A stretch of DNA of 63,997 nt, the filler included, from Diploschistes diacapsis (taxonomy: Eukaryota), in the NCBI GenBank assembly GCA_023645945.1. It is 6 parts of 6 records of this genome, joined end to end, with 100 filler letters (N's around TTAATTAATTAA, not from the genome) between each part and the next. Parts side by side here need not be neighbours in the genome. Positions count along the whole stretch, not along the records: positions 7,005 to 13,907 come from JALAIB010001339.1; 5 more parts are not named here. One strand, 5' to 3'. A program made the position numbers and the translations under genes. This document shows, one piece after another, positions 1 to 63,997 of this stretch. How positions within the stretch are numbered: position 1 is the stretch's first letter; every line of letters begins with the position of its first letter. Under the pieces are notes generated by a model. It saw nothing but the letters and a program-made list of their open reading frames with translations, was not told the DNA's origin and did not search any database.

Positions 1-1262
1 CCCGCCCCCCCCCCCCCCATTTTTTTTTTTCGAGCACCACGGTTACGATTTTCCTTACGTTGGGCAACAGCAACTGGATACATGCATTGTTTCTTCGATT
101 TTGGCGTTACACCATAGATGGGGATTTGCTCTCGCTACAAAATACCAGGATACCACTATAGACTTTTTGAGGCCTCACGGTCGACCTTGTGGCATTTTGA
201 TTTCTTTGGATATACGGGAATGAGCGCTTATACGATTGCTCTCGTTGGAGATTTGAGCAGTTGGCCAGGGATACTGGAGGCTCGGGTCACTCCTTGTCGC
301 GGCAGAGTTTGGTTCGTCGCAACTGTTCTTTGCGCCATGGCTTGGAAATTCGATGGTCGCTAGACGGGAGAGTGCAGAAGCACATAGGGCTGGTTCCCTG
401 TATCTGCACTTTTTGTTTTTAGATATGAGACAGACAAAACAAGAATCGTGCTCACTGCTACCTGCACATCCGGCCCAGTCTCGATAGTTCGTGATGAAAA
501 ACATCCCGCAAGTTTTCTGCCAAGCCCTTGGAATGCCATCGCTGCAGGTATGCCTGACCTATGGGGGGGTGGATTGGCTCGGGTGGAAAAGCAGCGCCAA
601 TGTTGCTTCAAAGACAACTCAACTTCAACACTTTTTCTATGCAATTTCCATGCATGTTACACAAGAGAGTCCCCGCGATCATATTCTGTAGATGCTTTTG
701 CCCCTTGCAGAGTCCACGGCCACAACGCACTGCATTCATTGTCTTGAAAGTCCTAGTTAGGCGGTAGACGTAGAATAAATATAAGAACCGAAGCCTCATC
801 GGTTTGCCGGGTGAGAGAACTAGTGCGTGGGTAGGCACATGTAGTAAGTAGTGGTACGTAGACTAGTCAACTAGTACCTGCTGCGTACCTAACCCAACTC
901 TCTCTCACTCTCTCTCACTCTCTTTTTCTCCTAGCGGCCGCAGGCTATCAAGCTGCAGCATATCGTCGCCGAGCCACCTTTCAGCGAACGTCATCTTCAG
1001 TCCACCCAAAGAAGTTTCAAGGAACTATCATTTCTGCACCGTCGGCCTCACCGCCTTCCATCTCCGACCTTGATGTGATCCGAACATATCTTTGGTTTTG
1101 TCATCACGCGCAGCTGTGGTGGAACAAAAAACAACTCGTGGCTAGAAACTCACGTCGGACCGGTTGCCTTACACAGACGGACTCGACTTGTAGCTCTCAC
1201 GCTTTTCGAAACTGTGCTTCTGGCGCCCGTCGCGGCTACCGGGCTTTGACGCCTTTACTCAA

Positions 1263-2118
1263 ATGGCGGACTCTACAAACACTCCCAAGCCGAGCAGCAG
1301 CGTCAAGCTAGTTTTGCTCGGCGAGGCAGCAGTGGGAAAGGTTCGCTGGACTTTTGGCCCCGCCCCCGAGGGCTTCGTTTTGTGCTAACTTTGGGTATTC
1401 TCATCACAGTCCTCGCTGGTTCTTCGCTTTGTGAACAATGATTTTCAAGAGAACAAAGAACCCACCATAGGAGGTCCGTCCCCAAGCTAGGGCCCCCAGT
1501 CGCTCGTTCATACGCACTGCTGATCTTCCAGCAGCTGCGTTCCTGACTCAGAAATGTCAACTTCCGGCGCGGACCATCAAGTTTGAAATATGGGACACGG
1601 CCGGACAAGAACGCTTTGCATCGCTCGCCCCAATGTACTACAGGAATGCGCAGTCGGCGCTTGTCGTCTACGACCTCACCAAGCCCACCTCCCTGGTCAA
1701 GGCCAAACACTGGGTTGCAGAACTGCAGCGTCAGGCGTCACCCGGAATCGTCATCGCTCTCGTGGGCAACAAGCTTGACCTGGCCGCCCAGGAGGGAGGA
1801 GGCCGGGCCACGGACGAGGATGAGGCCGGTGAGGCAGGCGAGGCAGCCCAGGATGGTGATGCTCGCAAGGTGAGCACGAAAGAGGCGAAAGACTACGCGG
1901 AAGAGGAAGGTCTCTTGTTCTTTGAAACATCTGCCAAGGACGGGACATGCGTACAAGAGGTCTTCACGGCAATTGCGAACGCCATCCCGGAAACGCAGTT
2001 GAAGAACACCCGCGGTCCTGGCGGGACAGGCCAGGGCGGTCAAGCTCGAGACGAATCCAGGGTCAACCTGAATAGCGGCCCTGGAGCGGCGGGCCCGAAG
2101 GATGGCTGCGCCTGCTGA
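1263..2118 (+). CDS. VPS21: Rab5-family small GTPase (Vps21/Ypt51, RabA-like), two introns
   Basis: ATG 1263 gives [26 protein letters not shown]. After GT-AG introns it continues [58 protein letters not shown] and ends in the CAC prenylation motif. Confidence 0.93.
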
Positions 2119-3049
2119 GAGGGCCTAGGAGGGTGTCCGGCGTCCTGCTTCGGTTTTTCTTGTGTCTGAGACACGAGCACTTTGTTCCTACATCCAGCAC
2201 GAATTTGATTTTCCGCCAAGCTATTCAAGTAGTTCTGGGATAGAACATTCCCATCATCTTTTCGTATGGCTTATCGTTATCTGCATCAAGTTGGGCCGAA
2301 CGATCCCGCGGGGTAAGACGTCCGTCTTCATAGGACTAGGTTGATCGAGTTTCACGGGGGACTATTCTCCTAGGCTCGTTTTGTGCAGAACCTACATCCT
2401 CCTACCAGTTGCGCTGGCCCTTTGGAGTTGCCACAATTTGAACGGCCCTCCCCCCCCCCAATATTTTGCTCTAAATTCAAGATCGAGGTGTTTTCATTCG
2501 GTAGGCAACCGATAGCGGTATGTCGGAGAATCCATCATCCCCATCATAGTCCCATTATCTTTGCGTTCCCCACGCCTTTTGTGGTCAATTCTTCAAATCA
2601 GAATAAGTGTATTTAGGGGCAGGGATTGGGAAGACCGATTGAGACTTTTGCATTTCGATTCTCAGACTTCCTCTTACCACGTTATATGCTTTAAAGGTTC
2701 TTGGCGGCAATCACATCTTTCTCTCACACCCTGTCACGAAATGAGTCTTCTGTTATTACTTGAAGCATACTAGAACCCGTTTCACACAGCGCACGCAAAG
2801 AACATTGCTCCTTACTCCCTTTCCTCGTATGGCTGATCGGGGGCTTGTCTCTCAAGAAGCTTGGAGCCCTGCCATTCAAGTCGACGGCTAGGCGGACATG
2901 AAAACAGCTTGTATACTCCAGGGCATGGCCGAACGCTCCACTCCACGCTTAGGTAGCCCTAGATGTGGGGGAGAACATCGTTCCTTTAACGGTAGTAGCA
3001 CACACATCAGGCCGTTGTACGGTTCATTTTTCCATGCATAATAAATAGG

Positions 3050-3088
3050 TTGGTAGGTAGGTAGGTAGGTAGGTAGGTAGGTAGGTAG
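3050..3088. repeat. (GGTA)n microsatellite
   Basis: Tandem GGTA/TAGG units read directly from the sequence. Confidence 0.85.
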
Positions 3089-3775
3089 TAGGCAATACCC
3101 CCTGGACTATGATACGGATTAATGTGCTTCCGGCGGCTTCATTGATTGACCGAATTGTAAAGAAGAAAAGCGTGTGTACTACTAGGTGGTTAAGAACACA
3201 GCCTACTACCATGGGCTATAGGTACTTCATGGCCGGCTCGATATGATTGTTCTGGACAGGATTCCTTCATGGAAGCTCTCACCCCCGCATCTTGGTTGAG
3301 TAGGTAAGAAAGATCCGGCACCGAACGCTCTTTGTACTTCCAATGTATATACACTTAGCTTCTCCTGTCCCAAGTGCCGACAACTTCAAATGGCTTTGCG
3401 TCCCATTATCGGCGCTCAAGTCGTCTTGGTACATCTACTTGAGCTTGCATTGTGTTGCCGTCTCCACCGCCTTGGTGAAGTGCGCCCAAGTATGACGGTG
3501 AAAGTATCCGGCAGTTCGTCCTTTGCCCTCTACCGATGTGGAACCTCAATGCCGTCTTTCTCCTATCCAGAGGTCTCTCTCTGGAATTTCTTATAGCACT
3601 TCCCTTCACTCTATATACCATCTACCTAGCCTCCCAACCCTGAAGTCAATCCTTTCACGGCCTGGCTGGCAAATATTACCTACCTATGTGAGGTTGTGCA
3701 GTGGCGAAATCTGACCCTATTTTTCTCCTTTAATTTCCTTGTGGGGACTGACATCATTAAGAAAACGGCAGCATT

Positions 3776-5559
3776 ATGACTGAAGACGTTCTCGGGCTGC
3801 TTGGGAGGCACTGGGCCTCTGGTGTTCTACTGGCAATCGCAGTTTGGCTGACGGCTAACCGGTTTAATCATGGGCTTAACAAATATCACGGCCCCTTCCT
3901 GGCTTCTCTGACAGACTGGTGGAGATTCTTTGATGTATACAGCAGGCGCCCCGAGATCACCCACAAGAAGCTCCATCGCCAGTACGGGGACGTTGTTCGC
4001 CTTGGACCGAACACGCTGTCATTCGCCGACCCGAAGGCTATCAAGACCATCTATGGCCTCAACAGAGGTTTTCGAAAGGTAAAAGACAGCCCTCCGAATG
4101 AGCAGTGTGGTGGCTGACCTCCTGCAGTCGGGCTTCTACCCCGTACAGCAAGCCATCTCTAGGGGAGAGCGCTTGCCTTCCTTGTTCTCTACCACGGACG
4201 AATCTTTCCACGTACGGCTTCGACGGTCCGTGAACAGCGCCTTCTCCATGTCTGCTCTCGTGCAGTATGAACCGGGTGTTGATATCGGCATGAAGCACTT
4301 TTTGGACCAGACAGAGAAGTTTTATGTCGCCGGAGGTAAGCCTTGTAACTTTGCGCAGTGGTTGCAATACTACGCTTTTGATGTCATTGGCCAAATTACG
4401 TACAGCAAAAGTCAAGGTTTCGTGAACAGAAACGAGGATGTTGAAGGTATGGTGGGTTACCTGGTGAGGCTTTTCAGCTACGTGGCTCCAGTAAGCTGTA
4501 CCGTGTTGCGACCCGTCCGTGTTACAACTGCTGATATTCGAACGTTAGATTGGGTAGATTCCTTTGCTAGACACTTTGCTCCTCAAAATCCCATCATTCG
4601 CCTTCTAGACAAGTACGGCGTCAAGACGTTCGGTTTTCCTGTGGTGCCCTTTGCACGAACCCGAATGGCGGAGCGTCTTTCCGAAAAACGGGCTGCCAAG
4701 AACTCTAACAACGAAGCAGGGCCTGTGGCAAGGGACGATTTGTTATCGCAGTTTCTGAAAGCCAAGGAAAAGGGTGCTGCCTTTTTCCACGATGGACTCG
4801 TGCTTGTCATGGCAGTCTCAATGGCATTCGCAGGCTCTGAAACGACTGCCATCTCGCTCGCCGCGGTCTTCTACTACCTGCTTCGTGACAGAAGCTGCCT
4901 GGATCGCCTGCGCAAGGAGCTTGACGATGCAGTAGCAAGTGGCAAGCTTGAAGCTCGCGATGACGGCTTGACGTCCTGGTCAGACTCTCAATGTCTGCCC
5001 TATCTTGACGCTTGCATCAAGGAAGCTTTTCGTATGCACCCGGCGGCTGGGCTTCCCCTGGAGCGCGTGACCCCGCCTGGCGGAATCGAAATCTGCGGCG
5101 AAATGATACCAGGCAATACCATTGTGGGCTGCAGTGCTTGGATCATCCACAGGCGGCCTGAAGTATTCGGGGGTGACGTAGAGAAGTACCGGCCCGAGAG
5201 GTGGCTGGAGGTGAGTGATGACAAGAGAAAGGAGATGGATGGCACTCTCTTCCAGTTCGGGGCCGGATCTCGTACCTGTATTGGCAAAAATATCAGTCTA
5301 TTGGAGATACACAAACTCGTTCCTAGTTTCTTGAGACGGTTCGAGGTAAGTACCAATGCCGTTGGGGTTAGTATCATGAGCTAAAGTCATTTTGCGACAG
5401 ATCCGGTTTGTCGACCCATCGCAGGAGTGGAAGCTACACAACGCTTGGTTCGTTAAGCAACACAATTTTTTTACAATCTTCAGTCCTCGTCCTGTACACG
5501 AGTCGCCTACGTCGTCGAATGGGCGTCCTGGCAAAAAGTCAGGTTTCCATGTACAGTAG
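3776..5559 (+). pseudogene. Cytochrome P450 (pisatin demethylase-like), probably disrupted
   Basis: N-terminal membrane anchor, AGSETT I-helix, EAFR (ExxR), RPERW and heme motif FGAGSRTCIG. Inferred introns 4079-4127, 4491-4548 and 5346-5400. Splicing intron 2 gives IG*IPLLDTLLLK (TAG 4555-4557) and then a 1-nt frameshift near 4585-4588. Confidence 0.7.
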
Positions 5560-6136
5560 CGACCTTGCAATATGTTCGGCATAAGATACGAGGGATGATC
5601 ACAACAACGAGCAGCATAGTATGGTGCTGTTTTACGGTTCTTCTTGGTCATGCCACGGTAGGTTGATCAAGCGCATGTTGATAGTCGCAGCATTGGCCCT
5701 GATCGAGCTCAATGAGCCTCTACTTGAAAATCGTTGGATGGCCGTAGGTCTTAGATATGCTCGAATCAAAGTATAACTCCAAAGTGGTGTATTCCTGATA
5801 GAATACCAAGACCTCGCGCTGATGTCATCTGATTATGGATATGTAATTCTGTCCGCTGAATGAAACTGATAGTCTCCTTTAAACCAACTTTTTTAAACTT
5901 TGAACGTTCGTGATTCTCTTCTGCCTTCATTGCATCCAAGGGGGATCCCCCGGCCCGCATCCGGGGGAAAGAATTGGTTTATAACAAGGTGGCAGAGCGG
6001 CTTCAATGACGTACATACATGTCGAAACTCGACATTGTTTTTTGTTTCCGTGATACGATACACAGCCGTGCTTGCTACACCTTAACTTCTTACCAACTCA
6101 GGCTATAGACTCCACCCATTTCTTTCACTAATTCTA

Positions 6137-6904
6137 ATGTCCTCTCAACCGCTTCGCCGTAATGGCGTCCCGAAGTCGACATCCCCTACGTCCCTCTCAT
6201 CCGCCCCCAAACAAAGGTCAACGCCCGCGGCTGCCTCCTCGCCGCAACAGACGCGAGCAACGTCCTACCTTTTGACCCTGCCCAACCTCGCGCTCGCCGC
6301 GCTCTACCCGTGCATCCTCGCGCTCGGCTCCCTCACATCCGAGCTCTCCCCCTCCACGCGCTCCACGCCCTACAGCTCCACGACGCAGTCCCACCCGCCG
6401 CACCTCGCGCCCTCGTACTTTGCGCGCAAGTCCAACGTCTTCAACCTCTACTTCGTCAAGCTCGCGTGGGCCTGGTACTCGGGCGCCTTCCTGCTCTTCC
6501 TGCTGGCCCACCCGCGCACGGGCCCGCCCCTGCAGCGCGGCTTCATGCTGACCCGACAGCGGCTGCAGGCGCTCGCGCGGTACGCGGTGGCCACGGCGTG
6601 GTGGTGCGGCGTCACGCAGTGGTTCTTCGGCCCGCCGCTCATCGACCGTGGCTTCAGGCTCAGCGGGGGCAGGTGCGAGATGGTGGACGCCGAGGGCGCG
6701 GATGCGGCGGGCGTGCGGGGCGGCGAGGTGCCGAAGCTCGTCACCGCCGTGGCGTGCAAGATGGCCGGGGGAGTCTGGAAGGGCGGATACGATGTCAGCG
6801 GGCACGTCTTCCTTTTGGTTCTGGGGAGCGCCTTTCTGTTGACGGAGGCCGGTCCCGCGGCTTTGGCGAAGTTGGGATGGGAGGAGGGAGGCGGGGTGGA
6901 GTTT
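6137..6904 (+). CDS. SCS3: FIT-family acyl-CoA diphosphatase / fat storage-inducing transmembrane protein, 3' truncated at contig end
   Basis: Motifs YFARKSNVFNLYFVK, TQWFFGPPLIDR and WKGGYDVSGHVFLL, plus several hydrophobic segments. Confidence 0.88.
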
Positions 6905-7004
6905 NNNNNNNNNNNNNNNNNNNNNNNNNNNNNNNNNNNNNNNNNNNNTTAATTAATTAANNNNNNNNNNNNNNNNNNNNNNNNNNNNNNNNNNNNNNNN
7001 NNNN
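6905..7004. other. Artificial contig-joining spacer
   Basis: N44-TTAATTAATTAA-N44, with stops in all six frames; the identical spacer occurs five times in the window. Confidence 0.97.
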
Positions 7005-7145
7005 TTTGTATAAGACTAAGTAGTCTCTTTACTTTTTCTTCATTTGGTATTATTAATAATTTAAAAACATGACTAACAAAATAACAAACAAAATAACTAC
7101 AGGCTACTATTTTATGTATTCTCCTACTCTACTTTTTTTACAACC
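7005..7145 (+). repeat. Left terminal inverted repeat (141 bp)
   Basis: TTTGTATAAGACTAAG...CTTTTTTTACAACC is the exact reverse complement of 13767-13907. The first mismatch is at 7146/13766. Confidence 0.95.
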
Positions 7146-9792
7146 CAAGCATCATAACTATTTCTCTGTTCAGAGTTCAAAACCAAGTAACAGACCTACT
7201 TTTATATCTAAACTTTTAGATAATCTTGAGGGTGGTAAATTAGAAAGTAATGAGCAAAGTCAAAGAAAAATTGAACAAACTACTATTGATGTTTTTGAAA
7301 CTAATTTTCTTGGTAACACTAAGGCTTATTTTGTTGGTGGTATAAACACACAATTATTAGGGTCTAAGTTAGCTCGTTATATCTTTGAGAGAGAAACCGA
7401 GATTATGTCTTATCTTAATAATTTTACAAAGCAGTTTAAAACTACTAGTAGTAAGAAAAGATATGCTGCTTTTATGAGTGAGATAATCAGAAATAGTGAT
7501 ATAAACTTTTTATACGGTTGTGTTGTTTTACTATATGTATTAGTTTACAATTATCAAAACACTGATGAAGAATCAAAATATTATCTTACACCTGTAGCTA
7601 TAGATATGGGTAAGAAAATAGTAAGAAAATATCTTAACACTTTAAGAAGTGAATATATAAAAGCTAACCAAAGCAAAACAGGTGTTTTAAGTTATTCTGA
7701 GTGATTTGAAATATGACAAACTAATAATCAGGCATATTATAATGTTCTAGATGATCCTTTATATTTGGAAATAGGTTGTAAAATTGTAGAAATATTAGAA
7801 CATACTAATATGATAGAGAAAGTATTGGTTCATACTTCGGATAAAAAGCATACACATATTCTAAAAATACAAGATGATATTATACGTAAAGATAATAGAT
7901 CCATTATTAAATTACCTAGCAAATTACCTATGATTGTAGAACCTAAAGATTATGCTGAGAATAAGTTGGGAGGTTATTTATTAAATAGTGTAAATTATAC
8001 AGAAAATTTGTTTATAGATAAAGTAGCTTATGGGACTGGATCAACAATATCTGAGGATAATAGTGTATACTCTATGGTTAACAATATGAATAAAACACCC
8101 TTTAAAATTAATATAGAATTATTAGATTTTATTAGATCTCATGGAGTTAAGCTGAATCTATTGACAGATCCTGATTATGTTCATCCATTTGCTGACCTTG
8201 AAAAAAAGACATTTTATCAAACAAAAGAATACACTTCTTATCAGAGTAAGCTTGTACTACAAGAAACTATATTAGATATAGCAGATTTCTACAGTAGATT
8301 TTCTCAAATATATATACCGGTTAGACTAGATCAAAGAGGTAGAGTATATTGTAGTCCTCAATATTTAAACTATCAGTCAAATGAACTATCAAAAGCTTTA
8401 TTACTTTTTGCAAATCCTGGTGTTTTAGTTAAGGGAAATCTAGACTCGGTTAAGTATTTAAAATCTTACGGTGCTAATTGTTACGGTGGTGAGCTAGGTA
8501 AATTAAGTGTTAATAATAAAGTAAAATGAGTGGATAATAATCTTCATAATATTATTAATTATAATAATGGTATTTTACTTAAAGAAGCTAAGGACAAATT
8601 ATTATTTCTCGCTTTTTGTATGGAATACAAACGATATAATGAATTTTTACACCAGGAAGAGATTATGGTTTTTCATACCTTTTTACCTGTTCAATTAGAT
8701 GCTACATGTAATGGTTTTCAACATATGGCATTGTTAAGTAATGAAGTTACGTTATTTAAGGAATTAAATCTTACTAGTATACATGATAAACATAATATAA
8801 TAGATACTAACAACATAGCACCAAATGACTTTTATAATTTCTTATTACATAAATTAATTACTTTATTTAAGGACAAAGTATCAAGTAATATTTTATATGA
8901 TGAACGTACAGGAGGTAGTTATGAAAGACTATCTAAATATATTTGACATAGAAGCAATGTAAAGAAAGCTATTATGACTATACCTTATAATACTTCTATT
9001 AGATCTATGAGAAAATATTTACGTGAAAGCTTAGCGGTGTTTGATTTGAGTAAATGTAAAGATGAAAAGTATGACAAAAGCCTTGTTTGATATGGTGATT
9101 CAAATAAAGAACTTTTACTTAATAACCACGATATTTCCTTATTGACTGATAGCCTATCTAATATAATTAAAAATGATTTCGAGAAAATTAAAAAGTTAAT
9201 TAGATATTTAAAGAATATAGCTACTTTACTAAATGTACTAGAATTACCTATTACATGAAATTTACCTAATGGTTTAGAAGTAAACCAGAGTTATTTAAAA
9301 ACTAAATCTACTTCTATCACACCTTTTATGTACAGCAAAACTAAAATTAATTTAAGAGTTACTATTAAAAATAAATATGATAAGAATAAACAAATCAGAG
9401 CTTTAATGCCTAATCTTATACATTCTCTTGACGGAAACTCTTTAAATTTACTATATAATAGATTCTTTGATGAATTTCAAGGTATACCTCCCTTTTACTC
9501 GGTACACGATTGTTTTGGTACTACTTTTGAAAAAGTGAATACATTAAAAACTCTTTTAGCTTCAGTTTATACGGATTTATATACAAATGATTCCTATATA
9601 CACGTATTTGACGAGTCAATAGTTAATACTATTAAAACTCATACTAATTATTATTTTGATGATACAACAAGAATTCTTAAGTTATCTGGAGATAATACAT
9701 ACGAACTACATGATGTACAATGAGTTGTTAACAATAAAGATGTTAAAGAATCAGTAGCAAAGAAAATTGATTCCCAAAATATACTAATTTAG
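7069..9792 (+). CDS. rpo: Plasmid-encoded single-subunit T3/T7-like DNA-directed RNA polymerase, 907 aa (genetic code 4)
   Basis: Track ORFs 7069, 7765, 8530 and 9328 share one frame, separated only by TGA codons (7702, 7714, 8527, 8944, 9088, 9256, 9721); true stop TAG 9790-9792. Motifs: LDQRGRVY, motif A QLDATCNGFQH, motif B RSNVKKAIMTIPYN, ITWNLPNGLEVNQSY, PNLIHSLDG, motif C SVHDCFGT. Confidence 0.95.
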
Positions 9793-9902
9793 TTTAAAAT
9801 TTAATTTCAAAAAAAAAAACAAAAAAAAAAAAAAACCCTATATATAAGCTATAATTAAACTTATAAGATAGGTAAAAAAAAACAACAAAAAACTGTTTTT
9901 AT

Positions 9903-9938
9903 GGAGTACTCTCTCAAAAAGAGTACTCCTTTTTTTTT
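9903..9938 (+). terminator. Stem-loop plus T-tract between the convergent plasmid genes (putative intrinsic terminator)
   Basis: 10-bp stem GGAGTACTCT (9903-9912) / AGAGTACTCC (9920-9929) with a 7-nt loop, followed by T9 (9930-9938). Upstream A-tracts would give T-runs on the minus strand. Confidence 0.6.
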
Positions 9939-9940
9939 GT

Positions 9941-12900
9941 CTAACATTTATCATCTGAACTTGACTCAGATTGGTTATTCTCTTTCTTTATGTTTTCTTT
10001 AACATATTCCTTACATCTAGGATCTATTTTATCTAAAAACTCTTCTTCTGTAGGACTTAACCTTTGTGATTTACTTGATTTATCTTCATTTTTATTATCT
10101 TCCTGCTGCTCCTCCCGGAGGGAGCTCTCAGATTCTGACTTTGAACCATGTAGTTGTGCGTTATTTTCTACAAACTTAACCATAACATCTGTCAGACCTG
10201 CGATTTTCCCAAGATTAAATGATAATTCATTTCTACATTCTTTAGCTTCTTTTATTTCTTTTAATTTAGTTTCATCTATTACGAGTGTAGGATCAGTTTG
10301 AGTAGAACTATCACTTTTACTTTCTTCTGTTGTTTGAGTAGAAGTATCAGATTTATTTTCTTCAGTTATTTGAGTAGAAGTAGAAGTATCAGTTTTACTT
10401 TCTAGAAGAGATTTGTAATAGTCAGGGTCATTTCAAGGATAATATGGTTTATCATCATCACTAGTGTAGTCTGGTCATACATAAACTTCTTTTATTTTAC
10501 CCACAGGGTGTAGCCCTAAGGGGGGTTCTAAGTGTTTTACTTCAGGATTGATTATATTGTTAGAATCTAAATCTTTATCTATTTGATAAAGATTATTTTC
10601 CTTATCATCAATTAACAATATAGGTAATAAAATTAATACTGCAATAAGAGATAGAATACATATATCTAAAATAATAGTGTAAATATTTCTTGTATCTATG
10701 TATACTCCAATAAATGATCCTAGTATATTTTTTGTTTTAAACAATTTAAAAATTGATCATTTACTGTTAGCTTGATCTGATGATGGTTTATCTACGTATT
10801 TTATAAGACTTTTATTATTGTCATAAACTACTAACCCTGTTTTTTCTATGTTATTAATAATAATAGGATAAGTATTTACTCAGTTGTTTGAGTTAGAGTA
10901 TAATTTAGTTCGCTTTTCATATTTATTAGTAATAACAATGTTTTTATCCTCAATAGACACAGAACCTTTCCCTCAATCTATTATACTTTCTTGTCTAGTT
11001 GTCTTAATATCATGACCCTGTAATAAAGATATAAATTGTTCGTGACGCAATAAGTTAGACTTCATACCTTTAGCCTTAATTAAATTCTTACCGTCTTTTA
11101 TTATTAGTGAGTATAATTTACCATTAATAAATATAGCTTTTTCTATTTCAAACTCCAACTTTAATTTACCTATTTCATTAGAACTTACTAAACTATCAAC
11201 TAGTTTAATATCAGTAACTATAGAGTCAGTATCAGAGTAATACAATTTACCTCCATTCTTTAAGATATCTAGTTTTAATTTACTAATATAGATTCTAGCA
11301 TAAGCTGTTATAGCAGCACTTATAGCTACAGATGCTACATTCATAGTACTTACTTCAGAATCACCAAATCTACTAGCAACTTTAGCAAAATCACCATTAA
11401 AATCTTTAACTAAATCATGATCTATACCAGGTATATAACTAGTTAAAATTTTATTATTAGATATTACTTTATAAGATAAAATTCTTTGAAAGAGACCTTT
11501 CGTATTAAAAGTACTAGTTGTTAGTATTTTTGTTACAGCTTTTTCTAAACCTATACCAAATCTACCTAATAAATTATTTAATAAGCTTTTAGCCATAGAT
11601 TTTTGTGTTTTACTTATAGGATTTGATTTAAAGTGATAAATCTTCTCTATGTATTCTTTGAATACATTTGAAACTCTATCAAAATTATAACCTTTTATAA
11701 CCTTTATTTTGTATCCATTTTCTTTAGCAAATTTTAATTCTTCACTAAAATACCAACCAAATCATTTACCTAAAGGAAATATTAAACCAGTATTATTTCT
11801 CACAGGTAACAAACCTAAGTAAGTATTTTCAATGGGTGTTTCTATTCTACAATAGAAAAACCCATATAAGCTATCAATATCGTACATGTCTGTATAGTAT
11901 TCAACTCTAACACAAGACAAACCTGGCATATCTTCTTTAGCTACATAAGGATAAAGTGAATTAACATCGTAATAGAATAGATCTTGTCCGTACGGTCTAT
12001 AAACTTCTGTTATACCTCCATAATAAGCTTGTCTAATATCTTTGTATAAACTAGATTTATTAATCATAGGTATGTTATTTTTATAATAATCCTTAAAAAA
12101 TATTGTTAATGCTAAACCAGAAATAGTTATACTATCAGACATATTAACATTATAATCTAAAAATATTTGCTTATTAGCTTTCATCAATACTTCATAAAGA
12201 CTATTTAAATCATTTATTAAATATTTAATAGTTTCCTCTTTGAAGGATCAATTATCTATTATAAGGTTTTTATAATCATCCATACTAATATTTTCATAGT
12301 AACTTATATTTGGTGTATTACCTGTGTAAAACAAATTGTCTACTAGACTGAATTTATATGGGAATACAGATTTTAATGTATCAACCTCAAAACTTTTACC
12401 TAATACTTCTAAACTGTCAGGTAGCATAGCATAACTATCTAAAATAGTTATTTTACCATTATCTTTACTGATAGTAACTTTAATAATTTTACTATCTCTA
12501 AGGATAGGATTTATTTTAAATTCTTTACCAGGATTACTATCGTTGAAATCATATAATATTTTAAGTATAAATATTATATCATAACCACTCATGTTATGGC
12601 AATAAAATGTTATATTATTGTATTTAGGTCTTATTAGTTCATTTATCATACGTAGTACTAATTCATTACTATTTAAATTATTATCATTAATATAATAAGT
12701 AACAGAGTTTTTATCTAAATTAGTTTTAAAACCTAAAGCATAAATTTTAGAAATATTATCTTTAGCTACATAAGTTTCTGTATCTATAACACCTATATTT
12801 TTATTCTCAATAAATAAAACTGGTTTATATGATTTTTCTACAGGTTTAAGAGCAATAGGTAGAGATATTTTTAAAACATTACTTCCAATCGACTCAATTA

Positions 12901-13843
12901 TTTTTCCTTTTGAGTGTCTAGTAATAGCATCACCTTGTACTATATCAACAACACTACTAATTAATACGCCACCTAAACTAAATCTGTATTTTTCAACAGT
13001 ATAATTATCTATAATATTTATAGCTAATACATAGCTAGTAACATCATGAACAAGATAAAATTTAAAACTGTCATTAAATCTTTCTATTCTGTCCTTGTGA
13101 TTTTTTCTTAGTAATTTACTTTTGTTAACAATTACCTGTAAAAAATTAATATTTCTATAATTCATAAATAAATTTATAGCCGTAATAAAACCTTGGTTAC
13201 TTTCAGTAACTAAAGATCTTCCTAATAGCTTTTCATTATTAGTATAAGGAATTTTAAAATCTTTTGATGAAGAATAATCTTTATGAGTCATTTGTTCAGG
13301 TTTTCTAAGCATTAATTCCTCTAACAATTTGGGTTCAACCATTCTGAATGTTATTTGTACATAATTGATATAATCGCTATCAAAGCCATATTCTACAAAA
13401 TACTCATCTAATCTTCTGTTAAGAATTTCTAATAATTCATTATGATTATGTTCGGTATATTTGTACCCAAATTGATTACCTAACAAAAAGAAGTTATTAG
13501 GACTATATCTTACTTTAACAAATACAATGTAATAACTATTATTTGTAAGCCCTTTTCTCAGTTTTTCAATAAAAGGAGTATGATCGTAATGAAGATCACT
13601 AATATTAAATAACATTATAATAGGCTGTAATTTAGGATGATAATAATCATGTGAAAGATCATCAAGAATACTGTTAGTATTGACTTCCATTTCTAAATCC
13701 TTATTATCAATAGAATTGTCATTATTTAACACGGTATCAACAGAATAATACTTAACAACACCAAAAGGTTGTAAAAAAAGTAGAGTAGGAGAATACATAA
13801 AATAGTAGCCTGTAGTTATTTTGTTTGTTATTTTGTTAGTCAT
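9941..13843 (-). CDS. dpo: Plasmid-encoded protein-primed family B DNA polymerase, 1300 aa (genetic code 4), with putative N-terminal terminal-protein domain and long C-terminal extension
   Basis: Track ORFs 13843-12248, 12187-11762, 11596-10973, 10744-10475 and 10183-9941 share one frame. Hand translation of the gaps finds only TGA (12248, 11762, 10973, 10880, 10757, 10475, 10433); stop TAG at 9941. Motifs: ExoI DTET (D354), ExoII HNMSGYD, ExoIII YLIND, YYGG, motif A YYDVNSLYP, motif B KSLLNNLLGRFG, TAYAR, motif C YSDTDS, KLY. Confidence 0.93.
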
Positions 13844-13907
13844 GTTTTTAAATTATTAATAATACCAAATGAAGAAAAAGTAAAGAGACTACTTAGTCTT
13901 ATACAAA
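13767..13907 (-). repeat. Right terminal inverted repeat (141 bp)
   Basis: Exact reverse complement of 7005-7145; contains the dpo start codon at 13843. Confidence 0.95.
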
Positions 13908-14007
13908 NNNNNNNNNNNNNNNNNNNNNNNNNNNNNNNNNNNNNNNNNNNNTTAATTAATTAANNNNNNNNNNNNNNNNNNNNNNNNNNNNNNNNNNNNN
14001 NNNNNNN
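13908..14007. other. Artificial contig-joining spacer
   Basis: N44-TTAATTAATTAA-N44. Confidence 0.97.
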
Positions 14008-15779
14008 GAGCTGGTAGGGGTCCGCGAGCATGTCCTGTGTGGCCCAGGCACGCGGCTGTTAGCGTTTCGGGGTCTTGCTGTACATGGGGCCGCTTGTTGC
14101 GAGGTGTGAGCTGTCCCGGCGATTGGGGGGATGGGGGGGAAGGAAGGAAGGGAGGAAAGAAGGAGAGGAATAGGAAAAAAAGACGCACGTAAAGCTCATG
14201 CTCCCCGGTGCACCACACACTGTACAAGACGCTGTACCCCTCCCCAAACACCCGCATGGCTTTGTACGTGTTGTTGCTCGGCGGCGCCCTCGCCCCGTAC
14301 GTGCCCTCGCCCCCCGCCTGCGTGCCCCAGAACTCGACCTGCACGTGCTCGTTCTTCCCCCTGCGCGCGCCCAGCTCGTCCTGCGTGTACGGAATGGCCC
14401 CGCCGTCGAACTCGGGCCGCGCGGGTATGCCCATCATCTTGAAGAAGGTCGGCGCCAGGTCCGTGTGGCTGCTGGAGATGTTGGTCACGACGCCGTGCGG
14501 CACGTCCGGCCCGCGGATGAGGAGCGGGATGTTGATGTCCGTCTCGATCGCGCACTTCTTGCCGGGCTCGAGCCGGTGCTGGCCGATGTGGTAGCCGTTG
14601 TCCGTGCTGAAGACGACGTACGTGTTGTCGAGCACGCCCTGCGCCTTGAGCACCGTCGCCAGGTTGTCGATCATGTCGTCGACCCCGGCCAGCACCTGCA
14701 GGCGCGCGCGGTAGAAGGCGTCGTTGGAGGCGACCACGGTGGCGTTCTGCTGGGGCAGCTGCCGGATCCAGCCCGCGCCGGAGGGGAAAGAGGGGTTGAA
14801 GTTTGGCGTGCGCGGTACCTGGGCGTTCGGGAAGGCGGAGGCGTATTTCGCTTGCGGGACGGGCGGGTGGAGGATGCCGGGCCCGTAGGAGACGTTGGGT
14901 TTGGCTCGATTGTTCGTGCCGAGTAGCTCGACGTGGGGCGCTAAGGGGGCGACCATCATGAAGAAGGGCCGATCGCTTTCGCTGGCTTGGTCAAGGAAGG
15001 AGAGGGCGTGGGCTTGCGTTAGGTCGGTCGTGTGGGTCGTCAGGTCATACAGAAGCTCGTTCGGCCCGTTGGTGAAGACAGTGTTGTAGTATTGGTAGGT
15101 ATAAGGTTCGAGAAGGAAGCTAGAATCCCTAAGCCCGTATGTTCTGGAATGCAAATGCTTTCAGAACGTACTTGCTGCCATTAAGTCCGCTTACATACGG
15201 ATCCTGGTAGGTATAGATGGAATGGCTGTTCATGAGCTTGCCCACGTAGTACGTGTCGTATCCTGCTTCTTGCAGCCATACGGGCAGCCAGTTGTTCTGT
15301 AGATTTTCCGCTACGAATTTTGGATAACCCCCTATGCGCGGAGTAAGCTCCAGTCAAGGAGGAAGGGGGGTTTGACGTACCAAAGGGTGGACTCAGATCC
15401 GTTACATTGGTATTGCTACGTACATATCAGTCTGCGTCGATCCACAATACTATCGGCTCCCTGGGTTACTCCAAGACGGAACCTACTGTGCAGCTCGCCC
15501 TGTCAACAGGTTCACCCGCGAAGGACAGCATAGAGACACCGTGCAGAAGTGACGCTCGTAAGTTGTTCCACCCTGACCCAAGAGCTTTTGCAGCTTTGGC
15601 ATCGCAGAGAGCGAGTCCATGTGCAAGTCTTGGTCGTCGGTAAGGACAAAGAGCACATTTGGGCGAGCTTTTGCGCTTGCTGCAGCATTGGACTTGAAGC
15701 GCCCATTGAATTCTGGCAAGAAGATCGTCAGCAACACTGCTAGAATCAAGATCCTAGTGCTGAAGCTCTCCATCGGCAT
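14008..15779 (-). CDS. Secreted arylsulfatase (N-acetylglucosamine-6-sulfatase-like), multi-exon, 3' truncated at contig end
   Basis: Signal peptide, RPNVLFVLTDDQD, formylglycine motif CCPSR, YVGKLMNSH, FSTDNGYHIGQH, SHTDLAPT and terminal ELY/DMLADPYQL. Confidence 0.9.
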
Positions 15780-18700
15780 CGTATCTACTGTCCGGGTGCT
15801 CCTTGTAAGACTCCAAGAACCCTTTCAACAGCTAAAGAACTTCCACTGGGCAAGGTAGTTCCCAGTCCAGCTAGGCTCAGAATGACTTGGAAAAGAACAA
15901 TGGACTGTGAACATCGGGAAGGGGAGGGTTCTCAAAGGGTTATGAATTGACCTTTGTCCTCATGGCCGCTCCGCTAAACATTACACCATTGTGATTCTCG
16001 CTGCAAACCGCTTCACACATCCGCCTGACTTCCATCCTCTCGAAGACATTGTGTTCATGCTGCCAATCATCAATCAACAGTGTCACTTTCCGACCCCCTT
16101 CCCCCCCTCATCGTCTTGCATCTGTAAGATGTCGAAATCTCGACCTTTGCGCACCAGCAGAATCAGGCCCATCTTCCATATCCACTTAGATTATTGCAGG
16201 TGACAGTTTTTGTAGAGAAACGATGTCGAGCTCGCGCACGCAATAGGCGACTGGCCATTGAGGAGAAGAAATGCTACACCCTACCGCCTATGACCGGGAT
16301 GCCTTCCCACTGAACTCGAAAGGAATGGAAAACTTTGTCTTGCAAAGTTAAGGCTAACGTCGTCCATATAGCTGAAAGCATTGCTGTAGTCTCCCTCCAC
16401 ACCAGCTACTAAAATATTCGCCTTATCCGCTAACAAAAACGCAATCCATTGCAGTCGTCATGCGGCAGTTGAGAGATCCCGTCAGTGCTCGAAGAGATGC
16501 ACCAATCAATTAGCGGAAGGAGGATAGGTTACGGAGTGAAAGAGGTCCAATCACCTCATCGACGCGGACAATTGGTGATCTGTAAGTTTATAGTGATATG
16601 ATATCTGCAGAGAGCAGCAAAGTGAGCAATTCAGAGGAAAGGTCATCATGAATGTCGTCCGGGAACCATCGCCTACAGCGTCGTAGTTGCATACTAGGCC
16701 GGAATAGACGACAACTTCCGAATCGAGTCTGACACATGATCTCCAACGTCCTTTTGGCTTAGATACATGGAAATTCAGTAAAGAGTACAAGTCAAGGGCA
16801 GATTTGCCGTCATGTCTGCAGAGCGTAAAAAGGTCCGAGTTGATGCAATAGCCAGTTCCACTCGAATAGAAAGTGCAAGGCTGATTTGATCAAATACCAG
16901 TCTAGTTCCACGACATGCTGTCAACCAACTCTCCACCCTGCAGCGTCGGGCCATGTCCAATGAATGGAGCTCCCAAATGCAGGAACAATAATCACAGAGA
17001 AATGGGTGCTTACGCCTTAATAGCAAAAAAGGAAGAGGACATCAACACGCGGCTGGAAGTCTTTCTACAAGTGTACCAAGGACCGCGCTATAGTCCTTGG
17101 GTTCTACTTATGGGAAAATAGCAGGCTTCGTACTTATACACCAACATGCGCCATTTCAAAAGATACAAAAAGTAACTTGGGGCTTTGCAGCACATTACTA
17201 CCCAAATATCGGAGCCTCAATGTTCATAGCTTCGTGTCGGATGTCTTCATGTCCGACCTGCAAGACCTAGGAGGGCTTTAGCTGGAAATCCAAGGATCGC
17301 GTGATTCCTAAATACAGATAGTTTTTTGTTTTCAAGCTTGTACATTGCTGATAAGTGCAGGATTGCGATTCCTTGCTCGGAATTGTTCAAAAAGACATGC
17401 AGTTGCAATGACCCAAGTTTATTCGTCTTGGTCCCTATCCTGGTCGCTCATGCTTCTTTTGTGGGATCGACTTCCTCTAGAACCCCAGTCGAACAATTCC
17501 ACGGGCGTGCTTGGGCCGGGTCTGTAGCCAATATCACGAATGTGACTGCAGATCAGGCGCCATCGCGTCTAGCAAGCGGCCTAAACAGAAGCTACCTATT
17601 GCACACCAAACGCCTTTCAGCCACTTCAGACCAAAACAAGAACTCGAGAGATGCTTCAGATCAATTATGAAACAAGTTCGAGAGTTCTGGAGAGAGCTTC
17701 AAGTAGTTCAGGCCTGTGTCGCACTTGATCTGAACCATCCTCAAAGCTCTTGTGTGGGCATAAAGTGGTGAAAGAGGTGTCCAGGGTGCGAATCATTCTT
17801 ACGCGCGGTTACACAGAGGCGCTACTCTAGGCAAATCGATGCAGAATGATTCTTCAAAGTAGTGGACTTGGCAGCCGCAAAGCAGTGACAAAAGCTGCTG
17901 CTCAATCTGACAGTCGCTCATGGGATGTCAACTTTCCACCTGCAGTTGTGCAGTCACCGCTACCTGTGCATTGTGTTCCCAACAGTGGCTCGCTGAACAG
18001 CTCGTATTGGCGTTAAAGAAGCTTGACGTCTACACCGCAGCTCGGAAGGTTCGACCTAGATAAGCGATGATGATCTCAGTGACCGACTCAGGCCATAGCC
18101 CAACTGCTGGATGAATTGATTTCCTAAGGTCTCGGAAAGCAACGACACGCTGTTCTGCATCCCGTTTTCTATCCGTGTGAAGATTATGATATTCGTGCAT
18201 TCATGTGGTTTCCAAAGCTTGGCCGTGAATTAACCAGTTCCAGTATCCAATTCAAGAGACGACCTTCTGAGCCGAAACGATGCACCGTTAGTGGTGTCTA
18301 TGAGGCAACACGATATGCAGTGGTACTAAAGAAACAAGGACAGCCTGTGTGCTTGCCAAAAACCCTGTACAGCATTTGAGTATGGCATATTTGGTTATGT
18401 TTCCATCAATAGTAGGTATTGCTTGTTGCAAAAAATTCAAGAATCCGAACAGAGACAAGATTGAGAACATAGTACAGTATATTTGTCAACTAGCGTGCTT
18501 TTGTTATTGAATTGTGCTTGACTGTATATATCGCTTTCGATGACTTTTCTACCGAACATTCTCTCCGCCTTACAAGAGATCCTTCGGGAGGCACTGCTCT
18601 AGGTAATTTTCACTCAAATCACAGAGGTTCGCACACCTAGCAATCGAAGGCAGGGACCGGCATGATCCTTTGAATCAAAGGTGCATCGGCAGCTCATCAA

Positions 18701-19047
18701 CTGGCTTTCGCCTGGCACTGTGCCCTGCGGCTACATAGAAGAATTTCGGCCCACAATGTTCAGATCTCATATCTCTCTGTGCGTGCATCGCCACTGAAGG
18801 ATTGGGGATGTAATAGTGCTCGATTGCTCGAAAGTTCGCGCGCCTTGTGCACTATTCCCGGACACTTGCCTCTAGCACACAAGCTTTCAGTCCATATCTC
18901 TTAGTCCCCGTTGTCGACTGTCCTTTACCATCTACCACTCTTCTATTTTCATAAGGCTCCTTTAAGGCTTGTCTTTTCTCTTGAGCTTTCTTCAACCTTC
19001 TTCAAGACTTCACTTGGCCCCTCAAGAGAGTTCTGAATATTGACTCG

Positions 19048-21124
19048 ATGGTTTCTGTCGTTCCCTCTTTGACCCAAGCCATAACTAATGGCGAGTCCCT
19101 GCAACTCGACAGGCGTTTCTCTTAACTGCAAAAGCTTATTAGTATCAGGTCTCTCTATTCTGGGCACTTTGGAATTTGGACAATTGCAATCATTCGTCCC
19201 CGGTGGTGTGAGTATTCCAAGCCAGAAGTGGGCATTCATCTTACAGGCCAGCAGCCTATCCAAAATGGTACCCCATGGGGCTCTCTCAATGTGTCCAATA
19301 CCAATCCTTATCTGACCCCTCCCAACACTGGCTGCGTCCGTTATTTCGACTTCAATATCTCCAGGGGGTATATCGCACCAGATGGAGTCAATCTCAGCGT
19401 AAGTTGAGCGATGGCAATGCTTTAGGGTTGAGTTGTAATGTTCAGCAGGCCATCCTCATTAATGCTGCCTTCCCTGGCCCAATGATCGAGGCCAACTGGG
19501 GCGATACCATCCAAGTCACTGTCAACAACCAAATCACCGGACCGGAAGAGGGCACGAGCTTGCACTGGCACGGCTTTTTGCAGAAGCAAACTCCGTACTA
19601 CGATGGTGTTCCAGCTGTTGGTCAGTGCCCTATTGCACCAAACTCAAGTCTTACATACTCTTTCCACGCCGATCTCTACGGCACTTCTTGGTACCACTCT
19701 CACTACTCTGCACAATATGCCGCTGGCATCTCGGGGCCTATTGTCATCCATGGGCCAACCCAAGCCGACTACGATATTGATATTGGTCCTGTCATGCTGT
19801 CAGATTGGTACCATACGACTTACTACGAGTAGGTGACTTTTGCTTCGCCCATGAGCTCTTATGTCTCCTTGGAGATACACCATCACACGAGCTCTACTCT
19901 TTCATGTAACAGTGTATAACTATGCTAACACTCTCAAAGCTTGGTCGAGCAGACCCTGGCCCCCGGTGCAATCATTCCGCCTCTTTCTGACAACAATCTG
20001 ATCAATGGCAAAAACAATTTCAACTGCAGCGACTTCAGCTATGGCGAAGAATGCATCGCTAATGCAGGCATCTCCAAGTTTGCGTTCCAAACGGGCAAAG
20101 TACACCGTCTTCGTCTTATCAACTCCGGAGCAGAGGGTATTCAACAGGTTAGTAACGGAGGATGAAAAAGGAGCCTCGTGCCTGAAACTAACCGGCAAAA
20201 CAGTTTAGCATTGACGACCATAACATGACCATAATCGCGAACGACTTCGTTCCCGTCCAGCCGTACCCTGTCACTTCAGTTACTCTCGGAGTGGGCCAGC
20301 GCACCGACGTTCTGGTCACGGGCAATTCCAACTCTAACGGTTCCTACTTCATGCGCTCTACGCTTGTGTGTGCTTTGGCGAAGAACACCGACGTCATCGC
20401 AGCCATCTACTACCCCGATGCTAATACAAACTCTACCCCTACTTCAGTCGCTCCTCCTTTCACACCACAGTGCTCGAACGACCCACTCACCTCCACAACC
20501 CCGTACTACGACTTCGGCGCCCTGCCCAACTCTTCAGTCAGCCAACAAATCGACATCACGTTAGCCCCCAACGCATCCAATATCTACCTCTGGTATATGA
20601 ACAACGTCACCTTCCGCGCAAACTACGACAACCCGATCCTCCTCCTCGCGAACACGGGCAACGTCTCCTACCCACAAGACCCAGAATGGAACGTCTACAA
20701 CTTCGGCTCCAACACCTCCGTCCGCCTCCTCGTCTACAACCACGTCCCCGTCGCCTACCACCCCATGCACCTGCACGGCCACAACATGTTCGTCCTCTCC
20801 ACCGGGACCGGCACCTGGAACGGGAGCATCTCCAACCCGACCAACCCGCAGCGCCGCGACACGCAGATCCTGCCCCCCGCAACCGGCGGCGACAGCAGCG
20901 AGCCGGGCTACATCGTCGTGCAGTTCGCCATGGACAACCCGGGCGTCTGGCCGTTCCACTGCCACATCGCGTGGCACGTCAGCGCGGGCCTGTACATCAA
21001 CGTCCTGGAACGGCCCGCGGATATCCAGGCGCTGCAGATCCCGGCCGAGAGCGCGCAAACGTGCCGTGACTGGGCGAGCTTTGCGGGGCACGATGTTGTG
21101 GATCAGATTGATTCTGGACTTTGA
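19048..21124 (+). CDS. Laccase / multicopper oxidase (AA1), multi-exon; start position uncertain
   Basis: Copper boxes [17 protein letters not shown] and [12 protein letters not shown], and the ascomycete-type C-terminus DSGL. Upstream exons encode [10 protein letters not shown]...PWG...TNPY...PNTG...APDG. Confidence 0.9.
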
Positions 21125-21951
21125 TGATGGTGGCGTTGAAGAGCTCTTCGCGTCGGCTACGTTCGTCGCTCACGTTACGTTGCGTTGTAAGCGATAGCGA
21201 CACGATTACCGAATTCAAAAGCTCGTTCGATGTGGAGATAAAGTATGAGAGGAAACCCTTTTGAAGGATGGCACTGCAGGCTCGGGACTTTGCTCGTCTT
21301 AAAGCTCTTGGGATTCTATTCCTCGGAGCCGGCGAGGGATGTCTGGTTGAACAGCATTCCCTGCCGCAAGGTTGGTAGATTTGGGTCCTGTGAGCTGCTG
21401 AGGGATATCTTGCAGCATCAAAAACAAGGTTCATGGGACTTTTGCTCATCGCTAGGCTTGTGGATTGAGTTCTACAGGCTGATGGGGAAGATTGTCGACT
21501 TGATACCTCTTAGGACGGGATGTTCTGGGCTCTTTCTGCTAGCATTTGCGGAGCTGTGGGTAAACCGTAAAGTAGTTAGAATGATGTACGCAGAGAGTCC
21601 AAACCTTTACCGCCTGATCGTGAAGATGCCTCGTGGAAGTAGAATAGTGATATCTATTGCGTGTATGCAACAGATTAGACAAGATAAGCGAAAGCTGGGT
21701 AAAGTCTATTTCGCCGTCATCTCGAAAAAAAAGGCTCTTGACTGACAATGGTTTCATTTTAAGCATAAGCATCGTCGCCATTAACTGTCTTCTTGTGAAG
21801 ATTGGCCATGCGGCCCAGATCCGCACCTACTAAGCATATTTCAATGCTTTCTAGATACGTCAAAGCCCCTAACAAGAAAGCCAGTTGCGCCTGACGAATC
21901 TCTTAGTTATACTACATGCTCCTTCATCCCTGCTCTGCATCAAGGCCGATA

Positions 21952-24673
21952 TCAGGCTGGCTCCGTCCAGTCCACCTGATCCGTTATCGACTCGCCCCTG
22001 TCCTTCGTGTAGCTGACCTTCAGCCGTAACCTTAACTTCGTCGGTAGCGACTGCACCTCAAGTCAGCGCGATTCCTTCTAGCAATACACCCTGTAGAAGA
22101 AAACTTACTCCAGAAACGGCAGCAATCCGCATCTGCTGCATTGCCTCGTCTCCACCCTCTAGATCCGATTTGTTGATCGCCGCCAACTGCAATTTCTGGC
22201 TCCTCGGTACGGCCGCCTGTAGGCCTACGCCGGTGAGCCGTTCGAAGTTACTGTAGTTCCGGAACCGCGCCGTGACTTGGGCGCCAGCTGCGCTTCGCTG
22301 CACCTGTAATGAAAGGCTGAGGTTGTTTTTGCTGTAAGCCTGCGATGCAGCAGCACCGGCCTGCTCTGGAGGAGGAGCTGTAGGACCCACGCCCATGCCG
22401 AGCAGATCGTCTAGGCCGGATGTGGGTCGCTGTGGGGCTGGCGAGGATACACCGCTGCCAGCAGCATTGTTGCCGCCGAAGAGACCCATTATGTCTTGTG
22501 CGCCTGCGCGAGATTGTGACGCTGGGGCTGGAACTTCGGAAACGCCGCCCAAGATATCGGCGAGTAGATTCGCGTTGGCTTGAGAGGTGCCGTTTGTCTG
22601 CGGCGCGGGTTCTGGATCCCCTCCTCCCATGAGATCTAGCAGATCGTCTGCTGGTATCTGTTTCGCCGGTTGTGCTTTCTTGCTTCTTGGTGCTTTCTTT
22701 GCCGGCTCGCCAAAGACTCGCTGCTCCTCTCGTATTTCAGGAGCTGGCATGCGCTCGAGAACACCTCTGCGGACTGTGTCATAATTGAATAGATTGCCGT
22801 ATTCGACGGATCGCTGTTGGATTTCGACATTTAGATCTGCTGTCCTGTCATTCAGCATCCGCCGTATCCGCTCGATTTCCCTAGGGTTCTGCATGCGGGT
22901 TGTGAGTTTCATAGCTGATGTGACAATGTATTCAGTGACGATCTGAGAAGCATAGGCACTGCTGAGTATAGTCAGGAAGAGGTCGACAATCTCGCTTTCT
23001 TCTGTCTTCTGAGCCAATTCAGGCTCTTCATACCCACCGCCTCTTAATAATGCATCCCCATACTCGCCAATAACCCAGGCCCCAGCGAGTGTCAGTCCTT
23101 CTTGGGTTACATCCTCCTTTAGACTTGCATACAATTTCTGCACACAATATGTCTGCTGGTCTGGACTTGTTGCTATGAGTCGAACAAATGATGACATTAT
23201 TTGCTCTTTTACGTAGTTGCCTGCCAATTTGAGTACCCGAAGCATCGTATCAACATGCCACCGCTTGCTTGGAGCGTATCGATCTGCAGCTAAGCCTATC
23301 TGACTCGTCATCGCGGGCTTGAATTCGTTGTCCGCAACTTCTAGAAACGCCAATAGTTCTCGAATGAGCAGGCTAACATTTTGAGCATTGATCAAGGTAA
23401 AGCTCAAATCCAAAGCTCGTCTTCGTATACTGATGTCTGGATCTCGCAGACAATCCAGGATCGTGTTCCGGTGCCGCTGCACAGCGTTTGGTTCGACCGC
23501 CACAACTTTAACGAGAGTATTGAGAGCAACATATCGTATATTATTGTCCTTATTTGCTAAAAACTTCCCTAGGATGTTCACGCCTAGGACACGCAGACCA
23601 GAGTCGGCCTCGATCTCCAGGATAGTCAAGACAGCTTCGTACAATATTGAGTTGCCAACATTCTTCGATGGATCTGTGTTAGTTGCTACCTGTGCAAGAA
23701 TGTCGTTTATCTGCTCGCTCGTTGCCGCGTCGCCCTTGCCTAGCACCCGCAAAAGTTGCAGAATCTTGACCTGTACAAACGGATCTGTAATACCGGTAAC
23801 ATCATGCTCCGGCGCATATCCGGAACTCGCTAGGGTCTTGAGTGTTTTCACTAGACTGGGCACAATTGGTCGGAAAATTTCGACAACACCTTCTTCGCCT
23901 CCCTCAGCCTCGTCTGCTTCGCACATGTTGGTAACGAAGGTCAAGCCACAGAGCAGCACACCATGATTTCGGTCATTCAGGAGGATCTTGGAGCTTTGAA
24001 TGAAATGTTCTTGCAGATCTGGAACTTTTCGACATATTCGCATGGCACATAGAGCGGCTTTCCGCCGAATATTTGGGTTGGACGTTCCCAGTAGTTTCTC
24101 GACCTCCAGGAAAAGATCTCGAGCCATCTCGATCGAAGCGATGTTGCCCAGCGTACACAGCGCGAGACCAACAACATAGTGGTTTGGGTGGTTTAGATCA
24201 CTGGCACGACCGTTAGCCCAAAGCGAGCGCTGAGAACCCACTCGAGCCTACTTCTTCAGGGAGTTCGTGACTAGTGTTAGAACCTCCTGATTTTCGTCTA
24301 GCAACAGCATAGTCCCTAGATAACCCAACCTTTTGTCGGCGAAACGCGGCGAAGCAAGAAGCTTTAGACATTCGATCTGGCCGAAGTGCGTGCGTTCACC
24401 GAGGGTGAAGAGGTAGAGTAGTTTGGCGACATTATTTCGCCTGTGCATTGCATGAGCCCTCATTTCTGGCCAATTTCTGCTTGTTGGCTAACCTGACGTT
24501 CGAGTCTCCGCTCTCTTCCCGGAAACTCGCTCGGATAGCAGCACTTTCCTTCTGGACCACAGCTCGTTCGTCGGCAATGGTTTTCGATGCTCGCACATTG
24601 CGAATAAACTGCTTTACTGTGCTTGGTCAGAACCACTTTATGCTCAGCTGGAGGGGCCTTTACGGGAGCTCAT
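21952..24673 (-). CDS. APL4: AP-1 adaptor complex gamma subunit, multi-exon
   Basis: [62 protein letters not shown], adaptin trunk, and an ear domain ending [10 protein letters not shown]...DQVDWTEPA*. Confidence 0.93.
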
Positions 24674-25206
24674 TGCAGGCCAAGGGAAGGCCCACGCCCC
24701 GGCTCTTCACCGATCTTAGTTTCAAAGGCTTATGTTGAAGGCCATATTCTGAGCATAAGCAGTCACGCAATCCTAAGTAATACCTGATGCTTTTCACCGC
24801 TGGGTCCCTGCAGCGCCGCCTAAATGCTGGACTATTAGTAGAGACCAGGGTGCATAGAGTATCGATAGGGCTGTGAGTATGATGAGCCTTCAGGGAGTTA
24901 AGGTTTAAGAAAATCGGAGTTTAGAAGCAATCTCCGTCGGGCAAAATTCCGGTCAGATCTTCTAAGGCAGCTGTTGCGGCTTTTCGTGACCTGCACCTCG
25001 TCGATAAGCACTTGTCCTATCCATGTGTCTACGCTTCACCATATAGGGACCATGCGGGCCATACGGCTTTAAACTCACAGCCTGCTGATCCAAGTCCCTC
25101 AAGCTAGTCGCGCCGATCTAGTGTATATAATTGATGCCCTCCGCTCTGCAAAGGCAGCCGCTCAGGCATAGCACTAAGCTTGGCCGATATTTTCTAACCA
25201 AACACT

Positions 25207-27043
25207 ATGAGCTCTACCGGCTTGAAACCTGCTCAGGACGATCATCAACACATTCTGCGGCCTCGAGCAGTCAAAGCTGGAAACCCAGATATACTTCGAG
25301 CGCAGGGGCAGGAGCCTTATATCAATCTGAACGGGTTGACTAGGAACGCATCCGATGTTTCCACAGTCTCTAGGTAAAGCTATCGTAACTATTCCGTGGC
25401 ATAGCTCATCAATGCCAGTGGCCGAACTACCCCTGTTCCTCCAGATGCACCACCTTCAGCGCAATACATCTCCGCAGCTCGGCAGCAGGTGCGGGCGCGC
25501 AACAAGAAACGCCTATTTCCCAGTGTCGACTACGAGCCGAGACTCTCACACTTCGATCCGAAAAGTAAACATACCGACTTCAGAGGCTTCTTCGTCCTAT
25601 TCTGGGTTGGATTGGCAATCATGGTCATAACGACTGGTCTCCGAAATATCAAGGAGGTAGGTCTACCAATAAGGGTACGGCCATGGCAGCTCTTCACTGT
25701 CAAGGCCTGGCAGCTCGCTCTTAGCGACTTCGCCATGGTTGCGACGACTCTCCTCATTATACCCATACAGCACGTCTTCCGCAGAAGCACTGGCATACTC
25801 CGCTGGCAAAAGCTCGGCATGCCCCTCCACATTATCTTCGAAGCGTTCTGGTTTGCAACCTGGATCAACTGGCCTTTCATGCTACACTGGACCTGGACCG
25901 CACAGGTTTTCTTGACGCTGCATACCCTTGTCATCTTTATGAAAGTGCATTCTTACGCTTTTTACAATGGTCATCTCAGCCACATTGAAGACCGCTTGGA
26001 ATCTCTCAACAACCCGTCCGCCACTTTTTCCCCTTCAACCGCAGCCGCAATTCGGTACCCCCCCTCTTCCACCCAACTCGACGCCCTCAGCCGCCAAGAG
26101 AGTTCACCGCGCTCCCCCACCTCCGACAAAGCTTCCCAGCTTTCCCAACTGCGTGAGGATCTCGCCCTCGAACTAACCTCTCCCTTCGGACACGTCACCT
26201 TCCCTCAAAACCTTACACTCAGCAACTACGTCGACTTCCTCTTCTGCCCAACCCTCTGCTACGAGCTCGAGTACCCGCGCCTTCCGAAAACGCAATGGGA
26301 CGAGCTCATCTACAAAACCCTCGCCGTCTTCGGCTGCATCTTCCTCATGACCATCACCTCCGAAGAGTTCATCGTGCCCGTGCTCGACGACGCACGACTA
26401 CGGCTAGATGGGATCCCGCCGGCCTCGCACCACCGGGCCCTGGACCAAGCACTGATACTCGCAGAGACCATCTCATATCTGCTGTTTCCCTTCATGGTCA
26501 CATTCCTCCTCGTCTTCCTCGCGATCTTCGAGTACGTCCTCGGCGCGTTCGCGGAAATCACGCGCTTCGCCGATCGTGGCTTCTATGCGGACTGGTGGAA
26601 CAGCTGCGACTGGCTCGAGTTCTCGCGGGAGTGGAACATCCCCGTGCACAACTTCCTGCGCCGCCACGTCTACTCGACCAGCCGGCCGTACATGCCCAAG
26701 AGTGCGTCGACGGCGCTGACGTTCTTCGTCAGCGCCATCCTGCACGAGCTGGTCATGGGGTGCATCACGAAGAAGTTGAGGGGGTATGGGTTCGTGGCTA
26801 TGATGCTGCAGATTCCTATCGTTGCGTTTCAGAGGAGTTGGCTGGTTAGGGGGAAGGACTTGTTTAATAACGTGTGTTTTTGGTGCAGTATGATTTTGGG
26901 GCTGGCGTTGGTGAGCCCTCTTCTTTTCTTCTTTCCACCTTTTGCCCCATCCCTCTTTCAAAGCACGCAGGAAGTTGGAGAGGAGATTATCTGATGCTAA
27001 CGCTTCGTGTAAACAGATGTGCGCGCTCTACGTCCTCGTCTAG
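25207..27043 (+). CDS. ARE2: Sterol O-acyltransferase (MBOAT; Are1/Are2-like)
   Basis: FRGFFVLFW, MKVHSY, FCPTLCYELEYPR, FADRGFYADWWNS, WNIPVHNFLRRHVY and SAILHE (catalytic His). Short terminal exon MCALYVLV* after an intron. Confidence 0.88.
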
Positions 27044-28217
27044 GCGAACTAGCCCAACATCTACCTTTCCTTTACATCTCCGTTCCAGACGCTTCTGTTT
27101 TTTTGATTTGCTCATCAAGTTAATGTAGTATTACGTCCATAGTTCAGCATATTCCGCTCGGCGCAGTGCGGTGCATATAAAAATCGGTCGAGACATATCG
27201 CATGCTCGTGGGTATCTTTGGCTCGGTTGAATTCGGGAAAATGCAAGGGACGGCAAGCATGATTACGGTGGCAATGATACCCCTTTGCGAGCCATCACTC
27301 GCGCATGGAGGCTCAAGCATTCAATGTATAAGATGGTTGTAGATCTGATCTGGCCTGGACGGATTAGGGCAGGGCATCGGGACACTTGTAAGTGATACCT
27401 TTATAAAATAATGTAAGGGTAGAAATGTCAATGACAAAGTGCTCGTGGCATCTAGAAGATCTAATGGGAACATCTTTAAAAAGCAAACGTGGATGGTATC
27501 ACACAGTGTTGATAGCGACTATTCTATTATTAGCTACAGCCCCTATTCCTACCCGGGCCAGGAGCACCAGCCACTCCATGTTTCCATTCGCCAAATCCAT
27601 TCGCCCAGATAAGTAACCAAGGGTGACGCAATGGATTTGCGGAAGGAAAAAAACTAATCTATCAGCCGGACAGAAAGCCTCCCAACGTCCTAGCCGTTCT
27701 ATCCCTTGGAAAGAAAATATCCCATCTCTTAGGGGTATAAGTTACCGTGGCGACGACGCGGAAATAAAAAGACTCGCCAGTCAAAAGAGGAGAGAAGATG
27801 AGTATGGGGGTCGCAAAGAGTGCCAGACATAGGGAGTTGGTTTAGTCGCAGGCTCAGCCGAGGATAACCTCAAGGCTCAATGTCGTGGATGACCATATTA
27901 AAAAGGGTCGAGCAAAGAGTTTCTGGGATGCTTTGACTATTCTCTTCTGCCTGCTGCTGACCGCCAAAACATGATTGTTGAAATAGAAGGGGACAAATTC
28001 GATGTTTCGACGCGCGGTGGCTGCGGGTGTAACAACACGTGAACGCTACATTTGTGGCTCTCTTCTTGCTTTGTTTGGTTGCTTTGCGTACAGTCGTGAT
28101 ATTCCAAGCGACTCATGACTCGTAGCATCGATTTGTATCGTTGCATGCGTTCCTTCGACGTTGCACAGAGACAGTATACGCCCCTTCTTCGTGACATAGA
28201 CAGAGAAGTGGAAGGGC

Positions 28218-29579
28218 CTACTTTTGCCTTCTCTGCACAGCGTCCAAATCACTAAGAACATCCTGTGCCTCCTTCACCTGTGCTTTTCTCCTCTTCCTTG
28301 CATCATCATTTCCCTCCGTGTCGACGTCGTCCAGCTTCAAAAGGATCTGCGTGAGTATGCTCTCGCTGAGCTTCATGTACTCTTGACCACGGACCTTGGA
28401 ATCTTTGGGCGGATTATTGGTAAATTGCAGGCAAAGCGGCACGAACTTGGTATGAAACGTAGAGGCAAGTTCTTCGAGCTTGTCCATTGGCGTTTTTGGA
28501 CCAGCGGCTGCGGGCTGCTTGGGAGAGGTGTGACTTTCGGTAGCTGGAGGCACCTTTGGCTCGCTGCTGGGGCCGGTAGCGTGTGGGCGGTAGGGCTCCT
28601 TCTCCTTTGGTACCGAGGTGGGCGTAGAAGGGTGGTGGTTGTTAGCAGAAGACACGTGCGGTGTGCTGGAACGATGGGATTGCGTGCTTGGCCCGTAGTC
28701 GCTGCCGCCGCCGTAATGATCATCGCGCTCTGCTCGCAAGATCTTTTTGCTGCCGTCACGGTGCCCACTACGTTTCTTGCGTTCAGGACCACCTATGATT
28801 GTGCCGTCGACGTCCACGCGTGGTCCATCACGGTGGCCGCCAACTAGATCTTCCTCATCTGCACTACTTTCACTGGATTCCCCGCGTCTGTTTGTGACTG
28901 GCACCTCGCTCACAACGCACATCAATTCAGAATTCTGCTTGAGTCCCTCCTCGCGACAGGCAACGGCGTCATCTTTCAAGGTCTTGCCTTTATAGAACAG
29001 TTTTATTCGTCGAGGGTCTGCAGTGTTTGTCTGAGTTGCCGCATAACGCCGTAATTGGCCAACGCGTAGCACACCTTCACCGATCGAGTATGCAGGGAAG
29101 TGCAGAGGATAGGTGGTTCCTCGGTGTTTCAGGACGAGTATATCGGGGACTTCTGGGTTATCTGCATCGGCACGAGAGCCATGACGAGTCAGATGCGAAA
29201 AGTGTGTGTCGTTGCGTGCTCGAGGCGGCTCGACGATGTCTTCAGGGCCGAGATAGTGGTAGTCGTCTTCGGTAACGGTTGGCCGAGAGCCGTGATGGGA
29301 TGATGCAGAGAAGGGCGAGGAGTAGCGACCGGGAAGGTAGCTACGCCAGGATGACATGGAGAAGAGGAGCACGACTAAGGGAAGAAAGACTGCAAGGAGT
29401 ATTTCTGTAGATATGTATGGAGCAAGGGGCTCAGGGATCAGGCTCGATAAGTAGGCGGGAGCCTTTGTTGGCTTCTGCTGAGGAATCAAGAAGTGAAGCT
29501 TCGATGGTATGTAATGTCGCAGCGACTGGAGCTGAGACTGAGCCTGAGCTAGACTATTGGAGAAGGTTATGGAAGCCAC
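28218..29579 (-). CDS. BAG domain co-chaperone with N-terminal TM segment and ubiquitin-like domain
   Basis: TM segment ILLAVFLPLVVLLF, UBL-like RIKLFYKGKTLKDD...GLKQNSELMCV, and C-terminal BAG LSESILTQILLKLDDVDTEGNDDARKRRK. Confidence 0.85.
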   Translation of the reverse strand: MASITFSNSLAQAQSQLQSLRHYIPSKLHFLIPQQKPTKAPAYLSSLIPEPLAPYISTEILLAVFLPLVVLLFSMSSWRSYLPGRYSSPFSASSHHGSRPTVTEDDYHYLGPEDIVEPPRARNDTHFSHLTRHGSRADADNPEVPDILVLKHRGTTYPLHFPAYSIGEGVLRVGQLRRYAATQTNTADPRRIKLFYKGKTLKDDAVACREEGLKQNSELMCVVSEVPVTNRRGESSESSADEEDLVGGHRDGPRVDVDGTIIGGPERKKRSGHRDGSKKILRAERDDHYGGGSDYGPSTQSHRSSTPHVSSANNHHPSTPTSVPKEKEPYRPHATGPSSEPKVPPATESHTSPKQPAAAGPKTPMDKLEELASTFHTKFVPLCLQFTNNPPKDSKVRGQEYMKLSESILTQILLKLDDVDTEGNDDARKRRKAQVKEAQDVLSDLDAVQRRQK

Positions 29580-30003
29580 GGTTGCAGATGTTTCTTTTAT
29601 TCGACCTGAACAGCACAGCAGCAGTTCTGTCTGTCACAGGATGGGGGATGGGAGGGATGTGGGGGGTTTGATGAGAGTAGGTAAGTTAGTGAAATTTGCT
29701 GATGAAGTCAGATTGCAGACTCGGTTGCCCAGAGTCCAACCATCACCAACCCTAAGGCTCGTAGGGCAGACAAAACTCTCCCCCCCCCCTATCGTTTTTC
29801 TGACTCTGTCTGCAAACATACAATGTAACTTGACTGATTCAACCCATAAAGAAGTCTGCTTCCAGTATATTTCAAAATATATTTGATCACTTCTGGACGA
29901 TATCAATCCTAAACATGTAGGCAAAACCCCAGATCGCATTCGTCAATGTTTAACTCCCTATACTAGGCAACAGTGCCTAGTGACTCAGACGATACAACCA
30001 TAT

Positions 30004-32919
30004 TCAGACAGAAAACGCCTTTGACCCCTCTACCAAGCCACTCCCCAGTTTTGTGACTGCCACCCAGTCTGGCGCGAACCTTCTGATCTCCTCCAAAGCG
30101 GGTATCAAACCAAGACCGTCCTCGTCGTTCCAGAGACAGATAACCCTGCCATCCATACCTTTGCTGGCACCCCATTCAAATGTAACGTTCCACGGCTTCT
30201 CCCATTCTCTACTCCAGAGACTGATCTCCCAGCTGCCGTTGTCACCTACTACAGGGAAGCGACTGTCGGTTGCTGACCCCTCAACGTAGAAGTTTGAGAT
30301 TGGCGTGTTGAATGCTATCCTACATGCCCGTGTCCTCTTGCCTGAGACCACTATTCGTGCCTTCATCGAGTCAGGACAACGAGTTGCGTTGAAATCAACC
30401 CATTCTCCGTACCCAATAAGCGGAGGCACATCAGGCTTCGTGTTAGGAACGACGTTCGGGGGAATGCCCTCCCACGAGTACTCTAGAAGCCCGGGCCGGC
30501 CATTCCATCCAATATTCAATTCTTTGCCGGCAGCGCTTGGTAATGTGTGGATAATCTCCTCCATGTACGGGTTTTTGGCAGCTGTCAGGGCAACCCTGTT
30601 CAGCCCCGAATCAAGATCGAGGTGTTGCATGAACTTGACACCTAGGCGGTTGTTTCCTGAAAACGGAAAGGCAACAATATTGTATATGAGTGTGCCGACT
30701 AGCACTCCGAAAAGGAACAATGGGACATGGTAGGTGTAGCGATGGATAAATGGTCCGAGTGGCGCTATAACCAAGATGGAGAAGGCTGCCACAAGCAGGT
30801 ATACTACTAATGCTGGATTTCCATCAGCCAACGTTTGATTAATCCCTGTTGCAGCCTCGAGTCCCACTTCGCCTACCAATATGACTGGAATGGGCACAAG
30901 GATCAGAAGCTGCAGAATCCACGTCCATGATGGCTGTGACTGGCTCCATTTCTGCTCATGACCGTAGACTAAACCGTGTTTTGCCTCTTCTCCCTCGTCC
31001 ACCGCTGTTTCGGCGTTTTGGGCTTCAGCATGGCCAGAGGGCGCATAGTTTGCAAATGTCGTCCTTCGTTGCTGTCCGAGCAGAGACGTAGACTCGGTTG
31101 CTTCCCCTGCCCAGGCACCCTCCTCATCCCCGTCCCCGCCAGCACTTGCTGATCTATTCAGCGGTCTGTCTCTATCCTGGGCATCATGGTCGTGTTCAGC
31201 AGCATATGATTGCTTCTTCTCAAGAGCGAACTGCTCGCAAAACGCGATCAAGGCTGCGAGGGCAATGGCAGCAAAATAAAGGGCCAACAGATAACCAGAG
31301 GCAACATGCATCTGTTCCTCACCAATGGTGGCGATCACGAGAACAACCCATCCGCCAAGAAACATCCAGAAGATCGCGAATGATCGATGAAAGGCAGATG
31401 GCCGAACAAAACCAATAGCCTTGGACAAGAACCAGGCTAGGCAAAACCAAGCGGACATCATCATGCTCCATACAGAGTATGGGCTACTGTAGATGATGAA
31501 GGGATTTTTCTTGACCAGGAGGAAGGCAGACGCAACCGTGCCAGCACTTGCTATTGCGAATATAATCGGGTAGCGGAAGAAGCCACGGAAGCCTCCCAAT
31601 TGGACTTTCCGATCACCAGCCGCGTGATGATACTGGGTGGAAATGCTGAACATATAAAACTTGTCATAATGTGAAAGCACGCCGCAGATGACAAACAACG
31701 CGATAGGAGCCACGACTAGCAAAGTCACGGAGAGAGCAAACAGGGTGTGCAGCTCGAAAACAGCCATGCTCCGGCCAAACATATCAAAGTAGACGCCATC
31801 GGATCCGGCGCCGCTATTTACTTTGCCTTTGCCGGAAGCCTCGCCCTGAAAGGTGCTCGATGTGTCCATTCCGAGCCCACGTGTGCTGTGTAGGGCGGCG
31901 GAGAGCATATGCCACAGGGAGTCGACAGTCGTATGCTTTGCATCATCCTGGTCTGTGTGATAGCGTGCTCGCGGCTCGAAAAAGTCAATATCGAGGCCTC
32001 GCATCCCTAGACGGTGGTTGAAGACGGTATAGTCAGTATCGCTGCGTATGATGCCGCGCTTGAAACCGTCAGAGCTGAAGACTGATCCATATGGATATTG
32101 AGTGCTTCCATAGAAGCGAACGACTTCTGTGTCGGTAGCCCGAAAGAGTGTCGCTTTGCCGCCTGCTCCGGCCCCATCCAGGTTGACGAATGTGTGGGGG
32201 AAGGATGAAATTGGGTGCCGAGCAAAGGCGTATGCTCCGAAAAGCCCTTCTTCTTCGCCGTTGTTGAGCAAAGCCACTATCCCTCGCTTCGGCTGATTTC
32301 CAGCATGGGTGAAGTATTTGATGAGCTGTAGAACGGACACTACACCAACACCATCATCCGTGGCCCCATAGCCCGTAGAGACACTATCGTAGTGTGCGTT
32401 CACGAGTACTCCACCTTGATCCTTTGAATCCCTAGAAAGGTGCCAGTCTTTATCGCCATCCCCAGACCCACGGATATAAACAATGACATTGGTTCCCTCG
32501 AAGTATTTGCTCGAGCCAGCGCTCCCGAACAGATCGGAGGAAAAGCTCAGGTTGGAATTGAGATCGTTGTATATAACGACGTTCGAGTCAGGATGCACTG
32601 AAGCCTTGTCAAACCCACCATCGTAGGTTGCAAAGGAAGAGTTATTCTCTATCAGTATCTCCTCCACCCGCTGCAGGAGCCAATTTCTTACGACGTCGTT
32701 CCTGCGGCTATTATACGAATGGTAACCAGTGCTCAAAAACTTAAGATCCAACCAAGCTTCTGACACATTTATACCAGCAACAGGGACGGGATTCTCCGGG
32801 GCTGAGGGCACAACATGATGAACGACCAGTAGGCTAACCAGCACTGCACAGTAGACGAGTGTGCTAATGATTGTGACAGGCAGGGGAGTGAAAGCAAAGG
32901 GATTATGCCATTTCGCCAT
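30004..32919 (-). CDS. PFF1: Vacuolar membrane metalloprotease, M28 family
   Basis: VNAHYDSV, GATDDG, NNGEEEGL, SDTDY and YHTDQD zinc-binding motifs followed by multiple TM helices. First ATG is at 32919 (MAKWHNPF). Confidence 0.88.
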   Translation of the reverse strand: MAKWHNPFAFTPLPVTIISTLVYCAVLVSLLVVHHVVPSAPENPVPVAGINVSEAWLDLKFLSTGYHSYNSRRNDVVRNWLLQRVEEILIENNSSFATYDGGFDKASVHPDSNVVIYNDLNSNLSFSSDLFGSAGSSKYFEGTNVIVYIRGSGDGDKDWHLSRDSKDQGGVLVNAHYDSVSTGYGATDDGVGVVSVLQLIKYFTHAGNQPKRGIVALLNNGEEEGLFGAYAFARHPISSFPHTFVNLDGAGAGGKATLFRATDTEVVRFYGSTQYPYGSVFSSDGFKRGIIRSDTDYTVFNHRLGMRGLDIDFFEPRARYHTDQDDAKHTTVDSLWHMLSAALHSTRGLGMDTSSTFQGEASGKGKVNSGAGSDGVYFDMFGRSMAVFELHTLFALSVTLLVVAPIALFVICGVLSHYDKFYMFSISTQYHHAAGDRKVQLGGFRGFFRYPIIFAIASAGTVASAFLLVKKNPFIIYSSPYSVWSMMMSAWFCLAWFLSKAIGFVRPSAFHRSFAIFWMFLGGWVVLVIATIGEEQMHVASGYLLALYFAAIALAALIAFCEQFALEKKQSYAAEHDHDAQDRDRPLNRSASAGGDGDEEGAWAGEATESTSLLGQQRRTTFANYAPSGHAEAQNAETAVDEGEEAKHGLVYGHEQKWSQSQPSWTWILQLLILVPIPVILVGEVGLEAATGINQTLADGNPALVVYLLVAAFSILVIAPLGPFIHRYTYHVPLFLFGVLVGTLIYNIVAFPFSGNNRLGVKFMQHLDLDSGLNRVALTAAKNPYMEEIIHTLPSAAGKELNIGWNGRPGLLEYSWEGIPPNVVPNTKPDVPPLIGYGEWVDFNATRCPDSMKARIVVSGKRTRACRIAFNTPISNFYVEGSATDSRFPVVGDNGSWEISLWSREWEKPWNVTFEWGASKGMDGRVICLWNDEDGLGLIPALEEIRRFAPDWVAVTKLGSGLVEGSKAFSV

Positions 32920-34047
32920 TGTCAATCTATTGAGCTGAGAAAGCTCTAACGACAGCAAGATGCTTATGACGGCATTGCCGATACTTTACATGTATGGGCG
33001 AGTATAGTCCACGCTGTCCATCGATTTGTGTTGGTATTGCCTTTTGTAACTCGCTCGGTTTCCCAAAAGCTTGCCCGAACCAAATAGTGAGGGGTATGAG
33101 GATGGTGATGTTTTGAAGCTAAAACGCCTGTCACCTTTAAAGCTTGGGCCGGAAGGTCACCAATTCCAAAAGCCAGAAATCATTCTTAGAATCTCCGGTG
33201 GAAGCGCATGTGAGAAAGAAAAGCTGAGCACAGACGAAGTGTATATAGACTATATCAGTTTAGTCCAATACTGGCAACAATCCAGTATTGGCCTAGCGGT
33301 ACTATAGTGGCGCTTTGTAATATCATCATCATCCAACTGGTAGCTTGCCCTACTTGCTTCCTGTGGGGATGGAGGCAAAAAGTAGGGCATTAATGACCTA
33401 GAAATGATAGAGCGAACTAACAGTTGGACAGTAACAGAAATTGTACGTTTATGAAGTTACCCCAGAACAAATGTTAGCACTGCGGTAGTCGACGCTACAC
33501 AAGCAGGGTTGTTTTGCCCTACAAAAAAGGCTTAACGTGTCCTCTCACAGTCTCTCACTGAAGATACATATACCTTTCCTCGTATGTGCTACTAATAACT
33601 TTCTGTCGGTGTCAGTAATTGAGCTGTCAGTCACGTGACCTTTCGGTCCCCATGGCGTAACAATACGGGCTTAGATAGGTAATAATAGGTATGCACAGAT
33701 GCATATAACATAGCTATCGCTTACTGGATTTTATGCGTCACGTGAACTCACACGCCTGTAACTCCTCGTATTACGGGACAAAAAGTGCCAGAGGCTGAGA
33801 CCATGTTTGCGTGTATTCCTTCCTCAGCCACACTCAATGTATTTATTATTCCTAAGCGAAGCGAAGGACTATAATAGTCAACTTGCCTCCGTTATACTTT
33901 CTCTTACTCGTCTCCTTCCCTCGGTTCAATCTTCTTGTTATTCCACCAGTTTTCAAGGTCGAAGCCAACACGGAGGTAACTAGTCTTATCTCAAGCCTGT
34001 TCTAACTTTAACGTCGCTTCCTCTCCTGATCCGAATCTTAGCCCGGC

Positions 34048-35071
34048 ATGAGGTTCATAGCGCTATTTCCACTACTATGCGTCATTGGCGCTTTCGTCCT
34101 CTCTCTATTGTGCGTGCTCGCCGGAATGAACGTCAATTTCATGGAGAACTTTGAAATCTTGACGGTAAGTGGCGGCTGCCTCTTCACATGAACCATCCGG
34201 TTTTGACTATTGCCCAGTTCAACACCTCGGAGCTCGGCAATACCCTCGTCAACAAGGCCATCCAATCTCAAGGCGGTGTCCCGTCGAGCGTACCAACTGC
34301 TGTTCCCACCAGCGTTCTCAGCAACATACCAGCTTCTGCGACCTCTGCCATTCCGGCTGCTCTTGCCAGCGAGATCGCTGGCCAGAACGAGGCCCAGATC
34401 GCGGAGCAGATTGCCCAAGATTTGAACATTCACGACTTCTACAAGATTCATATGCTCGATTGTCAGTTTTCGCTAGAGACGAAGTTGCTCAGCTAACATT
34501 GTTCTCAGATTGCGAAGGATTCTACGAACCTGGTCCAATTGTCAATTCGAGCAACCCAAATCCCTCCGAAAACGTCACCTACTGCTCGCCAGCAACCGCA
34601 TTCACGTTCTTCAACGCCACTCAAGTCCTGCAGCAAGAGCTTAAGCCAGGCATCACCCTCAACCAGATTCAATGGCCGAGTCAGATTCAAGACGCGATTG
34701 ATACCATGCAAGTCGTACAGAAAGTCATGTTTGTGCTATATTGCGTAGGATGTGGTTTTGCGGGTCTGGCCGTCCTGGAAGCAATCATTGCTTTTCTGAT
34801 GGATGGTCGGCTCTCCGCAGTCTGCAACGCGGTTCTGGATGTATTCGCTTTCATTGCGCTTGCTATCGCATCTGGTTGCAGTACGGGATTCATGTATGTG
34901 GTCAGCAACGCCGTCAACCAGTATGGATCACAGGTGAACGTTCAAGCTTATCGGGGAAACAACTTCCTGATCATCACCTGGATCGCGACGGCTCTTCCTT
35001 TGATTGGAGCAATTGGTTGGTGTATCGACTGCTGCGTGGGGCCAGACCGGAGGAGAAAAGACAGGTGGTAG
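34048..35071 (+). CDS. SUR7/PalI-family tetraspan membrane protein, two introns
   Basis: MRFIALFPLLCVIGAFVLSLLCVLAG, then intron, FNTSELG...IHDFYKIHMLD, intron, YCEGFY...VTYCS and three more TM helices. Confidence 0.8.
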
Positions 35072-36100
35072 GTGACAGGAGAGGGTGGGCATAGCGTGTC
35101 GGAATCTGGGAGGATTTCCTACAGGAACTGTTTCTTGATATGTCTCCAGCGTTATCTGCGCAGCGTTGGGCTGAGATACGATTTTTTTTTTCTTTGGCGA
35201 TACTTGAGATACCCCTCTGTACGATTGACTTTTTAAGTACTGCATGAAAGGAGATGGACACCATAGACTTTCCCGCTTGAAGTTAAGCAAGAGCAAGCAT
35301 GTGAAGTATATCTTGTACATATTGTATAGCAACTCCTTCTCGATTACATTACTACCGCCCAAGAGGTAGCGTTTATGGCCAAGCAGTTCCACCTCGCTCC
35401 CCGCCCCAGTTCTGTGCCAGTTACTACGGACTCCGGTGAGGTCCGACTCTTAGCACTCCTGCTTTTAGTATACAGCTTTTAACTGTCCGTAGTTCTTAGG
35501 TGCTAGCAATTGAACCCTATCTAACTACTAGAACCTTCGAGCGTCCTCCTCCCGGCCGAGCACGAGCCACGCCTCGTTCTGAATCCCCCAGCCGGCCCTG
35601 TGCGCAGCCTACAAAAAGTATATCGACTTGTGGAATAATAATCAAAGGCCTTTCAACCTCCAGGCTGCTCCAGTAAACAGCTTTAGTGGCCGCCTTGTTT
35701 GTCAAAGTGAGGCTCACCAACAAACTCTTCTACTACGCATAACCTGTCTAACTGTACAGTTTCGCCTCTGCTACTGCTGCTGCTGCCTACATGCACGATC
35801 AACCCGAAATCATGCTTCCGATACTAGGATAGCAACTTCTTTACTCACACCATTTCATATCAGCTCTATCAAAGCTTCGTAATCATTCATGAGCTTCTCT
35901 AAGCCTGCGCCTTTCTGAAACTTTTCACTACCTAGCTCAGAGCTTCCTAGGTATAGCTTACTGTCCAATCACAGCTATCCTGCCCGGAATATAGGAATAT
36001 AGGAGGAACAAGGCTTGCTTTGCAGTAACCGAACGGTCTTTGCAGACATTGAAAACACACACACGCACGCACACAGCATCTACACGAGCTCTTGAGTGAT

Positions 36101-39100
36101 ATGAATGCCACGGAGATCTCACCTTCTCAGAGCATAGAGTCGTCTCTGCTTGGCTATAGCAACGCTCCTCCTTCCCCTTCCGCTTTCTCTCGTTCGGCCC
36201 CTCGAAATCAGGACCATGAGTCCCGCACCTCTCTAGAACCGCCCCAGATGTCAGCTTCTCACGTTTCAGATCCCGACTCAATGGATCACCAACCTACGCC
36301 GCCCCCAAACGAACTGGAAGAACCTCCACCTCCGCATCCTCCTCCCACCGGTCAAGAATCAGCTCCAACACTAGACGGACAAGACCATGACCGGATGGTG
36401 GTGGACTCAGATGCCGCTTCCAATTCCACGGCTCAGCAAGAGTCAACTGAAACACGCGTGCGCGACCTTCCCGAGCCCCCCTCACTCCCTTTACCTCCTC
36501 CATCGAACGGCAGTCTTTTTCACGACCTTATTGATCCCATTCTCCCGTCTTCCCCTCAAGCTACTGTCGCAGCCCAATCGAACTCGAACCCAACGGCGAC
36601 AACCGAAGCCTTAAACCGCGCAGCGGACGGCAACATTGATGTCTCCGCACGTGAAAGGTCAGCTACAGCGTCATCGACTGATAATACACAAGAGGGGGAC
36701 GAAGATAGCGAGGATGATGACGATTATGATGGGCACAATGAATTCCTCGACCATCTCAAAGAGGACGAATCGATACCCAGTGAAGACGAGCTGAAGAAAA
36801 TCGAAGCCGGTTCGGAGAAGAGCGCCTTGGACGAGCAACAATGGCAGAAAGCCGTCTTCACGTCGCTCGATGATCCCGAATACGTCCCAGAGGAGTCGGG
36901 TACGATTCGTTGGACGTTGCAGGGTTTTCATGGAACGAAGCAGAATCCGAACAAAAGAAGAATCATACGCTCTCCGGTGGTTGCGATTGGGGGCTACAAG
37001 TGGAACATCAAAGTCTTTCCGCATGGCAACGACGGGACCGATCAGATCAGCGTCTACATAGAGTGCTCTGGGGAGGGTTCTGTCCCTACAGAAGACGAGA
37101 TGGAGCCCACGCCGCCACAAGACAGCTCCACGTCTGGGCAAAACCAGACCGAGGCCAAGAATCTAGAAGTCCCTCCTCGCCCTGAAAATGCCGAGTCATC
37201 GAAGCCATGGGACGTCGCAGCTCAGATTGGATGCGTCATGTACAACCCCCAAGAGCCCCGCGTCTTCGTTTTTGAGAAGGCAACGCACCATTTCGAAGAA
37301 GCGAGCCAGGATTGGGGCTGGGTGCGTTTTCATGGGCCGTGGAATGGTATCCATCTGCGCCGTCATATGCAAAGGAAGCCCATGCTCCAGAACGACACTC
37401 TGCAGTTTACTGCATTTATTCGCGTGGTCAAAGATCCGACAAAAGCCCTGTGGTGGCGATCCGTTGATCACTCATCCTGGGACAGTCTAGCCAAGACCGG
37501 GTACAGAGGTTTATCTGCTGAGGAGCCAGCAAGCTACTCATTCGTCGCATCGCTTGCTCCCTGGCTACATCTAAAGCAATTTAGAGACCTGGTCATGGGT
37601 ACGAAACTGCCTGATCCTGTTTGCGAGCCCCTTCATCGAACACGGCCTCTGTTCGAGCAATTGCAGAAAATCATGTACGAGAAGCACTGCCCAAAAGGGT
37701 CATCGAACGCAGTCTCCCTGTATCAGCTGCAGCAGGCTTTCGACTGGCACGAGCATTCCTTCGTCAACTCAAGCGATGTCATTGAACTTTGGGAGTCGTT
37801 CCGTAATATCGTAAATCATGAGTATTACAGCCAGGACCCATCTGATGGATTGCCTGACATTCTTGGTTTCATTAAGACTATAAGACAGAGCATGCATCCA
37901 GTGCTGCCTGCGGCTCAAAATCAGACATCCAAAGCAAGAGAGCCACATTCGGTTCAAGATGTTCTGGATGACGCCAGCCATAACACAGACTTGAGGTACA
38001 AGAGCTGGGAGGGCTACAGCCATGAGGGAAAGCAATCCCCGAGCGTACTGCAAGTCGAGCTTCATCGGCAAAGATATGACACTCAGAGCAGAAAATGGAA
38101 GAAGATGACGCATAAGATCAAGCTAAACGAGTCGGTAAATTGGGGGGGTGTGCAATACACGCTCTTCGGTACCATCATACACAAGGGTGAACTCGGCTCG
38201 GGCCGCTTTTACTCGATTGTTCGTCCTGGTGGACCGAATTCCAAGTGGGTTCGGTACAAGTCCGGTCAAACAGCTTATTTGACCCATCGCCAAGCAATCG
38301 AGTCTCATGAGGGCAGAGGCGATGAGCGATATGGGGCAGAGTCTGTCGCTTATGTCGCAATCTACGTTCGCTCTGATGGTTTCGAAGAGCTCGCACCAGT
38401 GCCAGAGGAGCAATCATCGTCTGGTGTTCTCGGACCCCTCGAAAAGGAAGAAAAGAAGCCGCGTGATCCTGCGACTTGGGAAGCTCTGCCGGTCATCGTT
38501 TACAGCTCGTCTCAGTTTAGGGATCGGGCGGGTACCGGGCTCGTTGATCCGTGGTCTTTCGACAAGACCGGAAGATACGAGCTCAGCATGTCACCGTCGG
38601 CCGCTCTTTTTGACGTACAGAGGGAGTTGGTATCTCAATTCAACGCCGCGGGGGACGCAGAGCAGTGTCGCTTGTGGCCGATGAAGACTACCGCTACCAC
38701 GATTCGGTTTTTGCCTTCCTTTGAGCAATTCACTTCACCTGACGCCAAGCTTTTGGACTTTGCCGACCGTCTCGGTGGCATACATCTCTGGCTGCATGTG
38801 GTTCCATCAGAACTGATAGTTAAGCCTCTCGAAGCGTGCCCGCCAAGTCCAGTTGCTATACCCCGTTCGGTACCGCCAACTGAGCCGTCACAAGGATTGA
38901 CCGTAAACATCGAGGATATCCCAGAGCCGCCATCAACTGAACCTGCCTCCACTACCGCGCGGGCTTCGGGGAACGAAGACGTTGTCATGGGTGGGACGCA
39001 AGATGAGGCAAGCGCACCAGCAGCTGCGGAACCTCCTAGGAATGTCTTGGTTGAAGATGGACCCTTCAGAGCCGCAGTAGAAGCAGCCATCAATGCTGGC

Positions 39101-40015
39101 GAAATTCCAGCGGTGGAAGTACCAGATGCACATCCGGAGCCTCTGGTTCCTGATGCGCCGCGAGAAAAGCAATGGCAGTTGCAAGACCAAGTATATGTTC
39201 TGCTCAAGAAATTTGATGCCGAAACGCAACACGTCGCTGGGATTGGTGGCTTCTTTGTCTCCCCCAACGACAAAGTACGCACGGTTTTACCGCAACTCGT
39301 CTCTCTTCCAGATTCATTCAAAGTGTACCACGAAATCGACACCGTGCTCGACGAGCCAGAACTCAGCCAGGATGCCACCTTCTCCACTGCCCGCCTAGTC
39401 AACGGCTCGATCCTAGTTGCGCAGCCGGATGACCTTTCCGACGAAACCAGCGAGGAGCTGCGCAAACGTGGCGATGCTTTGACGGTGCCCGAGTTCTTTC
39501 AGACCCTTACCTTCCTCTCGCACTTTTCCTACACTGGGCCCGTGCACGTAGCCTCCTATTTCGGCGGACCCTACACCTACGCTCCGCTGCGAAACGGACG
39601 CTTCTTTGGCCAGTGCACCATGATCGACGACACCACTGGCGATGCCTACGTGGGAAACTGCATTGGCGGCTACAAAGCCGGGCAGGGCGTAATGTACTAC
39701 GCAAACGGCGACACCTATACCGGTGAATGGGTGCATTCGCAGCCGGAGGGGCAGGGAACGATGGTGTACAATACGACGGGCAACACATATGTGGGTGGGT
39801 GGAAAGCAGGAAGGAGACACGGGAAGGGGATAATGACTTTCGAAGTTGCGGATGAACAGCTGCAGCTTTGCAAGATCTGTTTCGAGGCGGAGATGGATGC
39901 TCTGTTTTATCGGTGCGGGCACGTTGCTGCTTGCGAAATGTGCGCGAGGCAGGTTAGGGATTGTCCGGTTTGTAGGAGGCCAGTCGATGCCGTTGTCAGA
40001 ATCTGGAAGACGTGA
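36101..40015 (+). CDS. MATH domain / USP-like / MORN repeat / C-terminal RING finger protein
   Basis: MATH (IGGYKWNIKVFPHGN...ISVYIE...DWGWVRF), USP-like core, MORN repeats (YANGDTYTGEW...GQG; NTYVGGWKAGRRHGKG) and a C3HC4 RING (CKIC...CGHVAACEMC...CPVC). Confidence 0.82.
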   Translation: MNATEISPSQSIESSLLGYSNAPPSPSAFSRSAPRNQDHESRTSLEPPQMSASHVSDPDSMDHQPTPPPNELEEPPPPHPPPTGQESAPTLDGQDHDRMVVDSDAASNSTAQQESTETRVRDLPEPPSLPLPPPSNGSLFHDLIDPILPSSPQATVAAQSNSNPTATTEALNRAADGNIDVSARERSATASSTDNTQEGDEDSEDDDDYDGHNEFLDHLKEDESIPSEDELKKIEAGSEKSALDEQQWQKAVFTSLDDPEYVPEESGTIRWTLQGFHGTKQNPNKRRIIRSPVVAIGGYKWNIKVFPHGNDGTDQISVYIECSGEGSVPTEDEMEPTPPQDSSTSGQNQTEAKNLEVPPRPENAESSKPWDVAAQIGCVMYNPQEPRVFVFEKATHHFEEASQDWGWVRFHGPWNGIHLRRHMQRKPMLQNDTLQFTAFIRVVKDPTKALWWRSVDHSSWDSLAKTGYRGLSAEEPASYSFVASLAPWLHLKQFRDLVMGTKLPDPVCEPLHRTRPLFEQLQKIMYEKHCPKGSSNAVSLYQLQQAFDWHEHSFVNSSDVIELWESFRNIVNHEYYSQDPSDGLPDILGFIKTIRQSMHPVLPAAQNQTSKAREPHSVQDVLDDASHNTDLRYKSWEGYSHEGKQSPSVLQVELHRQRYDTQSRKWKKMTHKIKLNESVNWGGVQYTLFGTIIHKGELGSGRFYSIVRPGGPNSKWVRYKSGQTAYLTHRQAIESHEGRGDERYGAESVAYVAIYVRSDGFEELAPVPEEQSSSGVLGPLEKEEKKPRDPATWEALPVIVYSSSQFRDRAGTGLVDPWSFDKTGRYELSMSPSAALFDVQRELVSQFNAAGDAEQCRLWPMKTTATTIRFLPSFEQFTSPDAKLLDFADRLGGIHLWLHVVPSELIVKPLEACPPSPVAIPRSVPPTEPSQGLTVNIEDIPEPPSTEPASTTARASGNEDVVMGGTQDEASAPAAAEPPRNVLVEDGPFRAAVEAAINAGEIPAVEVPDAHPEPLVPDAPREKQWQLQDQVYVLLKKFDAETQHVAGIGGFFVSPNDKVRTVLPQLVSLPDSFKVYHEIDTVLDEPELSQDATFSTARLVNGSILVAQPDDLSDETSEELRKRGDALTVPEFFQTLTFLSHFSYTGPVHVASYFGGPYTYAPLRNGRFFGQCTMIDDTTGDAYVGNCIGGYKAGQGVMYYANGDTYTGEWVHSQPEGQGTMVYNTTGNTYVGGWKAGRRHGKGIMTFEVADEQLQLCKICFEAEMDALFYRCGHVAACEMCARQVRDCPVCRRPVDAVVRIWKT

Positions 40016-40744
40016 GCTGACGTCCTGGAAGAGGACTTGTTGAAAAAAAAAAAACCAAGGAAACTATGAATATTGGTAAGGGGAAGTGAAGTGCTGGATA
40101 GAGGATCAAGTCTGCTAGATTGATGGAATCGAGAAGAGTTTTGCAATCTCTGTTGTGTACATTGGATCTATATTGCGGGTGGTGGATGGCGGCGTACTTA
40201 GTGACGACCGACATATTATGACCTGCATGTCTCAAGCAATAGGTGCTTTATCATTCATTCTATAGCCAATACTAGATAGAAACTTGAGTGATTCACTTGC
40301 CTTCTGATTCACCTTGCTGGATTGACTGTATTAGCAGCTCTCAGTCAGACACAGCTACTTGAATCCCTACCCATAGAAACCCTTTCAACATCGGGGCTTC
40401 TAATCACCTGGGATTGATTGACGAGGCCAAATGCTTACCTAATGCGGATGTTCCTAATACAAGGTGAAGAATCCGGGCTCGAGCATGTCAAGCCAAAGCA
40501 CTCCTTAGAACTCCACGATCATCCATGCTTCTTTCTGAGGGGGGAACAATGGTCACAGTTCAGGTGAGGATAGCTCACGTGATCGGCTAAGGGTTTAAAT
40601 AAAAATGTTACTTAGGGCTATGAGCCAGCCAGCCCTATTGGCGCCTCGGTTTAATTCAAAGGGCAAGTTGAAAACTTTCAAAAACTTGGGAGTACAGGCC
40701 ACTTTATTCCGACCCAACCTTTTTCCTTAGCTTGCATAGACAAA

Positions 40745-42999
40745 ATGGGAGTAGGACGTCGTATGAAGAAGCAGGGCCCACCCCCGCCACTCGATGAATC
40801 CCGAATTACCGCCTTGAGGAAGCAGAAGGGCCTGCAAGCGGCGCAAGGTCCTCGCGGGAAGAAGAGAAGGGCTTCTGGGGAGGTGATCACCCCAGCGATC
40901 AAGAAGGGCGCAAATGGGACGAGAAAGGAGTCTAGAAAAGGTGCTTCCATGAGTGGGGCGCTCGATGTTGATAATAAATCGTTGAGGAAGAGCGTAAATA
41001 ATTCCAAGTCCAGGACTTTCAGCAAGCCTCAGAGCCTCGACGAGCTTTCCGATGATGACGATGATGATGACGGCGTGGATCTGATGAACGGTTTCGAGAA
41101 TGGAGCATCAGATGAAGAGCTGGATATGGATGATATGGCACTTGATGATCCCGCGGCTGCAGCAGGCGAAACGGACGAGTTCCTCGACTTGGAGACTGGC
41201 TCACCCCATCACGGAAACATGTTCTCCGAGGAAGACGAATCGGACGCCGAGCAAAAACTTACCGCCGCCAATATCGAAGGCTTGTCTCGCAAGCTGGACG
41301 CGGAACAGCGGGCAACTGCCGCGGGTGCGCAATTGGAACTAGAAGAGGCAGCGCTGCAGACGAACATTACGGGTGACGAGCAGCGGCCCAAGATCATCGA
41401 CGATGATGCGAACTTAAGTGATAGCGATACCGACCCAACAAAAGTCAAATCAACCCTCCATCTCGCTCCCGACTTGCAGCTCCTTCGGTCACGCATTACT
41501 GAAACAATCCGTGTCCTCTCCACTTCTCCTCCTCCTCTTGAGCCTGGGCGTAGCCGGCAAGATTACAGGTCCCAACTCGTCAAGGATATCTCTCTATACT
41601 ATGGCTACTCCCCTTTCCTCGCCGAGAAATTGCTCAACCTGTTCCCGCCTCGGGAAGCCTTTGCTTTCTTCGAGAGCAACGAGTCTCCGAGGCCGATTGT
41701 AATACGTACGAATACCCTGTATGCCTCATTAAACCAGTCACCTTTGCCTCGTGTTCGGTAAGCTAACTCTTCCTTCAGCAAAACACATCGCCGCGAACTG
41801 GCCCAGGCGCTCATATCACGTGGGGTCACGCTGGAGCCGGTCGGAAAATGGTCCAAGGTCGGGCTACAGATATTTGAGTCGCCCGTCCCGCTTGGCGCGA
41901 CGCCGGAGTACCTCGCCGGCCACTACATACTGCAGGCCGCCTCTTCCTTCCTTCCCGTCATGGCCCTGGCTCCAGTAGAGGGGGAGAGGGTTCTCGACAT
42001 GTCCGCCGCGCCCGGCGGGAAAACGACGCACATGGCCGCTCTAATGAAGAACAGCGGGGTCATCTTCGCGAACGATTCCAACAAGGCGCGAACCAAAGCT
42101 CTCATAGGAAATTTGCACAGATGTGGCGTTAGGAGTTCCATAGTATGCAACTACGACGCCAGGCAGTTCCCCAAGGTTATGGGCGGCTTCGACAGAGTGC
42201 TGCTGGACGCACCATGCTCCGGCACGGGCGTCATCGCCAAGGATCCATCCATCAAAACGAACAAGGGACCGCGGGATTTCCTTGCGCTGCCGCATCTTCA
42301 AAAGCAGCTGTTGCTCTCAGCCATCGACTCGGTGGACTATGCCTCGCCAACTGGTGGAGTAGTGGTTTATTCCACGTGCAGCGTAACGGTAGAAGAGAAC
42401 GAGATGGTTGTACAGGTATTTGAACAAGCGATATGAGATTACAACATGCTGATCAGAAAACGAGTATGCCTTGCGCAAGAGGCCGAACGTGAAGATCGAA
42501 GATACTGGCTTGGGAAGCTTTGGCGTGCCGGCCTTTACGAATTACATGTCCAAGAGCTTCGACAAGGATATGGGGCTGGCAAGGAGGTATTATCCGCACA
42601 AGGTTCGATATTGTGAATCCTGCGGGCTTGAGGGGTCGTAGCTAACATGCGCAGTACAACGTGGATGGGTTCTTCGTGTGCCGGTTGAGAAAGACGGGGC
42701 CAAGTCCGCAGGAAAAGGGGAACGGGGATAAAGTCGCGGCGCTGGGTGTCAATGGGCGAGCAGAGAGGGTGAAGGTCAATGAAGACGGGAACGAGATGGA
42801 TGTGGGTGGAGATGGTGACGAAGGGACGGGGGTAGAAGGGTTTGAGAAGGAGGACGGTTTCGGCGGCTGGGACGAGAGCGAGGACGAAGTCTATCTCGAG
42901 CGGGCGCGGAGGAGGAGGTTGCGGAAGAAGGGGATGAATGTGAAAGCAGATATTGCGAGGAAGGGAGGTGGGGGAAGTTGGGTGGATGGAACGGGCTAG
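40745..42999 (+). CDS. NOP2: 25S rRNA m5C methyltransferase Nop2, three introns
   Basis: MGVGRRMKKQGPP start, VLDMSAAPGGKTT, VLLDAPCSGTG, YSTCSVTVEENE and PHKYNVDGFFV. Confidence 0.94.
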
Positions 43000-43502
43000 A
43001 TGGGGCACTCCAGCCAGATCTGGTCTCTACGTTCCATCGCAAGCATCTGGCCCCATCTCTCTGCTCCTGTCGCTACCAGGTCAGCCCTTGAATTCAGAGT
43101 CCTCCAGCGCTTCGGCAGCGATATAGACCGTTGTGGTGCAACATACTTCACAAAGCATCGAAACTGTGGTTGTGCCCCAAAAGCCCAATTATGCGTAGGT
43201 CAATCGATAGACGACAATATCTAAGAACACACTTCCAAAGCCAAGTTCTCCCAGTAGGAATAATATAATACACCACATGATAATCTATGTCAGCCTATAT
43301 CCCACATGGCACATCCCCTCCGGAAAGAGCCGAAATGGAGATGCTTATATCATCAAAACGAGGTTTTTTTTGTTTTTTTTTGTTTTTTTTTTTGGTTCCT
43401 GACTTTCAACTTCTTCGTTCTACCTTCATAATCTCTCGCGCTCCCAAAACAATCGAAAACATGGGCATTTATTTGGAATTAATCACCTATCCCCCCCCCC
43501 TC

Positions 43503-43602
43503 NNNNNNNNNNNNNNNNNNNNNNNNNNNNNNNNNNNNNNNNNNNNTTAATTAATTAANNNNNNNNNNNNNNNNNNNNNNNNNNNNNNNNNNNNNNNNNN
43601 NN
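43503..43602. other. Artificial contig-joining spacer
   Basis: N44-TTAATTAATTAA-N44. Confidence 0.97.
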
Positions 43603-43965
43603 GGATGGGGGTGGGGGCTTTTGAGCCGGAGTCGTTCGCGTTGGCGGTGGATCCAGCTGGCTTCGATGGCATCGGATCGGATGGAGTACGAAAGGGGGGT
43701 TCAGATTCCGGGATTTGAGAGTTGAGATTTCGGGTTCGGAATATCTAGAAATGTGTAGTTGCGCTCTTTCTTTTCTTTTCTTTTCTTTTGGGGGGGGGGG
43801 ACTATGGATAACTAGTAGCAGTAATGGTAATGGTAAGGATAAGGGCAAGGGTAATGGCCATGATCTGATTCGGTTTGATTCGTTTGCTTCAATACCTACA
43901 AATGCCTGCAACACTTCCTTTCTTCCCCTGCATGCACTTGACCTTGCACACATGCACCGACCCGA

Positions 43966-45363
43966 CTAAGCTTCGAACCTGCGCCATGTAAGGCTGGACC
44001 TCCTCGCAGCCACGGACAGCGTGGCAGTACTATTCCACGTCCCGAACCCAGCCGCAGTGGTAACAGTACCGGTATTAGCGGTAGCCGCGCCGGAGATACT
44101 CTCATTTGTCCCCGCACATTTCGCACGTGCGCTCAAGAGTGTATATCCACTCCCTGGCCCGCTTGCTGTGCTGGGCTTACCAGCTGTATTGCCTTTCGTA
44201 CTATTCCCACCAACCAGGTCACCACCGCCGTCACCGCCACCATATCCCCTTCCCTGCCTCTTCCCGCTCCCCTGCACCGCTTTCTTGAGCACGGCGCTCA
44301 CATTCCCCACTTCGACGACAGCGTCCAAGCCCAAACTACCACTCACGATGCGAATCTGGTGCGCGTTTAGCCACGGCGCCTGCGCGCTCGAATTGCCGCA
44401 TAATTGAGTGCTATATTTTTCGAAAAGAGCGTGGAAATCGAGGGAGATGTGGATTTCGTGGTCTTCAGCGATAGGTTGCGGGGCGAAGTGATCGAGCGTC
44501 GAGTAGTTGGTAGAAGCTTCGGGGAGAGTAGGGCGGGCGGTGGTGGCGTTTTGATGGGAGGAATTAGCTGGGCTGAAGAGGAGGGAGTCGAAGTGGATTG
44601 TTCGGATGGTCGAGCTGAGCGTCGGACAGGGTACGTTTGTGATGTTGAGGGTTGTGATTGCAGTGTTGTTGAGGGCTGTGCTGTTCGTGCCGTTTGCGCC
44701 TTTGATATTCCATTCGCGCGGAAAGGAGCATGCGGGATCGGGATACTGGTAGGTGAATTCTGTTGCTAGGTATTTGCGGCTAGCCTTCTGGCAGGCCCCT
44801 TCGCTCTTGGTTGTGTTCTGCATGATCTTGTCTTGCGGCGGAGCTGCATTGCTCGTGTGGATCGTGACGTCGTACTCGAAAACCCACTGGTCGAATTCTA
44901 GCAAGTTGTATTGGCTCGTATTGTTTGATTTCTGTATAGAACACCCCGGATAGTAATAGTCGAACGAAACTTCGCTGGGCTTCCCAGTCTCACCTCGCGC
45001 ATTGTTGACCAGTGTGACGCCGATCAACGACGCGTTCTCCCCCGTGAGGAGGTCACTGTGCTCCTGTTTACTATTGTACGAACTATATCGCCACGCCGGA
45101 CAACCAGCATAGTTTTTGATGGGCTGACACTCTGGGAACCTGCTGATATAAGAGACATTCGACTTGAGATCGCTGTAGTGGAAGCACCTGTGGCGCGGGC
45201 CTGGGTCCAGTAACAGCTTGGTTTGTGCTTCCACCACCGGGCTTGCAGTCTGTAGTATATACGTCACGAAGGATCCCGGCAGCAAGATCGTTGCAAGGAC
45301 TATTCAGGCAGCATTCAACTTGCCGGAAACCGAGAGCTTGATGGCCAAGGCCGGGATTGGCAT
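43966..45363 (-). CDS. Uncharacterised Cys-containing, N-glycosylation-site-rich protein; possibly interrupted near its N-terminus
   Basis: 439-codon open frame with many NxS/T sites. In-frame ATG at 45363 is separated from it by a single TGA at 45304-45306. No family recognised. Confidence 0.45.
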
Positions 45364-47146
45364 GTGAGGAAGCTCGCTGCCAAGCTTGCATTGGGAATAG
45401 GGGAGCACATGGACGCGGACGACATAGCGACTTTGGTCATGGCCCCCTTATTAGTATGACGCCCTCACGATGTATGGAGAACAGTAATACAAAAATGGGG
45501 GGGATGACAGCAAAACCATTGTGACGTGCCTTGACGCCGGGAAAGCCGACGCCATGAAGCCAGGTCACCATTGAAGGCAACGATGAACTGACAGACCGAG
45601 ATTAGCAAGCAAGCACTCGCTCGAATTTGAAATTAGATGCAGGACTCTGCAAATGACATGTCAAACACAAACCTACCATTTTGTCAAACAGCAGGTCTTC
45701 TGCAGTACCATCTTACTCTTTCCTTGATCACATTCACCTCTTACCAGCCATGGGCCGTCCTCAGCAAATTGTTGGATTGCAGGGATGAATATAGGAATGC
45801 TGCGATCCAGAGAATGGAATGCATGACAAAGAAAACATCAGGAGCTAGTCAACAAGCCATTTGTGACTTTGTGGGGTCAACGGACACAGTACTCCACGAG
45901 AACATAATCATTGAGTAGCCGTAGCTCTAACATCTTGCAGCGCGCGAGTATACTGCTTGTGGATATAGTGACCGTTGTCAGACGAAGCCCTTTAGTCATA
46001 GTGGGCAGCTGTTCGACGCTGGACGCTTGATTCTGGAGCGCTTAGCTTCGCTTTATGACCGCACATCTCCTTCTGCATGCTGTCGCCTTCTCTACTAAGA
46101 GCTCAGGCGCGCTTTGTTGTTCATCTTAGCGCTCAACTGCCAGAGACTCGGTGGACCTTCGGACAAACAAGGTACAATGACTTTGGACAACCAAGGCTTC
46201 TCACTCTCCCGGAGAAGCGACGGGTTGGGAAGCGGACTCGGATAGGCGTTCAGCTTACTCTGACTCAAGGTGCTAGCTGGAAAGCTTCGACTCGAGACCG
46301 AATGGTGTGTCGCGATGGCTCTGGAAGCGAGCGCGAGCGTGAGCGCGAACGAGGCAACATTCTCACTCCGAGTCTCTGGCTGATGATCCGTCTAGGCTCG
46401 TTGTGGAAGGTCGAGAAGCAGCAGTGGCTAGTCTAGCAGGCGCTCGTTGTACGTGTCAGCAACAAAGCCCTTCAAATTCTAGGACCATCTTACCTAAGAT
46501 CTAGGCTTGTTGAAGCTAAAAGACTGGGAGCGGTGGGAAGGATGAAAAAAGTTGTTCACGGAGACGTTGGACGTTTTGAGCTTTCTCCGCAAATCGCGTG
46601 TGTTGTGGCTTTGTGCTGTGGCTTGGCGCGTATGCCGATATAGTGGTTAGGGTTTAATCACCTGCTTTGCATCACCTCACCTTCTACTACCTTAACAGTG
46701 TTTGATATAGCATCATGGACCTTCCAAATACTCGGAGCAGTCGGAGTTAGTGGTCTTTCTCATCATTTGTTCTCTTGTCTGACCTGGGCTGCCCGGTTAC
46801 AACGCAGTTTTCTCGCAATATAGGTAGGGTTTCTTACGAGTAATTGCTCCTTGCAGAACGTGCACTCCTATCACAATGTACCTGCAGATGCACATCAACA
46901 TTGCAGCTCTTGCAAGGCCTCCAATTCTGGTTCTGTGCTTCGATAACACGCGATCCTGACCGTGGTTGTCATGTACTCCACACCAAAGACTCAGGGCCGA
47001 GTACGCGGTAGGTATAAAGAAACGTTGAAGATGCCGTTCTTTGTCTGGAGAATCAGCACATTGTTACCTTCCTTGATCCTTCCTTGCAACGTACATACTA
47101 CATTCTGTATATACTTTTTCTCTTCCAAACTGTACATACCGTCAAG

Positions 47147-48277
47147 ATGACCAACTCCACCCTGCAGCTCGCTCTTCAGAACCAGACCAATTCCAATACG
47201 GTCTATGCCTACATCACCGGGCTGGCTGTCGACAAAAACGAGGCCCTGGTCCTGATCGAATCCGATGGCGTGACGCCATACTATCCGGCGAGCCCGTCCT
47301 CCACTGGACAGCCCCTGGCCACGAACTGTGCCATTCCTCTTGGCGCTCCTGGAAGCACGACCAACGTGACGATCCCCCGCATCGCCGGAGGTCGTGTTTG
47401 GTTTTCTGTCAATGGAACTCTGACTTTCCTCATCAACCCCGGACCAGGTCTTGTTGAACCGACCGTTGCCAACCCGAATGATCCCAACATCAACACCCAA
47501 TGGGACTTTTGCGAGTTCACCTTCAACCAGTACGAGCTGTATGCTAACATCACCTACGTCGACTTTGTGTCGGTTCCGATTGGAATGACGCTGCTGAACG
47601 CAAGCAACCAGACCCAGCACGTCTCTGGTCTGCCCTCGAACGGTCTGCAGACTGTTGCTTCTGGACTTGAGGCTCAGGACTCGAGTGACCATGCGGGTTG
47701 GAGCCAGCTGATTGTCAACGGCCCCAGCGGTCTGTTGCGCATATTATCCCCTAACATGGGCATCACCAACAACTCGTCCCTGTTCAACGGCTACTACGAC
47801 CCCTATGTCAACCAGGTGTATACCATGTACCAGAACCAGACCCTTACGGTCGATACTCAGGACACTTGGGGCATTGTGACCGGCAAGGTCAGTAACAACG
47901 AGCTGACCTTTTCCGGTGCGGGCTCTTTCGCCATGCCATCCACCGCAAACATCTTCAGTAACTCGTCCGGCCCCTTCGCCACGACCACCACCGAGATGGG
48001 CGACATTGGCGCCCGTCTTGCCGCCGCTTTCAACCGCTCCACTCTGCTCATCGACTCCGACCAGCCAGATGGAGAGAACCCAGCAAACTACTACAAGAAC
48101 GCCATCACCAACCACTATGCTCGCATCTTGCACCAAACTAACCTTGATGGACGCGGGTACGCCTTCCCTTATGACGATGTCGCTCCCAGCGGTGGTGCCG
48201 ACCAGAGCGGATACTTTTCTGACGGAAACCCCACGCTCTGGACAATTGCTGTCGGTGGCGGCAACGCATATGCATAG
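47147..48277 (+). CDS. Glycoside hydrolase family 64 beta-1,3-glucanase, intronless
   Basis: VYAYITG, PRIAGGRVWFS, WDFCEFTFN...YANITYVDFV, RLAAAFNRSTL, TNHYARILH and GRGYAFPYDDV are typical GH64 motifs. Confidence 0.9.
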   Translation: MTNSTLQLALQNQTNSNTVYAYITGLAVDKNEALVLIESDGVTPYYPASPSSTGQPLATNCAIPLGAPGSTTNVTIPRIAGGRVWFSVNGTLTFLINPGPGLVEPTVANPNDPNINTQWDFCEFTFNQYELYANITYVDFVSVPIGMTLLNASNQTQHVSGLPSNGLQTVASGLEAQDSSDHAGWSQLIVNGPSGLLRILSPNMGITNNSSLFNGYYDPYVNQVYTMYQNQTLTVDTQDTWGIVTGKVSNNELTFSGAGSFAMPSTANIFSNSSGPFATTTTEMGDIGARLAAAFNRSTLLIDSDQPDGENPANYYKNAITNHYARILHQTNLDGRGYAFPYDDVAPSGGADQSGYFSDGNPTLWTIAVGGGNAYA

Positions 48278-49000
48278 AAGCGTGAGCTCGTTCATGGACT
48301 TTGTTGCTTTACAGTCGCTCCTTATGGGAATACGAGAGTTTTTATAGTCATTCACTAGAGGTTGTCACGTAATATAATCCGCTCTTATCTTCTCAACCCT
48401 GCCTTGAAGATTAAAGTGAAGCAAAATGCCCATATACGTTTAACTGAGTGAATCATAACATGTGGCCTTTACACCCAGCTTGTGCATGGTCCATGAATTT
48501 GGAAGATTCTCGAGGGTCTTACCCCTGATGTTTAATCTCGGTAAGCTATCCCTATTGGGCATGGATTTGCACATGTCAAACTTGCCAATCAGCTCGCCCA
48601 CGAGCTAGTGACTGCACCATTGCATGCACGAACATGAGCTCAGCAAACGAAACATGAAGTAGTGTTTGATATGCAATCTGTACGACATCGACGCGCCACC
48701 AGGGGCACAGCAGGATTAGGGGTTGAGAAATGGTCACAAAGCGAGCAGGGAGCCCTTTGGCTCAGCACAAGGCTGTGACCTGGATTTACCCAGCCCCTGC
48801 TGATCTGCAAGACGGTCATGAGAGAGGGTACTGCGCGCGCGCAAGAGCTACATTTTTTGCCTTCTTCCTGCTCTCCTCTTCTATGTCGGTACCTGCACTT
48901 TGCTCTTCTACATACCCTACGCTTCCACAACCCCTAACCCGCTGCCGAGTCCTCCCAGCTCCCAACGCGCCGCACCTTCGCCCACCCAAGACCCGCAACC

Positions 49001-50466
49001 ATGGAACCCTTCTTCCAAAAGGCAACCCAGAACATCGAAGAAACCCCCGCCGAGCGCGCCTTCCGCCACGCCGGTAAATTCCAAGACGTCGAGTCCTCGC
49101 TCGCCGCCAACAACGTCACGGCCTCGCACGTCCCCGCCCCCACCACCCGTATATACAGCCTCCTCCATGCCTTGCGCTCCTACCTGCCCCCACTATCAAC
49201 GCAGCTATTCGAAAACATAAGCTCCTACCTCGGCCACCGCAACCCGCTCGCCTGCCCGGCCCGCGACCCCAGCGACGCCGTCTGGCTCCTTGACAACACG
49301 GCCTACCGCCCCGCCCATTCTTCCTCTTCCCCTCCTTCCGAGCACCACAAGGTTACTCAGCAATGGCGAGCCGAGTTCGTGGCGTGCTACTTTGCGCGTG
49401 ACAGCGGCAAGGACGTGTCGCGGTGGGTGGCGGATATAGCGGATAAGGTAGGCTTGCACGACATGGATATACCGGACGAGGAAGGCAAGAAGAGGATAGA
49501 AGAGAGGGTGCGCCCGTTTTTGGAGGGTATTAGGCCGGCGCGGTGGGTGGATGTGGTGTTGTGCGGGGAGGAGGGTAAGGTGAGGAGGCTGGGTCCTGGT
49601 GGGCGGAATGCGGTGTCCAGCCAGGTCGTTGGGCCACTGGGCCGACAATATGAGGAAGGTGCAGTGGTGCAGACAGGCCTTGTGCATCCCGAGCTGGCGC
49701 CTTATGGGTCGATGAATACGTATTTCGCCGGGCCGGAGGGCTGGATCGTGATTTCCGGTACGCTCATCAACCTTTCTCTCTTCTTCCTCACACTAGCAAC
49801 CCACGTTTTTCTCGCATACTCTACTTTAGCACAGGCAATAAAAACCCCAGAAAGAGTACTAACACCCCTTTCTCAAAAGACATCGACGACACCATAAAAA
49901 TCACCCAAACCCCCGACCCCATCGGCATCCTCCGCACAACCTTCGTCTCCACCCCGACCACAACAACCGGCATGCCCTCCCTCTACACAACTCTCAACAC
50001 CCTCCTCTCTTTCCCGCACTGGTTCTACCTCTCCGCCTCGCCCTACAACCTCTACCCCTTCCTGCGCCCCTTCTTACTCGCCCACTACCCGCCCGGCACC
50101 ATTCTCCTCCGCGAAACATCCTGGATCACGCCTTCCGGCCTGCTCCAGGCCCTCACGCAGGGCGTGCAAGCCTTCAAGGTGTCCCGCATGGACAGGATCC
50201 ACGAATGGCTGCCACAGAGGAGGGTGCTCTGTGTGGGAGACAGCACACAGAGCGATCCGGAGGCGTACGCAGAGGTGTACAGGAAGTACCCCGGGTGGGT
50301 GCGGGCGGTGTTTATAAGGAAGGTGCTGGATGTGGGGGGCATGGAGAAGAAGAATTTGCCGGAGAGGTTTGAGAAGGCGTTCGAGGGCGTGCCGCGGAGC
50401 GTTTGGAGGGTTTTTGAGGACCCGGTGGAGCTGGGGCAGGCGGTGGAGGGGTTGAAGACTATGTAG
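49001..50466 (+). CDS. App1-like phosphatidate phosphatase (HAD-type), one intron (~49758-49879)
   Basis: Spliced WIVISDIDDTIK (DxDxT), VWLLDNTAY, FYLSASPYNLY, VGDSTQSDPEAY and VFIRKV. Confidence 0.82.
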
Positions 50467-50494
50467 TTGAGTAGGTAGGGTGGTGGGAGAAGGG

Positions 50495-50594
50495 NNNNNN
50501 NNNNNNNNNNNNNNNNNNNNNNNNNNNNNNNNNNNNNNTTAATTAATTAANNNNNNNNNNNNNNNNNNNNNNNNNNNNNNNNNNNNNNNNNNNN
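50495..50594. other. Artificial contig-joining spacer
   Basis: N44-TTAATTAATTAA-N44. Confidence 0.97.
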
Positions 50595-50811
50595 TTCTTC
50601 AGGGGGTTAGTTTGGGGGGCTGGTGTGAAATCGGGAAAGGGATTGAGATGTCAGGTAGAGATAGGGGGAAAGAATAGGCGCGTACCATGCCTGGGTCGTC
50701 GATTTCGGGGTTTGAGGCGTAGGCGCGGAGGAGGAGGAGGGAGGGTCGAGGATGTTGTGGGCGGATTGTGGAGGCCAGGGGCCGGATGGTGGGAGCTAGT
50801 CGTCGTAGCAT
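50595..50811 (-). CDS. 5' exon of a mitochondrial complex I accessory subunit (NDUFB8-like), truncated at contig end
   Basis: Arg-rich mitochondrial presequence MLRRLAPTIRPL...RAYAS followed by EIDDPGM. The intron (50685-50597, CTAAC branch) rejoins at AA, consistent with the DDPGMNG motif I recall from fungal NDUFB8. Confidence 0.6.
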
Positions 50812-51241
50812 TGCAGTCCAATGACTGTGGGCAACCCTACAAGACAAATAGAAGAATATATACGACGGTCAAGGGGCGATGGTGCAGCTACTCTCAATAG
50901 CTAGGTCTCGAGGAGTTGGTAGCAAGTACCCATGGAGCATCATCAATGAAGTAAGGCGTTAAAATGTGGGCGGGTTTCTGATCGGGCTTAGGCAAATGAC
51001 CAATTTTCAAGTTCCCTCTTTAACGCGGCTTGAACGGATACCTCAGAAAAACACTTTTTCTTACCGATCCTCCATTTCACAGCTTCTTTTCCCCCTACAG
51101 CACGCACATTTACCGCATACCTGTCCAAACTTCGACAGTAGATCCGTCTCGATGAGAGCTCTTATCTGACATAAAAATACTGGGATTCGAGCATGGTTCG
51201 GGCGAGATTGGTGGGGGTACTTGTTGGTGGATGAAATTGTC

Positions 51242-54200
51242 ATGGAAGGCTCCTTCGGCGCGCAAGAAATTCACAACGGCCTAGACTGCCCGCCGGCTGA
51301 ACAACCTGACAACAACACAACCCTCAACAATCCTCCATCCACGCATAATCTCGACAGCGGCACACCCGCATCAGAACACGACAACGATGTCAAAGCAGAG
51401 GCCTATCTGGGGGAATTTCAGCACGATGGACCCCCGCTCAAGCGTCGAAGGCTCACCGACCTCAATACGCCTCAACCGCAACGGTCGAGTTCCCGTGCGG
51501 TATCTCCACCATGGAAAAAGGTGGGCGTTGAAGGCCCTACCACCTTCTTCTCGGATGGCAAACGTAAATCCGCACGCGTCAATACTCTGCCACTCGATCT
51601 CCACCCTCAGACGGATAAGAGGACAGCCCGCGCAAACCTTGAACGTGCGGACAGCAGTGTGAAGAGCAAGCATGGCGGTGCATCGACGGCCGAACCTTCG
51701 CCTTCGATTCCACACCAAAACCAAAATGAAGCCAAAATGAAACATTCACGGACCACCGATAATGCCGGTACACAGACCCCAACAAAATCGCCCACAACGA
51801 CACACACTGCTGGAATCAAGGGTAGTACGGTTGACTCTACTGTTACTCCTAGTCGACAGTCGTCGAGGCGTAAGAGTCAAACCTACAAAGTTCAATCGCC
51901 CACAACGATTCATAAAAACATTAGCCCTCAGCAAAAGCGAAGACCCGGTCGCCCTTCCAGAAGCTCAATGATCAAAACGGAGGAGGTCGAGAACAAGACC
52001 ACGAATGGATGGCACCAAGATTCGGACGACGAGAAGAAGACATATGCCACCGATCAAAACCGAGAGGGAGAAGATGATGGCCATCGTCGTGTAAATTACA
52101 AGGTTGAAGATACGGTTATGGGCCCAAACCTCAAACCTCAACGCCTTAAGCTAAAGCTCAGACCGCCTGCACCTCCACGGATACAGCATCCTAGCCTCAT
52201 CCCCCCTGAAAGACAATGCGCTTCTCTCCGTGAATTGCTGGATAACGACGATGCTCTAGATGGAGCAAACATGACGTTGTTGACCGATGAAGAAGTGACA
52301 CGCGAAGCCAAGATTCGAAATCGCATCGAAGTCGAGGCGTGCACCGGCGGCCTGCTTGACCCAGAATGCTCGAGCATCATGAAGCCCGAAACAGAGGAGG
52401 AGCCTCCCATTCAGCGCACTCACCAGGACTTCATGGTGGCTCACGCCCTTTACTTCTCCAAATTACTCAAGCAGGAGCACAGGAGGCACACGGACAGCGC
52501 AAGAAAATTGGCCTACAATGCGCAGATCAAGTGGAAGGCAAATCAACCAAAGGATAAGGAAGAGCTTCAACAGGAACGAGAAGAAAGGCAGACAGCCGTC
52601 ATTGAGGCAGCTCACAGACAATGTCTACATGATCTCACGGTTAAATGGGAGTTGCTTCGAGCAGAGGTGGAGGCGTGGCGTTTTGATCGTTGGAAGGAGG
52701 AGCAAGAGGCTCAAGGAAAGGAGACCCTCAATCGCGTGCTGGAAGAGTCCAGCAAGCTGCTCGAATCGAACTTCAATGACGAGTCGCTCCATGGTAGCTC
52801 CAGCGAGGCCGGGGGCGGGGAAGATGATGAGCGTTCATACAATAGTGAGGACAACATGTCCGTGGATGAGGAGGAAGACGAAGACGAAGCAGATAACGAG
52901 GTGGACGCTAACCCGGATGACCAACTTACTGCGGAAGAACTTCGAAGGAAATACAGCGAAGCACACATGGATCTAGATCGACCACCAGATCAAGAAGACG
53001 AACCGCAGCAGCAGCAGCAGCAGCAGTCAAGGCTCTCCCCTAAACAAGCAGGGACTCCCATTTCCCAGGATGTCGAAGAGGATGACAACACTTTTACGAA
53101 GGGGTTGGATTTCGATGACGATGTGATTAAGGCGAAAATAGCCCAAGCACAGAAGGATCTTTCGGATGACAATGCAAACCTCAGCGAAGACGAGAGCACG
53201 GACATGTCAAGCGAAGATTCTGAAGATCTCGATCCGTCAGATCAAAATGACGAGGACGAGGAAGAAGAAGAATCCGGCGAAGATGACAATCCTACTTTAT
53301 CTATGCTGCTTGGTGGGCCCAAGGCGCAACCAAATCTCAACATACGACAGGACAAAATGGGGGATCACATGGACGTGGATACCACTGTGCAGTCTATGGC
53401 GGATGCTGAAAGCTCTATGCCTGTCAACGTTAACGACTTTGACGAGGAAGAAATTGAAGAGGTCTCCCTTATTCCAGACGCAGCTCAAGTTCAAACACCA
53501 TCAAGTACATCAAGTGATAATTCAGCACCTTCCTTGACCTACTTCGAGGGCCCTGAACAGTCGCTGGAGAAGCACGTCCCTAACCTAGATATCACATCGC
53601 TTCCAGGCACGGCCTCTAAGCAAGCCCCTCCGACCGTGCAGAGCACTTCGGCAGACGAAAGAGGGCTTGTGACTCAAGACTCGATGCCTGCCACTCCGAT
53701 ATCTGTCGATATGGAGAAGAAACAAATTCCGGTCTTGGAGATACCCCACTTACTCAGGGCTACCCTGCGAGAATACCAAAAGGAAGGTTTCAACTGGCTA
53801 GCCGACCGTTACAAGCACAATGCCAATGGCATCTTGGCCGACGAGATGGGACTGGGCAAGACAATTCAGACAATCACCTTGCTTGCGCATCTCGCGCTCA
53901 AGTACGAAGTTTGGGGGCCGCATCTTGTTGTTGTACCGACCAGCGTTATTCTCAACTGGGAGATGGAGTTCAAGAAGTTCCTGCCAGGCTTTAAAATTTT
54001 GACGTATTACGGATCACAACAGGAACGAAAAGCCAAGAGACTAGGCTGGCTCAAAGACAAGTGGAACGTCGTGATTACATCGTATCAGCTCGTTGTGGCT
54101 GATGCACCAAGCCTCAAGAGAAGAAACTGGCACTATCTCATCCTTGATGAGGCTCACAATATCAAAAACTTCCGCTCGCAGCGTTGGCAGACCTTGCTCA

Positions 54201-56611
54201 CTTTCAGATCGCATGCTCGCCTGCTCTTGACGGGTACGCCGCTGCAGAACAATCTCGAGGAACTGTGGTCACTGCTGTTCTTTCTTGTCGGGCCTGATAA
54301 GGCAGAAGAGTTCTTGGGCCGCCAGGAATTCTCTCAGCTCTTCAAGAAGCCCGCTGATCAGATATTAGAGAATGATCAGCGATTCCTGGATGCCGAGGGT
54401 CGAGAACAAGTTCAGAAGCTGCATCAAGTGCTACGGCCTCGATTGCTACGTCGCATGAAAGCGGACGTTGAGAAGCAGATGCCTGGCAAGTATGAACATG
54501 TTGTGTATTGCAAACTCTCCAAGAGGCAGCGGTATCTCTACGATGGATTTTTGTCAAGGTCTCAGACGAGAGAGACATTGGCCCGTGGGAATTACCTCTC
54601 TATCATCAACTGCCTGATGCAACTCCGCAAGGTCTGCAACCATCCAGATCTATTTGAAACGAGGCCGATCGTTACTTCGTTTGCTATGCCAAGGTCTGCA
54701 ATTGCCGAATATGAGATCAAAGACCTGCTCGTTCGTCGAAAGCTACTCCAAGAAGATGACAGCCAGAGAGTGAGCCTTGACATTGTCGACCTTCTTCCTG
54801 GTGCAAACGGTCCCGTATCTGCCCTTGATACAATACAGGGTGCTCGCCTGGGGGCTTTGGGCAGATTACGGGAGCTTGTTTACTACCAAGAGACGTATCA
54901 CTGTCCCAAGACCAGCCTCGCGTATGATGGCGCAACAACCGAGGCAACGCTAGCACACATGGAAAACATATCGCGCTTCTCGGTACTTAGTGACTTGAAG
55001 CAGGCAGCCTACTTGACAAGCCTTAAGAGCCAACGCCGTCCGTTGTACAGCCACAGTTTGGCGGAGAGATTGACGATCAAGTTAAAAACTCTCCCAGATC
55101 AGCCTGTACCCGCCCGTAGGTCGCACCTTGCAGGCTGGTACTCTCAGCTGTCTCCCGTGATGCAAGACATGGTCAAGAGCCTTAACAAGCGGTCGGAACT
55201 AATGTCCGATTACGTCAAGAAATTCTCTTGTGTTACTCCTGCCGTCGTTGCGCCAGATCTTTACGAGACGAGCCTCTCCAAGCCCGTGGTCCAGACACTT
55301 CGTGAAAGCCAAAAGAACTTTGCTGATGATGCGTTCCACGAATCCCGAGTGCGTCTATCCATTGCATTCCCAGACAAGCGTCTGCTTCAGTATGACTGCG
55401 GCAAACTCCAACGCCTTGACGCTCTCCTTCGAAGACTCAAGTCTGGCGGCCACCGCGCCCTTATTTTCACCCAAATGACCAAAGTCCTCGACATCCTCGA
55501 GCAATTTCTAAACATCCACGGCCACCGCTATCTGCGCCTCGACGGCTCCACGAAGCTTGAGCAGCGGCAAATCCTTACCGAGCGCTTCAACAGCGACCCT
55601 AGCATCTTAGCCTTCATTCTCTCTTCCCGGTCCGGCGGCCTCGGTATCAACCTCACCGGCGCCGACACAGTAATCTTCTACGACCTGGACTGGAACCCAG
55701 CAATGGACAAGCAGTGTCAGGACCGTTGCCATCGCATCGGCCAGACGCGCGACGTGCACATCTACCGCTTTGTATCCGAACACACCATCGAAGCCAACAT
55801 TCTACGCAAGTCCAACCAGAAGCGCCTGCTCGACGACGTCATCATTCAAGAGGGTGACTTCACGACGGATTTCCTTAACAAGCAGCCGAATCCGCGCGAC
55901 ATGTTCGAAGACGAAGCGCTGCGCGATGCGGACGCCGAAGCTTCTGCCGCCTTCGACCGCGTCTTAGGTATTGGGAATAATGCTGGCGAAGACCCAGGCA
56001 AGATCTTCGAGCAGGCGGAAGACAGGGAGGACGTCGCGGCCGCCCGCACCGCAGAGAAGGAAGTCGTGAAAGCCGACGAGGAGGATTTTGCAGAGCGAGA
56101 AGCTGGCGCGGGGCACATGCAAAGGAACCAGACTTCCATCACTCCTAATGCAAGAAGTACCCCTTTGAACCACTTCACCGCGCCCACGCATTCCGTCGCC
56201 ATTGGCCAAGCCCACCCTCACGACAGCGCCAAGCCAACCTCTACCTCTACCTCCAACACACACCCCAACCCCAAATCCACTTCCTCCCCCAGCAAAGCCT
56301 CGTCCCAGTCCACACCCCTCACGTCCAAGGATAACAGCACCACCACCACCACCACCCCCACCAACATGCCTCCAGGTTACGAAAGAGGCGACGACGTGGC
56401 ACCCCGCACGGACATGTCGTCGGACATCTTCCTCAATAAGCAGCCTGTCGGCGTGGACCGGCACATCGTTGAGTTCCTAGAATGGGAAGCAAAGGGTGTG
56501 GTGTATCGGCCGCCGAAACAGGCGCTTGTTGCGGCGGGCGCGGGTGGCCTTGGGGGTGGCAAGAAGAGGAGGGGGAAGGTGGAGGAGGTTAGGGTTAGGA
56601 AGAAGGGATGA
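51242..56611 (+). CDS. SWR1: SWR1 chromatin-remodelling ATPase (split SNF2 helicase)
   Basis: HSA-like region, GILADEMGLGKT, LDEAHNIKNFRSQRWQ, long insert, FPDKRLLQYDCGKLQ and QDRCHRIGQTRDV. Confidence 0.95.
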   Translation: MEGSFGAQEIHNGLDCPPAEQPDNNTTLNNPPSTHNLDSGTPASEHDNDVKAEAYLGEFQHDGPPLKRRRLTDLNTPQPQRSSSRAVSPPWKKVGVEGPTTFFSDGKRKSARVNTLPLDLHPQTDKRTARANLERADSSVKSKHGGASTAEPSPSIPHQNQNEAKMKHSRTTDNAGTQTPTKSPTTTHTAGIKGSTVDSTVTPSRQSSRRKSQTYKVQSPTTIHKNISPQQKRRPGRPSRSSMIKTEEVENKTTNGWHQDSDDEKKTYATDQNREGEDDGHRRVNYKVEDTVMGPNLKPQRLKLKLRPPAPPRIQHPSLIPPERQCASLRELLDNDDALDGANMTLLTDEEVTREAKIRNRIEVEACTGGLLDPECSSIMKPETEEEPPIQRTHQDFMVAHALYFSKLLKQEHRRHTDSARKLAYNAQIKWKANQPKDKEELQQEREERQTAVIEAAHRQCLHDLTVKWELLRAEVEAWRFDRWKEEQEAQGKETLNRVLEESSKLLESNFNDESLHGSSSEAGGGEDDERSYNSEDNMSVDEEEDEDEADNEVDANPDDQLTAEELRRKYSEAHMDLDRPPDQEDEPQQQQQQQSRLSPKQAGTPISQDVEEDDNTFTKGLDFDDDVIKAKIAQAQKDLSDDNANLSEDESTDMSSEDSEDLDPSDQNDEDEEEEESGEDDNPTLSMLLGGPKAQPNLNIRQDKMGDHMDVDTTVQSMADAESSMPVNVNDFDEEEIEEVSLIPDAAQVQTPSSTSSDNSAPSLTYFEGPEQSLEKHVPNLDITSLPGTASKQAPPTVQSTSADERGLVTQDSMPATPISVDMEKKQIPVLEIPHLLRATLREYQKEGFNWLADRYKHNANGILADEMGLGKTIQTITLLAHLALKYEVWGPHLVVVPTSVILNWEMEFKKFLPGFKILTYYGSQQERKAKRLGWLKDKWNVVITSYQLVVADAPSLKRRNWHYLILDEAHNIKNFRSQRWQTLLTFRSHARLLLTGTPLQNNLEELWSLLFFLVGPDKAEEFLGRQEFSQLFKKPADQILENDQRFLDAEGREQVQKLHQVLRPRLLRRMKADVEKQMPGKYEHVVYCKLSKRQRYLYDGFLSRSQTRETLARGNYLSIINCLMQLRKVCNHPDLFETRPIVTSFAMPRSAIAEYEIKDLLVRRKLLQEDDSQRVSLDIVDLLPGANGPVSALDTIQGARLGALGRLRELVYYQETYHCPKTSLAYDGATTEATLAHMENISRFSVLSDLKQAAYLTSLKSQRRPLYSHSLAERLTIKLKTLPDQPVPARRSHLAGWYSQLSPVMQDMVKSLNKRSELMSDYVKKFSCVTPAVVAPDLYETSLSKPVVQTLRESQKNFADDAFHESRVRLSIAFPDKRLLQYDCGKLQRLDALLRRLKSGGHRALIFTQMTKVLDILEQFLNIHGHRYLRLDGSTKLEQRQILTERFNSDPSILAFILSSRSGGLGINLTGADTVIFYDLDWNPAMDKQCQDRCHRIGQTRDVHIYRFVSEHTIEANILRKSNQKRLLDDVIIQEGDFTTDFLNKQPNPRDMFEDEALRDADAEASAAFDRVLGIGNNAGEDPGKIFEQAEDREDVAAARTAEKEVVKADEEDFAEREAGAGHMQRNQTSITPNARSTPLNHFTAPTHSVAIGQAHPHDSAKPTSTSTSNTHPNPKSTSSPSKASSQSTPLTSKDNSTTTTTTPTNMPPGYERGDDVAPRTDMSSDIFLNKQPVGVDRHIVEFLEWEAKGVVYRPPKQALVAAGAGGLGGGKKRRGKVEEVRVRKKG

Positions 56612-57041
56612 TGGGTGAGTTTGGTAAATGGAGGGGGGTAATTGGGAGGGGAAGGTTCGAGAATGGGCGTGTTGGAAGCAGTGCGTTGTGGGAAGATATG
56701 GGGAAGGAGATGGTGGTGGAGAGAGGAGAAGCGTGCTGGTAGATGATGGGTGGTGGACGAGGGATGAGATGCAGAAGCAATTCTAGATTAATGCTGCAAT
56801 TAAGTGTCATTAGTATTCCTACTTGTTCGATAAAGTTCTAGGCAGAGTATTGAGTAGGAGCAGCCGGATGGTTTCGGCAGATTCGGACTGCTTGGAAAAC
56901 TTTTATCATCATTGTTGTTGACAGAAGCAGCCTGTTAGTTAATTGGTTCTAGCGCTTCATTAAAGAATTGATCAACCAGCCAGCCATCAACCACCAAGAG
57001 GAGACAGACCGAAAGAATGCACCAATACAGAAAGTCAGGCA

Positions 57042-57044
<3 letters not shown>

Positions 57045-57090
<46 letters not shown>
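57045..57090. repeat. (CT)n microsatellite
   Basis: Long TC dinucleotide run read directly from the sequence. Confidence 0.9.
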
Positions 57091-57091
<1 letters not shown>

Positions 57092-57476
57092 TCCTATACC
57101 TCACTTTCTCCCTTCTGTCCATCCAGAGCACGAAACCAAACGCATTGCGCTAACAAGTTATCCCCATCAGTTCCCCCCCTCTGGGTAAGGAAGTCGCCTC
57201 ATCCCTAAAGCACCGTTCTCCTCTGCACCCTCAGTACTGTAGCATGCTACCTGCCACTTCTGGCAAACTCGCCTGCGCCTCTTCATTGCGCTGCTTTCTT
57301 TCTTCCTTCCTTCCTTCATTCTTCCCTCATTCATTCCTTTTTGTACGTATGCGCTTTTCTCTCCCCCTTTTCTAGTATCTAGATACTACTCCCTTTCCTC
57401 TTTCTCCTTCTTTCTCGTCTGCGGTACCTGCCTCCCTCCTTCCGTCCCACCCCTCGCCTGACCTCCGCCATTTCCC

Positions 57477-57576
57477 NNNNNNNNNNNNNNNNNNNNNNNN
57501 NNNNNNNNNNNNNNNNNNNNTTAATTAATTAANNNNNNNNNNNNNNNNNNNNNNNNNNNNNNNNNNNNNNNNNNNN
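57477..57576. other. Artificial contig-joining spacer
   Basis: N44-TTAATTAATTAA-N44. Confidence 0.97.
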
Positions 57577-57579
57577 CCC

Positions 57580-60500
57580 TCACGCCCCACTAAAACCCCC
57601 ATCCCCACTATTTGGGGTATCCATCTCCGGCACAACCGTCGGTCCCAACCTCTCCACCTTCTCCACCAGCTCCGCCGCCACCATAATATTCTGCGCCCCG
57701 TTCAGCGCCTTTACGAGCATCGTCTCGTTCCTCTCCGCCACCACTTTCCGCAGCGCTGACGCCCAAAAAGGCGCCACGAGGCCTACGGCCCAGGAATCGG
57801 GGATCTGGCTCAGGACGGTGGAGATGTCGAACCAGGGCCCAAAGCGGGCGAGGAGCTCCGATGTACGCTCGAAGCGCTCCGAAGCGTCGGAGATGCTCAA
57901 GAATTCCGGGAGGAGGGAGGAGAAGAGGGATGATTGTTGCTCGTGCGTTGGGACACGCTGGAGGGTTAAGGAGTTGGTGGTGGTAGTGGTTGTGTTTGTG
58001 GTAGAGGTAGAGGTGCCGGGGGTTGCTGGGTGGAAGATGCTCGCGCCGCCGAGGAGGCAGTAGTTTATGGCGGTGTGGTAGTCTCCTAGGCCATGTGTGA
58101 GGAGGCGGAGGGCTTGCGTGTGGTGGCCTTGTTGCCCTTCCAGAATGATAGACTCGGGGACTAGGGCTTGTCCGTAGGGCTGGATACGCTCGAGCACGGT
58201 GGCTACGTCATAGGTGAAATCAGTGCCATGGCTACCGCCTAAGAGCTCGAGCAGACGGATCCGATCGGCCCACCATTGGTCCCGGACAGGGGCGTCGGTA
58301 ATGAACTGGCGATATGTGGGTTTCGGAGCGGGAAGGGCGCGATAGATGTTGTAGGATGAGGAGAGGAAGTGGAGGGCGTCTTCGGAGGTGGAAAGAACTG
58401 ATAGAACAGAGTCAAGATAGTAGCCTATCAATTCGTTCGCATATTTCGTGTTTTTTTTGCCAAAGACGAGGTGCTCAAGGTAGACCTTTACGGCATGTGG
58501 CGAGTCCTTTCGGAGGAGGTTGACGACTTGAACGGGGTGGATCCTGACTTTAGCTGCATCATCGGTGAAGACTTGCACACCGAGCTGTGGGTTGCGATTG
58601 GCGAGCCATGTGCCGTATTCTTCCACAAGTCCTCGGTCTGATCTATTAATGAGGTATCTCTTTACCTCGTTCTCGCCATCAGTAAAGCCGCCGCCATCGT
58701 CTGGTGCTCCTTCAAGGATTCGGCGCCAAGTATCAAGGACTTCTTTAGACATGCGTCGACTCTGGTACAACCGGCTGAGAACGTATAGGCGGCGGTATTC
58801 TTCGAGTAGCTCCACAGCACGATCAAAGCAGTTCATAGGGTTGTCCACGATAGAGTAAAGCTCCGCTCGGTTTGTAGATGAGGCGCCTGCCCCAAGATGA
58901 GATTGCTGGTCTTGGAATAGGAGGACATGGAGCAGAGCAGCATCGACTGTAGCAAACACATGCGCCTCGTCTGGAATACTACCAAATCCTTTTCGTTGTC
59001 TCCACGCAGAGAGATAGCGCTTGACGAGACCAAGTACATCAAAGTCTTCTGGTCGAGAGAGAACCTCATCCGGCTCAAGAGTGACCGCAATTCCTTGCAG
59101 TCTATCGTGCATGAGGTCCACAAGGCCCGCATGAACCCAAATCCCAGAAGGACCCTCAAAGATATCCTCGTGCAGAAAGGGAATCATCGAAAGGATCAAC
59201 CTTGGGTCTGCACCAGCCTCCATCAAGAGCTGTTCGTTTAGCTGAGCGTCGACGTCGTCACGATTGACAGCAACGTCCGCGAATAGTATAATGCTGATTT
59301 TCTGTCTAACGTACTCCAGGCTGAGGAACTCTGTCTCAGACTGTGCATCATGATTTCGTAGGCTCTTGATGATCCGTATCAACCTCGCTTGTTCTAGGCG
59401 GGACTGTTTGCAGTCGTCCAAGACCTGTTGTATTAAGCTATCAATTCGAAGTAGGATGGGGTTCCGCGTAGTCCAGAAGATCTTATCGTCATACCAAGTC
59501 AATATTCTAGCCTGGGCTTGACCTAGGCGACTGCCGAATTCATTTTCTTGGGCATTTCTCGTTCTTTCCGCTCCAATTGTGTCTTGTTGGCCACCTAAAA
59601 TCGCGGCCCTCTGGCCAGTGCTACTGAGATGCAATCTTCGAAAACGTAAAGCCTTCCCGATCTCTGTAAAGTGGAATTGGCCTGCAGTTTTCACATTAGT
59701 GACACCTATCGTGGGCAAATCGCCAATTTCGGATGATCGAGTGGGGGGCGGCAATTCGAGATAGGTTCTTGGGGCCCCTGCAACATCCCATCTTTGTATC
59801 TCAATACCACGCAGATGTTCATTTGGAGCTATCCTTTCAACGGCAGCCAGGATAAAGCCATCAGAGCTTTGCTCGGGCACCCCATGATGGCCAGCATCCA
59901 ACACTTCTCCTCCATCCTGTGCTACTTTGAGCGGATATCGACTAAATTCCAAAGTTCCGCGGACGACATCGCCATCGAGGTTTACAAAGATGCCAACCCC
60001 AGCTTCTTGGTTGCTAGTGCCCGTAAACAAGAGAAATTCCGTTGGCAAGAGTGAGAGGATATGAGGCTGCAGAAACTCCTTTGCTTCAGCCCTCTTCACT
60101 GGGGTCCTGTCGGGTGATGCTTCTGTAGGTAAGGAGGGGAGTGGCCTATTGGGAGATGGCGAGCGCAAATCACGTACACCAGCAGCGGAGATGGAGCGAA
60201 CGGGGGAAACAGCACCAGCTCTAGCTTCAGGAGTACCAAGTCCTGATCTGCGCTGCTGACCCTGAGGGCGCTGCTCTGCTTGGCGGTTCGTAAGACCGCT
60301 TACGAGCGCACCCAGGCTGGTATTTCTACCATGGCCTTGACTCGCGGTTGCCGACTCCCCGTACTTGCTCTTCGAGGGAGATTGGGCCTGGGCTGAGACA
60401 AGAGAGCGTGTAATTTGCCTTTCTGCTGCTGAGATTGCAGTATCATCGAGTGACGAGATGGGAAAGAGCGGGATTTTTTGTGAATTTTCCAGATCAACAA

Positions 60501-61128
60501 GAGCGTATGACCGAGAATCCGCGACGCACGCATACTTGCCTCGTCTTGCTCCAGCTAGGCATCCCGGGTAGTCAAGAGCTTTGGCGCCAACTCCTTCACC
60601 AATGGTCAATAATCGCATCTTGGACCGCAAAGCCATCATTGCGTTGTCCTCTGCCTCATCCCCACTGCCGGCCTCATCAAGGTCCGTTCCACCAATCCAC
60701 AGGCACTTGGTGACCGGTCGAGGCGCATTCTGCGCAGGGCTGAGTTCAGGCAAGCTGTGGAAAGTTAGGGTGCCATTACACAATATCAGGGCTTTCCCTG
60801 CGTTTGGCAAGACAACAATATGCTGTACACCAATCTGCAAGTCTTGCGAAGACTTTGACGTGGGCTCAATTCGCGATGCAAGAATGAGTTCCGGCGGTTC
60901 ATCCTGGTCACCTCCGGGTATTGAGACGTAGTGAAGGACTTCCGCCCCTGATGTCCCAATATACAGGTTCCCATCTGGATTGCTTCAGCTAAAAAACTAG
61001 TCTAGCAGGAAAAACAAACCCCAGTATTCTACACATGTTATGTATGCTTCATTGGCATCTCCGTCACTTGACAACGGTACATTCTCTATCAGAGGCTTGA
61101 GGGTGTATGGGCACGTCAGGGATGCCAT
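57580..61128 (-). CDS. Vps3/TGFBRAP1 (Vam6/Vps39-like) CNH-domain tethering-complex subunit
   Basis: First exon MASLTCPYTLKPLIENVPL...ITCVEYW, intron, NLYIGTS, CNH beta-propeller motifs, and C-terminal YLEHLV...HTQALRLLTHGLGDYHTAINYC. Confidence 0.8.
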
Positions 61129-61583
61129 CGCCCTCTGACTTGCCGATTCACGGAGGCTCAAAGGCTGTAGGCGACATTGCCGCTGGCGACAAGCGCAGGG
61201 TAGATCATGCGCGCTTGCTGAGTAAAGATATCCTTGGATCGTTCATACCCATTGAGTCAAGAAGCTTTTAGTGATCTGCAGCCCTCCGAGATAAAATGAG
61301 TACCTGCTCGTAAATACCAAGGTACTACAGGCTGAGAAAATTGAAAATTGTGAGTTGCTATCCATCGGAGTTATCGGACTAACGCCGGAAATGCATCGCC
61401 AATTTGACTCGTCACCAGAAACCAACAAGCTGGTTGTCTTGGGCTTATTTCTACAGTATATTGGCTTGGTTGACCCAAAGAACCCTCTGCCGATGGTCAA
61501 AAATCTGTGTGTGATCGCTTTTCGCTTGCGGTTGGGCATGTTGCGTATTGGAGACCTGCGGTGAGAAAGCGTTGCTGCCACAT

Positions 61584-63997
61584 ATGGACCTTTCCGTAGA
61601 AGAGCAAGGCCGGTTATCACAGGATGAAGTCCCAACTGCGAATCTTGATACTGCAAAGGGAAAGACAACGAACGGCCAAGATGGCTCTAGTAACGATCAT
61701 CAATTCCAGAGAGCTATCTCAGCTTGGCGCGGTGAGTTCGCATTGCTTGTTCGGATGGGGAGTTGCTGACTTCCGCGAAGCAATCGACCTAGGGAACCTT
61801 GTTCCACAGCTGGACCAAACCGCTTCTGGCATTGTCGAAAACCAAAAAGACGCCCTTGTGCAGAGAAAAGAGCTTGCGCAGAAGACGAAGGACTTCCGAA
61901 AGCTAGAAGAGTCCGAAAAGTTGTCTGAGTGGAAGGTCCTTCTGAAGGGTAAGGCATCAGGACTGTTGCTCACAAGCAAGCTGACAGTCTCGCAGCGTAC
62001 CAGAACTTTGTGGACTTACTCACAAATCATGGCAAGACAACTTCGACGGCGTTCCTACAAGTGTACTCCTCCATTTCAGAAGCTCCCGACCCGTATCCGT
62101 TGCTGGAGGCCTCCGTGGAGTCGCTTCTAATCTCCGAAGACACAGTACCTAAGTTAACAGCAGAGAACGAGCGTCTGCAGAAAACCGTACGCAACCTGAC
62201 TCGAGATCTTGAGCTAGCAGAGAACCAAGTTCAGCAAGAGCGGACGGTGAGGAAGGAGCTAGAAGAGTCCCGAGAAAGCAAATCGAAGGATATAGAAGCA
62301 TCCTGGCAAGCAGTTCTCGACGAAAAGAAGTTAAATTGGGACGCTCGAGAGAAAGCGCTCGAGGAGAAGCTGCAGGATCAGGAACGTCTTTTCGCGGAGG
62401 TCAAGGCTAGTTATGAAGTCTCGCAAAGACTGGGGCAGTCTGAGGAGGGTGGAGATAGTATCCCAGCAACGGCAAGCGCAGCAGAGCTCGAATTTGTTCA
62501 TTCAGATTTGGAACGGACAAGTCAGCGGTTGGCTGAAATGGAGGCGCGCAACGAGCAATTGCTGCGAGAGCTAGCGCAAGCCTCGTCGAATGTTCCCAAA
62601 AAGACCAATGTGGAGGAAGACCCTGCTTTCACGCGGCTTCGGTCCGAGAATAGTTCATTACTTCGCAAGCTGGATGCTACAAAGTTTGATAAAGACTCGG
62701 AGATCAGAAAGATTGACGGGCAAAGGAAGGCTTTGGAACATAATGTTCAGTTGCTACAGGCTGAGGCGGAAGGGCTGCGCGAAAAGCTGCTCAAGTGGCG
62801 AGACTACCCAGATATAAAGCGAGAACTTGGAGTTTTCAAGGTACATTCCGTGGCCGCTTCACGTTCGAACTGCGCTAATCCCTGAAGTAGGCCATTGAGT
62901 TCTCTACAATAAACGAAGACGATGAACCCGGACCAACCTTGAACGGAGAAAATGGCCATCACAGAGATTCCAGCACAACTGACGGCGCCAGCGGAAACAA
63001 GCAAGAGTCGCTGGAGCAACTTCTACTAGCCAGAAACAAGAAACTAAGCAGCGAGCTGGCAGTCCTTCGCGTCTCACAGCAAAGTCTCCAGAAAGAATTA
63101 TCCAGTCTCCAAGGGACCATGTCCAGCACCATCGCCGACCTCGAGCGCGCCCAAAACCTGAACGTAACCCTCGAAAACGATCTCCTGACCCTCCAACAAG
63201 AAGCCTCCAACCAGTTCCCCATGTCCGCCAGGTCCGTCTCTTCGCGCTACCCCGTCTCAGCAACATTCGCGCGGAGCCCCTTTGGCGCGGGGCCCGGCTC
63301 TTCCTACACGCCCCGCCGCAGCGGCTCGCCAACATCGTCCATAATCTCCGGCTTCGACCCCACCCGCTCGCCCTACGAATCCTTCGACTCGCTCCGCGCT
63401 TCGGACGCACTAGGCGGTGGGTCCGGCATCCTCCCGATGGTCCAAGCCCAGCGCGACCGCTTCAAGAGCAAGAACTCGCAGCTGGAAGCCGAGCTGCAGA
63501 AGCAGTACAACACCGTCTCCTCTCTCCGGCAAGAGATCGCCGCTTTACAAAAGGACAACCTCAACCTCTACGAAAAGACGCGCTACGTGTCGACCTACCA
63601 GCGCGGCAGCAGCCAGCCGCAGTCGTCGTCCGCCTCGACGTACGCGGCGGCGCCGCAGAGCAGCGCCATCCAAATCGGGGTGGGTTCCTCGGACAGCACG
63701 TCCTCGGGCCTGACAATGGACCGGTACCGCTCCGCGTACGAGGCCAACATCTCGCCCTTTGCGGCCTTCCGCGGCAGGGAGGCGGCACGGGCGTACAGGC
63801 GGATGAGCATGCCGGAGCGACTGATCTACAGCGTGACGAGGCTGGTGCTGGCGAATCGGACGAGCAGGAATCTGTTTGCGGTGTACTGCGTGGCGCTGCA
63901 TGTGCTGGTGTTTGTGATGCTGTACTGGATGCAGAGCGTGGACGTGGAGAAGCATGCGAGCCAGCTGTCGCATGGGGTTGCGGCGGCGGTGGCGGGC
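61584..63997 (+). CDS. COY1: Golgi coiled-coil protein Coy1/CASP, multi-exon, runs off window end
   Basis: FQRAISAWR/IDL...QRKELAQKTKDFRKL, YQNFVDLLT...EAPDPYPLLEAS, ILPMVQAQRDRF, DNLNLYEKTRY and C-terminal TM YCVALHVLVF. Confidence 0.88.

Follow-up and report, generated by a model that had tools for sequence, protein, structure and literature searches.

A lichen-associated contig as the probable central part of an invertron-type fungal mitochondrial linear plasmid

The contig at positions 7005 to 13907 of the DNA analysed here, a 63,997-nt stretch in which six contigs of the Diploschistes diacapsis assembly are joined end to end, is a new, lichen-associated example of a well-known type of fungal mitochondrial linear plasmid. 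We consider it likely that it represents the central part of an invertron-type plasmid from an ascomycete in the lichen sample, and that the contig stops short of the physical ends of the molecule. In PMC9925561, invertrons are defined by terminal inverted repeats and opposed DNA and RNA polymerase genes on a molecule of 5-15 kb, and the 55 Lyophyllaceae plasmids of that study are among the closest known systems. Convergent polymerase genes, the folds of their products and an inverted repeat bear out the invertron architecture that a sequence-only reading of the contig had proposed.

The contig is 6,903 nt long, contains no N, and is set off on both sides by N44-spacer-N44 blocks. In 1-kb windows its GC content ranges from 0.22 to 0.29, against 0.43 to 0.65 in every other window of the stretch, and overall it is 25.9% GC compared with about 50% in the fungal nuclear neighbours, the adjoining contigs being ascomycete nuclear DNA. 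Under genetic code table 4, two convergent open reading frames, each encoding one polymerase as a gene of its own, occupy 6,627 of the 6,903 nt, and neither contains an internal TAA or TAG or a frameshift, giving 2,207 codons without an internal stop (Table 1). The initial description of a separate contig, far more AT-rich than its neighbours and filled by two long, uninterrupted convergent ORFs, is therefore upheld; from its intact frames, the element may also be active and self-replicating. A tRNA gene search of the contig returned none, and no further plasmid copy or fragment was found in the other five contigs of the stretch.

Table 1. Features of the plasmid contig, in positions of the whole 63,997-nt stretch.
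Feature	Position	Strand	Details
Whole contig	7005..13907	.	Probable unique core of a linear mitochondrial plasmid, flanked by 141-nt stubs of the terminal inverted repeat
Left inverted-repeat arm, inner 141 nt	7005..7145	+	Exact reverse complement of 13767-13907; contains the RNA polymerase leader and first 26 codons
Promoter-like bipartite motif, TTTGTATA ... TAAGTAG	7005..7025	+	44-64 nt before the ATG; mirrored at 13887-13907 (-)
T7-like single-subunit RNA polymerase gene	7069..9792	+	907 aa, 7 TGA=Trp; PF00940 E 1.2e-51
RNA polymerase catalytic region	8695..9522	+	D544, K632, Y640, H785, D814 = T7 D537, K631, Y639, H784, D812
Intergenic region	9793..9940	.	Poly(A) tracts and a hairpin with a 10-bp stem at 9903-9929
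Protein-primed B-family DNA polymerase gene	9941..13843	-	1,300 aa, 7 TGA=Trp; PF03175 E 1.9e-94
C-terminal low-complexity tail, 225 aa	9944..10618	-	Rich in E, K, S and D; short tandem peptide repeat
Hydrophobic transmembrane-like helix, residues 1057-1075	10619..10675	-	Kyte-Doolittle 19-aa mean 2.99
Exonuclease and polymerase core, residues 340-1010	10814..12826	-	Motifs in invariant columns
N-terminal extension, ~340 aa, before Exo I	12824..13843	-	Conserved positions, e.g. Y152, Y161, N233, F234, K285, R287
Right inverted-repeat arm	13767..13907	-	Contains the DNA polymerase leader and its first 26 codons

Each ORF carries seven in-frame TGA codons, and together they contain 14 TGA against a single TGG. 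In the DNA polymerase, TGA codons 532 and 694 occupy tryptophan columns that are invariant in 15 relatives, and in the RNA polymerase TGA codon 730 is matched to a tryptophan of T7 RNA polymerase. On the evidence of these alignments, TGA is a tryptophan codon here, as in fungal mitochondria, and would be decoded as such when the element is expressed. Reading with table 1 terminates the DNA polymerase at codon 532, and both the code-4 reading and the expectation that the standard code fragments these genes are confirmed. Mitochondrial residence is suggested indirectly by the use of TGA at conserved tryptophan sites, by the 26% GC and by relatives that lie inside fungal mtDNA.

The product of the plus-strand gene matches PF00940 with 176.4 bits (cut-off, 22) and T7 RNA polymerase (1aro_P) with an E-value of 6e-25 over residues 391-845, both catalytic aspartates being aligned; the T7 residues listed in Table 1 are those that we take to form the active site. 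It has 139 relatives, the best of them 52% identical, and the enzyme would transcribe the plasmid's own genes. The minus-strand gene product, for which 350 relatives were collected, matches PF03175 with 317.6 bits (cut-off, 25.8) across positions 6-458 of the 468 in the profile. Its exonuclease residues (Exo I D354/E356, Exo II N417/D422, Exo III Y541/D545) and polymerase residues (motif A D626-P632, motif B K752-G760, motif C D871/D873, KxY K909/Y911), to which we presume these motif names apply, lie in columns invariant across 15 relatives. The alignments and the Pfam matches, whose E-values lie far beyond chance, agree with the earlier statement that the catalytic motifs of both polymerases are all present. 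The model of the DNA polymerase core reached a pLDDT of 88.1, and its top PDB match in a fold search was phi29 DNA polymerase (1xhx_A, E 4e-28, whole-chain TM 0.75 by target length), other B-family polymerases giving a TM of at most 0.40. A sequence search of solved structures with the DNA polymerase gave no match at E 0.01 or better, and a profile of 15 sequences reached only an archaeal B-family motif C, at E 1e-3.

The N-terminal region of about 340 residues is presumed, on the model of the family, to be the terminal-protein part of a phi29-like DNA polymerase fusion, with a role in priming. If it supplies the terminal protein, replication would be protein-primed at each end of the molecule and proceed by strand displacement. 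At the other end of the protein, the hydrophobic helix lies 188 residues past motif C, and a similar membrane-helix-like segment follows the polymerase domain in 39 of the 48 long relatives. It is conceivable, on the strength of this pattern, that this plasmid lineage has membrane-anchored DNA polymerases, held by a single helix about 175 residues past motif C and followed by a variable charged tail, a suggestion we put forward tentatively. In that case, the helix would tether replication of the plasmid at the inner membrane of the mitochondrion, and such an anchor could account for the retention and partitioning of a selfish linear DNA in mitochondria. A literature search, in the portions of text that it returned, gave no description of a membrane anchor in such polymerases. 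In some other relatives, a small ORF of its own, immediately downstream of the polymerase, carries the helix.

Both ORFs begin inside the inverted repeat and have in common a 64-nt leader and 26 codons, the first 26 residues being identical in the RNA and DNA polymerases. A single set of leader, start codon and 26 codons, probably with a single promoter, would serve both genes. The candidate is the bipartite TTTGTATA ... TAAGTAG motif, which, together with its mirror image, may act as a promoter. The motif occurs in two of 78 loci, L003 and its near-copy L061 (once), and is common to only one independent relative, L003. There it lies 26-47 nt before the ATGs, inside a 422-nt repeat and 368-389 nt from the end; the plasmid contig begins within a motif that sits about 370 nt deep in the L003 repeat. 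Relatives show promoter-like motifs gene by gene. Between the two genes, the intergenic region folds with an MFE of -31.9 kcal/mol (z -5.7), which none of 200 shuffles equalled. It is probably a two-way transcript end for the convergent genes, whose transcripts would stop at this A-rich hairpin region. The conserved helix and the promoter-like motifs in relatives offer handles on the tethering and transcription of such elements.

The contig and its closest matches occur in metagenomes from lichen, rock and air, in four runs from three studies (X1-X4), the comparisons resting on assembled contigs. In X1, all 30 bins are covered at 99% or more, with no difference listed and with high word depth. 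In X2, a 6,786-nt contig matches positions 10314-13907, is 99% identical over the shared part and breaks in the tandem peptide repeat of the C-terminal tail, while most of 7005-10238, the RNA polymerase half, has no cover at 85% or more and the word share is 0.44; this half may be absent or diverged in X2, contig gaps being unable to prove absence. X3 and X4 hold only small shares, mostly as diverged pieces, and X2 and X4 contain several other related plasmids. Of the listed differences between the contig and the X2 variant, 22 of 28 are protein-changing, close to the 76% expected by chance, and hence purifying selection is not evident over so short a distance. Of the 25 amino acid changes, however, residues 1-342 contain 13, while residues 343-960 contain only 6.

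Apart from one rock-metagenome contig, which extends 3.2 kb past the end of the present one and has a DNA polymerase 98% identical, the nearest database proteins are 51-55% identical. The element, roughly half identical to its nearest relatives, is by sequence comparison a new lineage, and database searches gave no near-identical plasmid under a name, a find that by the initial description would have removed its novelty. In a FastTree phylogeny of the DNA polymerase built from 56 of 99 eligible rows, the contig and its X2 counterpart form a pair on their own long branch of 0.4 changes per site. The invertron layout recurs in L003, L002, L022, L026, L030-L032, L034, L036 and L037. Relatives 50-58% identical are embedded in fungal mtDNA, with cox1 or nad5 and intron endonuclease ORFs as neighbours, a placement seen in all four long loci with Pfam-matched mitochondrial flanks (L007, L010, L011, L049). 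Pfam matched no family on 10 extra ORFs of the relatives. PLSDB held no bacterial plasmid record resembling the element, except for odd records from Peribacillus and plasmids of Bacillus thuringiensis with 26-27% protein identity, which we take to be tectivirus-like.

The inverted repeat is exact over 141 nt, after which identity collapses immediately, and both contig ends stop at the same base of it. The value of 141 is the largest k commonly set in MEGAHIT, where it is the default. Since 141 is a common assembler k, the length of the repeat was probably set by the assembler and its existence was not; the exact 141-bp terminal inverted repeats reported from the sequence are present in that sense. 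A complete 6,903-bp plasmid with natural 141-bp terminal repeats, whose physical ends coincide with those of the contig, would account for the exact repeat, for the common end base and for two genes filling the contig, and its initial TTT could, by a weak analogy, suit a slide-back start. We regard it as very improbable, given the k-sized repeat and a promoter-like motif that starts at base 1 and leaves no space for an origin, even though the size falls inside the 5-15 kb given in PMC9925561. Among the 78 relative loci, only three are bounded by a repeat on each side, of 123, 127 and 422 nt. Exact stubs of 113, 120 and 139 nt close L035, L030 and L038, respectively; they are k-sized remnants of demonstrably longer repeats, whose internal partner arm is followed by 260, 535 and 666 nt further out. 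The distance from ATG to contig end is 64 nt here against 148-1,675 nt for the polymerase ORFs of relatives, although in L002, itself ending in a 123-nt stub, one unnamed end ORF starts 30 nt from the end. The 6,786-nt X2 contig continues 3,202 nt past 13907, and two X1 contigs overrun the ends, perhaps through adapter read-through. Two results speak against a cut-off by the assembler: the terminal 28-mer had no matches in viral_contigs or genome_contigs, where the outer repeat was not found, and the six contigs of the stretch share no 141-nt (k-sized) overlaps. On balance, the contig ends are probably a k-mer cut-off and the molecule is probably longer than shown; if the 141-nt repeat is the de Bruijn overlap marking the inner edge of a longer repeat, the plasmid exceeds 6.9 kb. 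The earlier description of the plasmid as complete-looking fails, because the 141 bp at either end most likely represent k-mer stubs of such a longer repeat.

The same X2 contig, which crosses the inner repeat border, bears on whether the element is free at all, as its 3,202-nt extension could consist of mtDNA next to an integrated copy instead of additional plasmid sequence. None of the 16 relatives retrieved with the third ORF of L003 lies on it, nor does any RNA polymerase relative. That the contig is a recently integrated mtDNA copy, read between its two repeats, is improbable in our view: relatives L007, L010, L011 and L049 do adjoin nad5 or cox1, synonymous change is not in excess relative to X2, and recent inserts can pass for free plasmids, according to PMC9925561, but both ORFs are intact over their whole length, the repeat arms are identical and the contig is joined to no mtDNA within the stretch, whereas the DNA polymerase is broken in L005, L008, L043 and L048, where integration is presumed. 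A real plasmid of another fungus in the same lichen or rock community, rather than of the host of the surrounding nuclear contigs, is an unlikely source, though one with an appreciable chance. The mixed origin of the carrying runs, a composition without link to the 50% GC nuclear contigs and the other related plasmids in X2 and X4 would all fit it; against it stand the X1 copy with no listed difference and high word depth, the code 4 and mtDNA-embedded relatives that suit an ascomycete host, and the fact that nothing ties the contig to any other organism. The reading we favour remains the central part of a presumably linear, autonomous plasmid of an ascomycete in the lichen sample.

With this contig, a lichen-associated ascomycete joins the hosts of invertron plasmids; a full-text literature search, judged by titles and the start of abstracts, found none associated with lichens or Lecanoromycetes. 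The more useful point is that end repeats whose length equals the assembler k do not show a complete linear replicon, and mining pipelines that take an inverted-repeat cap as sufficient will count too many plasmids as complete. By analogy with other invertrons, this plasmid might have links to senescence or longevity.

By description, the contig is comparable to the invertrons kalilo, maranhar, pClK1, pAL2-1 and those of the Lyophyllaceae in its repeats and its opposed B-family DNA and T7-like RNA polymerases, the comparison drawing on the known details of the Neurospora, Claviceps and Podospora plasmids; all are AT-rich, use the mitochondrial code and have genes that start in or beside the repeat. 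It differs from the classic invertrons in that its nearest database proteins are just 51-55% identical and in having no tRNA gene. The closest contig with both ends is L003 (Ga0209624_10005142, 8,834 nt, an uncharacterised metagenome contig), with a DNA polymerase 53% and an RNA polymerase 51% identical, likewise convergent, and with outermost ORFs that start just within the repeat and are preceded by the same TTTGTATA ... TAAGTAG motif. The P0124/P0243 cluster, of which L003 would be a member by length and identity, likewise has a hydrophobic helix behind the polymerase domain of its long DNA polymerase. Unlike the present contig, L003 has the 422-nt repeat and, separating its left repeat from the DNA polymerase, a third ORF, which encodes 293 aa and includes several hydrophobic stretches.

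The nearest named homologues are the dpo and rpo genes of Coniothyrium glycines mtDNA (UniRef A0A3G4S7P6, A0A3G4S6L6), with 58% identity over 67% of the query for the DNA polymerase and 49% for the RNA polymerase, and the DNA polymerase tree places the contig and Coniothyrium glycines in one 17-row clade with an SH-like support of 97. In contrast to the separate, repeat-capped contig described here, the Coniothyrium genes, which are plasmid-derived, are integrated in a circular mtDNA (genome paper, PMC6221350). The folds and catalytic residues of phi29 DNA polymerase and T7 RNA polymerase match those of the contig enzymes; the plasmid DNA polymerase differs from phi29, with which it shares 18% identity, by about 340 extra residues at the N-terminus and about 290 at the C-terminus, including the membrane-helix-like segment.

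At 7005-13907 lies a genuine plasmid sequence of the mitochondrial invertron type, occupying a single N-free contig of 6,903 nt between the N44-spacer-N44 blocks that delimit the contigs of the window. The sequence-only reading had described a separate AT-rich contig with exact 141-bp terminal inverted repeats, filled by two convergent long ORFs that the standard code would break, and all of this is borne out. GC is 25.9% over the entire contig and 0.22-0.29 in 1-kb windows within it, against 0.43-0.65 in all remaining windows of the stretch, where the other contigs encode ascomycete nuclear proteins (P450, adaptin, vacuolar M28 protease, MATH-UCH-RING, SNF2 ATPase, GH64). The terminal 141 nt at the two ends are exact reverse complements, the match being lost abruptly beyond. 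Under table 4, in which TGA is read as Trp, the two ORFs cover 6,627 of the 6,903 nt with only one TGG between them, while under the standard code the larger stops at codon 532. Each ATG lies 64 nt from its contig end, that is, within the repeat, and because both ORFs start there the two proteins have their first 26 residues in common.

Features of the element (window coordinates) and end-proximal ORFs of related plasmid loci (locus coordinates)
Feature	Source	Coordinates	Strand	Remarks
RNA polymerase ORF	element	7069-9792	+	907 aa, table 4, 7 in-frame TGA, TAG end
Intergenic hairpin	element	9903-9929		z -5.7; 0/200 shuffles as stable
DNA polymerase ORF	element	9941-13843	-	1,300 aa, table 4, 7 in-frame TGA, TAG end
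Tandem peptide repeat in DNA polymerase tail	element	10296-10360		EENKSDTSTQT / EESKSDSSTQT
Hydrophobic 19-residue stretch of DNA polymerase	element	10619-10675	-	residues 1057-1075
End-proximal extra ORF	L022	245-1348		WNxWEK motif
End-proximal extra ORF	L034	184-1506		WNxWEK motif
End-proximal extra ORF	L037	7271-8692		WNxWEK motif
End-proximal extra ORF	L032	7683-8792		WNxWEK motif
End-proximal extra ORF	L030	8495-9499		WNxWEK motif

Both polymerases retain the catalytic residues attributed to them. The RNA polymerase matches Pfam RNA_pol (PF00940; E 1.2e-51) and T7 RNA polymerase (1aro_P; E 6e-25), and its D544, K632, Y640, H785 and D814 align with T7 D537, K631, Y639, H784 and D812, all five of which we take to be active-site residues. 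The DNA polymerase matches DNA_pol_B_2 (PF03175; E 1.9e-94), and in an alignment with 14 relatives its exonuclease residues (D354/E356, N417/D422, Y541/D545) and polymerase motifs (D626-P632, K752-G760, D871/D873, K909/Y911) are invariant. A sequence search returned no solved structure for this protein; a model of residues 340-1010 (pLDDT 88.1) has phi29 DNA polymerase as its best match (1xhx_A; E 4e-28, TM 0.75 by target length), with archaeal B-family enzymes far behind (TM at most 0.40). The roughly 340 residues ahead of Exo I include positions conserved among relatives and form a putative terminal-protein part.

Outside the phi29-matching part, 188 residues past motif C, the DNA polymerase carries a strongly hydrophobic stretch (Kyte-Doolittle mean 2.99) followed by a charged, low-complexity tail of 225 residues. 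We surveyed 121 polymerases (the query and 120 hits, P0123-P0242), excluding 9 without a YxDTDS string and 64 ending fewer than 260 residues after it; among the 48 that remained, a transmembrane-like stretch follows the motif in 39, at a distance of 139-282 residues (median 174), and a like stretch lies upstream in only 2. Two related loci, L002 (3243-3923) and L014 (3935-4603), have such a segment on a small ORF of its own that follows directly on a shorter polymerase gene. The passages of the literature consulted on plasmid polymerases do not describe a segment of this kind. The contig of a near-identical variant from a rock metagenome (X2) breaks in the tandem peptide repeat of the tail and has a 6-nt deletion there relative to the window; tail length therefore varies between close variants.

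The reassignment of TGA agrees with the alignments: at codons 532 and 694 the DNA polymerase has TGA in Trp columns that are invariant among the 15 sequences, and TGA codon 730 in the RNA polymerase pairs with a Trp of the T7 enzyme. Relatives at 50-58% identity lie on long AT-rich contigs adjoining exons of cox1 or nad5 as well as ORFs of LAGLIDADG or GIY-YIG type, with tRNA genes near these mtDNA-embedded copies (L007, L010, L011, L049). Because of these neighbours the plasmid clade is, on sequence grounds, mitochondrial and fungal, and we infer mitochondrial residence for the element itself. In L010 (7527-11974), L011 and L049, a plasmid-derived DNA polymerase stands directly downstream of nad5 in mtDNA, a position that may stem from repeated integration at one site or from common descent.

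The contig had also been called complete-looking, and this part of the reading is not supported. Its ends are probably not the ends of the molecule, the 141-nt repeat length was probably set by the assembler, and completeness of the contig is very doubtful. MEGAHIT is commonly run with k up to 141, its default k-max, and may not be this contig's assembler; unitigs overlap by k, so for a repeat longer than k a de Bruijn assembler yields the unique core plus exactly k repeat bases per side. Only 3 of the 78 related loci fetched have repeats at both ends (123, 127 and 422 nt), and 123 and 127 are familiar assembler k values; k-sized stubs (123 and 127 nt) close both ends of L032 and L002. L035, L030 and L038 terminate on one side in exact stubs of 113 nt (1-113 / 10370-10482), 120 nt (536-655 / 9380-9499) and 139 nt (667-805 / 11954-12092), whose partner arm is internal and has 260, 535 and 666 nt of contig beyond it, respectively. 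Because the repeat demonstrably extends a further 260-666 nt in these public contigs, end repeats close to k in length are products of the assembler.

Two observations count against assembler-cut ends, namely that no k-sized overlaps exist among the six contigs of the window and that the outer part of the repeat was not found in the viral and genome contig collections scanned. Assembler-cut ends, however, are also indicated by the position of the motif TTTGTATA...TAAGTAG, which opens the element contig, whereas in L003, an 8,834-nt metagenome contig and the closest relative with both ends, it lies at 368-389 inside the 422-nt repeat, 26-47 nt ahead of the start codon of the outermost gene on each side. 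Polymerase ORFs of relatives have an ATG-to-end distance of 148-1,675 nt, against 64 nt in the element; the only shorter one, 30 nt, belongs to an unnamed end ORF of L002, which itself ends in a 123-nt stub. In addition, a 6,786-nt contig of X2 matches 10314-13907 and continues 3,202 bases past 13907.

Parts of the element are present in four metagenome runs from three studies. The lichen run X1 (word share 0.83; 30/30 bins covered; 362 of 368 matched contigs at 99% identity or more) may be the source sample, and lower word shares are seen in X2 (0.44), in a second lichen run of the same study as X1 (X3, 0.14) and in an air run (X4, 0.10). Six of the loose ends listed for X1 are strings of 16-19 nt, five of them the identical sequence in one orientation or the other, the sixth a variant at 79% agreement; the sequence is presumably a transposase library adapter, and that read-through into the adapter reached the assembled contigs suggests a very high depth for the element in X1. 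A DNA polymerase from a protein collection, 98% identical (1,146/1,173 residues), is encoded on a 6,786-nt contig and, given this same length, most likely belongs to the X2 contig. The RNA polymerase half did not appear in X2 at identities of 85% or more. Taken together with the word share of that run, this suggests either that X2 has a partial copy or that different combinations of the two halves circulate. Among the 28 listed of 38 differences between window and X2 contig, 22 alter the protein and 6 leave it unchanged; chance would give 76% altering ones, and the comparison thus shows no purifying selection over so short a distance. Of the 25 amino-acid changes, however, 13 lie within residues 1-342 and 6 within residues 343-960.

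As its family suggests, the N-terminal part of the DNA polymerase would prime synthesis at both ends and stay on the 5' ends, after which the enzyme would copy the plasmid by strand displacement. The plasmid RNA polymerase would start at a putative promoter within the inverted repeat, one sequence therefore driving both genes, and the convergent transcripts would terminate within the A-rich region of the hairpin. None of these features lends support to an effect on host ageing. A bipartite motif, GGTTTATCTAGAACC then AATCTAGTATTGTG, stands 25-45 nt ahead of the ATG of DNA polymerase, RNA polymerase and extra ORFs in a plasmid subgroup further removed from the element (L026, L030, L031, L032, L034-L039, L002); its second box occurs in 2-9 copies per locus against 0.35-0.75 expected, and the motif looks like a candidate promoter of the plasmid RNA polymerase.

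Apart from the X2 variant, all relatives of the two code-4 proteins are far more distant: 139 were obtained for the RNA polymerase (the best 52% identical) and 350 for the DNA polymerase, of which the next after the 98% one are 53-55% identical. Two records filed as plasmids of one Peribacillus frigoritolerans strain also match, the 39-kb NZ_CP110133.1, which has no annotated features (30235-30883, L079; RNA polymerase, 67.5% nucleotide identity), and the 11.4-kb NZ_CP110135.1 (7995-9863; DNA polymerase, 29.7% protein identity), and may be non-bacterial DNA in that assembly. A FastTree of 56 DNA polymerase rows (the 55 top-ranked eligible rows together with named ones, 99 of 121 being eligible) pairs window and X2, with a long branch (0.4) leading to them; the pair falls within a clade of 17 rows (SH-like support 97), which also contains the Coniothyrium glycines mtDNA copy.

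Gene layout was examined in 22 of 79 sequences, and the convergent polymerase pair recurs in L002, L003, L009, L014, L022, L023, L026, L030-L032, L034, L036 and L037. Contigs of 8-9.5 kb are frequent among these and have one or two additional ORFs that lie outside the polymerase pair, towards the ends, whereas the element contig has none; if the molecule is longer, such an ORF could lie beyond 7005-13907. None of ten extra ORFs tested has a Pfam family; those of L022, L030, L032, L034 and L037 have in common a conserved motif near the C-terminus, around WNxWEK ... DFK ... W, and look like members of a third, so far unnamed plasmid gene family. With its inverted repeat and convergent T7-like RNA and phi29-like DNA polymerases, the element has the architecture of fungal mitochondrial linear plasmids, as had been proposed; its sequence is new, its kind ordinary.

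What the first reader, a model, noticed from the sequence alone, without database searches (positions are those of the whole stretch)
9941..10858. DNA polymerase fused in frame to a ~305-aa tail with a transmembrane-like helix
Seen: the polymerase domain finishes with a typical KYEKRTKLY...WVNTYPII segment (about 10860), but the frame stays open under code 4 for about 305 more codons to TAG 9941. The tail has a 25-residue hydrophobic run IYTIILDICILSLIAVLILLPILLI (10684-10610), a Pro/Tyr/Trp patch (VWPDYTSDDDKPYYPWNDPDYY), Ser/Thr repeats and an acidic, charged end. There is no in-frame ATG between 10858 and 10183, so the TM segment is most simply made as part of the polymerase. A stop-free 0.9-kb frame in such AT-rich DNA suggests selection. 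Inference: a membrane-anchored protein-primed replicase (tethering to the inner membrane for segregation), or a cargo third ORF fused as a polyprotein. I do not recognise the tail as a known domain.
Basis: partly seen in the sequence, partly recalled or inferred. Interest (0 to 1): 0.8.

Follow-up and report, generated by a model that had tools for sequence, protein, structure and literature searches.

The report
Membrane-anchor tail on plasmid DNA polymerase
A 6.9-kb linear plasmid of a fungal mitochondrion encodes a DNA polymerase that continues, in the same reading frame, into a membrane-spanning helix and an acidic tail; nearly half of its closest relatives do the same, which suggests these selfish plasmids fasten their own replication enzyme to the mitochondrial inner membrane.

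Summary
Window 7005-13907 is a separate 6,903-bp contig with 26% GC. [quoted passage not shown] The polymerase frame (9941-13843, minus strand, code 4) runs 307 codons past the conserved end of the polymerase. This is not chance (P about 1.5e-10) and not an assembly slip: contigs from three studies agree, and one carries an in-frame 6-nt deletion. The tail has a linker, one hydrophobic helix (aa 1051-1078, AlphaFold pLDDT 84-96) and a 222-residue part with net charge -21 that includes a long helix. The tail sequence has no detectable relatives, but its architecture recurs. Of 108 homologues that reach the polymerase end, 48 carry a strongly hydrophobic segment, usually 25-65 residues downstream. 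In all 48 the flank before the helix is more positive than the flank after it. That predicts the polymerase in the matrix and the tail in the intermembrane space. The best reading is a self-encoded inner-membrane anchor for the replicase. Seven full-text searches found no description of it. Expression, membrane insertion and function are untested.

The parts
7005..13907 (.). Complete contig: invertron-type linear mitochondrial plasmid, 6,903 bp, 26% GC, set between spacers that join it to unrelated contigs of about 52% GC
   Evidence: Spacers at 6905-7004 and 13908-14007; GC values
7005..7145 (+). Left terminal inverted repeat, 141 nt, a perfect match to the right one; holds the first 26 codons of the RNA polymerase ORF
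   Evidence: 0 mismatches over 141 nt from the contig ends; identical N-termini MTNKITNKITTGYYFMYSPTLLFLQP
13767..13907 (-). Right terminal inverted repeat; holds the first 26 codons of the DNA polymerase ORF
7069..9792 (+). Single-subunit (T7/mitochondrial-type) RNA polymerase ORF, 907 aa, with 7 TGA=Trp codons
   Evidence: Pfam RNA_pol PF00940, E 1.2e-51
9903..9929 (.). Hairpin with a 12-bp stem between the two convergent genes, starting 11 nt after the polymerase stop and flanked by A and T runs; a likely 3'-end signal for both transcripts
   Evidence: sequence; -17.6 kcal/mol, z -5.1, 0 of 200 shuffles fold as well
9941..13843 (-). Whole ORF of the terminal-protein/DNA polymerase/tail protein, 1300 aa, table 4; 7 of its 8 Trp codons are TGA
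11285..12625 (-). Family B protein-primed DNA polymerase domain (aa 407-853, Pfam DNA_pol_B_2)
   Evidence: motif columns invariant across 36 sequences
10865..10882 (-). WVNTYP (aa 988-993), the last conserved motif of the polymerase (W..T.P in the family)
   Evidence: (W988 and P993 at 90% or more, T991 invariant)
10688..10864 (-). Linker, aa 994-1052, net charge +4. It starts with the conserved stretch IINNIEKTGLVVYDNNKSLIKY shared with the closest relatives. AlphaFold gives it low confidence
10610..10693 (-). Predicted transmembrane helix, aa 1051-1078 (TRNIYTIILDICILSLIAVLILLPILLI)
   Evidence: KD19 score 2.99; AlphaFold helix at model residues 192-219, pLDDT 84-96 in 10-residue blocks; coordinates
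9944..10609 (-). Post-helix tail, aa 1079-1300: 51 Asp+Glu against 30 Lys+Arg (net -21), mostly predicted disordered; predicted to face the intermembrane space
10415..10480 (-). Pro/Tyr/Trp/Asp patch VWPDYTSDDDKPYYPWNDPDYY (aa 1122-1143)
   Evidence: unchanged in the 98%-identical relative P0004
10296..10409 (-). Three 36-nt direct repeats encoding the Ser/Thr/Glu-rich units. One public contig ends here, and a 6-nt in-frame deletion was seen here in a second sample
   Evidence: D2; tables 4 and 8
10100..10273 (-). Predicted 58-residue alpha-helix (aa 1191-1248), a possible coiled coil
   Evidence: H332-389, block pLDDT 88-64
9971..10048 (-). C-terminal helices (aa 1266-1291), followed by an acidic Ser-rich end and a final Cys
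   Evidence: H407-412, H416-432, pLDDT about 72-74

Best explanation
The 307-codon tail is a real, translated C-terminal module of the plasmid's terminal-protein/DNA polymerase. It works as a single-pass anchor in the mitochondrial inner membrane. The protein is made on mitochondrial ribosomes in the matrix. The helix at aa 1051-1078 inserts into the inner membrane. The basic linker and the whole polymerase stay on the matrix side, and the acidic, partly helical 222-residue tail is exported to the intermembrane space. The replicase is thereby fixed to the membrane. The plasmid's 5' ends may be fixed too, either because the protein primer is the N-terminus of the same polypeptide or through binding between polymerase and primer. 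Membrane fixation would give a selfish plasmid of about 7 kb, which has no other genes, a place to replicate and a means of being retained and partitioned with the membrane. SHOWN: the frame is continuous in several samples; the tail has a coding signature; the helix is predicted; the helix and its charge polarity recur across the family; selection is purifying in a related plasmid pair; the tail goes with plasmid-sized contigs. INFERRED: translation, insertion, topology and the tethering role. I put about 0.85 on a real, selected membrane segment made as part of the polymerase ORF, and about 0.6 on the anchor-for-replication/maintenance function.
For: (1) The frame is real. P(open by chance) is 1.5e-10 and 0 of 20,000 shuffles stayed open. 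Codon-position GC and codon choice match the core.
(2) It is not an artefact. In run X1 (lichen metagenome) 362 of 368 laid contigs are 99% or more identical, and two of them span 10518-11009 with no difference. This run may be the source sample. In X2 (rock metagenome, another study) a 6,786-nt contig covers 10314-13907 with 38 substitutions, and its only coding indel is a 6-nt in-frame deletion. In X4 (air metagenome, a third study) one contig covers 10384-10599 with 2 substitutions and no gap.
(3) The architecture recurs. Of 121 aligned proteins, 108 reach the polymerase end and 60 of these have tails of 60 aa or more. Of the 60, 48 have a KD19 window of 2.0 or more, 8 score 1.6-2.0 and 4 are lower. 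The window usually lies 25-65 residues after the polymerase end. Among the same 60 proteins the roughly 1000-aa cores reach 2.0 in only 2.
(4) Charge polarity is uniform. The 15 residues before the helix average +2.4 and the 15 after average -3.8. The N-flank is more positive than the C-flank in 48 of 48, the C-flank is negative in 46 of 48, and the post-helix part is net negative in 41 of 48. By the positive-inside rule (established knowledge, recalled) this puts the polymerase in the matrix, the only place it can work.
(5) The trait is spread over most clades of a 106-sequence polymerase tree.
(6) Selection. In the related tailed pair L032/L037, dN/dS is 0.43 in the tail (11.5 synonymous and 23.5 non-synonymous changes, 1 gap codon) and 0.43 in the core. 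For the window against X2, among the 28 listed differences, the tail has 3 synonymous and 4 non-synonymous codons and the core has 3 and 16. Within-cluster variants of relatives keep the frame despite tail indels of 22-34 residues.
(7) In metagenome and viral-contig DNA read with table 4, hydrophobic tails occur in 9 of 38 loci on contigs of 13 kb or less and in 0 of 25 on longer contigs (Fisher P = 0.009; two of the nine are near-identical).
(8) AlphaFold2 predicts a confident 28-residue helix at the hydrophobic run and a 58-residue helix further on.
(9) A hairpin directly after the stop fits a transcript end there.
(10) Precedent: membrane anchoring of protein-primed replication is documented for phage phi29 through the separate membrane proteins p1 and p16.7 (PMC4974454, passages).
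Against: - No RNA or protein evidence exists.
- The anchor is not universal. 48 of 108 homologous proteins and 48 of 63 DNA loci (metagenome and viral contigs) read with table 4 stop within 60 residues of the polymerase end, so replication does not need it.
- The tail sequence is an orphan. phmmer against 1.84 billion representatives found only a 64-aa fragment identical to part of the query tail. A profile of the closest tail family scores it E = 0.055 in a one-sequence search, which is not significant.
- Tails evolve faster than cores in one cluster (5.5-6.5% against 1.7% differences in three of four comparisons).
- In L002 an in-frame stop sits just before the helix.
- The helix contains an Asp and a Pro.
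- Moving a 222-residue domain across the inner membrane is demanding.
- Helix detection used a hydropathy window and AlphaFold, not a dedicated topology predictor.
- Homologues are not independent samples.
Confidence: 0.6

Rival explanations
1. Fused third gene or polyprotein. The tail is an independent membrane protein whose job is not replication, for example acting on mitochondrial membranes, fusion, inheritance or host fitness. It is joined to the polymerase only for expression and is released by proteolysis or made separately.
For: - In L002 one in-frame stop separates the polymerase from an otherwise intact 300-codon tail of the closest tail family. In L016 a strongly hydrophobic 189-codon frame follows in another frame.
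- 11 of 44 short-tailed loci have a same-strand open stretch of 60 codons or more with KD19 of 2.0 or more, starting within 400 nt downstream. No chance control was run for this count.
- Tails fall into several sequence families that are unrelated by BLAST, as accessory modules do.
- Separate ORFs with transmembrane features are reported on or beside mitochondrial plasmids: the Physarum mF plasmid, which also has a mitochondrial-fusion phenotype (PMC10048350, passages), and Heterobasidion plasmid-like ORFs (PMC4201751 and PMC10234125, passages).
- The terminal protein is itself encoded in the N-terminus of the polymerase gene in Pleurotus (title seen in a reference list), so one ORF giving several products has a precedent.
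Against: - The helix always follows the polymerase closely, and its charge polarity fits a matrix-side polymerase. A merely co-expressed cargo would not need that.
- There is no ATG between the polymerase end and aa 1221.
- No cleavage motif is known.
- The fused form is kept in many independent variants.
Confidence: 0.22
2. Tolerated junk. The stop codon after the polymerase was lost and the frame reads into non-functional, fast-drifting low-complexity sequence. The hydrophobic run is a by-product of AT-rich codons (Ile, Leu, Phe).
For: - The tail is an orphan by sequence.
- It contains repeats and low-complexity acidic and Ser/Thr stretches.
- Tails evolve faster than cores in cluster 2.
- Accidental fusions of plasmid polymerase fragments to membrane-like frames do occur in mitochondrial genomes (earlier scan note e1-2936234, unchecked).
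Against: - P(open) is 1.5e-10, and the coding-type codon-position bias is kept.
- Cores made of the same AT-rich codons almost never reach KD19 of 2.0 (2 of 60), while 48 of 60 tails do.
- Charge polarity is uniform in 48 of 48.
- dN/dS is 0.43 in a related pair.
- Indels stay in frame.
Confidence: 0.08
3. Assembly or sequencing artefact, or wrong genetic code. A missed indel or stop near 10860-10750 joins two frames, or the element is not read with TGA=Trp.
For: The contig comes from a draft assembly. One public contig breaks in the 36-nt repeats.
Against: - Contigs from three studies are collinear across the junction or the tail, with no frameshift.
- TGA encodes 7 of 8 Trp in this ORF and 7 of 7 in the RNA polymerase ORF.
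- TGA sits at W532, W694 and W988, which are Trp in 90% or more of 36 aligned polymerases.
Confidence: 0.03

Closest known systems
Invertron-type linear mitochondrial plasmids of fungi (e.g. kalilo, maranhar, pAL2-1, pClK1, pMLP1; names recalled, sequences not examined here; class as described in PMC9925561, passages)
   Same: Terminal inverted repeats. [quoted passage not shown] AT-rich, mitochondrial code, ORFs that start inside the repeats.
   Different: I found no account of a membrane-spanning C-terminal module on the polymerase. A 2023 survey of 95 complete elements annotates domains and does not use the word membrane in its text or in its held supplement. Whether the classical plasmids carry the tail was not tested.
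Public 'DNA polymerase type B' records: Leptogium hirsutum YP_009379212.1 (P0086, 1172 aa) and Coniothyrium glycines YP_009543519.1 (P0017, 1407 aa)
   Same: Homologous polymerases: 43% and 58% identity over aa 400-1000. Both have long C-terminal tails. P0086 has a hydrophobic segment (KD19 2.72) 65 residues after the polymerase end, with a -6 flank after it. P0017 has a weaker one (1.79).
   Different: They are annotated only as DNA polymerase. Their tail sequences are not alignable with this one. At least P0086 lies on contigs of about 49 kb, so it is probably integrated in a mitochondrial genome.
Phage phi29 membrane organisers p1 and p16.7 (PMC4974454, passages)
   Same: This is also protein-primed replication of a linear DNA by a family B polymerase. 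The replication machinery is tied to a membrane through a virus-encoded membrane protein that contacts the terminal protein.
   Different: In phi29 the anchors are separate small proteins with no sequence relation to this tail. Here the anchor is part of the polymerase polypeptide itself. This is a likeness of function, not membership.
Physarum polycephalum mF linear mitochondrial plasmid (PMC10048350, passages)
   Same: A linear mitochondrial plasmid with inverted repeats and DNA and RNA polymerase-like ORFs. It also encodes proteins with transmembrane features and is linked to a mitochondrial-fusion phenotype.
   Different: It is 14.5 kb with nine ORFs, and the membrane proteins are separate ORFs. 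No sequence comparison was done here.
Export of the acidic C-terminal domain of mitochondrially encoded Cox2 by Oxa1/Cox18 (textbook knowledge, recalled; no call)
   Same: A protein made in the matrix with a membrane helix followed by an acidic domain that is moved to the intermembrane space. This is the route proposed for the tail.
   Different: Cox2 is a respiratory subunit with a folded copper domain. There is no homology. The tail here is longer and mostly disordered.

Membership tests
Invertron-type linear mitochondrial plasmid | Terminal inverted repeats at both ends of a linear molecule | tested here: met
   A perfect 141-nt inverted repeat runs from both contig ends. Whether the assembly reaches the true ends is unknown.
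Invertron-type linear mitochondrial plasmid | [quoted passage not shown] | tested here: met
   PF03175, E 1.9e-94, aa 407-853, preceded by about 400 residues. The catalytic motifs YxDTDS and KxY are invariant in the alignment.
Invertron-type linear mitochondrial plasmid | Single-subunit phage-type RNA polymerase in inverted orientation | tested here: met
   PF00940, E 1.2e-51. The ORF 7069-9792 (+) converges on the polymerase ORF.
Invertron-type linear mitochondrial plasmid | Mitochondrial genetic code (TGA = Trp) and AT-rich composition | tested here: met
   14 of 15 Trp codons are TGA. TGA lies at conserved Trp columns. GC is 26%.
Invertron-type linear mitochondrial plasmid | Protein covalently bound to the 5' ends; location in mitochondria | not testable with these tools
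   This needs biochemistry on the host.
Tailed subgroup of plasmid PolB (unnamed; defined here) | Hydrophobic helix of about 20-28 residues shortly after the W..T.P end of the polymerase | tested here: met
   The helix is at tail positions 58-85 (aa 1051-1078). 48 of 108 homologues share the feature.
Tailed subgroup of plasmid PolB (unnamed; defined here) | Basic flank before the helix and acidic flank after it | tested here: met
   The query has +1 before and -4 after, with -21 for the rest of the tail. The N-flank is more positive than the C-flank in 48 of 48.
Tailed subgroup of plasmid PolB (unnamed; defined here) | Sequence homology of the post-helix part to another tail family (e.g. the FSPNTL...ERKYLLEQK coiled-coil end of the closest relatives) | tested here: not met
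   BLAST of tails finds only P0004. The profile of nine related tails scores E = 0.055, which is not significant, and the query lacks their last 90 or so profile positions.
phi29-type membrane organisers (p1, p16.7) | Separate small membrane protein that binds the terminal protein and DNA | tested here: not met
   Here the membrane segment is part of the polymerase ORF. No sequence comparison with p1 or p16.7 themselves was run. The tail matched no Pfam family and its only sequence hit was a 64-aa fragment 100% identical to part of the query tail. Binding was not tested. This is a functional analogy only.
Any Pfam family for the tail | Significant match to a curated domain model | tested here: not met
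   No family other than PF03175 matched in P0001 at E up to 0.1. None matched in the tails of 12 long-tailed homologues at E up to 0.01.

The most novel reading that the evidence does not exclude
The polypeptide is not cleaved. The molecule that primes each strand stays covalently bound to the plasmid's 5' end and is at the same time embedded in the inner membrane. Both plasmid ends would then be chemically tethered to the membrane. The exported helical, acidic tail would reach intermembrane-space or outer-membrane partners and couple plasmid copies to membrane dynamics such as cristae, fission, fusion and transmission through hyphal fusions. This would be a one-protein replication-plus-partition system for an organellar selfish element, spanning the inner membrane.
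Probability: 0.15. Interest if true: 0.85.

Novelty: new variant of a known kind. Interest (0 to 1): 0.6.

Why it matters
It is unclear how linear mitochondrial plasmids, which carry only two genes, are retained, partitioned and spread, or why some of them are so invasive or cause senescence. A membrane anchor conserved on the replicase itself gives that question a concrete, testable handle. The tests would be fractionation, topology mapping, the size of the terminal protein, and comparison of tailed and tailless plasmids. The finding also shows that public records labelled simply 'DNA polymerase' hide a recurrent membrane module, and that reading these genes with the wrong code or cutting them at the Pfam domain loses it. 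It would be a fused, eukaryotic-organelle counterpart of the membrane-organised protein-primed replication known from phage phi29.

Tried and rejected
- Tail as a phmmer query against 1.84 billion representatives: one hit, a 64-aa fragment 100% identical to part of the query tail.
- Word-index search scored on aa 990-1300: only P0004 among 6,795 candidates.
- Profile of nine related tails against the query tail: not significant.
- Pfam on the query and on 12 long-tailed homologues: no tail domain.
- ESM Atlas look-up: the first call failed on stop codons because I gave no code. I dropped this step.
- Whole-genome search: no genome is held for this window.
- Expression: no RNA holder was listed among the sequencing runs, so expression is simply unknown.
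- tRNA genes on the plasmid: none.
- dN/dS in four distant tailed pairs: saturated (dS about 1) and the tails are poorly alignable, so they are not used. L018/L019 are near-identical and uninformative.
- dN/dS for the window against X2 is only partial. 28 of the 38 substitutions of that contig were listed.
- P0004 at first looked like a shorter tail (1171 aa), but it ends at the end of its contig, not at a stop.
- The antisense ORF 9990-10418 (+) is a Ser/Leu-rich mirror of the acidic tail, and I judged it spurious.
- The Griffiths 1995 review could not be read by either id because it is not held. Older subscription papers on the classical plasmids are not searchable, so an early remark on a hydrophobic C-terminus cannot be excluded.
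- Earlier notes of this scan: none on this genome or sequence.
- I ran no complex prediction and no fold search, because the tail is mostly predicted disordered.
Full report
WHAT THE WINDOW IS

The 63,997-base window is not one molecule. It is six contigs joined by spacers of the form N...TTAATTAATTAA...N. The finding lies in the second contig, 7005-13907. That contig is 6,903 bp with 26% GC, while its neighbours have 52-54% GC. Its two ends are a perfect 141-nt inverted repeat.

The contig carries two convergent ORFs under table 4:
- 7069-9792 (+), 907 aa, Pfam RNA_pol, E 1.2e-51.
- 9941-13843 (-), 1300 aa, Pfam DNA_pol_B_2, E 1.9e-94 at aa 407-853.

Both ORFs start inside the inverted repeat and share their first 26 residues.

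TGA encodes 14 of the 15 Trp codons of the two ORFs. In the polymerase, TGA sits at W532, W694 and W988, columns that are Trp in 90% or more of 36 aligned homologues. The mitochondrial code is therefore the right one. This is a complete or nearly complete invertron-type linear mitochondrial plasmid. Its nearly identical DNA occurs in lichen, rock and air metagenomes, so the host is probably a lichen-associated or rock-dwelling ascomycete. No whole genome is held for this window.

CHECKING THE OBSERVATION

- The last conserved motif of the polymerase family is W..T.P. Here it is WVNTYP, aa 988-993 (nt 10865-10882).
- The frame then runs 307 more codons to TAG at 9941-9943.
- The hydrophobic run is aa 1054-1078 (nt 10610-10684). 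It is the top hydropathy window of the protein (2.99). The best window outside it scores 1.42.
- The only Met in the tail is aa 1221.

The open frame is not chance. From the tail's own base composition P is 1.5e-10. None of 20,000 shuffles stayed open. The five other frames hold 9-36 stops. The tail also looks like coding sequence of this gene. GC falls from codon position 1 to 3 as it does in the core. Synonymous codon choice correlates with the core at r = 0.87, against 0.64-0.68 for the wrong frames.

A hairpin with a 12-bp stem (-17.6 kcal/mol, z -5.1) starts 11 nt after the stop. It lies between A and T runs, where a shared 3'-end signal of the two convergent genes would be expected.

IS THE JUNCTION REAL?

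Only assembled contigs of public runs could be laid on the plasmid, not raw reads.
- Run X1 (lichen metagenome): 362 of 368 laid contigs are 99% or more identical. Two contigs span 10518-10817 and 10788-11009 without a difference. This run may be the source of the assembly, so it is weak support.
- Run X2 (rock metagenome, another study): a 6,786-nt contig covers 10314-13907 with 38 substitutions. Its only indel inside the ORF is a 6-nt in-frame deletion in the Ser/Thr repeats.
- Run X4 (air metagenome, a third study): a 216-nt contig covers 10384-10599 with two substitutions and no gap.

The X2 contig encodes P0004, which is 1146 of 1173 residues identical to the query. P0004 stops at 1171 aa only because its contig ends in the 36-nt repeats.

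Among the 28 listed X2 differences, the tail has 3 synonymous and 4 non-synonymous codon changes, and the core has 3 and 16. Ten further substitutions of that contig were not listed. As far as this can be seen, the tail is at least as constrained as the core.

WHAT THE TAIL LOOKS LIKE
- aa 994-1052: a linker with net charge +4. It begins IINNIEKTGLVVYDNNKSLIKY, which is shared with the closest relatives. AlphaFold gives it low confidence.
- aa 1051-1078: a helix, with pLDDT 84-96 in 10-residue blocks.
- aa 1079-1300: 51 acidic and 30 basic residues (net -21). This part is mostly disordered and includes the Pro/Tyr/Trp patch and the Ser/Thr repeats.
- aa 1191-1248: a 58-residue helix within that part (pLDDT 88 falling to 64).
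- aa 1266-1291: two short helices.

The model covered aa 860-1300 and used a 39-sequence alignment (mean pLDDT 63).

No Pfam family matches the tail. phmmer against 1.84 billion representatives found only a 64-aa fragment 100% identical to part of the query tail. A word-index search scored on aa 990-1300 found only P0004.

A search with aa 400-1000 gave 729 proteins at E of 1e-10 or better among 7,997 scored candidates. The best 120 were listed. I aligned them with the query, 121 sequences in all.
- 108 reach the polymerase end.
- 60 of the 108 have 60 residues or more beyond it.
- 48 of the 60 hold a 19-residue window with mean hydropathy of 2.0 or more, 8 score 1.6-2.0 and 4 are lower.
- The window usually starts 25-65 residues after the polymerase end.
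- The roughly 1000-residue cores of the same 60 proteins reach 2.0 in only 2 cases.

These counts include the query and P0004.

The flanks are polar in one direction. The 15 residues before the helix average +2.4 and the 15 after average -3.8. The first flank is more positive than the second in 48 of 48. The second is negative in 46 of 48. The remainder of the tail is net negative in 41 of 48. The boundaries were set at the nearest charged residue on either side, which does not fix the sign.

On a FastTree of 106 cores, tailed proteins occur in most clades, mixed with short ones. Two clades are entirely short.

The tails themselves fall into several BLAST-unrelated families. The family nearest to the query by polymerase similarity ends in a conserved FSPNTL...ERKYLLEQK helical block. 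The query lacks that block, and a profile of those tails does not score the query significantly (E = 0.055 in a one-sequence search). What is conserved is the architecture, not the sequence.

Two named public records belong to the set: Leptogium hirsutum YP_009379212.1 and Coniothyrium glycines YP_009543519.1. Both are annotated only as DNA polymerase.

A SECOND SURVEY, ON DNA READ WITH TABLE 4

Protein calls may be cut at TGA codons, so I repeated the survey on DNA. I took 79 metagenome loci and the 4 closest loci from viral contigs.
- 65 of the 83 loci contained the polymerase end.
- I dropped two duplicates (L080 = L039, L081 = L016), which left 63.
- 48 of the 63 stop within 60 codons at a real TAA or TAG.
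- 8 have a strongly hydrophobic tail, 3 a weaker one and 4 none.

So the tail is frequent among the query's closest relatives and a minority feature further out.

With a slightly looser rule (score of 1.85 or more within 130 residues), tailed genes make up 9 of 38 loci on contigs of 13 kb or less and 0 of 25 on longer contigs (Fisher P = 0.009). Two of the nine, L018 and L019, differ by one synonymous change. This fits a feature of free plasmids that is lost or absent in integrated copies, but short contigs are not proof of free plasmids.

In the tailed pair L032/L037, dN/dS is 0.43 for both the core and the tail. The tail has 11.5 synonymous and 23.5 non-synonymous changes over 253 codons, with one gap codon. 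More distant pairs are saturated.

Within 90% clusters, full-length variants keep the frame through tail indels of 22-34 residues. In three of four comparisons in cluster 2 the tails differ 5.5-6.5% and the cores 1.7%.

EVIDENCE THAT THE MODULE CAN STAND APART

- In L002 (52% identical polymerase) a single in-frame stop lies just before the helix, and a 300-codon tail of the nearest family follows.
- In L016 a 189-codon frame with a very hydrophobic segment follows in another frame.
- 11 of 44 short-tailed loci have a same-strand hydrophobic open stretch starting within 400 nt. No chance control was run for this count.

These cases may be errors, decay or true separate genes. Earlier unchecked notes of this scan on other genomes mention separate small membrane-protein genes linked to plasmid-type polymerases in mushroom mitochondria.

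HOW IT MOST LIKELY WORKS

The protein is made in the matrix. A hydrophobic helix with a basic flank before it and an acidic flank after it should insert with the basic side in the matrix. This follows the positive-inside rule and the known export of acidic tails such as that of Cox2 by Oxa1/Cox18 (established knowledge, recalled). The polymerase would then be in the matrix, where its template is, and the acidic helical tail in the intermembrane space. The polarity could have pointed the other way, and in 48 of 48 cases it does not.

I therefore read the tail as a self-encoded inner-membrane anchor of the replicase. By analogy with phage phi29, where the separate membrane proteins p1 and p16.7 tie the terminal protein and the DNA to the membrane (PMC4974454, passages), it would organise replication at the membrane and help retention and partition.

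Steps shown: the frame, the coding signature, the predicted helix, the recurrence, the polarity, purifying selection in a relative, and the association with plasmid-sized contigs. Steps inferred: translation, insertion, topology and function.

The main rival is that the module is an independent membrane protein, fused for expression, with a role in membrane behaviour. The Physarum mF plasmid has separate membrane ORFs and a mitochondrial-fusion phenotype (PMC10048350, passages). The two readings are not exclusive.

IS IT KNOWN?

Seven full-text searches were run. Six combined linear or mitochondrial plasmid, DNA polymerase, dpo, polB or pPolB terms with transmembrane, hydrophobic, C-terminal extension or membrane-anchor terms. 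One concerned phi29. None found a paper that describes a membrane segment on a plasmid-type DNA polymerase.

I read passages from the likeliest hits:
- PMC11528492, PMC4201751, PMC3318907 and PMC10234125 speak of other ORFs.
- PMC10234125 says its DPO1 lacks transmembrane regions.
- The 2023 survey of 95 complete plasmids (PMC10583447) does not use the word membrane in its text or in its held supplement.

The 1995 review by Griffiths is not held, and the original papers on the classical plasmids are not searchable. An early remark cannot be ruled out, and I did not examine those plasmids' sequences.

VERDICT

The polymerase-linked membrane module is a recurrent, selected and apparently undescribed variant of that kind, with a clear and testable mechanistic reading. 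Interest 0.6.

Noticed in passing
window 6905-7004, 13908-14007, 43503-43602, 50495-50594, 57477-57576: The window is six separate contigs (6904, 6903, 29495, 6892, 6882 and 6421+ bp) joined by N...TTAATTAATTAA...N spacers. Neighbouring sequence is therefore not genomic context for the plasmid.
   Followed up: yes
window 7069-7146 and 13766-13843: Both polymerase ORFs start inside the terminal inverted repeat and share an identical 26-residue N-terminus (MTNKITNKITTGYYFMYSPTLLFLQP), with a tandem NKIT.
   Followed up: partly
window 9903-9929: A hairpin with a 12-bp stem (-17.6 kcal/mol, z -5.1) lies between the two convergent stop codons, flanked by long A and T runs. It is a possible shared 3'-end or termination signal.
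   Followed up: partly
window 9990-10418 (+): A 142-codon antisense ORF overlaps the acidic tail. Its product is Ser/Leu-rich low complexity, so it is most likely a mirror effect of the GAA/GAT-rich coding strand.
   Followed up: partly
run X2 contig (record 14) against window 10314-13907: The 6,786-nt public contig matches the DNA polymerase half at about 99%. Either that plasmid carries a different RNA polymerase module (recombination between plasmids) or it is joined to other DNA beyond the repeat.
   Followed up: no
L002:6268-7170: In a metagenome relative (52% identical polymerase) a single in-frame stop lies immediately before the hydrophobic helix, and an otherwise intact 300-codon tail follows. 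This could be a sequencing error, decay, or a way to make both soluble and anchored forms.
   Followed up: partly
P0005, P0006, P0007, P0009, P0013, P0039, P0047, P0048, P0061 tails; L002: The closest tail family ends in a conserved helical block of about 90 residues (FSPNTL..LDEEI..N...ERKYLLEQKSKHL...). It has no Pfam match, and the query lacks it.
   Followed up: partly
P0030 and P0035 (N-terminal residues 13-72): Two homologous polymerases have strongly hydrophobic segments at the N-terminus rather than, or as well as, after the polymerase.
   Followed up: no
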